From positions 1 through 41,254 of the IMG/VR virus record IMGVR_UViG_3300033402_000027: a stretch of DNA of 41,254 nucleotides. One strand, given 5' to 3'. This DNA is from a virus. Taxonomy: Duplodnaviria; Caudoviricetes. The translations under genes were made by a program, and so were the position numbers. The notes below the pieces were generated by a model. It was given only the letters and a program-made list of their open reading frames with translations. It had not been told where the DNA came from and made no database searches. Shown here one piece after another: positions 1 to 41,254 of the stretch; position 1 is the stretch's first letter, and each line of letters starts with the position of its first letter.

Positions 1-127
1 TATTTCCTATGAAGAGCTAGTATTTCCTATGAAGAGCTAGTATTTCCTATGAAGAGCTAGTATTTCCTATGAAGAGCTAGTATTTCCTATGAAGAGCTAG
101 TATTTCCTATGAAGAGCTAGTATTTCC
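1..127. repeat. Tandem array A, unit TATTTCCTATGAAGAGCTAG (20 bp), 6 full copies + 7 bp; continues from the window's right end
   Basis: Read directly. Perfect copies, with stop codons in all frames on both strands. Confidence 0.98.
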
Positions 128-219
128 CCAATCTCCGATACAATACCAAAGGTATGAAGAGCTAGTATTTCCCCAATCTCCGATACAAAGAGCTAGTATT
201 TCCCCAATCTCCGATACAA
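113..219. repeat. Repeat B, AGAGCTAGTATTTCCCCAATCTCCGATACAA (31 bp) x3 (113-143, 158-188, 189-219)
   Basis: Read directly. Shares AGAGCTAGTATTTCC with array A. Confidence 0.95.
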
Positions 220-326
220 AGAGATAATCCTCCCGGATCTTACGAGGCGGTTATACAAAGAGATAATCCTCCCGGATCTTACGAGGCGGTACAAAGAGAT
301 AATCCTCCCGGATCTTACGAGGCGGT
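215..326. repeat. Repeat C, TACAAAGAGATAATCCTCCCGGATCTTACGAGGCGGT (37 bp) x3 (215-251, 254-290, 290-326)
   Basis: Read directly. Exact copies. Confidence 0.95.
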
Positions 327-368
327 TCTCTTGTTACGAGCGTGTGTCAGCTTTCCAGTCCCAGTGCG

Positions 369-587
369 GGTCCGGAAAATGTCCCTCCCCTTTTCAAGGG
401 GACATTTTCCGGACCGTTTTATTTCGGGTCCCGGACCCGAACAATAACGTTCTTCACCGTTTCTCGTCGGGTCCGCGATATTCCGGACCCGGAACGGGTC
501 CCGGACCCGTGAAACGTTCTCTTAAAGCCGTGAAAAAAGATCGGGCGGGTCCGGGACCCGAAACGGGTCCGCGATGTTCCGGACCCG
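369..587. repeat. Cluster of six inverted repeats built on GG(G)TCC...GGACC(C)
   Basis: 369-415 (17-bp perfect stem), 423-441, 468-491, 494-510, 546-560, 564-587. Confidence 0.93.
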
Positions 588-617
588 CCATTTTGCCCCA
601 CCTCCGAATGTCCCCAA

Positions 618-668
618 CCAAAGAAATCGTAATGAACGCACATATGTAGATACTCAAAGTCTTCATAT
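618..668. repeat. 51-bp exact direct repeat of 40430-40480, flanked by a 9-bp inverted repeat (608-616 / 682-690)
   Basis: CCAAAGAAATCGTAATGAACGCACATATGTAGATACTCAAAGTCTTCATAT at both loci; ATGTCCCCA and TGGGGACAT flank the left copy only. Confidence 0.95.
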
Positions 669-756
669 CACCCAATATTCCTGGGGACATGTACTCTACG
701 ATGGGCTTTTTATACTCTTGGACACACTGAGAGTATTCGCCCGGTAGGGTATCGCG

Positions 757-1044
757 ATGACCAGTTCGAGAAACGCCAAATTCAAGCATCCCAAACCGAT
801 GCTCGGAACCTATCTTACCTCCCAACGTGAGATTGACATGTGGGACGAGCTCCGAGCCCGCCAACCACTAATTGGCGCCTCAGAACTCCTCCGGGTCCTC
901 ATCCGCCGTGGCGTTCCACAGCTACTCGCTCTCCCCCCAATGGAGCTCGAGAGAATCCTCCTAACGGAGGGCAAAGCCACATCCCCCACCTATCCGACAT
1001 TCGCCCCATCCAAGGTGGGCATGTCGAAGAAGAATATCCGCTAG
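757..1044 (+). CDS. Small DNA-binding protein, ribbon-helix-helix-like
   Basis: Basic N-terminus, short strand (MLGTYL) then two helices (SELLRVLIRRG); first gene after the repeat region. Confidence 0.55.
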   Translation: MTSSRNAKFKHPKPMLGTYLTSQREIDMWDELRARQPLIGASELLRVLIRRGVPQLLALPPMELERILLTEGKATSPTYPTFAPSKVGMSKKNIR

Positions 1045-1057
1045 ATATCCGAATAGC

Positions 1058-1096
1058 ACTAAGCCCGGACCCCCGTGGAAAAGGACCGGGCTTAGT
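1058..1096. promoter_or_regulatory. Stem-loop immediately before the helicase RBS
   Basis: ACTAAGCCCGG / CCGGGCTTAGT perfect 11-bp stem, followed by AGGAG and GTG at 1111. Confidence 0.6.
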
Positions 1097-1110
1097 AGGA
1101 GTGAGAAGAC

Positions 1111-2766
1111 GTGTCTCAAAATACTCTACAATCAAAGACCACTCCTCATATCGATGCTCGCGTCTTTCGCGGTCTCATCTCTGTCGGCGACTTTCCCGAT
1201 ATCGCTGACGCCCAAGATAATTGGGAGCGCTATCTCCAGAAAGACATCGAACTTTCCAACGAGGAAGACCTCAAGATTCACCGCTACTTGTCGGATTGGC
1301 ACTTCGGATGTCAAGGCAATCCTGACATCGCTCAGATCCGCCACTACTTCGAGAAAACCGACGAGGTTGAAGTTGTGGACTGGCTCAACGAAATTGCCAA
1401 GGCTCTCTGCTTTCGCCGAGAGATGTACAAAGGCATCCTTCTCGAGGTTTGCAAGCAGAACGAAGAACACCGCGAGCTTTTCCTTCTCGATTGTTGCCGC
1501 CTCATCACCACCATGGGCTGGGAACCACCTCGCCCTTTCAACGGCAAAAAAGTTCTGCGCGGTGTCGTCGATTCTCGCGAGTGGTACGAATCTAAAACTC
1601 GGGAATCCAAAATCTCCGATAATTTCGATTTCAAATTCATCACCGGCCCCGACATCGCAAAGTCCGCCGCACGTCCTCGCGTCCTTCTTCATCATTTCGG
1701 CATCCATTCCGGCCGTCCCACGGCCGTCATCGGATACGCCGGCATCTCCAAGACTTGGCTCGCGATCTTCCTCGCCCTCTCCACAGCAAGCGGCGCCGGA
1801 TCTTGCTGGGGCGGTCTCGAACTCGCTCGTAAAGGCGGCGTCGTCCATTTCGATTATGAAATGGGCAAGGATGGCATTTCCGAGCGTTATCGCCGCGCCG
1901 CTTTCGGTATGAACCTCGATCTTTCCAATTTGCTCGGCCGCAAGACTTCATCAAGCTTGGCCGGCACACTTCAACCTCGGGCATTCGCAGCCGCATCAGC
2001 CGCGCACCTTGACATTCCACTTCAACTTCTTCCACTCCCCAAGCAAGACCTCCACACTCGCGGCATGGAGCGCGCGTTGGTGAGAGCCTGTCGTGGTAAA
2101 ACCCTCTGCATTATCGACTCCTTTCGCGCAGCCACCGCCTCATCTCCCATTTCCGAGAACGATTCACAGATCCGTAAATATCTCGACATGCTCGCGCGCG
2201 TATCCGACGAAACTCAATGCGTTTTCCTCGTTCTGCATCACGCTCGTAAAGACGACCGAAATGCTGAGAAGAATGACTTCCTCAAAATTCAGGACGCGCG
2301 CGGTTCTTCCGGCATCGGCGACGCTTTCGGCGCCACCATTCACGTTGAAAATGCCGAAAACGGCTTTCGTCTGTTGCAAGGCAAGCGTTCTCGCGGCAAA
2401 CGCGGCGAAGACGTCTATCTTCGTCTCGAAGATGTAGGCAACATCCTCTATGAGCCCGACGATTTCGGACGCCAACATTCAGTCGGTTCCGAGGGCATTC
2501 AATTGTCTTCGTCTGCCGCCACACCGGGCGATCTTCAGCTCGAGAATGACATCGCCGAAATTACGCGCATCATTCGCGCATCAGGCGATCATATTGATTC
2601 AAAGGAGGACCTCGAGGCCGTTTGCAAAGGCATCGGTCACGATAGACGCGTTCTCGCCATTGGTCAAATGAAAATGCGCGGGATCTTGCGAAATACAAAG
2701 AAGGGTTATCACCTCGCCACCACTCTCGGCGTTGAAGACATGCTCCATGATGGAGATATCAAATGA
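1111..2766 (+). CDS. RecA-fold replicative helicase, RepA/AAA_25 type
   Basis: Walker A GYAGISKT, VVHFDYEM, Walker B LCIIDS, VLHHARK, ARGSSG motifs. Confidence 0.85.
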   Translation: MSQNTLQSKTTPHIDARVFRGLISVGDFPDIADAQDNWERYLQKDIELSNEEDLKIHRYLSDWHFGCQGNPDIAQIRHYFEKTDEVEVVDWLNEIAKALCFRREMYKGILLEVCKQNEEHRELFLLDCCRLITTMGWEPPRPFNGKKVLRGVVDSREWYESKTRESKISDNFDFKFITGPDIAKSAARPRVLLHHFGIHSGRPTAVIGYAGISKTWLAIFLALSTASGAGSCWGGLELARKGGVVHFDYEMGKDGISERYRRAAFGMNLDLSNLLGRKTSSSLAGTLQPRAFAAASAAHLDIPLQLLPLPKQDLHTRGMERALVRACRGKTLCIIDSFRAATASSPISENDSQIRKYLDMLARVSDETQCVFLVLHHARKDDRNAEKNDFLKIQDARGSSGIGDAFGATIHVENAENGFRLLQGKRSRGKRGEDVYLRLEDVGNILYEPDDFGRQHSVGSEGIQLSSSAATPGDLQLENDIAEITRIIRASGDHIDSKEDLEAVCKGIGHDRRVLAIGQMKMRGILRNTKKGYHLATTLGVEDMLHDGDIK

Positions 2767-2966
2767 AGTGCACAGTTCCGGGAACAAGAGATTGCCAAAA
2801 TCCAGTAGTCAAGTACTTCGTAGTGGACTTGAGTCTGGATTCTGATGAGAGTCTCACTTTCATCACGAGAAGCTGTGGTAAGCATTTGAATAATTTATTT
2901 CCTACTAATATTTACCAAGAAATCTCGTTCGAAGACTCAATCATTTGGGATATCATGGCATTATGA
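2763..2966 (+). CDS. Small putative Zn-binding protein (paralog 1 of 4)
   Basis: ATGA-coupled; C..C...CGKH; ends ISFEDSIIWDIMAL. Confidence 0.75.
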   Translation: MKCTVPGTRDCQNPVVKYFVVDLSLDSDESLTFITRSCGKHLNNLFPTNIYQEISFEDSIIWDIMAL

Positions 2967-3184
2967 ACGGCTCTCAGAATATCGCCGATCTGGAGGTTTA
3001 CATGCACGCTCTTAACGAATGTCGTCGTCTTTGGTTCCTCAAGCGCGGTTACAACCCTGACCTCATGAACACACCCGAGGTCATCGTCTACGGCAAATCC
3101 CATTTTCTTCAATGGCGCAATCAGCTCGGCAACGTCATCGCCAAATTTGAGGTCACTGGTCCAAAGGTCCGACTCGTCGCGTGA
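2963..3184 (+). CDS. Hypothetical protein (~73 aa)
   Basis: ATGA overlap at 2963-2966 and GTGA overlap at 3181-3184. Confidence 0.7.
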   Translation: MNGSQNIADLEVYMHALNECRRLWFLKRGYNPDLMNTPEVIVYGKSHFLQWRNQLGNVIAKFEVTGPKVRLVA

Positions 3185-3390
3185 GACGCTGTTCCGCTGC
3201 AGGAACCTCATGCGACGAAACCGCTGTGGCCGCGTTCGCTATTCCAGTCACATACGAGGACGGGGTTCCTTCACACTTCCGTTTCATCCTCGCATGCGCA
3301 TTCCATGCTTATCGCATTTCCCTCTATGAAATGGGCTATCAGCGTCTTTCGGACGAGGAAGCCATTTGTTGGGAGATCCTCAACTCATGA
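3181..3390 (+). CDS. Small putative Zn-binding protein (paralog 2)
   Basis: C..C...CAFH; ends LSDEEAICWEILNS. Confidence 0.75.
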   Translation: MRRCSAAGTSCDETAVAAFAIPVTYEDGVPSHFRFILACAFHAYRISLYEMGYQRLSDEEAICWEILNS

Positions 3391-3593
3391 GACAGACGAC
3401 GAAACCAAACATTCTCGAGTGCGCGTTCGTTTCGTGTGGAAATCTTGGAACTCGATTCTTTCAGTATCATATGCCAGGCGGATTGAAATTGGTGATCTCA
3501 TATTGCGGAAAATGTGATTTCTCCATTCCAGATGGATACTGGCTTGAAATCACTCGTGAAGAAGCTATCTGCTGGGAAGTGATGGACTCATGA
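3387..3593 (+). CDS. Small putative Zn-binding protein (paralog 3)
   Basis: ATGA overlap at 3387; C..C...CGKC; ends ITREEAICWEVMDS. Confidence 0.75.
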   Translation: MRQTTKPNILECAFVSCGNLGTRFFQYHMPGGLKLVISYCGKCDFSIPDGYWLEITREEAICWEVMDS

Positions 3594-3958
3594 TAGTCTT
3601 AGTGTTAAGCCTTTTATCTGTAGGGTTTGATATGGACTACATGGAGATGATGTTAGACGTACGCGAGATGGTCGCCACGGCTCTGTGTGAAGGCTATCTT
3701 GCAGACTCGCTCTCTGTATGCAACGGTCGTCCTATCATTATCGGCAGGGTCCCCTGGGACCGAGGAGATGCGGATGAGAAGCTCTGTACTGAAGATTATC
3801 GTCGTCTAGACGACTTCTTCATCCCTCGAGGCTATCTCAACAAAGGCCCTGTGAGCCGAATTAAATTTTTGCAATTGCTTGCTGAGCACTACGAACGCGA
3901 ACGGAGAGAGGTTCGCGAAATCATCCATGAGACGATGGCAGAATTGGAGAGCGCATGA
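3590..3958 (+). CDS. Hypothetical protein (start may be ATG 3632)
   Basis: ATGA overlaps at both ends; TAGGGT lies 5 nt before ATG 3632. Confidence 0.7.
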   Translation: MIVLVLSLLSVGFDMDYMEMMLDVREMVATALCEGYLADSLSVCNGRPIIIGRVPWDRGDADEKLCTEDYRRLDDFFIPRGYLNKGPVSRIKFLQLLAEHYERERREVREIIHETMAELESA

Positions 3959-4173
3959 AAACTCCCAATCGAGTCTACGAGCCAAAACTTCTCTGTCAGA
4001 AGTGTCTCGAAAGCCCCACGCAATGCTTCATTTTCACGCTTCGGGACCGTCATCATTTAGTGCGTCGTTGCGAGAAGCATCGCGTGGATGGAGATCTCCC
4101 TGAGTCTCTCCAAAGGAAAGACCTCTCCATGAATGAAATTTCCGAACTCACCCTGGAGCTTCTAGCCTCATAG
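3955..4173 (+). CDS. Small putative Zn-binding protein (paralog 4)
   Basis: CQKC...CEKH; ends LSMNEISELTLELLAS. Confidence 0.7.
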   Translation: MKTPNRVYEPKLLCQKCLESPTQCFIFTLRDRHHLVRRCEKHRVDGDLPESLQRKDLSMNEISELTLELLAS

Positions 4174-4196
4174 AATTTTAGGTTGTATGATCTGTA

Positions 4197-4760
4197 ATGG
4201 ATCTACTGATTCACGGAATACCCGATAAATTCGTCTTAAATTTGATGATTAAGGCTGAGGGCAAAGACCTCACCTGGCAATTCATTTTGGATGAGTGGAC
4301 CCGCTACACGCATCCTCATTTCTTCATTGACAAGCACAAGAAATCTCCTCGCACCGACGTGCCTGGTCAATGTCGTGTGTGTCAAAAGCCAACGCGTGTC
4401 TTCTGCGATCATCACCATGAGCTAGAACTGGAGAAAGCCAAAAGCACGCGCGCACGCAAAATGAGTCGTGAGGGATGCAAGCCTTGCGTAATCTGCGGCA
4501 GAAAATCGCGCGAGCCCATCGAATTTCCGCTTTGTGAAGAACATCGGAAACAAGCCGATGAGAATCTATTCGCTCGTGAAGAGGGTAGAAGAAATGGCAC
4601 GCGTGGCAGTAAACCCACCATCGAACAGATGGCAAAGAGAGCCACAGGCGGCATCCCGAAGGTTCTGAGCACCAAACCCACGGCCATTGCAGCTCGCAAC
4701 AAGTATCATGAGAAGAGAGCTCTCAGGAAACAAAAGCTCAGTCAGAAAGCCGAGCCGTGA
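4197..4760 (+). CDS. Basic protein with two CxxC...CxxH fingers
   Basis: CRVC...CDHH and CVIC...CEEH; Lys/Arg-rich tail. Confidence 0.7.
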   Translation: MDLLIHGIPDKFVLNLMIKAEGKDLTWQFILDEWTRYTHPHFFIDKHKKSPRTDVPGQCRVCQKPTRVFCDHHHELELEKAKSTRARKMSREGCKPCVICGRKSREPIEFPLCEEHRKQADENLFAREEGRRNGTRGSKPTIEQMAKRATGGIPKVLSTKPTAIAARNKYHEKRALRKQKLSQKAEP

Positions 4761-5299
4761 GCGGGAGCAAGAAGCTTCAGAATCTTCGTTGTCTAGTTTG
4801 CGGGAGCCCGCATCAGGCAACTTTCTACAAAATCTATTGTTCGGAAAAATGCCGCCAACTCGGCATGGTTCCGAAGGAGCCAATTTGGGGCACAGTCAAA
4901 ATCCCATGCCGTTTTTGCCAGGACATGTTCTTCCCGTTCTATGCCAATTACACAAAAGTTTGCAACAAGCGTGAATGCAAGCTCCAACTCAAACGAGAAT
5001 ATGACCGGGCTAATCAACTAGAAGTACCCCTCTGTGGCCATCCAGCCAGCGACACATATGTTAGCAATGATGGTCGGCGGAAATGTAGAACCTGCAATAA
5101 CGCGCGCAAATTGGCTCATCCAAAACCGCCGAAAGTTCCAACTCATTGTAGAAAAGGTCATCCTATCAGCGATAGTTACGTTAAACCAAATGGATATAGG
5201 ACATGTCGGACTTGCCTCAAATCGAAAAGGCGGAAACGCAGGCTTAGGCAGGCTGATTTGTCCTGCAGACCTCAATCTGGTATAATTACATATGAGTAA
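4757..5299 (+). CDS. Multi-Zn-finger protein with two HNH-associated-type (CxxGH...Y...G.R.CRTC) modules, no nuclease domain
   Basis: LCGHPASDTYVSNDGRRKCRTC and THCRKGHPISDSYVKPNGYRTCRTC, plus CxxC...YCSEKC. Confidence 0.7.
   Translation: MSGSKKLQNLRCLVCGSPHQATFYKIYCSEKCRQLGMVPKEPIWGTVKIPCRFCQDMFFPFYANYTKVCNKRECKLQLKREYDRANQLEVPLCGHPASDTYVSNDGRRKCRTCNNARKLAHPKPPKVPTHCRKGHPISDSYVKPNGYRTCRTCLKSKRRKRRLRQADLSCRPQSGIITYE
5258..5286 (+). promoter_or_regulatory. sigma70-type promoter, probably leaderless for 5292
   Basis: TTGTCC-17 bp-TATAAT with extended -10 TG; ATG 5 nt downstream. Confidence 0.65.
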
Positions 5300-5519
5300 T
5301 CACAAAAACAATGTGTTCATCACATTAAGTTTCACAGCCGACGAAATCGCCAACGTCAATGCATTGGTGAGTAATTATCCTAATGTATCCAGGCACGAGC
5401 TGCTCAAATTAGCTGCTCAATACGGGCTAACTACATTGAGTAAGAAAAATCTTTCTCAACTTTCAGTCGCTTTGCAAAAATTCAAGGATACCGCTCCACC
5501 CGATCGTTACAAGTTCTAA
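5292..5519 (+). CDS. Ribbon-helix-helix-like regulator
   Basis: VFITLSF strand, ADEIANVNALV helix, SRHELLKLAAQYGL helix. Confidence 0.6.
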   Translation: MSNHKNNVFITLSFTADEIANVNALVSNYPNVSRHELLKLAAQYGLTTLSKKNLSQLSVALQKFKDTAPPDRYKF

Positions 5520-5554
5520 TCGGAAATCCGTCGATCCCGGAAGTAACCGATCAC

Positions 5555-6046
5555 ATGAAACTCGCACTGTTGGGTAGTTCGGTTATTCTAATGCTGGTTG
5601 CCTGCGGCGGAACTCCTACTGTGGTGGAGATTATCGAACCATCTGGTTCATCTTCGAGTTCTAGCTCTAGTTCCTCTTCGAGTGGGACCGTGTGCCCCGC
5701 GGGCACGTATCTGGACAATGGGGGTCAGTGCGAGACTGACTCGACCAGTTCTTCTTCTAGCTCCGGCGATACTTCCGTGAGTTCTTCGAGTTCGTCAGGC
5801 GGCCAGGGTGGGTCGGAAGGTACCGGAGGCTCTGGAAGTACCTTCAGCTCTTCTTCTTCCAGTTCCAGCTCTTCTTCTAGTGGCTTGACCTGTTTGCCGA
5901 ACGGGGATTTTCTGCCTTTGGGGGATCCTGATTGGTTTTGTTGTTCAGGACGTGCGGTCAATTCCGTATGTATTGGCATCCCGCAGGACCCATGTGTGAG
6001 CGGGTGTGCAAACCTAAAAATCGTAGCGGAGATCATGGAATCATGA
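5555..6046 (+). CDS. Lipoprotein with Ser/Gly linkers and Cys-rich modules
   Basis: Signal MKLALLGSSVILM plus lipobox LVAC; poly-Ser tracts. Confidence 0.8.
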   Translation: MKLALLGSSVILMLVACGGTPTVVEIIEPSGSSSSSSSSSSSSGTVCPAGTYLDNGGQCETDSTSSSSSSGDTSVSSSSSSGGQGGSEGTGGSGSTFSSSSSSSSSSSSGLTCLPNGDFLPLGDPDWFCCSGRAVNSVCIGIPQDPCVSGCANLKIVAEIMES

Positions 6047-6285
6047 GCGGCTATCTAACTGTCACCAGCGTGATGAAGAAAGAAACTCGCGATTGGGGTT
6101 TCCGCCAGCACTCTGGTCAGAATCGATTTGTCAAACTCATGATCGAAGTTCTTGTTCCCGAAGAACAGGCGAACGCAGTCATCGACGCACTTCACCACGG
6201 AATCAATGGGCCGAATCTAAGAATCGATTGTTCTTGCCAAGAGTGCTTTAAGAATCGTGTAGTGTGCGAGGTGATGGAATCCTAA
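6043..6285 (+). CDS. Truncated PII (GlnB/GlnK)-like protein, 80 aa
   Basis: GYLTVTSV, GFRQHSG and KLMIEVLVPEEQANAVIDAL resemble PII GMTVTEV, GFGRQKG and KVKIEIVVPD..V..VI; ATGA overlap at 6043. Confidence 0.5.
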   Translation: MSGYLTVTSVMKKETRDWGFRQHSGQNRFVKLMIEVLVPEEQANAVIDALHHGINGPNLRIDCSCQECFKNRVVCEVMES

Positions 6286-6288
6286 CTT

Positions 6289-6528
6289 GTGAATAAACCT
6301 CATTCACTCTGTCGTCGATGCCATCAGCCTTTCCATCGCATGGCTGGACCTTATTTCTTATACTGCTGCTTCAAATGCTATCGACCTGAAGGCAATCATC
6401 GGAATTGCGCGTATGTGAATTGTGGGAAAGATTTCTTGATTGATAGTCGCAATCCCACGCAGAAATACTGCGACTTGAAATGCCACAATTTAGCGATGAA
6501 ACTGAAACGTCATCAGTTAGTGGGATAA
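6289..6528 (+). CDS. Small Zn-finger protein
   Basis: CRRC...YCCFKC and CAYVNC...KYCDLKC. Confidence 0.6.
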
Positions 6529-9500
6529 ACCGTCATGAACCCGCCATTCAACATGGCGCCGGTCTGTCCACCTACGTTCATTCCCATTACGACTTGTGCG
6601 GTTCCAGTCACACCAGGAACAGACACCACAGTGCCTTGCATAGCCACTGGACCTGTGGCTCCAACAGCAAAGAGTGTCGAATTCAAACCTGATTGATTTT
6701 GAGCACTCGCGATGCGAGGAGGTCCAGAGGCTCCCGATCCGACTCCCATGATTCCATAGTAGGCTTGTGCACCACTCGGCACGTTCAAGCCAAGTTTCAT
6801 GCCTCCAGCAGCACCATAGGCATTGAATCCAGCGTAAAAGGCCTGATTTTGTCCAATGACACTGAATGCTAGGTTGGAGGGACCAGTGGCACCAGTGACT
6901 GACGAGACGAAATCGGCAGGATTGCGCGAAGCTTGTGCAAATGGCCCGGTAGCGCCCGTGACGCCTGGAGTTCCTTGTGGACCTTGCGTTCCACCGACCG
7001 AAATGACCGAAAGCTGGCAGTTGGTGAAATAAACTGTGTTAGAATTCGATGGGTTAAGGACCCGTACGTCAACAGTTTCACCCGCGCTCAGAGTCTTTGT
7101 CCCTGAGATGGCGATAGTGATTTTCGTATTGTTTGAGAGTTGGTTCCGAAGGAATAGATCGGTAGCCTCTGCTCCATTCAAATAAATTGCAAAGTCTGTG
7201 AGACCGGCACCCCCAGCGTCAATAAATTCACTCGTGAACGAAATGAAATATGTGCCGGAGTTTGTGACCGTGATGTTCCACGGATTGCTAACATTCAGTG
7301 TCGTATTGAGAGAAGCACCAGCATTGGTGATAGGTACTTGATACCAAGTGACATTGCTGCTGATGCTGATTCCGGTAATATCGTCGCTATTGTAGATGTA
7401 TCCATAGGCGCCCGATACCGCACCCGGTCCTGTAGCACCCTGCGGTCCTGTAGGTCCAGTGGCACCAGTTACACCACGGGCTCCAGTGGGCCCAGTTACA
7501 CCAGTGATTCCGGTGACACCTTGAAGCCCTTGGATACCTTGCGGACCGGTTGCACCCTGAGGACCAGTGGGACCTGTCGCACCAGTAAGACCTGTGACTC
7601 CAGGAGACCCTTGAGTACCTTGTCCCTGGGGCCCCGTCTGTCCTTGAGGGCCCGTGGGACCGGTGGCTCCTGTGACGCCTTGAACACCCTGAATCCCTTG
7701 TGGCCCGGTTGCACCTTGAGGACCAGTGGGCCCGGTTGCACCCGTGAGACCAGTGACACCAGGAGACCCCTGCGTACCTTGGGTTCCCTGCGTCCCTTGA
7801 GGTCCGATTCCACCTTGAGGTCCGGTGGGTCCAGTGACACCAGTGACACCCTGAGTACCACCGAATGCAACGACATTGAACAATCCATACAGAGGATCGA
7901 GAGTTGGCGAACCACTAACACCGGAACCTTTAAGCTGGACTGTGATCGTATCGCCTGCATTCAGGACTTGAACCGTATCGATGATCGCCGTGTAAACATC
8001 AGTGGATCCGGTTCCTAGAGCGAAATAGATCTGACAAATTGCATCAGTAATTGCAATTCCATTCTTGAAAAACTGGAATTGCAAACTTGTGATGGTCGCA
8101 CTCACGCCGAATGGCATGTTGAAGGAGAGCTTGTAAGCGCCTCCATTCGCGACTTGGATTGAACCAGTGTTGTAATTCAGTGTGGTATTAAGCGAGGCGC
8201 CAGCAGCTTGCCATGCGAGAATAGCAAAGGAACTCGTGACTACAGGAGATTGTGCAAATTGCAGTTCTCCATAGGCACTTAGTACCGCACCAGGACCTGT
8301 TGGCCCTAGCGGACCTTGAATGCCCGTTGCACCCTGTAGCCCCGTTGCACCTTGTGGTCCTGTGGGTCCAGTCGCGCCGGTTACTCCTTGGATACCTTGC
8401 GGTCCCTGAACACCAGTCGCACCCTGAGGACCTGTGGCTCCAGTGATGCCTTGGATACCTTGCGGTCCCTGAACACCAGTCGCTCCTTGGATACCTTGCG
8501 GTCCCTGTGGTCCAGTTGCTCCAGTGATCCCGGTGATTCCAGGGGATCCTTGTGCTCCTGCTCCACCTTGCGTGCCGGTGGCACCTTGAGGACCAGTTGA
8601 CCCTTGGACACCTTGTGGCCCTTGAGGACCCGTGGCTCCAGTCAGACCAGTTGCACCTGCAAGACCAGTCTGACCTTGTGGACCCTGGGGTCCGATGGAG
8701 CCCGTAGGACCGGTTGCACCAGTGACGCCTTGGATACCTTGTGGACCCTGGGGGCCTGTTGCACCCGTGACACCTTGTGCACCCGTAGGTCCTGCAGGTC
8801 CATTGGCACCAGTGGCACCTTGCGGGCCAGTGGCACCTTGTGGTCCCTGAGGACCAGTCGCTCCTGTAGCGCCAGTGACACCTTGTGGTCCCTGAGGACC
8901 AATAGAACCGGTGGGTCCTGTGGCTCCGGTAACTCCCTGAACACCCTGTGGTCCTTGAAGACCCGTGGCACCTTGAGGACCAGTTGTACCCTGTGCGCCC
9001 TGTGCTCCAACAGGGCCCGTCGCACCGGTTACTCCTTGAACACCTTGTGGTCCTTGTGCGCCTGTTTGACCTTGAGGACCAGTGGGACCGGTGGCTCCAG
9101 TTACGCCCGTTAGACCAGGCGACCCTTGAACACCAATGCCTGTGGGACCAGTTGCTCCCTGAGGACCCGTTGGACCAGTTGCGCCTTGAGGACCCGTGGG
9201 ACCAGTTGCGCCTGCGACGCCCGGTGATCCTTGCGTACCTTGAGGACCCGTTGGACCAGTTGCACCTGTTGCACCTGCGACACCCGGTGATCCTTGAACA
9301 CCAACACCAGTGGCGCCTTGTGGACCTGTTGCACCTTGTAAACCTGTCGCTCCTTGCGGACCTGTACTGCCAGTGCCTCCACCGCCGGCACCACCAATTG
9401 TAGAGACATTGAAATTTCCACTAATCAGAATTAGTGTTCGGCCACCTTCACTGTGGGCAACCCGAACATCTACAACATCCCCAACTTGGAGAGAACGCAA

Positions 9501-10379
9501 ACTGGTGAGAGTGATCGGAATACCGGCCGCACCAGGCGTGTAGATCTCATAAGATGAAGCATCGGGATCTTGAATCCCGTTCACGAAAATAGCAGCTTGC
9601 GTCCCACCACCAGACGGGTCTACTTCAACATCGAGAAATGCATCGATCTTATAGATACCAGTTTCATTAATTACGATGTTCGAATTAATGACACTTGGAG
9701 TCGTACCTGATGAAAGAGAAGCTGCAGCCCATGCTGCAAGCAAATACCACGTACCGGCACCGATTAAATTGACAGGTGCACCCGTATTTGTTGTAGAAAG
9801 TTGACCGTAAGAGACAAGGACCGCACCGGGACCAGTAGCTCCAGGAATCCCCTGAAGACCGGTTGCTCCTTGCGGTCCCTGAGGACCAGTGGCTCCAGTG
9901 ACACCATGGATACCTTGAGGACCTGTGGCTCCAGTAACTCCAGGAGATCCTTGAGTGCCTTGAGCGCCCGTAGCACCCCGAGCGCCCGTTGGGCCTTGAG
10001 GGCCTGTGGCGCCAGTGACACCAGGCGATCCTTGAGTTCCACCACCTGTCGCACCACGCGCTCCCGTAACACCGGGAGACCCTTGCAGTCCTTGAGGACC
10101 AGTGGCTCCTGTGGCTCCAGGAGGTCCTCCGAATGGGCCTGTAGCGCCTTGCGGACCGGTTGCACCGGTCACTCCTGTGAGTCCAGGCGATCCTTGTGTG
10201 CCTTGCGGACCGGTAGCTCCCTGAGGGCCCGTAGGACCCGTGGCTCCAGTTACTCCTTGCGGGCCGCCGTATGGGCCAGTGGCGCCCTGAGTACCAGTGG
10301 CACCTTGGGGCCCGGTTGGTCCGGTGGGGCCCTGTTCGCCCTGCAGATATAGATCGAGCCAGCTTATGACACTACCCAA
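6513..10379 (-). CDS. Collagen-like fibre protein (1288 aa) with three internal C1q/BclA-C-like globular domains
   Basis: Long G-X-Y tracts ([12 protein letters not shown]) separated by three ~145-aa beta-rich domains; start codon uncertain. Confidence 0.9.
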
Positions 10380-10384
10380 CCTTC

Positions 10385-10696
10385 CTACAGGTCTTCCGTA
10401 CTAACAGTCCAAGTGATCGCTCCATCGGTCATGGTTTGATTCATCGGCGACGGAAGTTCTCGGTTTTCCAGATGTTTGGCTAGTCTGCGAAGCCATTTGG
10501 CACAAAATTCTGGGGACCCATGCGTGATTGTCAAATTCACATCGACACGCTTGGCTGGCGATAAAGGAGAGAGGGCTCGAGCAGGCTCCGCCTGAGCTGG
10601 ATTCACCGGGGTTGGCTTCACCAACATGAATGGCGGTCTCACAGGAATCATGGACTGATCGGGCATCCGAACAGGAGGCTTGTTGATGGGGCGCAT
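10385..10696 (-). CDS. Hypothetical Pro-rich protein
   Basis: Fills the gap in the minus-strand operon with tight spacing on both sides. Confidence 0.65.
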
Positions 10697-10699
10697 GGT

Positions 10700-11605
10700 T
10701 TAGCCTTGCTCCAAGGTCAGATACATAGTCCATTGAATCGGTACCCCACCGGCAGCGGGTCCAATATATGCCCACTCACAAGTGTTGTCCGCGATATTGA
10801 TTCCCGTTCCAGTGGGTCCACTCACGCTGCCTGAAGTTCCAGGAGTTGTGAGTAAATAGTAACCGCCGCCACTGTTGACGATGATACTAGGAATGGTGAC
10901 AGTTCCGCCAGATGAATACGCATGAGAGAAAGTCTGCGGAATCGTGAAAGTCGTGGCTCCAGTAACCGTGATGGACTCCCAAAATCCATTGGCTTCGGTG
11001 GTTCCAACAATTCCTTCAATCGACAGTTGCTGTCCCGTTGCGAGCCCATGCGGTGATGTGGTCGTAATTTGAACATCACCACCTACGTTTGAAGTCGTAC
11101 TTACGCTTAGGGTATTTGCATAAACATTGCTGGCTTGCCAACTTGCAGGAGTTGGAAATCCTTGCACAGTGAGGAGTGCAGTATTCCCACTCAAAACGAG
11201 ATAAACGGACCCGTTGAATGCTGCTGCTGAATAAGAATTAGTCGGATATGCATCAGTCCAAACATTTGCGATTTGTGTTCCAAGCCCGTTAGGTGCATTG
11301 GTCACATCTTCAAACACAGTGCCCACAGGCACAGCACTTCCGATGCGTCCAATTACTCCACGACGACGAAATGCACCAGGAGCGAGATTGGGATTGATTC
11401 CCGCATAGGCTAGATTCGGAATGATCTCATATGAGAAGTAGAAGATCTTACCGGGAGGAGGAGCTAGCGTGTAGATCGTGGTGGGTGTTGCATCAATAGT
11501 ATTCACCATCGAAGTGATGACAGGCGAATACCCCGCAGGCCCGGTGGGTCCCGCTGGACCAGTGGGTCCAGGCGTGCCTTGCAGATATGCATCAATCCAG
11601 CTCAT
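10700..11605 (-). CDS. Virion/fibre-associated protein, short collagen N-terminus plus FCCH-like beta domain
   Basis: GTPGPTGPAGPTGPAG; VQITTTSPHGLATGQQLSIEGIVGTTEANG. Confidence 0.75.
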   Translation of the reverse strand: MSWIDAYLQGTPGPTGPAGPTGPAGYSPVITSMVNTIDATPTTIYTLAPPPGKIFYFSYEIIPNLAYAGINPNLAPGAFRRRGVIGRIGSAVPVGTVFEDVTNAPNGLGTQIANVWTDAYPTNSYSAAAFNGSVYLVLSGNTALLTVQGFPTPASWQASNVYANTLSVSTTSNVGGDVQITTTSPHGLATGQQLSIEGIVGTTEANGFWESITVTGATTFTIPQTFSHAYSSGGTVTIPSIIVNSGGGYYLLTTPGTSGSVSGPTGTGINIADNTCEWAYIGPAAGGVPIQWTMYLTLEQG

Positions 11606-11612
11606 GGGATCC

Positions 11613-13049
11613 TTACGGGAGAGCCGGGAAGGCGAGGAAGGTGATATTCACGAACCCTGTTCCTCCAGCGCCTCCGCTCAGGCCAGCGCCTCCACCAGTA
11701 TCTCCGTTGCCGCCACCACCACCGCCGCCACCTCCGGCTCCGGTGTTATTGCCAGCATTTTGTCCAATATTTCCATTGCCTCCAGCTCCTGCATGGGACC
11801 CGGTTCCTCCATTGCCACCATGGCCACCCGGTCCGAAACCACCAGCTCCACCGCCGCCACCACCGGCTCCACCGGGCCAAATTCCATCAGCGGCCCCATT
11901 TGAACCAGCTGCACCACCGTAAGGACCACCCCCACCAATGCCGCCGTTAGAATAACCAGTCGGGCTTGACCCACCGTTATAGCTTAATGCAGCTGCGTAA
12001 GTGGAGTTATTGGAGTTGGCTACGCTAGCACCACCCTCCTGGTAGTCCATCTGTCCAACAGGATCCGTATAGACCGAAACAGGCCAACTACCAATAGCAG
12101 TGATAGTGCCACTGCTATTGTATAGATTAATGAGTTGGCGGGCTCCTGGTGCATATTGTGTGAGAAGACCCGCGGGGCCAGAACGTAGCTGTCCTGCTGG
12201 ACCTCGACCACCTGGCGTAAATACCGGCACGTTTGAGGCAGTGGCGTTGATAGATGTTAGACCTCCTCCACCACCGGAACCACCAAGAAACTCAGCCGCG
12301 ATTGAATCGATATCGGGTCCATTAGCCCAATAAATAATAGTAGTTCCACCATCTCCACCAGGAGACGCGTTAGCAGGAGAGAGACCTCCAGCACTTCCGG
12401 CTCCGTTAGAACCTCCTGCTCCGATGATGATTCCGATAGCTGAGGTGCTAGCAGGAATCGGTACCAATGATTGTGCCCTTAGCGATCCGGAACCACCACC
12501 ACCTGCGGCATACTGTTGGTTTGCATCCCCTTCAATACCACCAGGACCGCCGCCACCACCGCCACCACCACCGCATCCGTCTACCAAAATGTGAGTAGCC
12601 CATGGAGGAATAGCGATGGTGCTCGTGGCGCTCACAGAAGTGAGCAGCATTTGCCGCTGAGTCATGAGATAACGCAGATATTGCGTTCTATCAGACAGAG
12701 CTTGGAGTCCGGAGAGCATTCCGGAGATCTGCAAGCTGAATGAATCTGCATCAGTCGGGAATTGGATTTGAGGTGAAAGACTCAGATCGTATGCGGTACC
12801 CGTGCCCGTAGCGACGAATGTGGATCCATTCAAAATGAAATGGGTCGAATCAACGACCGTAATGAAATAATAGAAAGTAAGTGGAACTCCAAGAATCGTG
12901 ACTTGGACATTCACATAATCGCCATCACCAAATAGGTGAGGCGCTGCCGTTTGAACTTCGGATTGACCACCATTGTTAGTAATGGCAGAAACCGTAGCCG
13001 AAAGAGGCGTAGTGACGTTGTTTGGGGTTCCAGTGATGACGGTAGACAT
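11613..13049 (-). CDS. Tail fibre protein with glycine-rich C-terminal domain
   Basis: ALSDRTQYLR fibre-type motif; IPPWATHILVDGCGGGGGGG...GGAGGTGFVNITF; lies after the baseplate genes. Confidence 0.75.
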   Translation of the reverse strand: MSTVITGTPNNVTTPLSATVSAITNNGGQSEVQTAAPHLFGDGDYVNVQVTILGVPLTFYYFITVVDSTHFILNGSTFVATGTGTAYDLSLSPQIQFPTDADSFSLQISGMLSGLQALSDRTQYLRYLMTQRQMLLTSVSATSTIAIPPWATHILVDGCGGGGGGGGGPGGIEGDANQQYAAGGGGSGSLRAQSLVPIPASTSAIGIIIGAGGSNGAGSAGGLSPANASPGGDGGTTIIYWANGPDIDSIAAEFLGGSGGGGGLTSINATASNVPVFTPGGRGPAGQLRSGPAGLLTQYAPGARQLINLYNSSGTITAIGSWPVSVYTDPVGQMDYQEGGASVANSNNSTYAAALSYNGGSSPTGYSNGGIGGGGPYGGAAGSNGAADGIWPGGAGGGGGGAGGFGPGGHGGNGGTGSHAGAGGNGNIGQNAGNNTGAGGGGGGGGGNGDTGGGAGLSGGAGGTGFVNITFLAFPALP

Positions 13050-13050
13050 A

Positions 13051-14658
13051 TTAGGTCACGTTTTCCACTGAGCAGTTGTTGTAAGTCCCCGTGCCCTGAC
13101 AATAGCAGTCCCAGAGATAGGGCGTGAGCGGATTGCCTGAAATAATACGAGTCGGGACCCAAACACCGTCTACGTTTTTACCGAAGGATCCGAAGGTCCC
13201 ATCAGGATTGCCGGCTCCTTCCGTTGAATTCGGGGAGTAAGCATTTCCAGGAGCTCCATTGCCGCAATCAAAGGCCACAATGATGTATTGGTAATAAGTG
13301 CCTGAAGACTTCCAAGTCTTCACTAGATTGCGAATGCTTACGATGACTTGTGGGAAGCAATTGAGCCCCCACGAAATCATCGTCCCTGATGGAGATTGCA
13401 CGGGTGGTGTGGGTTGCCAGACTCCACCAACATTGGCACCCACCCATGTCTGCACGATCACGACAGTCGTGAGCGGATCGGTCGTACCTGAATACGGAGT
13501 CGTCAGAGTGATCGTGTTAGTAGCGGCATCGATCAACTTGATGGTATATGTGACACCAGCCTGGGATCCGAATTGAATTTGATCTCCAGCGGTCAAGAAA
13601 GCCACAGATGGAATGTTAACGGTGGCGCTACCATTAGTAACCCCGAAAGGTCCCGTGTTTTCCGGAAGTGGGGTCGTGGCGTAAACAGGAGGAATAGTCA
13701 GTTGACCTTGACCGAAAGTCCAATTCGGAGCTCCCCAAGCCGGCCCCGGTCCGATGAACGGATAATAACCGATGCTCCAAGTGAGTGGTCCTGTGTCAAA
13801 TCGAATTCCACCAGGATTTGCAATTACGCAGCTTGTGGAGGAAAGCACTTGGACAATTTGGAAACATCCATTGTTCTGTGGATTCGTGGATCCCGTCATC
13901 GTGATCCACTGACCTACTTGATTCGAGGTCAAACCGGCGAGATCGATAATCGTCATCCAAGGAGTGTTAACAGGTGTTCCCGTAATCGCAGGAACCCAAA
14001 CTCCGTCAACATTCCGACCAGGGGATGTGAAACAAGCAGAATTCGCTACAGAGCCAGTTTGGGCCGATGAACCCGAAAGTCCAGTTGCGACTTGAGCCAT
14101 CGGGAGAATTAGCCATCTCCTCCAGGTATTCAGTTGATCAAATCCATCCCAACTGAAATTGTCCGGGCTAACTGTAGAAAGAGTCGGAGGCTGTCCGATA
14201 GGATCGCCCTGATAAATCTGATTCCAAGTGTTTGTGTAGTGGGCTCCACCCGTGGCATCATTGCCTACGATGGTGAGCATCGGGAGTGTGGGATCCACAC
14301 CAGGCTGAAGATTTTGCAAATAAGCTTGGAGTTGGCCGAGAACAGCTAACGCCGAGCCAGACTCGTCCCAAGTCTCAAATGATTCAGTAAGTCTTACGGT
14401 GAAATTCGCATTGGATTCTTTTGGCCCCTGAACCAAATTCCTATCGAATGCGAGATATGGAATATTGGATTCGTCACCCGCACCGGGAAGACGAATCGTC
14501 ATCGCCTCGAACGCTTTCTGACAAAGAAAGTCGCTCATGAGGTTGAGGACGTACAAATATTTTTCAGCGTTGCCAGTACGAAGCCATGGCGGAACGGGGA
14601 TCTCGTAGAATTGATCCCTGAACTGAGTCGCTTGCGGATTAACAATCACCGGAGGCAT
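13051..14658 (-). CDS. Baseplate wedge protein (P2 gpI / Mu gp48 position)
   Basis: IPYLAFDRNLVQGPKESNANFTVRL motif; follows the J-like gene. Confidence 0.65.
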   Translation of the reverse strand: MPPVIVNPQATQFRDQFYEIPVPPWLRTGNAEKYLYVLNLMSDFLCQKAFEAMTIRLPGAGDESNIPYLAFDRNLVQGPKESNANFTVRLTESFETWDESGSALAVLGQLQAYLQNLQPGVDPTLPMLTIVGNDATGGAHYTNTWNQIYQGDPIGQPPTLSTVSPDNFSWDGFDQLNTWRRWLILPMAQVATGLSGSSAQTGSVANSACFTSPGRNVDGVWVPAITGTPVNTPWMTIIDLAGLTSNQVGQWITMTGSTNPQNNGCFQIVQVLSSTSCVIANPGGIRFDTGPLTWSIGYYPFIGPGPAWGAPNWTFGQGQLTIPPVYATTPLPENTGPFGVTNGSATVNIPSVAFLTAGDQIQFGSQAGVTYTIKLIDAATNTITLTTPYSGTTDPLTTVVIVQTWVGANVGGVWQPTPPVQSPSGTMISWGLNCFPQVIVSIRNLVKTWKSSGTYYQYIIVAFDCGNGAPGNAYSPNSTEGAGNPDGTFGSFGKNVDGVWVPTRIISGNPLTPYLWDCYCQGTGTYNNCSVENVT

Positions 14659-14659
14659 A

Positions 14660-16522
14660 TCAAATCCCCAAAACGGTGATGAGTGGATTGAATAGAACGG
14701 CCATGAAGAATGGCGACGGGAATGCGACTCCTTGACCTAAACCTTGGCTGTTGATGGACAACGATTGAACTGTCGCAATGGATGCTTGTCCAAGAGTCTG
14801 CACACCGGCCTCGGTGAGCGCGCCGACGATATCGTCATAACTCACCTGATAGTCAGGTGCGTTCCCACCGATCGCATATGAAGCGATTTGATTTTGAAGT
14901 TGATTATTGACGGCTGCCTGATAGGTCGTCACAAAAGCCTGTGGGACTGCAACCGTAGCCGTGACCTGAATAGGCAGAGCAAGTGCGCTGAAAGTGAATG
15001 CGGTCGTGTTGTCAGGAACACAATTCTGCTGGAGAATCACGTCAATTTGACCCAAATCTCCGCCTTCAACAGAACCACCTGCGAAATAAGCCGGTTCTAG
15101 AGTCGTATCAATAGGAATTGAGAAACTATTCGCTGAGACGTAAGTGCCTAGGAATTTACCATTAACACTCAGCGGCCCAAGAACGCCCGTGATGCTTACG
15201 ATAAAACTCTGGCCTGTTGTAAGTCCAGTAGGTCCGGTGCAATTAATGATGGTCGGATTCTGTAGAATAATTCCAGTAATTGGCAACTGCGAGACTCCAG
15301 GGGTCACGTTGGCGCCATATACCGATCCACCATTCAGAGGAGATTGAGATCCAACGACGGTGATCACGGATCCCGTGCGAGGAATCGAGAAGTTAATGGC
15401 TCGAACTGGCCCGTTGACTAGGAAGTTGAGGGGCGGTTCCTCTGCAGCCAGAATCTGTTCGGCAGTTTCGGCGAAATAAGTATATGATTGAGAAGGACCG
15501 TTCGGAGATCTCGAGGCAAGCGATAGCTGGCAACGCGCGGCGAGTGCCTGATTGGACTCATAGTTGGAGCCCGACCAACCAGTGACGTTCGAAACGAATA
15601 CGTTTGTGTTTTGAGTGATAGCAGTGGTGACTGTGTAAGGCCCAGCGTTGGATCCAATGCCCGCCACATCTGCCACCATTTGCACAATGGAGCAGAGATA
15701 AGTGATTCCACCGGAAGAATATGTACCTCCTGAACCATTCGGAGGAGAAATCACATATGTGGTGGAAGTAGGCGTACCCGTAATCGTCGCAAAGACGCCG
15801 TTTAGTCCCGTGATCCCAGAACTTGTAGGAATTACGATATAAACCACCTGCCCCGGAGTCAGTCCGTGCGCAGTCAGAGTAGCAATGGTCGTAAATGCAA
15901 TGCCGGGAGTAACGCCCGTGATAGTTCCGCCATTACCAGGAATGATGGAGCTAGGAATTGAGAAAGACAATTCGTTATGGTAAGTCGCTCCACCGGGAGG
16001 ACCACCAACGTGGTAAGCACCGGCCGCGTAAGGACCAATCGTTCCTGCCGAAAGCTTTGCGATGGCGAGAGGACCGGTGACGTTGGTCGCTTGCAAACGC
16101 GTGACGTTGTAAACATTTTGGGCCAACAAGTCTTCATATCCAGGAGCACCCGTTGGATTTTGAGCCGCATTGCTCGGATCCGGGGTTACTGGAATTACGA
16201 CCGTCACGCCTTCAGGTGTCGTGTAAGTGACAGTTCCGGAAGCTGCCGATTGAAGGAAGCTTCCCTGCGCCATCTGCGAGATGACTGCATCGCTCAGAGA
16301 GAAGCAAACAGCTTCCGTTGCGAAAATGGTGCGCTCCGGATCGCCCGGTTGCCAAGAGGTTGTAGGCAACTGCACCGTGGCCGCCACCTGAAGCATGGTA
16401 GCCAACCACGAGCCATAGCCCGGTACCTGCGGGACCACACCCACAGTCGCACCATTGGCAGTCCCGTACGGACCCACTCCAGACGGTGCTGGCTGAAAGA
16501 GCAGGTTGACAGATAGAGTCAT
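14660..16522 (-). CDS. Baseplate J / Mu gp47-like protein with inserted beta domains
   Basis: WQPGDPERT, LLAQNVYNVTR, GSNYESNQALAARC, SPNGPSQSYTYFA. Confidence 0.8.
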   Translation of the reverse strand: MTLSVNLLFQPAPSGVGPYGTANGATVGVVPQVPGYGSWLATMLQVAATVQLPTTSWQPGDPERTIFATEAVCFSLSDAVISQMAQGSFLQSAASGTVTYTTPEGVTVVIPVTPDPSNAAQNPTGAPGYEDLLAQNVYNVTRLQATNVTGPLAIAKLSAGTIGPYAAGAYHVGGPPGGATYHNELSFSIPSSIIPGNGGTITGVTPGIAFTTIATLTAHGLTPGQVVYIVIPTSSGITGLNGVFATITGTPTSTTYVISPPNGSGGTYSSGGITYLCSIVQMVADVAGIGSNAGPYTVTTAITQNTNVFVSNVTGWSGSNYESNQALAARCQLSLASRSPNGPSQSYTYFAETAEQILAAEEPPLNFLVNGPVRAINFSIPRTGSVITVVGSQSPLNGGSVYGANVTPGVSQLPITGIILQNPTIINCTGPTGLTTGQSFIVSITGVLGPLSVNGKFLGTYVSANSFSIPIDTTLEPAYFAGGSVEGGDLGQIDVILQQNCVPDNTTAFTFSALALPIQVTATVAVPQAFVTTYQAAVNNQLQNQIASYAIGGNAPDYQVSYDDIVGALTEAGVQTLGQASIATVQSLSINSQGLGQGVAFPSPFFMAVLFNPLITVLGI

Positions 16523-16580
16523 CGGGCAGTTCTTTCCTAATAGGTGTTGCCCACAAGAATTTTAATGAAAGACCAGCAGT

Positions 16581-17012
16581 TCAAGATTGCACCAACAGGA
16601 GTTGCAATGTGACGGCATTGACGGACAACACTAGATTGAAAGGTCCATTCGCCGTGACCACGTTCGCACTTAGCGTCACGTCTCCTGCCACATTTATTGT
16701 GATAACTACGGTGCATCGAAGCACTCGCTGATCTTTCTGAGCCTCCTGGGCGAATTGCTGTTGAGCATATGCAAGATTTCTCGGGGAAAGTCCTGCATTG
16801 ACGAGATCGTAAATGTTTTGCCCATAATTAGGGTCATCGATAAGTTGGCCTTGAGAAGTAGTCCAACGACGAAGAATGGCTTCAGCTACAGCCTGATTCC
16901 CTGTAGCCATGTAACTTGGCATCGAGAGATCGAGCCCGTTCGGAGTCCCCCAACAAGTCCCGAAATTGACTGCTGCGGTCGTATTCAAATTGACAGGGTT
17001 ATTCATGCTCAT
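16581..17012 (-). CDS. Sheath initiator, gp25/gpW/Mu gp46-like
   Basis: AVAEAILRRWTT..G....DPNYG; EAQKDQRV. Confidence 0.75.
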   Translation of the reverse strand: MSMNNPVNLNTTAAVNFGTCWGTPNGLDLSMPSYMATGNQAVAEAILRRWTTSQGQLIDDPNYGQNIYDLVNAGLSPRNLAYAQQQFAQEAQKDQRVLRCTVVITINVAGDVTLSANVVTANGPFNLVLSVNAVTLQLLLVQS

Positions 17013-17024
17013 AGGATAGGTTCC

Positions 17025-18953
17025 TCATGCTCCGGCAAAGAATGTCGCAAAAGCCGATTGGCTAGCTTGCGTGGTGAGCCCAAAAACCCCAGCTACCACA
17101 GGCACATGAACTCCGGTTCCATCATGCCATCCTGCAGCCCCAGGCCCTGATGCGATGGCTTGACCGAATGCAGACCCTGGACCTTGATATTCCCAAATCT
17201 CTAGCTCGAGTCCTAGCCCCGCTTTTGACATGCCTAGGAAAAATCCAATTTGTCCTGTGAGGCTGGCAATTGCGTTGATTTGGGCAGAAAGCGCCGCAGC
17301 AGCCGAGATACTTAGACTCGGAAGTTTTACCTTCAAATTGGCGGATAAATTGGCAGACAATTGGGCCAAAAATTGGATGGATGCCGAGATGCTGGGAGGA
17401 GTGAATTGCACTCCGATGGAGGCACCTGCGAGCAAAGCCGCACGTGCTTCGAGATTTCCGAGAAGCAATTTCATCAAATCGAACACCACGGAGAGCATCA
17501 CCGAGAATTGAACAACGCCTCCAGCCAATCCCTCTTCCGTTGGCCACGGGAGTCCATTGATGAAACTCTGGAGTGCGTTGGTGGCCCCACCACCCATCGT
17601 GCAAGTGGCCGCTGCTCCGGTACCTCCTCCAGTCACGGTGCCATCTGTGTAAGTCCCATATCCGACCGAGGGGACGGAGAAGGGAGGCTGCATTGGGGGA
17701 GGAATATCGTAAAGAGCGACCGTGGTGGGTGTCAGTACCTTGGCGTTCTTCAAACCGCAGATATTTGCCGAAAATTTAGCCGAATTCGGAATATAAGTGC
17801 CACTACCGCCTGATGGGATCGTGAAATCAGCATCTGCCCAGAGCTCTGCTGTCGTGGGAGATAGAATGTTGCAATAATAGGTGCCATTTAGATTCTCCAT
17901 CCCATATTCGGTCGCGGGGCTGGGAGGAGGAATGCAAACGGTCTTAAGACCCACCGTGCTCTCAACAGTGATAACCACCACAGTAATCGGAGGCATCTGA
18001 ATAGGAGGTGCCGGTGGAGGAATCACGGGAACTGGTGGTGGATTCACAGGCGGAGCCACCACTGCATTCAGAATGACTGAAGATCCTAGAACTCCTGCAA
18101 TCGTGACCCCGACACCGGAGCTCACGGGAATTGTCAATGGATTTGGCAAAGTCACCACAATAGGGGATGAAACGGTCGCATGAACGATATTCACACTATC
18201 CGTAATCATCACCATGGGAGCCGACGTATATCCGCTTCCATGGTCAACGATATTCACTGAAGTGATAGCTCCAATGCCTGTCGAGACGGAGTTATCAACC
18301 GTGACAGTCCCGGTTGCCTGCGTCCCTCCTGGAGGAGGCGCCGAAATGAACACTCCTGCAAGCCCTGCCTCGTAAGCTTGGGGCGGTGGATATGCTCCTG
18401 CAGGAGGCGGATTTTGTGTGGGAGGTGGGGGCGGAGGTGGTGCTGCAATTGTCGAGAGTGCGGCTATTTGATCCGGCTTGTAAGCGCCTGATGTGGTAGC
18501 CACGAAGAGGAACGCTTGGATGTTATCAGTAGACTTAGTTCCATCAGGCCATCCAGCGCCGATTTCGTTGTTGACATAAGTTCCAAAATCTGCAGCTGGG
18601 CCGAACCATCCATAAGCGCAAAGATTCACGCTTGCGATGGCGTTGATTAGCCCCTTGAGAATAACGGTGAACCCCAGCACGAGCGTCAATTCAATGTTAA
18701 GAGCCAGTGTCAAATTGAGACTGAAATCAGGGAGAGTGAACCCGATTGCCAGTTGAAATTGGAGAATCAGACTAATGCAAATAGATATCCCAATGGCGAT
18801 TGTCGGGAGGACCAACGAGATCCCGAGCGAAAGCGATAGAGAAATCAGAGCTGACAATTGCAGTGTCAGCTCGAATGCCACGCTCAGGAACAAGCTGAAA
18901 AGAGGGACGGCGATCCCTGCGAGTGGGACAGATGATTTGTAAGTGAGTGCCAT
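17025..18953 (-). CDS. Large hydrophobic tail-tip-region protein with internal duplication
   Basis: Very hydrophobic N-terminal ~110 aa, related C-terminal unit, Pro-rich and beta-rich middle. Confidence 0.75.
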   Translation of the reverse strand: MALTYKSSVPLAGIAVPLFSLFLSVAFELTLQLSALISLSLSLGISLVLPTIAIGISICISLILQFQLAIGFTLPDFSLNLTLALNIELTLVLGFTVILKGLINAIASVNLCAYGWFGPAADFGTYVNNEIGAGWPDGTKSTDNIQAFLFVATTSGAYKPDQIAALSTIAAPPPPPPPTQNPPPAGAYPPPQAYEAGLAGVFISAPPPGGTQATGTVTVDNSVSTGIGAITSVNIVDHGSGYTSAPMVMITDSVNIVHATVSSPIVVTLPNPLTIPVSSGVGVTIAGVLGSSVILNAVVAPPVNPPPVPVIPPPAPPIQMPPITVVVITVESTVGLKTVCIPPPSPATEYGMENLNGTYYCNILSPTTAELWADADFTIPSGGSGTYIPNSAKFSANICGLKNAKVLTPTTVALYDIPPPMQPPFSVPSVGYGTYTDGTVTGGGTGAAATCTMGGGATNALQSFINGLPWPTEEGLAGGVVQFSVMLSVVFDLMKLLLGNLEARAALLAGASIGVQFTPPSISASIQFLAQLSANLSANLKVKLPSLSISAAAALSAQINAIASLTGQIGFFLGMSKAGLGLELEIWEYQGPGSAFGQAIASGPGAAGWHDGTGVHVPVVAGVFGLTTQASQSAFATFFAGA

Positions 18954-18962
18954 CTGGCGCGC

Positions 18963-20153
18963 TCACATAGGAGCCATTACGGTGGCGCTACCAGTTTGAA
19001 TGGTCCCAACAGCCGGTGATGTGATAGTTAACACTCCGACGAATGGAGCACCTGCAAGTGATCCTGCTACTTGCATTAGTGGGGGAAACATGACCGTCAC
19101 AGAATCTGTCACACGAGCCACATTTGATTGTCCACTCTTTTGTGGGGCAAAAGTCACATTATCAGGCCCATTTGAGCTATCAGATTCAGTCCACACGCAA
19201 ATAGGCTGCGTGGGATCGCCATTGACGAATTGAACGTGAGCTACGCCTCCAGACGGCGGCGTGTAAGTCGCGAGTGAGTCCGCGGTAATCGGAACATTTT
19301 GCACATCAGGAAGCCCCAAAGTCGTATCTACTGGAGTTCCATCAATTGTGGTGCTCGATGGATTTACAATTTTGTAGCTATATCGCCCGAAGAATCGTAG
19401 TGGTGCGATTTCCTTCTGAATGACACGTTGGAATGGTCCAAGTACGCGATCCTCCATCCCGTTCGGGGATGTGATACCGGTCAGAACTTGGAAACGGAAA
19501 TTCCCTTCATTATCGAAAACGTATTGAACTCCGGCACTCGTAAACATGCCCGTAAGTAGCGGGTTCGAGAAACTCGCGCCAGGCATCCAACTCGCGTAAT
19601 CTTCAGTCCCAATTTCAACGATGCCTTCATCCGGCTTTTGATCTGTGACCGTGAAAGGCGTACTCACAGTGGCGAGCGGCCATGGGCCAGTCATCGTGAC
19701 CCCAGATGGTGCGACATACCACGCGGTCATATAACCGAGTGCAATCATCTGCCATAGAATGTCACTCGCAACCGATGTTCCAAAATTAACTCGCACGAAT
19801 GCTTGGCCCACAGTCGTATCTGCGAAGATATTGACCTGTTCTCCGCATGCAGAGGCCGCATCATTCAAAATTGTGGAGAGCTTCACTCCCTGAGCAGACC
19901 CGTAGCCCTGAGGCATAATGGAGGTACGCCATCCTCCATACCCACCCACAAGTCTTGCTCGGACCTGCCCTCCGTAAGGCTCCGAGCGATATACGAATCC
20001 TTGGAGCGTGAGATTCCCGATGACGACCGAGACTTGTCCGGTGACAAGTTGTTGACCGGCCAATTGAAGGTCAGCAGTCCACGCACCGATCAACGGAATT
20101 AATAGAGTTCCTCCAACGACCTGGAGTCCTCCACATGTAGCGAAGAAACCCAC
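18963..20153 (-). CDS. Baseplate hub/spike protein
   Basis: Synteny; GAWTADL N-terminus, VQFVNGDPTQP OB-fold-like motif, VARVTDSV...GTIQTGS C-terminus. Confidence 0.65.
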   Translation of the reverse strand: MGFFATCGGLQVVGGTLLIPLIGAWTADLQLAGQQLVTGQVSVVIGNLTLQGFVYRSEPYGGQVRARLVGGYGGWRTSIMPQGYGSAQGVKLSTILNDAASACGEQVNIFADTTVGQAFVRVNFGTSVASDILWQMIALGYMTAWYVAPSGVTMTGPWPLATVSTPFTVTDQKPDEGIVEIGTEDYASWMPGASFSNPLLTGMFTSAGVQYVFDNEGNFRFQVLTGITSPNGMEDRVLGPFQRVIQKEIAPLRFFGRYSYKIVNPSSTTIDGTPVDTTLGLPDVQNVPITADSLATYTPPSGGVAHVQFVNGDPTQPICVWTESDSSNGPDNVTFAPQKSGQSNVARVTDSVTVMFPPLMQVAGSLAGAPFVGVLTITSPAVGTIQTGSATVMAPM

Positions 20154-20160
20154 GGGAGCC

Positions 20161-20748
20161 TCACTGGGATGGCGATTTGTTCGCCTGGTTCAGAAGTGCA
20201 AGTTGTTTCTGAAGCGCAATGATGCGCGGATCTTGCGGCGTAGGTCCGCCACCCGTCGCCTGATCGGGCGCCGTCTTGGAGGGCGTGGAAACCACAGATG
20301 CAGCCGGAGGGGGTTGCCATTCCAAGAGCTCAATTGTCACTTGGTATTTGCGCTTTCCACCCACCTCTTCAGGTGTGCTGTAACTCTCAACCACAACTTG
20401 CGTGAGTCCGATAGAACTAAACCCCGGATAGAAAACCGTGAGCCCTTGTGCCTGTTGTGCAGTCGGATCAATACTCAATACTTGAGCTACGAAGCTGTCA
20501 TAATTCGCAAAATCATCATCCGTGATAAGATTCAGCGTGAAGCTACCTTTTACGGGCGGGACAGTCGTCAGAGTGAGCGTAGCACCCTGAGTACCCTTGC
20601 CCTTCTTAATATCCCATCCTGTAGCGCGTTTGAATCCCTTCACCCCACCGAGTGCGATGGTGCCCGGAGAGTTAATCCCGTTGAGAGTGAAGAACATCCA
20701 ATCATTTGCATTGGAAATCGGGCTAATAGTTGTGCTGGGACCAGCCAT
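20161..20748 (-). CDS. Tail protein following the tape measure (tube initiator-like)
   Basis: Synteny; GWDIKKGKGTQGATLT, VTIELLEWQPP. Confidence 0.6.
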   Translation of the reverse strand: MAGPSTTISPISNANDWMFFTLNGINSPGTIALGGVKGFKRATGWDIKKGKGTQGATLTLTTVPPVKGSFTLNLITDDDFANYDSFVAQVLSIDPTAQQAQGLTVFYPGFSSIGLTQVVVESYSTPEEVGGKRKYQVTIELLEWQPPPAASVVSTPSKTAPDQATGGGPTPQDPRIIALQKQLALLNQANKSPSQ

Positions 20749-20751
20749 GGG

Positions 20752-22623
20752 CTACCTCCCGCTCGCGAGTTGGAATTTTTCAATTGCAAGAACTAAACTG
20801 CTTGCGGAAAGCCCCGCGGCATCCGTCACCCCATGAGGTGCGTTGATATTGATTACGAGTCCTGAAATATTTACTCCCCCTCCACCATTCTGGTTCGCGG
20901 GAGGACTCGTTACAGATTGACCAAGCATGCTCCCAAGAGCATTGGTGCTAACTTGGCGTCCGGCATCCGAAGGAGCAGATGATTGCACCATTCCGATAGC
21001 GAGGCCTTGAGAAATATAATCTCCAATTTCCATCGCCTTGACGGATGGAGAATGCGCTCCAGCACCAACTTTCACCCCATCAGCAGCAGCTTCTCCGAGT
21101 TTTTGGCCAGCAGCACGGACATTCCCCGTCATGCTGTCCATTCCATTGACGAGTCCCTTACCCATGTCAACGCCCGTAGCTTTTGCGTCTGCTACAGGTG
21201 CAGCCCTATCCAAAGAGACGAATCCAATAGGCTTGGATTCTCCAATGTGGCTAAGTGCATTAATCAACTTAAGCCCATCAATGACGGGCTGGAGAACCGC
21301 AGCTAAACCTTCTGCAGCTAGTCTGATTGCTGCTAGTGTCACCGCCCAACCAGATGCGCCATCATCACTCGGCAGCGCGTCAAAAGCTGCAATGAGTTCT
21401 TTGACAGCAGTCGTTAGAGGTTGGACCGCAATCTTTACTTCAAGGACTGCCACCTCGAGTTCGAGAAATTTGACAGTCCCTTCAGTGATAGCCCATCCAA
21501 TGACTTTGGCGATATCATTGAATACGTCAGTGATTGTGGCCCTCATTCCCTCAGCGGATGGTTTCCCCTTCTCAAATAGAGAAAGAAATACCCTCATCGC
21601 ATCGGTGATGGGCTTAGTATCAATGCTACCAAAAAGCTCCCGGAAACTCTCCTTAATCTTCGCGACGATAGTGCCGGTCTTGAGCCACATCTTATCGAGT
21701 GGCCCGGCACCCTTCTCGATCAACGCCTCATCGAGAGCATTTCCAAATTCAGTCGCGTTGACCGTTCCAGCTTTAAGTTTGGCTTCAAGCTGAGTAAGAG
21801 TCAAACCCAATTTTTGGGCGACTGCTGCCGACATGGCCGGACCGATAGCGGCCCCAAGCTTCTGCTCAGATAGCTTTAGTTTGTTGCTACCCTCCATCGC
21901 CATGTGAATTTTCTTCGCAAGTTTCTCATATCCTGTGATATGCAAGGCTTGCGCACTGGCTGTAGCGAGGAGCTGATGCTTAATCTGCGATAGGTCTGTA
22001 ACCCCCATCTTCTGGATTTCAGAAGTCCATTTGGCGAGCTCTTCCCTCGATTGAGGGAGATCCTTCGCCACGTCATCGAGCATGTCGAGCGTCTTTTTAC
22101 CGGCGCCCGCTCCTTCACCGAAGGTCTCAAACAATGCTTCGAGTGAAGCATTGACGGCATTCACCTCAAGAGCCGTCTCAATTCCCCATTGAACGACTCC
22201 CGCGGTTACTGCTGCAAATGCCCCACCGACTTTGATGATGGCCGATACGACTTGCCCGAGTCCGGGCTCAATCATATCAAGCGCAGTAGCGGCACTCGCT
22301 AGAGAATCCGTGAAGCCTTGAACGGCTCCCTTGGCATCACCAGATTTGAGAGCCCCCGCAAAATTCTTAAGACCATTCGACAGACCATCAAGGGCGTGCC
22401 GCGCAATGTCGGCCGGATCCTTGATGGTCTGAATTTCTTTGGATTGCCCCCCAGTATGTCCTAGGGCATTTCCGAGTTCAGTAAATTTCTTGGTCGTCTT
22501 TTCGAAGGAGGCCGAGATCTTCGTGAGTTCGTTCGACAGATGGTCAATGGCATCTGCCGCCTTATGGGCAGGTCCCGAGACATGATCTTCTAGGGAGACG
22601 CCGAACGAAACATTCTCTGCCAT
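20752..22623 (-). CDS. Tape measure protein
   Basis: Ala/Gly-rich helical 623 aa; LEDHVSGPA N-terminus and HSPS motif near the C-terminus. Confidence 0.88.
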   Translation of the reverse strand: MAENVSFGVSLEDHVSGPAHKAADAIDHLSNELTKISASFEKTTKKFTELGNALGHTGGQSKEIQTIKDPADIARHALDGLSNGLKNFAGALKSGDAKGAVQGFTDSLASAATALDMIEPGLGQVVSAIIKVGGAFAAVTAGVVQWGIETALEVNAVNASLEALFETFGEGAGAGKKTLDMLDDVAKDLPQSREELAKWTSEIQKMGVTDLSQIKHQLLATASAQALHITGYEKLAKKIHMAMEGSNKLKLSEQKLGAAIGPAMSAAVAQKLGLTLTQLEAKLKAGTVNATEFGNALDEALIEKGAGPLDKMWLKTGTIVAKIKESFRELFGSIDTKPITDAMRVFLSLFEKGKPSAEGMRATITDVFNDIAKVIGWAITEGTVKFLELEVAVLEVKIAVQPLTTAVKELIAAFDALPSDDGASGWAVTLAAIRLAAEGLAAVLQPVIDGLKLINALSHIGESKPIGFVSLDRAAPVADAKATGVDMGKGLVNGMDSMTGNVRAAGQKLGEAAADGVKVGAGAHSPSVKAMEIGDYISQGLAIGMVQSSAPSDAGRQVSTNALGSMLGQSVTSPPANQNGGGGVNISGLVININAPHGVTDAAGLSASSLVLAIEKFQLASGR

Positions 22624-22626
22624 GGC

Positions 22627-22824
22627 TTAGAGCCTCTCGTAGAGAGCCGCCGCGTCGAGGATCTCCTGAGCGAGTTTCTTGGCTTCTTCAACGGATGGAT
22701 AGACAGCCAGGTGGCCCTCAGCCGTTCCGACCGCAACCCGAATTTGCTTGACGGCACAACCCGGTAAATGCTTCACCATAACCGAGGTGCATCGGTTTGG
22801 ATCGGAAAAGGGTGAGGTGTTCAT
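22627..22824 (-). CDS. Small hypothetical protein between the chaperone and tape measure genes
   Basis: Its ATG overlaps the TGA of the frameshifted chaperone product. Confidence 0.6.
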   Translation of the reverse strand: MNTSPFSDPNRCTSVMVKHLPGCAVKQIRVAVGTAEGHLAVYPSVEEAKKLAQEILDAAALYERL

Positions 22825-22997
22825 TTACGTAATGCCTCGAAAAAAAGCCTCTGTCCTATATTGGTTTCTGCGAAGAGTTCGGCGGCTGCTCGTCCGTCGT
22901 TTGTGAGTTCGATGCCCCTGGCACAATGAGAGAGCCAATTCGTCAGTCCTGCGGCGTAGGCTTGGGGCGTGAGGGCCTGACGCTCACGCCTTTTCCC
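22821..22997 (-). CDS. -1 frame extension of the tail assembly chaperone (G-T type product)
   Basis: After G GGA AAA the -1 frame reads RRERQALTPQAYAAGLTNWLSHC...LFFEALRK-stop. Confidence 0.8.
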   Translation of the reverse strand, partial: GKRRERQALTPQAYAAGLTNWLSHCARGIELTNDGRAAAELFAETNIGQRLFFEALRK

Positions 22998-23380
22998 AGA
23001 TCCGCCAAATCCTCCTCTTCAACGAAGCCCATCAGAGCGCCAAGTGCGATCTTGACTTTCATGGTGGAGGCAAACATAGGTTGTTCAGGGAGAAAGTTCT
23101 CCGTGAACGACGTGCGGGCAGTATTCGCATTCATATCTGAATTGAATGCGCAAATAGTCGCCTGACAAAGCTGCTCATTTGCATCAGCTTTTGTATCAGG
23201 ATGCTCGAGTTTCACGCGATAGGCGTGACATTCATCGCGCGTCGGTCGCCGAAAGACCAGCAAGTGGTCATTCCATTCGACGACGGCAATTTTCTTGTGC
23301 TTAGTTTGCAGCTCATTGAGCTGCTCTTCAGAAAGCTTCGGTGCAACGTTCGCTTCGGCCACGGGCTCCACCTCTTTCAA
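22943..23380 (-). CDS. Tail assembly chaperone (real start may be GTG at 23362)
   Basis: Between tube and tape measure; LVFRRPTR motif; slippery site near the 3' end. Confidence 0.8.
   Translation of the reverse strand: MKEVEPVAEANVAPKLSEEQLNELQTKHKKIAVVEWNDHLLVFRRPTRDECHAYRVKLEHPDTKADANEQLCQATICAFNSDMNANTARTSFTENFLPEQPMFASTMKVKIALGALMGFVEEEDLADLGKGVSVRPSRPKPTPQD
22991..22997 (-). promoter_or_regulatory. Programmed -1 ribosomal frameshift heptamer G GGA AAA
   Basis: X XXY YYZ in the correct frame at Leu-Gly-Lys. Confidence 0.82.
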
Positions 23381-23566
23381 AAAGGTGGACCAATTCAGCC
23401 GGGTGCAGCGGACGGTTGGTCCGGGCCGGGAGAACTTCCACTAGCCCTTCTACCTAGAAAGACACAAAAAAGTTCTAACGACCTCTGCGTGACCAGAGGA
23501 GATGAGCAAGGATGATTGCGATGGAGAGAATGATCAGAGTCCAGGGGAGGGACTCGATGGGCACGA

Positions 23567-24058
23567 TTACTGGGGAGGACTCTGGAGCGGGACCTCAAGG
23601 TCGTCAATCCCGTTGAACAGAATCTTGGTGGGCTGGAACTTGATAGTGCGGGTCAAAGCCGCCGTTCCTGCCGCATTGCTGGCATCCGTTGAATCAAACG
23701 TGCAGTTCAAAATCGTATCCGTGTATGTGGCGAGATTAGTCCCCACATACGACGTATAGATATCGAACGGCTGATCTCCATAACCCGGTCCGAGTTGATT
23801 CTGTACGGTTTGAAGGAGATTGGACCACCAGTCGTAGTAAACCTCGACTTCACACTCGTACTTGTTCTCGCCGAGGGTCTTACCCACGGGATCCGGAGAA
23901 TTGCTCATGACCATTTCACGGTCGCGAGTGCGGCTATACTTGATGCTCTTGAAGCCACCCGTGAAATCGAGTCCCGCAATAGACATACGGACGTGACCGA
24001 ATGAACGGACCACTCCGTTGTTGATGGGAACCTGAACCGGGACAATTTGTGCGGTCAT
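23567..24058 (-). CDS. Tail tube protein
   Basis: 163 aa after the sheath; KSIKYS, PVGKTLGENKYE. Confidence 0.82.
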   Translation of the reverse strand: MTAQIVPVQVPINNGVVRSFGHVRMSIAGLDFTGGFKSIKYSRTRDREMVMSNSPDPVGKTLGENKYECEVEVYYDWWSNLLQTVQNQLGPGYGDQPFDIYTSYVGTNLATYTDTILNCTFDSTDASNAAGTAALTRTIKFQPTKILFNGIDDLEVPLQSPPQ

Positions 24059-24068
24059 GGGTTAACCT

Positions 24069-25601
24069 TTACGTGCCGTTGCTCAGGTTGACGGTCTCAG
24101 AGATGTTGTTCGCGTAAGCCATCGGTTCGACCGTGATCGTGATGGGGATAATCCCAGTCGCGAGCACATTCTGCGTCGCACTAACAACGGCCGTCACAGA
24201 ACTCACAAGTGGCGTCTGAATCATTCCTTGATTCAGAGCGTTCTGGATAGTGCCCTGGAATTGATTGAGGGCAACCGGGTCGAGCGTCCCATTCGATTGC
24301 ACTTGGAGGTTATCAGAAACCTCTTCAACGCCAGCCGCATATCCAATATCGCAGGCGGCATCTAGAACGTTCCCGATGACGATCTCAGTGAACTGAGATC
24401 CGGGAGCACTCAAGAGAGGCTCCTGGCACTGGAAGAAACCCTGACCCTTCTTCGGCCACGTGAGGGCACTTCCGATGCGGGCAGCATTCAATCCGGGGTT
24501 AACCCGCTCATCATGATAGATGAACCCGTCCGTGGGGTCAGACGCGGGGTTGACGACGATTGTCGAGTAGGGCCCATCCTTGACGCGACCAGCACGGGTC
24601 TGGAGCCCCACCTGGGTGCGTCGTACCGCATGGCTCCAAGCGATGGGGCGGCGATACGAAGGGGTTCCACCTGCCGCATTCGCGAAAGGTGACGGGGTGT
24701 TGTAGTATCCTCCATCGGCGCAAACGCGAGGCTGGGCGACTTCTCCCGAAGAAATAGTCGCGAGAGCAGCCATCCAGGTGGCTTCAGTCTCACCAGATCC
24801 ACCCCACGCCACAGGCTGAAGTGCATCACGGAGTTCGACAATGGCGCGCGTGTAGACGTACCCATTGGTTCCAGTCTGGAGGGAGGTCTGGATGTCGTTG
24901 ATGTCGGTGCCGGCGCAAACTCCAACAACGTGGATGCTACCGACTCCTTCAACCGCGTACTGGGAAGCAAAGAAGGCCGCAAGAGCAGCCTCGACTCCCG
25001 CATCGTTCCAAGCCGGAGCTTGAGTTCCGAACTGCCAGTAATCGCCAGTCACCATAGTTCCAGCAGCGAAATTGAGCTGGATTCCGGTTCCACCAACGGT
25101 AGGCGTGTTGAGAACGCCCGAACCCAAGTAGTACGTAGTCGCCGATCCAAGCGTGACAGGAGCACCGTAATTACGGCCCGCATCAAGCGAGAATTGCACG
25201 ATGATTCCGGGCGTCCCGATAGTGCCGCCTTGGAGAACGCGCATACGGACGTAATATTGGTCCCAGCATCCGTACGTCGAATCCAACGTAACGGTGACTA
25301 CAGAAGTTGAACCCCCAGGAGTGATTGCTTGAACCGCATTTGCAGTTCCCTTGGTCACTACGGGGCAACTAATGCAAATTGGAATATTTCCAGCCTGAGC
25401 GACCAGACCTGCAGCTTCAACCAGCGGACCGCCGATGAACTGAGTCTGGATGCTCTGAGGATTGGAAGAGGCGTAGGGCTGATTTACAACACCCCCAACA
25501 GCCACCCCAATCTTGAGCTGAACATTTGCCTGAGGCACACTGAGAGCGGCACTTGCACCATTATCTACAACAGTGACCGTGACTGTCGGGATCGCAGGCA
25601 T
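24069..25601 (-). CDS. Contractile tail sheath protein (DUF2586-like)
   Basis: GGPLVEAA N-terminus, YHDERVNPGL, GSQFT, ITITVEPMAYANNI C-terminus. Confidence 0.82.
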   Translation of the reverse strand: MPAIPTVTVTVVDNGASAALSVPQANVQLKIGVAVGGVVNQPYASSNPQSIQTQFIGGPLVEAAGLVAQAGNIPICISCPVVTKGTANAVQAITPGGSTSVVTVTLDSTYGCWDQYYVRMRVLQGGTIGTPGIIVQFSLDAGRNYGAPVTLGSATTYYLGSGVLNTPTVGGTGIQLNFAAGTMVTGDYWQFGTQAPAWNDAGVEAALAAFFASQYAVEGVGSIHVVGVCAGTDINDIQTSLQTGTNGYVYTRAIVELRDALQPVAWGGSGETEATWMAALATISSGEVAQPRVCADGGYYNTPSPFANAAGGTPSYRRPIAWSHAVRRTQVGLQTRAGRVKDGPYSTIVVNPASDPTDGFIYHDERVNPGLNAARIGSALTWPKKGQGFFQCQEPLLSAPGSQFTEIVIGNVLDAACDIGYAAGVEEVSDNLQVQSNGTLDPVALNQFQGTIQNALNQGMIQTPLVSSVTAVVSATQNVLATGIIPITITVEPMAYANNISETVNLSNGT

Positions 25602-25603
25602 GA

Positions 25604-25762
25604 TTAGTTTCTCTCCAGGTAATCTGCAGCGTTTCGCAGAGTCACAGAACTGTCTTTCGCGCGACCCAACATGTTATTGCAATTATATTGATGCCCCCTC
25701 TTACAAGTCTTCGCCACCCCATTGGATGGGTGGTCTAGAACGAGTTTGAGTTCAGCAGGCAT
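25604..25762 (-). pseudogene. Internally deleted endonuclease VII-type homing gene (52 aa, absent from the ORF track)
   Basis: MPAELKLVLDHPSNGVAKTCKRGHQYNCNNMLGRAKDSSVTLRNAADYLERN; the C-terminus matches the two intact Endo VII genes; AGGAG RBS. Confidence 0.78.
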
Positions 25763-25795
25763 GAGGGCTCCTATTTGAATGCTCCCACAAAAAAC

Positions 25796-26716
25796 TTATG
25801 GGCCATCGTGTTGCTCGATGGTAATGACGATAGGATCTGTAGAACCCGGGTTAATGGGTTCCACAGTGATCTCTCCGATAACTCCGATGGGCGCGAACTG
25901 TTTCGGAATCTTGGCCACGGGTGCCTGGAATTCAATAATCCCCATCCAGACTTGACCTCTTTGAGTCATAGTTCCGGAGTTGGACTTTTGAGAAGGCCAA
26001 TCCTCTCTTAACACTTTGGCTCGAGGAAGCCCGCCCGTCTCGTCAAAGAGCACGCTGTAGAGAGCAAATGCTAGCGCTTGAACGGCATCGAAATCTTTGT
26101 AATCAGGATCAGGGGCCGCAGCTCCATAATCGGTTGCGCACCCATGAATCCATACTTCAAACGTAGGAAATTCTGTTGCAAGTTGAGGTTGCAACGTCAT
26201 AGATTGCTGTTCGAGAGATCCACGGACCGCGGGGTATTCAGCTGCTACAATGCTAGGAGCCGCTCCACCGTAAGGCTCAAAGTCCCAGGCTCTTCCTGAT
26301 GTCGGAATGAACACGATGCGAGGAGAGGAGACTGCTGCTGCAAGTTGCAAATTGCGGCGTCCTAGTAAAATTGAGTATTCAGGGAAGGCACATTGGATCA
26401 GGCCCCCACTGATATAGGCATTTACTCCGACAGAATCGACGACAATCCCCTGCGCCGTAAGAGTCGTGAGTGAGAAAGTATTCGCATCAAGCGGGGTTAG
26501 AATCCAGAGCCCGTTAGCTTCTACGGTGCCAGTAACTCCCGAAACAATTCCATGCACCACACGCCCAAGAGGGACGTTGTGATTCGGTGAAGTCACTACA
26601 ATTGGAGTAGTGACTGTCGCATTCGTAATAGGGAATGTTTTTCCAATGACTCCATAATCATTGATTAGAACAGCCGTTAGATTTAGGCTCGTAAGAGCCA
26701 CGAGGGCACCGATCAT
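25796..26716 (-). CDS. Tail completion/terminator protein with FCCH-like insertion
   Basis: Position before the sheath; PRIVFIP and FEVWIHG; ITNATVTTPIVVTSPNH...EANG. Confidence 0.65.
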   Translation of the reverse strand: MIGALVALTSLNLTAVLINDYGVIGKTFPITNATVTTPIVVTSPNHNVPLGRVVHGIVSGVTGTVEANGLWILTPLDANTFSLTTLTAQGIVVDSVGVNAYISGGLIQCAFPEYSILLGRRNLQLAAAVSSPRIVFIPTSGRAWDFEPYGGAAPSIVAAEYPAVRGSLEQQSMTLQPQLATEFPTFEVWIHGCATDYGAAAPDPDYKDFDAVQALAFALYSVLFDETGGLPRAKVLREDWPSQKSNSGTMTQRGQVWMGIIEFQAPVAKIPKQFAPIGVIGEITVEPINPGSTDPIVITIEQHDGP

Positions 26717-27138
26717 CGGCGACCTCCCCCTGACTTAATCGCTTGAATCTCAACGTCTATAGCGTTATGAACGACTCTTTCCCAAGTCTCGGGAACTTCT
26801 CCTCTCACAGGGAGAATTGGCCGTTTCTCTTGATGAAACTGGGCCGGCGAGTCAATCGTGACAGCCACTCCAGTTGCAGAGATAGCCATTGCACGAGCCG
26901 TAGCTCGCATTCGACCCGTATCAGTGAGAGGCGGAGCGCTTCGGCCCTTGCGCAGGGTGCTTGGAGCGAGAGGCGCCCAAGGGTTCCCGTACGGATCCTT
27001 CCCCTCGTCGAACTGCGCTTGAATTAGAGGGTTGAGGTCCTGAGCGATTCTCTCGGATGCACGGCTCGGCACTTGGGACAACTCGTCTAGTTGCTCCGCC
27101 AGGTGCCTCAGTGCCTGGAGATTTCCTGTCAGTCCCAT
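26713..27138 (-). CDS. Virion morphogenesis / neck protein (Mu gpG, P2 gpS-like)
   Basis: FDEGKDPYGNPWAPLAPST, LTDTGRM, AQFHQ, RPILP. Confidence 0.85.
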   Translation of the reverse strand: MGLTGNLQALRHLAEQLDELSQVPSRASERIAQDLNPLIQAQFDEGKDPYGNPWAPLAPSTLRKGRSAPPLTDTGRMRATARAMAISATGVAVTIDSPAQFHQEKRPILPVRGEVPETWERVVHNAIDVEIQAIKSGGGRR

Positions 27139-27151
27139 TCATCACGAATCC

Positions 27152-27427
27152 TTAAGAACCTTGTGGAACGATGGCACTCACCAGTCCAAAGACCGTAGCC
27201 GTGGTGTTGGTAGATCCAACTCGCTTAATAGGCCAACGGACGTACTGCCCCGCTACGACCGCGATGGTAATTGGATTGGATGCCTGAGGACCGTTCCGAT
27301 TCCAGATGACAACATTGCCCGCCACTGAGACATAGAGTCCAGCAAACGGACCTGCCGCATCATCTGCCGTGTCACTCTTGGTGACTGCCACCGCATAATC
27401 ATAGGTCTCGCACCAGAGGTTACTCAT
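27152..27427 (-). CDS. Head-spike base protein, RcGTA Rcc01079-like
   Basis: AVAVTKSDT, GLYVSVAGNV, VVAGQ, IKRVGSTNTTAT. Confidence 0.72.
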   Translation of the reverse strand: MSNLWCETYDYAVAVTKSDTADDAAGPFAGLYVSVAGNVVIWNRNGPQASNPITIAVVAGQYVRWPIKRVGSTNTTATVFGLVSAIVPQGS

Positions 27428-27924
27428 CAGAAGCCTCCCACGACCGGGCGGCCGTTTGGACTAAATTGCTGCCAACCTCTCGGTTGATTGCTCGAAACCT
27501 GTGGGGCATCATGAAGAGGATCCGAACCTACTGCGATTGAAGGTGTCACGTCCGGTTGAATGTTCTGCTTCTGAATTCCCGGAAAGAAGCCCGGATGGAT
27601 GTAGCCAGGGTTATCAGGATCAGGTCCCCCGAGAGCCCTGGCGTAGGTCGACCGGACATTCCGATCTGAGCCCGCCATGGCTGCCCATCCAATGGGCCCA
27701 TCCAGAAGAAGATAGACGACGATCGCTGCCGTCCATCTCGTCACGTCATTTCCCCAGGCCAAGAGCGGAAGTTGATATCGACCCCTAATATAGGAATCGG
27801 CAATCTCCGTCGCGTCCAAACATGCCTGCTGCTGCTGGGCAACCGTGGCTAGGTTGAGCACAGCAGCAGGCATATATTGGGGGAGTTGGGTGTACGTGAC
27901 GTACGGGGTGTTGCCTGGGCCCAT
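27427..27924 (-). CDS. Head-tail adaptor, Mu gp36 / DUF1320-like
   Basis: DATEIADSYIRGRYQLPL motif. Confidence 0.85.
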   Translation of the reverse strand: MGPGNTPYVTYTQLPQYMPAAVLNLATVAQQQQACLDATEIADSYIRGRYQLPLLAWGNDVTRWTAAIVVYLLLDGPIGWAAMAGSDRNVRSTYARALGGPDPDNPGYIHPGFFPGIQKQNIQPDVTPSIAVGSDPLHDAPQVSSNQPRGWQQFSPNGRPVVGGF

Positions 27925-28460
27925 CAGGAAATTCTCCCATCAAAAGGAGGAGATTCCAGGTAATTTGCGGCATTTCTCAAGACAGATGATTGATCTCGCG
28001 CAGATCCCAACATGAAATTGCAAGGACTGCAAAGAAGCCCTCGAACTTTCTCTGTTGCGTGATCGTGGTCCACTGCGAGCCTCTTTCCTTCGTTATCTGA
28101 TCCGCAGATGGCGCAAACTCCATTTTGCTTCGTCAATAAAGCCTGAAATTGTTCTAACGTCAGTCCATGTTCCTGGAGTTTGTATTTGAGAGCGCGCGCC
28201 CGATCTCTCTCTTTTGCCAACTCAGGGTGCTCTCGACGCCATCTCGCTTGAATCTCACATTGCTGTTTGAGACGCTCCGCTTTCTTCTCTGGTGTGAGAT
28301 TTTCACGTCGTTTCTTGTCGGCTCTTGCTGAAGCTTCTTGAACTCTTTCTGGGTCTCTCTTTTTGGCATATTCAACGAATCTATCCGGATTAGCAGCACG
28401 GGCTCTCCGGATAGATTCGCGATTGGACTGACGACGTTTCTCGGGATCCTTGTAGGGCAT
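27924..28460 (-). CDS. Endonuclease VII-family (homing) endonuclease
   Basis: QNGVCAIC, LAVDHDH, KVRGLLCSPCN, LRNAANYL. Confidence 0.92.
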   Translation of the reverse strand: MPYKDPEKRRQSNRESIRRARAANPDRFVEYAKKRDPERVQEASARADKKRRENLTPEKKAERLKQQCEIQARWRREHPELAKERDRARALKYKLQEHGLTLEQFQALLTKQNGVCAICGSDNEGKRLAVDHDHATEKVRGLLCSPCNFMLGSARDQSSVLRNAANYLESPPFDGRIS

Positions 28461-28502
28461 CCCGAACTTTACCAGGCTGGGTATTCGCCTGGTTCACGGG
28501 TC

Positions 28503-29540
28503 CTACGGTCCACTGCGTGCAATGAGCCAGCTGTAGTTCCAGGCCGGCGCGACACGATCCCAGCCACCCCACGTGTATTTGTGGGAGTCGAAGACGATAG
28601 GATCGTTCTCGTTGATACGAGGCACAATACGCGGAGCCTCACGGACAAGCCAGATGAGGGGCTTCATCGCGTGCGAGGTGTCCATCAGGTACCAACGCTT
28701 GGTGTTCTTGAGCCAGCGATTGACGATGGGACGAACACCCATCTTCGCAAGCTGGTTGTCAGCTGTACCGACCTGACCGGTGAGCGGCGAGAAGGCGCCC
28801 CAAGTCGGGTTAGCGAGGAAGGTCGCCTTGAGGATGAAATTCGCCTCAACCTGAAGAGTCGAAGGAATCATCATCGCATCAGGCATCACGCCCAGAGCTT
28901 CACCAGATTCATCAGGAATTACCTGCATGTACTGGAGAAGCGAGGAGAAGCTCTGTTGCGAGAGCGCACCACCGATGAGAGTCCCGTTGATGGTCTGTCC
29001 GCCACCAGTGAAGTCATTGGAATAGGTACCCGACGCAAAGAGTGCGTTTCCTCCACCGTTGTAATTCGGCAGATAGATGTTGATGGGGTGAGCCGTATTG
29101 AAGGCGGTCAATCCATCAAGACCATTCTGACGATTGTCAGAGGTCTGGACTCCGGTACCTTCGAGAAGGTCTCGGAGTTCATACTCCGGCTGACGACGCC
29201 ATTGCGTGGTCATGTCCGGGAGCATGCGCCAGAAGATCGACTGGGTGTTTACGTCCGAGTCGTCGAGCTGGAAACGGTCGATACCGTAAGTCAACTCGTA
29301 GGGAATCGGAGTAACCTGGTAGGTCTGAGCGCCGGGCTCTTGGACCACGCGAGATCCGAACCAGGTACGAGGCTTCGGCATGCGGCCGGTCCAGCCTGCG
29401 TTCCAGATTGACCCGGAAATAGGGATGGTCGTAGACCATTCCTTGTAGGTCATTGCAGGATCGAGCTGGGTATAGATTTGCCCGATCGTGGTGTCGACGG
29501 TCGTGATGAACGCCGTATATTGCTGCGGTGTAAGAGCCAT
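28503..29540 (-). CDS. Major capsid protein, Mu gpT-like
   Basis: GRMPKPRTWFGSR, YELTYGIDRFQLDD, DGLTAFNTAHP, WYLMDTSHAMKPLIW. Confidence 0.9.
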   Translation of the reverse strand: MALTPQQYTAFITTVDTTIGQIYTQLDPAMTYKEWSTTIPISGSIWNAGWTGRMPKPRTWFGSRVVQEPGAQTYQVTPIPYELTYGIDRFQLDDSDVNTQSIFWRMLPDMTTQWRRQPEYELRDLLEGTGVQTSDNRQNGLDGLTAFNTAHPINIYLPNYNGGGNALFASGTYSNDFTGGGQTINGTLIGGALSQQSFSSLLQYMQVIPDESGEALGVMPDAMMIPSTLQVEANFILKATFLANPTWGAFSPLTGQVGTADNQLAKMGVRPIVNRWLKNTKRWYLMDTSHAMKPLIWLVREAPRIVPRINENDPIVFDSHKYTWGGWDRVAPAWNYSWLIARSGP

Positions 29541-29542
29541 GA

Positions 29543-30070
29543 TTAGGGCCTCGGGACGGCGTTGAGGACAACGGGCCAGTAGGAACCACCGGGAGTAGAA
29601 CCCCCGGCGATGCCTGGATCCTGAGCTAGCTGGACACCGAGAACCGGGCGAGTGGAAGAACCACTAGTCGCCATGGCCAAGGGCCCTGAGGAATTTTCTC
29701 CGCCGTAGTAAACCGTCTTGCCGGCGGTCGCCTCGGAGAGCTGATCTGACCCGGTACCCGACTGGAAGAAGAATGCGCCGGTCTGGACGTTAGCCCAAAC
29801 CGCACCATCCGTGGTTCCTCCAACGATCCCGCTGCCAGTCTCTACGTAGGTGCCACCAGCAGGGTCGCCAACCATGCCAGCCACGATATCAGCCGAACCT
29901 GCCGTGGCGGCGTTCTTGAGATATCCGGTCGTGACCGACCCGGAGCCCGAGAGTAGAGCTACCTCACCGTAATAGAGCGTCTGGTTCGCTCCAATGGGAT
30001 AGCTTGTGGGCTGGGAGTTATCCCCCGTCCCATAGCGAAAGACGAAGGTGTTTTGCGTCAGGCCGGACAT
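29543..30070 (-). CDS. Capsid decoration/cement protein
   Basis: Between protease and capsid; YPIGAN..Y.G, V.TG.F, AGKTVY. Confidence 0.7.
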   Translation of the reverse strand: MSGLTQNTFVFRYGTGDNSQPTSYPIGANQTLYYGEVALLSGSGSVTTGYLKNAATAGSADIVAGMVGDPAGGTYVETGSGIVGGTTDGAVWANVQTGAFFFQSGTGSDQLSEATAGKTVYYGGENSSGPLAMATSGSSTRPVLGVQLAQDPGIAGGSTPGGSYWPVVLNAVPRP

Positions 30071-30073
30071 TGG

Positions 30074-31837
30074 TTAGATCCTCCCCTGGCCATTGAGGGC
30101 GGAAGCGAGTTGCTTGGAGTGAGCCGCAAGGTGACCCTTAACGAGCGCCTCGCGGTACTTCTCTTTATCACCCTGCCAAGCCTCGACCGCAGTGTCGATC
30201 ATCTGGCGGGTTTCTGCGGGGAGGGATTCCTCAGTACCCGGCTGAACGTGCTTCGGGCGAATGAGGCTGTTCTCATCCGTGTGGATGAAACCAGACTTCG
30301 CACGCATCTGTACGAAGCCCTCAACAGTGGAGAGCTTCTGTCCGGCGAGGAACTTCGCCTCGCTCTTGGTGATCTGACCCTTAGTACGGGCCGTATCAAT
30401 GAGGGAAGCCTTCTCATTGAGGCGCTGAGTGCGCTTGAGGGCGGCTACGTCCTTCGCCGTATTGGCGGCCGTAGCAGCGATGGCTTGAAGAGCACCGAGG
30501 GCCTTCTTGCCCTTCATGCCGGTGATGGACTGGACGAGCTTAAGGGCAGACTTGGCAGAAGCCTCTTCGGACTCCTCCTCTTCTTCCTCCTCGTCCTCCT
30601 CCTCATCCTCGTCCTCATCCTTCATAGGCATTTCGGACTTCTTGGACTTCTTGGATTCGGATTCCTCCTCTTCCTCCTCGTCCTCCTCCTCATCCTCATC
30701 GTCCTCTTCGTCCTCATCATCCATGTCCTTCTCGGATTCAGATGAGAGCTTCGCAAGAGTCTTCTGAGTCTTCTTGTACGCGTCGAGCGCGGAAAGAAGG
30801 GACGCGATTTTCTTCGGGTCCTTCTCCGTGGCGATCGATGCCTCGGTCTTCTTGATCAACGCGGACAACGCAATCGGCATGACTGCCTCCATTGACGACG
30901 GATCCATAAAAATTTTAGTGGCAGAACCTTTGGCTGACACTCGACGATCGGTCTGATTGCCACCTTTGGAAGTGGCATTTTCTTCAGGTTTAGTATCTCC
31001 TTGAGCCCCCAACAGAACATCATCGAAACTCATGATGTCATCGGCGAGTCCACGTTTCACCGCATCAGGCCCTAGAAAGATTCCAGCCTGATAGCTCTGA
31101 ATCTTGGCGATAGGAATGCCTCGAGCCTTAGAAGCCAGGGTGAAGAAACTCATCGCGAGTTTATCTACCCTTTCTTGTTCCACAATCAGAGCATCATCGG
31201 AAATTGGTGCATGCAAATGACCATCAGCCTTGCGGGCACCTGACGTGAGAAGTCTCACGTCATAACCATCTTTCTTATTTTTCCGAGCCTGGGAGATCAT
31301 CGTAGAGATGACTCCGATGCTCCCTAGAATAGCGGATTTCGGGCAAATAATCTCATCACCCACCATCGCGAGCGCGTAGGCCGCACTAGCGGCCATTTCG
31401 TTCACATAGGTGATCACGGGAATCTTATATTCCAGCTTCATTCGCCGGAGAGCTTTAACCGTCTCATTGAGTCCAGCCACAACTCCGCCAGGACTATCAA
31501 TGCACATAATCACACGCACCGGAGGAACAGCCTCTAGAGGCTTGTAGTTCTCCTCATATTTATGCGCTTGCTCATGCGCATCCACGCAATCCTGACCGGT
31601 GAAGGCACACCGCATCTTCTTAGTGATGCCTTCGTAGGACTCAGCACATCCCCATTCATCCGCGTGGTGTTCTAGTTCTCCACGAATATGAACGATAGTG
31701 ATGTCGCCACAACGCTCGTTGGGTTTGGGTGCATCACCGAAGAGCCAAAAAAATCCCTGCGGTCCGCGATGGATCCTTGTGGGATCCATCGCAAGCATTT
31801 CTCCGGGTTTAACGAATCTAGCGGTAGGACGCTTCAT
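30074..31837 (-). CDS. S49-family prohead protease fused to an acidic scaffold
   Basis: IDSPGG, MAASAAYALA, GSIGV; C-terminal Asp/Glu tracts. Confidence 0.92.
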   Translation of the reverse strand: MKRPTARFVKPGEMLAMDPTRIHRGPQGFFWLFGDAPKPNERCGDITIVHIRGELEHHADEWGCAESYEGITKKMRCAFTGQDCVDAHEQAHKYEENYKPLEAVPPVRVIMCIDSPGGVVAGLNETVKALRRMKLEYKIPVITYVNEMAASAAYALAMVGDEIICPKSAILGSIGVISTMISQARKNKKDGYDVRLLTSGARKADGHLHAPISDDALIVEQERVDKLAMSFFTLASKARGIPIAKIQSYQAGIFLGPDAVKRGLADDIMSFDDVLLGAQGDTKPEENATSKGGNQTDRRVSAKGSATKIFMDPSSMEAVMPIALSALIKKTEASIATEKDPKKIASLLSALDAYKKTQKTLAKLSSESEKDMDDEDEEDDEDEEEDEEEEEESESKKSKKSEMPMKDEDEDEEEDEEEEEEESEEASAKSALKLVQSITGMKGKKALGALQAIAATAANTAKDVAALKRTQRLNEKASLIDTARTKGQITKSEAKFLAGQKLSTVEGFVQMRAKSGFIHTDENSLIRPKHVQPGTEESLPAETRQMIDTAVEAWQGDKEKYREALVKGHLAAHSKQLASALNGQGRI

Positions 31838-33264
31838 TTGCCTAGACCCCCTGAAACGGGATCAACGATGTCGAAATCAGGGAGTCCATCAAGACCAAAG
31901 GTCTCCCTCGCAAACTGACGGACTTGCTCAGGGTCTTTGAATTTGACCCCTCCGCGCCGCATAACTTCGATACCGGTTCCAAATTGGACGAATTGTTTAG
32001 CGTTATTGACGTACTCATCACGCCCCTTAACATCCCACCATGTCCAAGGAGCGAGATTGGCATCCCCGAAATTCAAATAGGCAAACGGACGAGCCACCTG
32101 ATTATAGATAGTCCGCTTCCAACTCATGTTGTCGAGCTGGGCGCCCTCGGAGCGCACATCCATTTGGACTTTAGCGGCGCCGTACGATCCGCCTTCAACT
32201 TGAGTGGTCAAATTGACCATCAAGAGAGCGAGCACGATAGCCATATCGCATCGGTCAATCTGCGCAGGGTGCACCTGCCAGCCATCACCCTTGGCTTCGA
32301 TCAATTTGTAGTCATATCCTGAATTTTCAGGTTCCCCGATATCCCGGGGGATAATCATCGCCGTGTTGGCGCCCATTCGAGCGAGGTTGTTTTCAAAATT
32401 GGAACGTTCCACGGGATCGCCCACCATGGGGACATATCCAATTCGAGTCGGATTTCCATGAACTTCACCAAATCGGGCCATGTCTCGAAAACCGAAATGG
32501 CGAAGCATCCATGGTTCCACGACAGCTCGAAGTGCACCACGGATCCATCCGCGATAACTTCCGAAGGGCGCATACTCCACCCACTTTCCGTTACCAGGAA
32601 TGATGGGAATCTGAGCGTCTTGCCCGATGGCTTGGAAACAACGAAGGAGCCAATCGTACCAGGTGAATACCGGATGCCACGGAAAAAGATGGGGGGCATA
32701 GTCAAGCCGAGGCTGCTGAGTATCCCAGCAGAGTTGGCCATGCGAGAATCCCATCATAATCCCATAATCATTCATCTCCCGGATGGCTGCGGTTCCTGAA
32801 AATCTCGGCCACCAATCTTGCCAGGCCTGAAGACATTCTTTAGCCGCAGAAGATTCATCTGCTGCCTTGAATCGTGTCTCCCTCCCGAAAACCGCGCTTG
32901 CCCGAGAATTGAGCGTGGAGGTTACGCGGTCATCTCCAAGAATCGAATCGCAAAGAAGACCCGAGGCGTAGAAAACTCCCACCAGATGGGAGTAAATAGC
33001 GCCTCGGGCTTCCTCAATCGACCAGGTGTTCTGAATCGTGACAAGAGGAATGTCACGATAGATCAGCTTAGCGCGCGCTTCAGTATTTGAATCTGTCGCG
33101 TCTACTACTTTATCTTGAAAAGCCGGATCTTTGATGTTCGGCACATTGAGGCCGCTCATCCATTCCTTCTCAATGGAAGAAAAAGGAATATCCCCTCCGC
33201 CTCGAGCGGGGCCATTCGGGCGACCGGGAGGCGGACCGTAGCCAGGATCGATTTCTTTAGCCAT
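31834..33264 (-). CDS. Portal protein, Mu gp29 / DUF935-like
   Basis: DDRVTSTLNSR, RFGEVHGNPTRIG, NLTTQVEGGSYGAAKVQ. Confidence 0.88.
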   Translation of the reverse strand: MAKEIDPGYGPPPGRPNGPARGGGDIPFSSIEKEWMSGLNVPNIKDPAFQDKVVDATDSNTEARAKLIYRDIPLVTIQNTWSIEEARGAIYSHLVGVFYASGLLCDSILGDDRVTSTLNSRASAVFGRETRFKAADESSAAKECLQAWQDWWPRFSGTAAIREMNDYGIMMGFSHGQLCWDTQQPRLDYAPHLFPWHPVFTWYDWLLRCFQAIGQDAQIPIIPGNGKWVEYAPFGSYRGWIRGALRAVVEPWMLRHFGFRDMARFGEVHGNPTRIGYVPMVGDPVERSNFENNLARMGANTAMIIPRDIGEPENSGYDYKLIEAKGDGWQVHPAQIDRCDMAIVLALLMVNLTTQVEGGSYGAAKVQMDVRSEGAQLDNMSWKRTIYNQVARPFAYLNFGDANLAPWTWWDVKGRDEYVNNAKQFVQFGTGIEVMRRGGVKFKDPEQVRQFARETFGLDGLPDFDIVDPVSGGLGK

Positions 33265-33652
33265 CGGTCTTCTCCAAATAATCCGCAGCAGCGCGGATGT
33301 AGACCGTGTTCTCTCTCAAAAGACCGATGGCCCTATTGCAACGACGACACAACAGACCACGAACTTTTCCAGTTACATGGTTGTGGTCTACTGCAAAACG
33401 AAGCACTTTATCCTTGATCTTCTCGATTTCGAGTTCTCGACAGATTGCGCAACGTCCATTTTGGGCTGCGAGCATATGGTTGTAATCAGCTTCGGTTAAA
33501 CCATATGCCCGCTTAATCCATTTGCGCCAGGTACAAGTCTTTCCCTTTTCGGTCTTGTTCCAAGCGCGTTTGCCCTCGCGGAGTGTGTCCTTATTCCGCC
33601 CTCGATAGGCCTTCTGGAACTTGGTATATTCCGCAGGATCCTTGTACGGCAC
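33257..33652 (-). CDS. Endonuclease VII-family (homing) endonuclease
   Basis: YGLT, QNGRCAIC, AVDHNHVTGKVRGLLCRRCN, AADYL. Confidence 0.92.
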   Translation of the reverse strand: MPYKDPAEYTKFQKAYRGRNKDTLREGKRAWNKTEKGKTCTWRKWIKRAYGLTEADYNHMLAAQNGRCAICRELEIEKIKDKVLRFAVDHNHVTGKVRGLLCRRCNRAIGLLRENTVYIRAAADYLEKTDG

Positions 33653-33663
33653 AGGTTACGCCT

Positions 33664-34233
33664 TCACTCGTTGACTGCGCCGACCTTGCCTTCAATCCAG
33701 GGGGTCTTGATCCCCTCAGGAGTCTGGCAATGATGCGGCTGAATCTCGCGACCGACGTAACGGCGAATATCCGCTTGATAGAAATTGGTCCAGCGCCATT
33801 GAAGAAATCCCTGATTGAAAGTTCCCTGCGCCGGCTCCTCATTCTCCGGTAGATTCACAGGGCGATCAGCCCAGATATTGAATCCATCTGGAACTTTGCC
33901 ATCCTGAGCCTGGTAAACATAGGCTTCTTTCGGATGCTTGTAATTGCTGAGATAGATGACCCGACCATTCGGGTATTTTTTGCTCGCCACTACGTGAGCG
34001 ATTGCAGTAGCCCCAGTCTCTTCTGACTTCCACGGGATGTCGCGGTACATCTGTGGAGCCGGAGGCTGAGTAAGCTGCTTGATGTGCTCGGCCGTGAATC
34101 CCGCCATATCGAGCGGGCCCTGTGGCTTCAAGCTCGTAGCGAGCGCAGTCATTCCCTCGGTGATCCCTTGGGTGATGGCCTGTGCAATAGAAACTTCTTG
34201 CTTGTTCAGATCTTTCGAAGGCTGGTCGCCCAT
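33664..34233 (-). CDS. Hypothetical protein between TerL and the portal
   Basis: 189-aa ORF in the operon direction with an AAGGA RBS. Confidence 0.7.
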   Translation of the reverse strand: MGDQPSKDLNKQEVSIAQAITQGITEGMTALATSLKPQGPLDMAGFTAEHIKQLTQPPAPQMYRDIPWKSEETGATAIAHVVASKKYPNGRVIYLSNYKHPKEAYVYQAQDGKVPDGFNIWADRPVNLPENEEPAQGTFNQGFLQWRWTNFYQADIRRYVGREIQPHHCQTPEGIKTPWIEGKVGAVNE

Positions 34234-34315
34234 TGGGTTCCTTTAGATACCCGACCCACTCGTCAGGCGTCTTTAGGTAACCAGCATGATAAAAACTCGA
34301 AGGGTTATTTCGCCT

Positions 34316-35734
34316 TTACGTCCAATCCTTCATCGATCCGGAAACAGATCCCGAACCTACATAACTCTGACCCAGAATCCGCACAGTCCCTGCTACGGCA
34401 CTCCCCATAGCCCCATCACAAGCACTCACAAGTGCATCAATTTCATCATCATCATGGCCTTTATCATCCCCGCGGAAGGCTCCCACGCGATGAAGAAATC
34501 CAGGGACCCACTGACCCTGTTGAGGGATGATGATGTTTCCCTCATTCCAACGTCGAATGGTTTTCTCGGCACGAACGAGTTTATTGTAACGAGCTTTCAT
34601 AGGTACAAATCTAAGCCCACGTTGCCTCATGAGCCTGACCATTCCGACTTCAGGCCCCGAGACATATGAGTAAATAGGTGCGGCCCCATATTTCATTGTG
34701 AACATATTGCACGTACTCTCGATCAAATGGGCATCGAGTTTGGTACGTTGGACCTCGAGCAAATATGCTTTAGTCCCAATAATCTTCATCGCTACAATCG
34801 CGAAATAATCTGACCCTGCTCCAGCGGTAAATGCCAAGTCACAACCATAGACGAGACGAAAATTCCAATCAGGAAGTCTCTCGTAACGCTCTGGATCTGC
34901 TCGAAATTTAGAACTACCGATTGGTTTTGGATCACCTTGAAATTGCGCATACCAAATCCGTTCAGTCGGATCTTGTTCACGAAGTTCAGCCCTCGCTTTG
35001 TAGAGCTCTTCGAGTGGCCAAATTTCCGGGGCAAACGCTTTCTCTTGGAGCGAATCAGGATCTTCGTAAATTGCTGGGTGATGAATATGTTCCCACTTGA
35101 CTGCAGTCCTGAGTAATCGACGCCCGATAGGGTCATCTGGATGCCATCGACTCATTACGCCGAGGACCGGTCCGGGTTTTCCACCTCGCATACAACGGGC
35201 AGTGTAGTGCGAAATCGTTTCATCCACGTCATTGCGTCTCGCAATATCCATAGACGCGTGTTCGTCAAGAGGATCGTCAAAGAACACGAGATGGACGTCG
35301 GCTCCGAGTTTTGATTGCTCGGCGGACATTGTGAGAACTCCACCACCTTGATCATTGGACCAGTCTTCAATCGTGTTACTTCCAAATACAGGTCCAACTC
35401 CAGCGATCTCAGCCAACCTACGAATTCTCTTACCAAGAGTCCGCGCGCGATCGAAGCTATGCGTCAGGACCAGGATTCGCATCTTCGGATCCTGCACCAA
35501 GAGCCACACGATTCCATGCATCGTGGTTTCGCTCTTGAAATGACGAATAGGCACAGAACAGAGTGCACGAACAGCCTCACCCTTTGAGGCTCGTTCAATG
35601 AGCGCACACCAATCAGATAGATGACGAGGCTCTTTGAATTCCGGCGAGAGCCGTGGAACGAAACTCAAGAGTCCTTCTGCAGCAAAATCTCGATAGGGAT
35701 TTTTAGGCAGAACTTTAGTTTTGACTACTGCCAT
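34316..35734 (-). CDS. terL: Terminase large subunit
   Basis: PxRHxKS Walker A (PIRHFKS), FFDDP Walker B, MSRWHPDD, AQFQGDP, CDLA...SDYFA, HDDDEIDA. Confidence 0.92.
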   Translation of the reverse strand: MAVVKTKVLPKNPYRDFAAEGLLSFVPRLSPEFKEPRHLSDWCALIERASKGEAVRALCSVPIRHFKSETTMHGIVWLLVQDPKMRILVLTHSFDRARTLGKRIRRLAEIAGVGPVFGSNTIEDWSNDQGGGVLTMSAEQSKLGADVHLVFFDDPLDEHASMDIARRNDVDETISHYTARCMRGGKPGPVLGVMSRWHPDDPIGRRLLRTAVKWEHIHHPAIYEDPDSLQEKAFAPEIWPLEELYKARAELREQDPTERIWYAQFQGDPKPIGSSKFRADPERYERLPDWNFRLVYGCDLAFTAGAGSDYFAIVAMKIIGTKAYLLEVQRTKLDAHLIESTCNMFTMKYGAAPIYSYVSGPEVGMVRLMRQRGLRFVPMKARYNKLVRAEKTIRRWNEGNIIIPQQGQWVPGFLHRVGAFRGDDKGHDDDEIDALVSACDGAMGSAVAGTVRILGQSYVGSGSVSGSMKDWT

Positions 35735-35805
35735 GGTAAACTTCTAATCAGGCCCTGCAGACGCGAATGGTATGGTCCATTACGAAAAAGGATTAAGATT
35801 CCAAG

Positions 35806-36480
35806 ATGGCCACCAGATTCACGGTACTCAGCACTGGATTCAAAGTCCCTGCAGACATTCGCAAGAAATGCTTGACGAGTGTGGCTCGTCAATTCAGACC
35901 GCCGTTAGGTCCGGAATTTGATCACATCTATATTGATGCAGCCGAACAAGCGACACCAAAAAGTCACTTCGAAAATTTGGTGGACGTCATCAACAAATTA
36001 CCTGATGATAGGATTGTAGCAAGTTTAGATGCAGATGATTGGCTAGGACCACCGAATGCTTTATGCACAGTAGCTCGTTATTTTGCAGCAGGCGCGCAGG
36101 TAACCTACGGGAGTTTCATGTTTGCAGATGGGCGTAAAGGTCAACCAAATGCACCTTATTATCCAGGTGAGAATATTCGTCAGGTCCCGTGGAAGGCCAC
36201 CCATATGAAATGTTTCCGTGCGGGACTCTTCAAGCGAATCTCACACGACCATTTGAAATTGCCTTCGGGAGAATGGATCCCACATGCGCGAGACCTTGCA
36301 CTGATGTTTCCTATGCTCGAAATGGCAGGTCCTGACCGAGTGGCACATGTGAATGAAGTTATTTATGTATATAATTTCGCCACGTCCACAGAATTCACGG
36401 GTGATGAAGAAATGCGAAAAGCTGAGAGAGAATGCGTGAAATATGTGAGATCTCTTCCGCCATATGAGAGGGTCCGATGA
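35806..36480 (+). CDS. GT2-like glycosyltransferase
   Basis: KCLTSVARQ, IYIDA, SLDADDWL, DLALMFPMLEMAG, IYVYN. Confidence 0.85.
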   Translation: MATRFTVLSTGFKVPADIRKKCLTSVARQFRPPLGPEFDHIYIDAAEQATPKSHFENLVDVINKLPDDRIVASLDADDWLGPPNALCTVARYFAAGAQVTYGSFMFADGRKGQPNAPYYPGENIRQVPWKATHMKCFRAGLFKRISHDHLKLPSGEWIPHARDLALMFPMLEMAGPDRVAHVNEVIYVYNFATSTEFTGDEEMRKAERECVKYVRSLPPYERVR

Positions 36481-37325
36481 AAATCGTTGTTGCGCACGCC
36501 TCGTGGATCCCCGAGAGGCGCGAGAGTCTGAAAAAACTGGTCGATCTTCTCAAAGAAGACGTGGTAGTGAGTGCATCAGAGGGACCCGAACATGCGAGCA
36601 TCTGGGCGCGTGGAGTGTGGGAATGGGCGGCCCGTCAGAACGAACACGTTTGCATTTTGAATGATGACGTGCTCGTGCACCCGGAATTTCGCAAGATTTG
36701 CGAAGCCATGATCGAGGCAATTCCTGACGAATGCTTGTCCCTGCACACAAATATCCTAGGTGCAGCAGCTGAAAGCATGCTCGGGCATCATTGGGTCAGA
36801 TGCTATTGGTACACAGGCCCGGCGGTGATTCTGCCCCCAGAGCGCGTGAAAAGTCTGCTTGAATGGGTATATCAAACCCCCTGGTATTTCCTCTCTCACA
36901 ACAATGAGGACAACGTAGCTATCCATTGGGCGTGGGCGGAACAAAGACCATTCTATTGCGCAATCCCTGCGCCAGTGGTGCACGACACGACGGTTAAATC
37001 CACGCTGGGATACGACGATCATCCCTTTAGAGTTCCGCTAGTCCCGTGGGGGGACCCGCAATGGGCGGGAGCTCCATTGACGGAGAAAAAATGGTGGGAA
37101 GTCGGAGGACCGCCGCCGTGCGTGCCGAACCCGTGGATGCCAGCTCAAAAACTCGAGTACATGCGACGAATTCTGACGGATCCTGACGCGCAGCTTTGCT
37201 CATTTTGCATGGAAAGACAGGGAATCGTAAGTTCGAGCACGAACCCGAAAGCACCGAGACTCTGCCATCTATGCATCGTGAAAATGTACTCGGCAGCCGT
37301 TACGCAAGGGCAGGTGAAGAAATGA
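36477..37325 (+). CDS. GT-A-like glycosyltransferase with C-terminal C4 Zn finger
   Basis: HVCILNDDVL, GPAVILP, ED, PAPVVH; CSFC...CHLC. Confidence 0.62.
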   Translation: MKIVVAHASWIPERRESLKKLVDLLKEDVVVSASEGPEHASIWARGVWEWAARQNEHVCILNDDVLVHPEFRKICEAMIEAIPDECLSLHTNILGAAAESMLGHHWVRCYWYTGPAVILPPERVKSLLEWVYQTPWYFLSHNNEDNVAIHWAWAEQRPFYCAIPAPVVHDTTVKSTLGYDDHPFRVPLVPWGDPQWAGAPLTEKKWWEVGGPPPCVPNPWMPAQKLEYMRRILTDPDAQLCSFCMERQGIVSSSTNPKAPRLCHLCIVKMYSAAVTQGQVKK

Positions 37326-37669
37326 AAATTCGACTGATGCGAGGCCAAGTGGTGGTGAGGGAAGTCACGAGGGCCCGAAGTTCACTACTTTGGACGCCAG
37401 ACCCCACCGCAAGACAACAGAAGACACATACGGGCGTCGTTCTGGGATTAGGACCACCTGCTAGGCTTACCGATCATCCGAATTCGCCGGAAGTATTTCA
37501 CGGCTTTCAGGTGGGGGATATTGTGCAATACCATTTCACATCCCATCAAGAAGCAGCTACGCGCGAATGGACAGATGGGAAACCGGCGACATGGATCCCG
37601 CAAATGAACGTGGATTGTGTGTGGGAAAGTGAACGGCATGAAGTGGAATATAGCTACAATGACACTTGA
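37322..37669 (+). CDS. groES: GroES/Cpn10-like co-chaperonin
   Basis: MKIRLMRGQVVV, LLWTPD loop, GVVLGLGP, FQVGDIVQY; ATGA overlap at 37322. Confidence 0.75.
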   Translation: MKIRLMRGQVVVREVTRARSSLLWTPDPTARQQKTHTGVVLGLGPPARLTDHPNSPEVFHGFQVGDIVQYHFTSHQEAATREWTDGKPATWIPQMNVDCVWESERHEVEYSYNDT

Positions 37670-37678
37670 GGAGACCCT

Positions 37679-38062
37679 ATGAAAGCAGGAATTTATTGCG
37701 CGCTAACAGCGCTTTTGGCGGAAACGGAGGAAGAGCTCTTCAACACGAGTGTGCCGAGCGGGTGTCGCGTGCAAGTGCGTGACGTGGCCGGCTTGCGAAA
37801 AGTTGTTGCGCACTGGGCGCCCGAGAGCCCGCAAATTTCGCCGGATTTTCCTTCGAGCGAGGCGATGGCGCTGAAGATTATGGAAGCGGCGGATAAACTA
37901 CCGGGTGAAATTGAGGCCTTCCAAATTGCGATGGCGGCGATTCGAGCGCGGGACCTGCAATGGGTAGAAGCGCTCAGGGCCGGAAATGAGAAAACTGCGG
38001 TTGCACAAACCGAATATTGGGTCCGATTCGGGAGAAACTGCATTGAAACGGGGCATCACTGA
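37679..38062 (+). CDS. Hypothetical protein
   Basis: GAGGAG RBS; lies in the operon. Confidence 0.7.
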   Translation: MKAGIYCALTALLAETEEELFNTSVPSGCRVQVRDVAGLRKVVAHWAPESPQISPDFPSSEAMALKIMEAADKLPGEIEAFQIAMAAIRARDLQWVEALRAGNEKTAVAQTEYWVRFGRNCIETGHH

Positions 38063-38070
38063 GGAAAGAA

Positions 38071-38784
38071 ATGGCGAAAATGAAATTGGTGATTGCGACG
38101 CCGGTTAGAGCGGCTGAAATGGGGGCGGCGTCAGTGAGTCTGGGCTATGCGGAGATGCTCAACAAGATCTTCCGCCTTTTGCCGACGAGCGAAACGCTGG
38201 CGGGATCCATTACGTTCTCGTGTGACATCGTGAGAGGAAGAAACCGGATTGCGGCCAAAATTTTACGCGAGATTCCGGAGGCCACACATGTGCTGTGGGT
38301 GGATGACGATCAATGGTGTGAAGACGTAAACATTATTACGGAAATGATGAATTTGGGAGTGGATGTGGTGGGTGCGCCATATACGAACAAAAGGCAACCG
38401 CTTCATTGGGTGCATCGGAATTTGACGCCGCAAGCGTGCATGGCGGGGGACCTGTTGGAAGTGGCGGGTGTGGGATTTGGTTTCACGTTGACGAGCGTGA
38501 GTTGCCTGAAGCGCATGAGTGAAGTTGAGAGAAAATATACTGATCATCCAAATCCACATAAGGTCGCAAACATCTTCGGACATTTATTCGATCATCCGCT
38601 GCTGGAAAAGGGTGTGGCGATTAAAGAGGAAGATCAAGCGCTTTTGAGTGAAGATTATTCATTTTGCGTGCGAGCGAGAAAGCTCGGAATTCCTATTCAT
38701 ATTTACGTGAAAGGCGGGATTGTTTATCATGCGGGATCCCACGCGTGGACGGCCCGTGAAATGCCGGGTGGGGTGATCGGGTGA
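38071..38784 (+). CDS. GT-A-fold glycosyltransferase-like protein
   Basis: VIATP, RGRNRI, THVLWVDDD, VVGAPY, GFGFTL, SEDYSFC. Confidence 0.82.
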   Translation: MAKMKLVIATPVRAAEMGAASVSLGYAEMLNKIFRLLPTSETLAGSITFSCDIVRGRNRIAAKILREIPEATHVLWVDDDQWCEDVNIITEMMNLGVDVVGAPYTNKRQPLHWVHRNLTPQACMAGDLLEVAGVGFGFTLTSVSCLKRMSEVERKYTDHPNPHKVANIFGHLFDHPLLEKGVAIKEEDQALLSEDYSFCVRARKLGIPIHIYVKGGIVYHAGSHAWTAREMPGGVIG

Positions 38785-38804
38785 TGGGGTGATAGGAATA
38801 TGAG

Positions 38805-39540
38805 ATGGTGAGGCAACAAATTCCGATTCAATCTATTTGGATAGGCGACAAACTGAGCCGAATGGAACGCCTAGTCATTAGGTCATATCTTAGGTTTGGT
38901 CATTCCTTCAGGCTCTATACGTATGGGAAAGTAGAGAATGTGCCGAGTGGGACAGAGGTGCTGGACGGCGCAGAAATTCTTCCACCCAGCAGGATCTTCC
39001 GAAGTTCAAATGGGGCGGTTGGAGATTTCGCAAACCTGTTCAAATATTATGTGCTTCGAGATTTTGGGGGCTGTTGGACGGAAATGGATGAGGTATGCCT
39101 GCGCCCGTGGGATCTTCGTTTTCTAGGGGGATTCATTAGCTCAGAGGCTACGGAAGATGGTGGCGCAATAATTGATCAGGCAGCTATATGTATTGAGCCC
39201 GGACATGCGCTAATGCGAGGATTAGTAGATCAGTGAGAAATTCCTGAGGGATAACAAAGACCAACCCTTCGAATGGGGAACGTTCGGAGTCCCACAATTT
39301 GCGAAAGCAGTCAAAGCAGCGAGATTGGAAGACCGCGTACTTCCTCCAAATATCTTCTGCCCACTCCCGTGGTGGGAAGCGGAGAAACTATTAGGCCCAG
39401 GAGAAATCTCCAAGAACGCATTTGGAATACAATTATGGAATGAAGCGTGGCGTCGGAACGGATGGGATAAAGACAAAGCCCCACCGGGAAGCATGTACGC
39501 GAAATTGCTATGGGAAATTTGCATGCGGAGCGAACCCTGA
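38805..39540 (+). pseudogene. GT32-like (DxD sugar-binding + alpha-1,4-GT C-terminal domain) glycosyltransferase split by a frameshift at ~39234
   Basis: QSIWIG..LSRMERL.IRSY, GGCWTEMD; the next frame continues EKFL...WGTFG...FCPLPWW...QLWNEAWRR. Confidence 0.78.
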
Positions 39541-39541
39541 A

Positions 39542-40117
39542 TCAAATAGAGCGACCGCAATGATACCTAACTGTTGGATACGGAATTCCCATGGCCTGTG
39601 AAATCTGATACATATTATATCCGGATTCGTATAACTCTTGAATCCGCGTTTTCAATTCAAGAGTCGTCCATCTGTTTCGCCGTGGAAGCTCCCAAAGCTT
39701 AAATAATTTCCAAAATGAGGTGCTAGAAATTCCGAATTTTTTACAAATTTCAGGTACATACATTCCTTCAGCCCATATTTCTTCGAATTCCGTACGATTC
39801 ACTCTCTCTTCAATTCGAGAACCGTTTGGCGATCGGCCCCGTTCAAACATATCATCCACATTTCTTTGTGGAGTACCAGCATATAGATGTTCGGGCAGGA
39901 AACACGGGGGATTATCACAACGATGGAGAATATTTGGTTTATCTGGAGGTGGAGGACCGAAAGTCACCAGATATGCCACCCGATGGACATAAGTCTCTTT
40001 GCCTAAATATCCACATTTCCCATAATTCTTCTTGAATCGGCGGCCAGACCATTCCAAACATCCGGGTTTGACCGGCACGGGAAGATGACGGGCGAAGAAT
40101 TTCTCTTGGTCAAACAC
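39542..40117 (-). CDS. HNH homing endonuclease with C-terminal HTH-like region
   Basis: CLEWSG, NYG, HRVAY, LHRCDNPPC, HL..GT...N..DM. Confidence 0.88.
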   Translation of the reverse strand: MFDQEKFFARHLPVPVKPGCLEWSGRRFKKNYGKCGYLGKETYVHRVAYLVTFGPPPPDKPNILHRCDNPPCFLPEHLYAGTPQRNVDDMFERGRSPNGSRIEERVNRTEFEEIWAEGMYVPEICKKFGISSTSFWKLFKLWELPRRNRWTTLELKTRIQELYESGYNMYQISQAMGIPYPTVRYHCGRSI

Positions 40118-40131
40118 TCCCTACATTACAT

Positions 40132-40207
40132 CGGGAATAGGATACTACACATATTAAAACCCGAGCGGGAATAGGATACTACACATATTAAAACCCGAGC
40201 GGGAATA
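40132..40207. repeat. 34-bp tandem duplication CGGGAATAGGATACTACACATATTAAAACCCGAG x2 + 8 bp
   Basis: Read directly. Confidence 0.95.
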
Positions 40208-40320
40208 TCCAGTACAGTGCCAGTTTTCGTTTCGATGATCTTGATGCCGGATTAGTATTGCGGCGCATTATAGCCCATCATTTTCAAGGGCATGGTTGCC
40301 TGTAGGCTCTGTAAATTTTG

Positions 40321-41073
40321 TTATGACGCGGTTTCTGGGATATCCCCTAATACCTTGTTGAGGGCATCCCTGAGGGCGATCATTTCTTCGCGCGAGTATA
40401 GCGCCAGCCCCAGCGTTCGCCATCTCTGGCCAAAGAAATCGTAATGAACGCACATATGTAGATACTCAAAGTCTTCATATTTCTTGAGCGATATCACCAG
40501 CTCCGAACCATTATCCTTGAGCTTCCTTGATGGTGCGTCGTGTCTCACGCGGGCCACCTCGATGCTGGTAGCTTGAGTGACATTGAGGCCCGCCTCGCGC
40601 TTACGACGGGGCTCTCCTGGGGCCTGTACTGCCTCGAGCCTTGGCTCAATAATCTCCCCATCCTGAGAAATCCATTGAGCGGGGTCCCATTCAAAAATGA
40701 TGTCGAACCAGGATGCCGTTCGATGCCTCTTGTCTTCAGGAGGGGCTGGTACGCAGGCGTAAATCTGCTCATATCGCCACGTAATTGGGCTGTCAGGGCT
40801 GTCATCCATCCCGAGCCATTTAGCCACCACATCACGCGGGCACTTGAACGCGCCCTGCAGATTGTCGAGGTCCATCGCCTCCGTCCCATGACGCCTAAAA
40901 ATCACCTGCACTGCAATTTGAGGAGGTTGTTCAAGAGCCCGTAATGCCTCTCGAACCGCTGCTTGCTCCCTCTTGATACGTCCAATTCGACCCCCTCTGG
41001 TCTGGAGGTACTGCTTATTGGTAGATATAACCCTGCAATGAACTGCAACCTCTACTCTTGAGGGGTATTCCAT
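40321..41073 (-). CDS. RusA-like resolvase domain fused to a PC4-like C-terminal domain
   Basis: MDLDNLQGAFKCPRD...LGMDDS (RusA-type acidic and Lys residues); ELVISLKKYEDFEYLHM...GLAL..EEMIALRDAL (PC4-like). Confidence 0.65.
   Translation of the reverse strand: MEYPSRVEVAVHCRVISTNKQYLQTRGGRIGRIKREQAAVREALRALEQPPQIAVQVIFRRHGTEAMDLDNLQGAFKCPRDVVAKWLGMDDSPDSPITWRYEQIYACVPAPPEDKRHRTASWFDIIFEWDPAQWISQDGEIIEPRLEAVQAPGEPRRKREAGLNVTQATSIEVARVRHDAPSRKLKDNGSELVISLKKYEDFEYLHMCVHYDFFGQRWRTLGLALYSREEMIALRDALNKVLGDIPETAS
40430..40480. repeat. Coding-region copy of the 51-bp direct repeat
   Basis: Identical to 618-668; encodes YEDFEYLHMCVHYDFFG on the minus strand. Confidence 0.95.
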
Positions 41074-41127
41074 ATGTTTCTTGGAGCCCGTAGAAAAGGC
41101 TCAAAAGTCAGCGATGCATACCAAAGG

Positions 41128-41254
41128 TATGAAGAGCTAGTATTTCCTATGAAGAGCTAGTATTTCCTATGAAGAGCTAGTATTTCCTATGAAGAGCTAG
41201 TATTTCCTATGAAGAGCTAGTATTTCCTATGAAGAGCTAGTATTTCCTATGAAG
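41128..41254. repeat. Tandem array A at the right end (127 bp)
   Basis: Same 20-bp unit as 1-127; 41118-41147 is also identical to 143-172. Confidence 0.98.

What the first reader, a model, noticed from the sequence alone, without database searches (positions are those of the whole stretch)
608..690. 51-nt exact copy of the phage's own coding sequence displayed in a hairpin loop: candidate antisense/guide cassette
Seen: 618-668 equals 40430-40480, inside the PC4-like half of the minus-strand gene 40321-41073. Only the non-coding copy is clamped by a 9-bp inverted repeat (ATGTCCCCA / TGGGGACAT), and the same ATGTCCC/GGGACAT arms occur in the 369-415 hairpin. A plus-strand transcript would be perfectly antisense to that mRNA. 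In a circle, the two copies bracket at least 1.4 kb containing all the origin-like repeats, so recombination could excise or amplify that segment. Excision would not rebuild an ORF, because an in-frame TGA precedes the left copy. Inference: a captured self-targeting sRNA, a recombination switch, or a recent templated insertion.
Basis: partly seen in the sequence, partly recalled or inferred. Interest (0 to 1): 0.8.

Follow-up and report, generated by a model that had tools for sequence, protein, structure and literature searches.

The report
Self-copied patch in phage origin hairpin
An uncultured peat phage carries an exact 51-base copy of one of its own genes inside a non-coding hairpin; it is most likely a DNA-repair or copying scar, like two similar patches in a close relative, though it would make a perfect antisense RNA if that strand is transcribed.

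Summary
In detail: 618-668 equals 40430-40480, 9-bp inverted arms flank only the left copy, and both junctions appear in contigs of 3 of 5 runs laid. The donor gene is a predicted RusA-like resolvase fused to a PC4-like domain.

The cassette and switch readings are not supported. The insert is bounded by a 5-nt direct repeat (CCCAA); without it a 9-bp, 7-nt-loop hairpin remains, so the arms likely predate it. A close complete relative (G001) has two more self-copied patches (68 and 49 nt) without arms; a syntenic relative has none. No reverse transcriptase, Cas or recombinase was found. Depth does not fit excision or amplification between the copies; instead about 40178-41147, holding the donor gene, is at about twice the depth, likely a terminal repeat.

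Best reading: a recent templated insertion into an existing hairpin loop (0.62). An antisense role stays open (0.2), because the adjoining + strand hairpin folds like RNA and the insert is its gene's most AT-rich stretch. No RNA data or empty-site relative was available.

The parts
618..668 (+). 51-nt exact copy of the donor gene segment; a + strand transcript would be antisense to the donor mRNA
   Evidence: junction contigs
608..616 (+). 5' arm of a 9-bp perfect inverted repeat, likely the stem of a hairpin older than the insert
682..690 (+). 3' arm of the 9-bp inverted repeat
613..617 (+). CCCAA, left member of a 5-nt direct repeat bounding the insert (target-duplication-like)
   Evidence: sequence; chance 0.5%
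669..675 (+). two bases not matching the donor, then CCCAA (671-675), right member of the 5-nt direct repeat
   Evidence: sequence
691..752 (+). long hairpin abutting the 3' arm, five G-U pairs on the + strand, covering the likely ribosome-binding region of ORF 757; predicted RNA leader
   Evidence: z -4.93 on +, -2.71 on -; G-U pairs counted by hand from that structure
367..589 (.). cluster of GGGTCC/GGACCC palindromes, including the 17-bp hairpin 369-415; origin-like by position (inferred)
   Evidence: a repeat cluster sits at the same place in G002
40430..40480 (-). donor segment, codons 198-215, beta-strands of the PC4-like domain; GC minimum of its gene (33% vs 53%)
40321..41073 (-). donor gene: predicted RusA-like resolvase fused to a PC4-like domain; full-length homologues exist, including in syntenic G002/G003
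40178..41147 (.). segment at 1.9-2.6 times the depth of the rest, likely a terminal repeat; right limit lies somewhere in the tandem repeats
1..327 (.). 20-, 31- and 36/39-nt tandem duplications (continuing 41118-41254; the 20-nt array is unresolved at both contig ends)
40132..40207 (.). 34-nt tandem duplication at the left edge of the doubled-depth segment
757..1044 (+). small ORF ahead of the AAA_25 helicase gene 1111-2766; ribbon-helix-helix lead only
   Evidence: (rank 28, score 0.91)

Best explanation
The 51 bases at 618-668 are an exact copy of part of the phage's own RusA/PC4-like gene, most likely pasted recently into the loop of an already existing 9-bp hairpin by an error-prone repair or template-switch event, and likely without a dedicated function. 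Shown: the copy, its arms, a 5-nt direct repeat around a 53-nt insert, and similar arm-less patches in a relative. Inferred: a break or stalled fork at the hairpin in the palindrome- and tandem-repeat-rich origin region; synthesis switched to the donor about 1.4 kb away in the likely terminal repeat, copied 51 nt and returned, duplicating 4-5 nt. The arms then clamp the insert only because it landed in their loop. Speculative: the phage's own RusA-like or endonuclease VII-like nucleases made the break.
For: Removing the 53 nt and one CCCAA leaves a perfect 9-bp stem with a 7-nt loop; a 5-mer repeat placed like this occurs in 0.5% of 20,000 random positions. The arm motif is reused at 369-415 and the region holds 14 perfect hairpins of 6 bp or more in about 390 nt. 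Perfect or near-perfect tandem duplications lie within 300-600 nt. G001 (terminase 70%, capsid 75%) has a 68-nt exact reverse copy of a tail gene replacing a similar-length stretch of a conserved ORF in frame and a 49-nt sense, in-frame copy of baseplate J sequence forming the tail of its RecT gene; best arms around those are 4-6 bp. Orientation differs case to case. Syntenic G002/G003 keeps the helicase, small ORF, repeat region and RusA-PC4 fusion but no 14-mer of its intergenic region recurs elsewhere in its 37-kb record. No RT, Cas or recombinase among 52 ORFs scanned. The target is deep in the coding sequence, and the relaxed promoter scan found only three 8-of-12 matches on +.
Against: No empty-site allele or close relative was seen, so the ancestral hairpin is a reconstruction. 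Loops of perfect hairpins of 9 bp or more cover only 0.6% of the genome, and 9-bp arms surround 11 of 705 other 51-nt windows in 340-1059 and 1 of 600 sampled genome-wide, so the landing site is non-random. The insert is the GC minimum of its gene and in the lowest 0.7% of windows, while the G001 patches are not AT-rich. The 604-752 region folds well on + (z -3.74) and not on - (z -1.12). The insert's right junction is kept in strain X5, which differs at dozens of sites elsewhere. G000 has no detectable RecT. Only 2 of 26 records show coding-derived patches, most records being partial.
Confidence: 0.62

Rival explanations
1. The same insertion was kept because a + strand transcript through 608-752 displays it as a paired-termini antisense RNA that would damp the RusA/PC4-like gene, which is likely present twice per virion and enters first.
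For: Arms pair with probability 0.86-1.0 in the folded + strand RNA and a perfect 51-bp duplex is predicted at -84 kcal/mol. The abutting hairpin 691-752 has five G-U pairs and folds much better on +, which suggests transcription starting at or before 691. The donor lies in the doubled-depth segment. Engineered paired-termini antisense RNAs silence genes in E. coli (PMC1635301, passages).
Against: No convincing promoter upstream. The target is codons 198-215, whereas PMC1635301 says most natural antisense RNAs target the initiation region and that silencing needs a large excess. The cassette alone folds only modestly (z -1.93) and about 44% of the insert is predicted paired. The syntenic relative lacks it. 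No Rfam family reaches its threshold (0 of 14 matches).
Confidence: 0.2
2. The AT-rich insert was retained at DNA level, as an easily melted element or promoter beside the origin-like repeats.
For: 33% GC, lowest 0.7% of windows; lies between the palindrome cluster and the helicase operon.
Against: The AT-richness partly follows from the aromatic residues of the PC4 strands; AT-rich tandem repeats already flank the region; no good promoter match inside it.
Confidence: 0.08
3. A dedicated capture cassette: the arms are a loading site that takes up different guides or templates.
For: Perfect arms only at the non-coding copy, a target-duplication-like junction, and three patches of similar size (49-68 nt) in two close phages.
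Against: Single unit, no array; the G001 patches have no arms; no RT, Cas or integrase; the 7 arm-pattern hits share nothing else with the window.
Confidence: 0.05
4. A recombination switch that excises or amplifies the origin segment between the two copies.
For: Direct repeats of 51 nt bracket the repeats in a circular map.
Against: 298-647, inside the bracket, is at 0.85-0.93 of genome depth while 40178-40459, outside it, is doubled; no recombinase found; excision would remove the likely origin.
Confidence: 0.03
5. Assembly artefact.
For: The contig ends in an unresolved tandem array, and no laid contig spans the whole insert with both flanks.
Against: Both junctions at genome depth in 3 of 5 runs; the 51-mer contig's depth is close to the sum of gene-side and cassette-side depth (264 vs 177+81 in X1).
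Confidence: 0.02

Closest known systems
Templated insertions at repair junctions (SD-MMEJ, PMC2943611, abstract and outline seen; template switching, recalled)
   Same: Exact short copy of nearby sequence, short repeat at the junction, a few non-matching bases, hairpin-rich site
   Different: That work is on Drosophila and Pol theta; here a phage, a 51-nt patch from about 1.4 kb away, enzyme unknown
Minihomology recombination repair in phage T4 (PMC8262927, passages seen)
   Same: Phage break repair through few-base homologies
   Different: The passages read report deletions and 1-5-nt insertions, not ectopic patches of about 50 nt
Paired-termini antisense RNA (PMC1635301, passages seen)
   Same: Antisense stretch closed by inverted repeats
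   Different: Engineered, strongly expressed, needs large excess; here a 9-bp stem, mid-gene target, transcription unknown
Phage cis- and trans-encoded sRNAs such as P1 c4 (review PMC12197685, passages seen)
   Same: Phage RNA that could pair with a phage mRNA
   Different: Trans-encoded ones are described as short and imperfect in pairing; a perfect 51-nt trans copy is what a fresh duplication gives
DGR template/variable repeats, retron msr-msd, CRISPR mini-arrays (defining features recalled)
   Same: A non-coding copy of, or match to, coding DNA in a structured setting
   Different: No adenine-specific differences, no RT or Cas found, no direct-repeat array
Direct terminal repeats (PhageTerm, PMC5557969, passages seen)
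   Same: Twice the average coverage over about 1 kb, starting sharply
   Different: Read-start peaks could not be tested with contigs; a one-round headful series would look similar

Membership tests
Templated insertion / template-switch scar | Insert is an exact copy of sequence elsewhere in the same genome, native at the donor site | tested here: met
   donor residues align with homologues
Templated insertion / template-switch scar | Short repeat or microhomology at the junctions | tested here: met
   CCCAA at 613-617 and 671-675; chance 0.5%
Templated insertion / template-switch scar | Empty-site allele in sister strains or relatives | tested here: inconclusive
   no joint in 4 runs; no relative aligns at DNA level
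Trans-encoded / paired-termini antisense RNA | Transcribed on the strand complementary to the target | not testable with these tools
   no RNA holder listed
Trans-encoded / paired-termini antisense RNA | Complementary stretch held between pairing termini | tested here: met
   predicted only: arm pairing 0.86-1.0
Trans-encoded / paired-termini antisense RNA | Target at the translation initiation region (usual, not obligatory) | tested here: not met
   codons 198-215 of 250
Trans-encoded / paired-termini antisense RNA | Conservation or covariation in relatives | tested here: inconclusive
   absent in G002/G003; no closer relative held
Diversity-generating retroelement | TR and VR differ at adenines | tested here: not met
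   0 differences in 51 nt
Diversity-generating retroelement | Cognate reverse transcriptase | tested here: not met
   none in 52 ORFs; six-frame motif scan gave one hit in a 16-residue open stretch; a host-supplied RT is not excluded
Retron | RT gene next to an ncRNA closed by inverted repeats | tested here: not met
   arms present, no RT, no Rfam match at threshold
CRISPR mini-array | Spacer between direct repeats of about 25-40 nt | tested here: not met
   only a 5-nt direct repeat; arms are inverted
Recombination switch | Recombinase and detectable alternative arrangements | tested here: inconclusive
   no recombinase found; depth does not fit; 31-letter contigs cannot show rare recombinants across a 51-nt repeat
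Direct terminal repeat (40178-about 41150) | Twice the average coverage with no alternative junction | tested here: met
   1.9-2.6x in X1, X2, X3; bin depth reproduced from known contigs alone in X1 and X2
Direct terminal repeat (40178-about 41150) | Read-start peaks at both ends | not testable with these tools
   runs are held as contigs
RusA-like + PC4-like fusion (donor gene) | RusA fold N-terminally, PC4 fold C-terminally, invariant acidic residues | tested here: met
   predicted model only: Z 8.4 and 7.5; D68, D70, N71, K77, D91 invariant in 15 of 15 rows; the domain folded alone (pLDDT 59) did not rank PC4 high

The most novel reading that the evidence does not exclude
A regulatory RNA caught at birth: phages of this clade paste 50-70-nt pieces of their own genes into new places, and here one landed in a hairpin loop at the head of a structured + strand leader, giving a natural paired-termini antisense RNA that turns down the phage's own terminal-repeat resolvase/ssDNA-binding gene as replication genes switch on.
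Probability: 0.18. Interest if true: 0.7.

Novelty: new member of a known kind. Interest (0 to 1): 0.28.

Why it matters
As a scar it is ordinary, but it documents self-templated patches of 49-68 nt in two related phages, a route by which phages gain new protein tails or new antisense sequence. If the + strand is transcribed and acts, it would be a concrete case of a trans-antisense RNA arising by capture of a target fragment, a route that PMC4350180 (passages seen) describes as poorly understood in bacteria. The likely 1-kb terminal repeat also fixes the physical ends of an uncultured phage group.

Tried and rejected
No RNA holder listed for 300-9000; not used as evidence. Single-protein scans of viral contigs for the helicase and donor gene found no relative; the donor alignment found 1 RusA-only locus; terminase in genome contigs found none. 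Arm pattern (7 loci, three of them one sequence) and 17-nt hairpin pattern (2 loci) shared nothing else with the window. Rfam: 14 matches in 1-1200, none near threshold. The 5% 'origin-region' arm rate was mostly the real arms themselves; it was redone exhaustively (11 of 705). Recurrent loose ends at 25404 and 37181 were not explained: one matched position 6007 only with mismatches, the other nothing. Locus L027 is the window's own record and was left out. In the 26-record tally G002 was dropped as the same phage as G003, G027 and G028 were not fetched, G004 is not shown to be in the clade, and pairs joining the two record ends were dropped; other pairs found were a contig-end match (G020) and two in G025 (one with neither copy in an ORF; one from a multi-copy motif). 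Paper searches found no description of such patches in phage genomes among the listings seen (with 0 papers, 67, 88, 103), nor of a RusA-PC4 fusion; subscription papers and supplements were not seen. The C-terminal domain folded alone was too poor to use.

Full report
Setting. The window is a whole 41,254-nt phage record with Mu-like head genes, contractile-tail genes, an AAA_25 helicase and several HNH or endonuclease VII-like genes; no reverse transcriptase, Cas protein, integrase or recombinase was found among 52 ORFs scanned. Six peat metagenome runs hold it, none on record as RNA. Both ends are exactly 127 nt of a 20-nt tandem repeat, which I read as an unresolved array joining the ends. 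The host is unknown; a distant relative (capsid 33%) lies in a Polyangiaceae bin, a weak hint.

Observation. 618-668 equals 40430-40480 exactly, and the next-best match of 300-760 elsewhere is 13 nt. The 9-bp arms at 608-616 and 682-690, their reuse in the 369-415 hairpin and the in-frame TGA are as described. In X1 the 51-mer is its own contig at depth 264, close to gene side (174-177) plus cassette side (71-81). One run may be the source sample.

Donor. Gene 40321-41073 has no Pfam or PHROG hit, but 727 relatives at E up to 0.001, mostly over its N-terminal half and about a dozen of the best 150 over most of its length. Its model (pLDDT 83.5, 15 sequences) matches RusA over residues 4-131 (Z 8.4) and PC4 homologues over 169-243 (Z 7.5 and 6.3). 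The copied codons 198-215 align with the homologues, so the gene is the donor and the non-coding copy is derived. The segment is the gene's GC minimum (33% vs 53%), in the lowest 0.7% of windows; aromatic residues explain part of this, and the rest is unexplained.

An unexpected result on depth. From about 40178 to 41147 depth is 1.9-2.6 times that of the rest in X1, X2 and X3 and about double in X5, while 298-647 is at 0.85-0.93. The mean depth of the boundary bin is reproduced from the known contigs alone (173.6 vs 173.5 in X1; 47.5 vs 47.5 in X2), so no second junction enters there. The simplest reading is a physical end: a terminal repeat of about 1 kb holding the donor gene (twice-average coverage is the PhageTerm criterion, PMC5557969). 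The tool warns that contig depth is no copy number, so this is an inference.

Anatomy of the left copy. CCCAA stands at 613-617 and again at 671-675, around the 51 nt plus two non-donor bases; such a repeat occurs in 0.5% of 20,000 random placements. With the 53 nt and one repeat removed in silico, the arms close a 7-nt loop, an ordinary hairpin like the others in this region (14 perfect hairpins of 6 bp or more in about 390 nt). So the arms most likely predate the insert. The site is still non-random: 9-bp arms surround 11 of 705 other windows in 340-1059 and 1 of 600 genome-wide. That fits either breakage at hairpins or selection. Perfect or near-perfect tandem duplications of 20-39 nt lie a few hundred bases away, marking an error-prone zone.

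Relatives. Terminase and capsid alignments gave 13, 40 and 32 loci, and 26 records (G001-G026) were fetched whole. G002/G003 (one phage, terminase 64%) keeps the order helicase, small ORF, repeat-rich intergenic region, RusA-PC4 fusion, yet no 14-mer of that intergenic region recurs elsewhere in the G002 record. G001 (terminase 70%, capsid 75%) has two dispersed self-copies. One is a 68-nt exact reverse copy of a tail gene that replaces about 18 codons of a conserved ORF in frame, the homology to a Pseudomonas phage protein resuming right after it. The other is a 49-nt copy of baseplate J sequence, sense and in frame with one synonymous change, forming the tail of its RecT gene. Neither has arms above 6 bp or low GC. 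Of 26 records compared (G000 included, G002 dropped), 4 have dispersed near-exact pairs of 40 nt or more, and only G000 and G001 have coding-derived ones; most records are partial. G000 has no RecT match.

Could it still be an RNA? Directly after the 3' arm, 691-752 forms a long hairpin with five G-U pairs that folds better on + (z -4.93) than on - (z -2.71); for 604-752 the values are -3.74 and -1.12. It covers the likely ribosome-binding site of ORF 757, so + strand transcription probably starts at or before 691, possibly upstream of the insert. In such an RNA the arms would pair and the insert could form a perfect duplex with the donor mRNA, resembling engineered paired-termini antisense RNAs (PMC1635301). 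Against: no convincing promoter (0 strict, three 8-of-12 relaxed matches on +), a mid-gene target, that paper's need for a large excess, absence in the syntenic relative, and no Rfam match at threshold.

Comparison with known systems. DGR, retron and CRISPR mini-array each fail a defining feature (no adenine differences, no RT, no direct-repeat array; features recalled). It fits templated insertion at a repair junction (PMC2943611, abstract); T4 minihomology repair (PMC8262927, passages) shows phages use few-base homologies, though those passages report deletions and tiny insertions. Earlier AI notes of this scan read similar patches in other phages the same way; they are unchecked and are not counted as evidence.

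Verdict. Real, recent, most likely a scar (0.62); antisense co-option 0.2; DNA-level co-option 0.08; cassette 0.05; switch 0.03; artefact 0.02. New member of a known kind; interest 0.28.

Noticed in passing
window 40178-41147: About twice the depth of the rest of the genome in four runs, bounded by tandem repeats and with no alternative junction on the left: likely a 1-kb terminal repeat carrying the RusA/PC4-like gene.
   Followed up: yes
G001:3251-3318 and 41094-41142: Two further self-copied patches (68 and 49 nt) from tail and baseplate genes, one replacing part of a truncated conserved ORF, one forming the tail of RecT.
   Followed up: yes
window 35806-39236: This block of glycosyltransferase-like genes lies opposite to the terminase, whereas its homologues in L013, L014, L012 and others lie on the terminase strand: an inversion specific to this phage.
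   Followed up: partly
G016:1-260 and 59690-59962: A distant relative carries a CRISPR-like array (36-nt repeat, 35-39-nt spacers) across its record ends; no spacer matched the other records beyond 19 nt.
   Followed up: partly
window 40321-41073; L014:2567-3676: RusA-like + PC4-like fusion family with no Pfam/PHROG hit; the nine other homologues looked up sit on contigs under 5 kb.
   Followed up: partly
window 691-752: Strand-asymmetric G-U-rich hairpin over the likely ribosome-binding site of the small ORF ahead of the helicase; candidate copy-control leader.
   Followed up: partly
window 454-606, minus strand: A strong Shine-Dalgarno-like GGAGG near 601-606 precedes a short Gly-Pro-rich frame read through the palindrome cluster; probably a by-product of the repeats.
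   Followed up: no
window 25404 and 37181: The same loose ends recur in all four runs laid; unexplained.
   Followed up: partly
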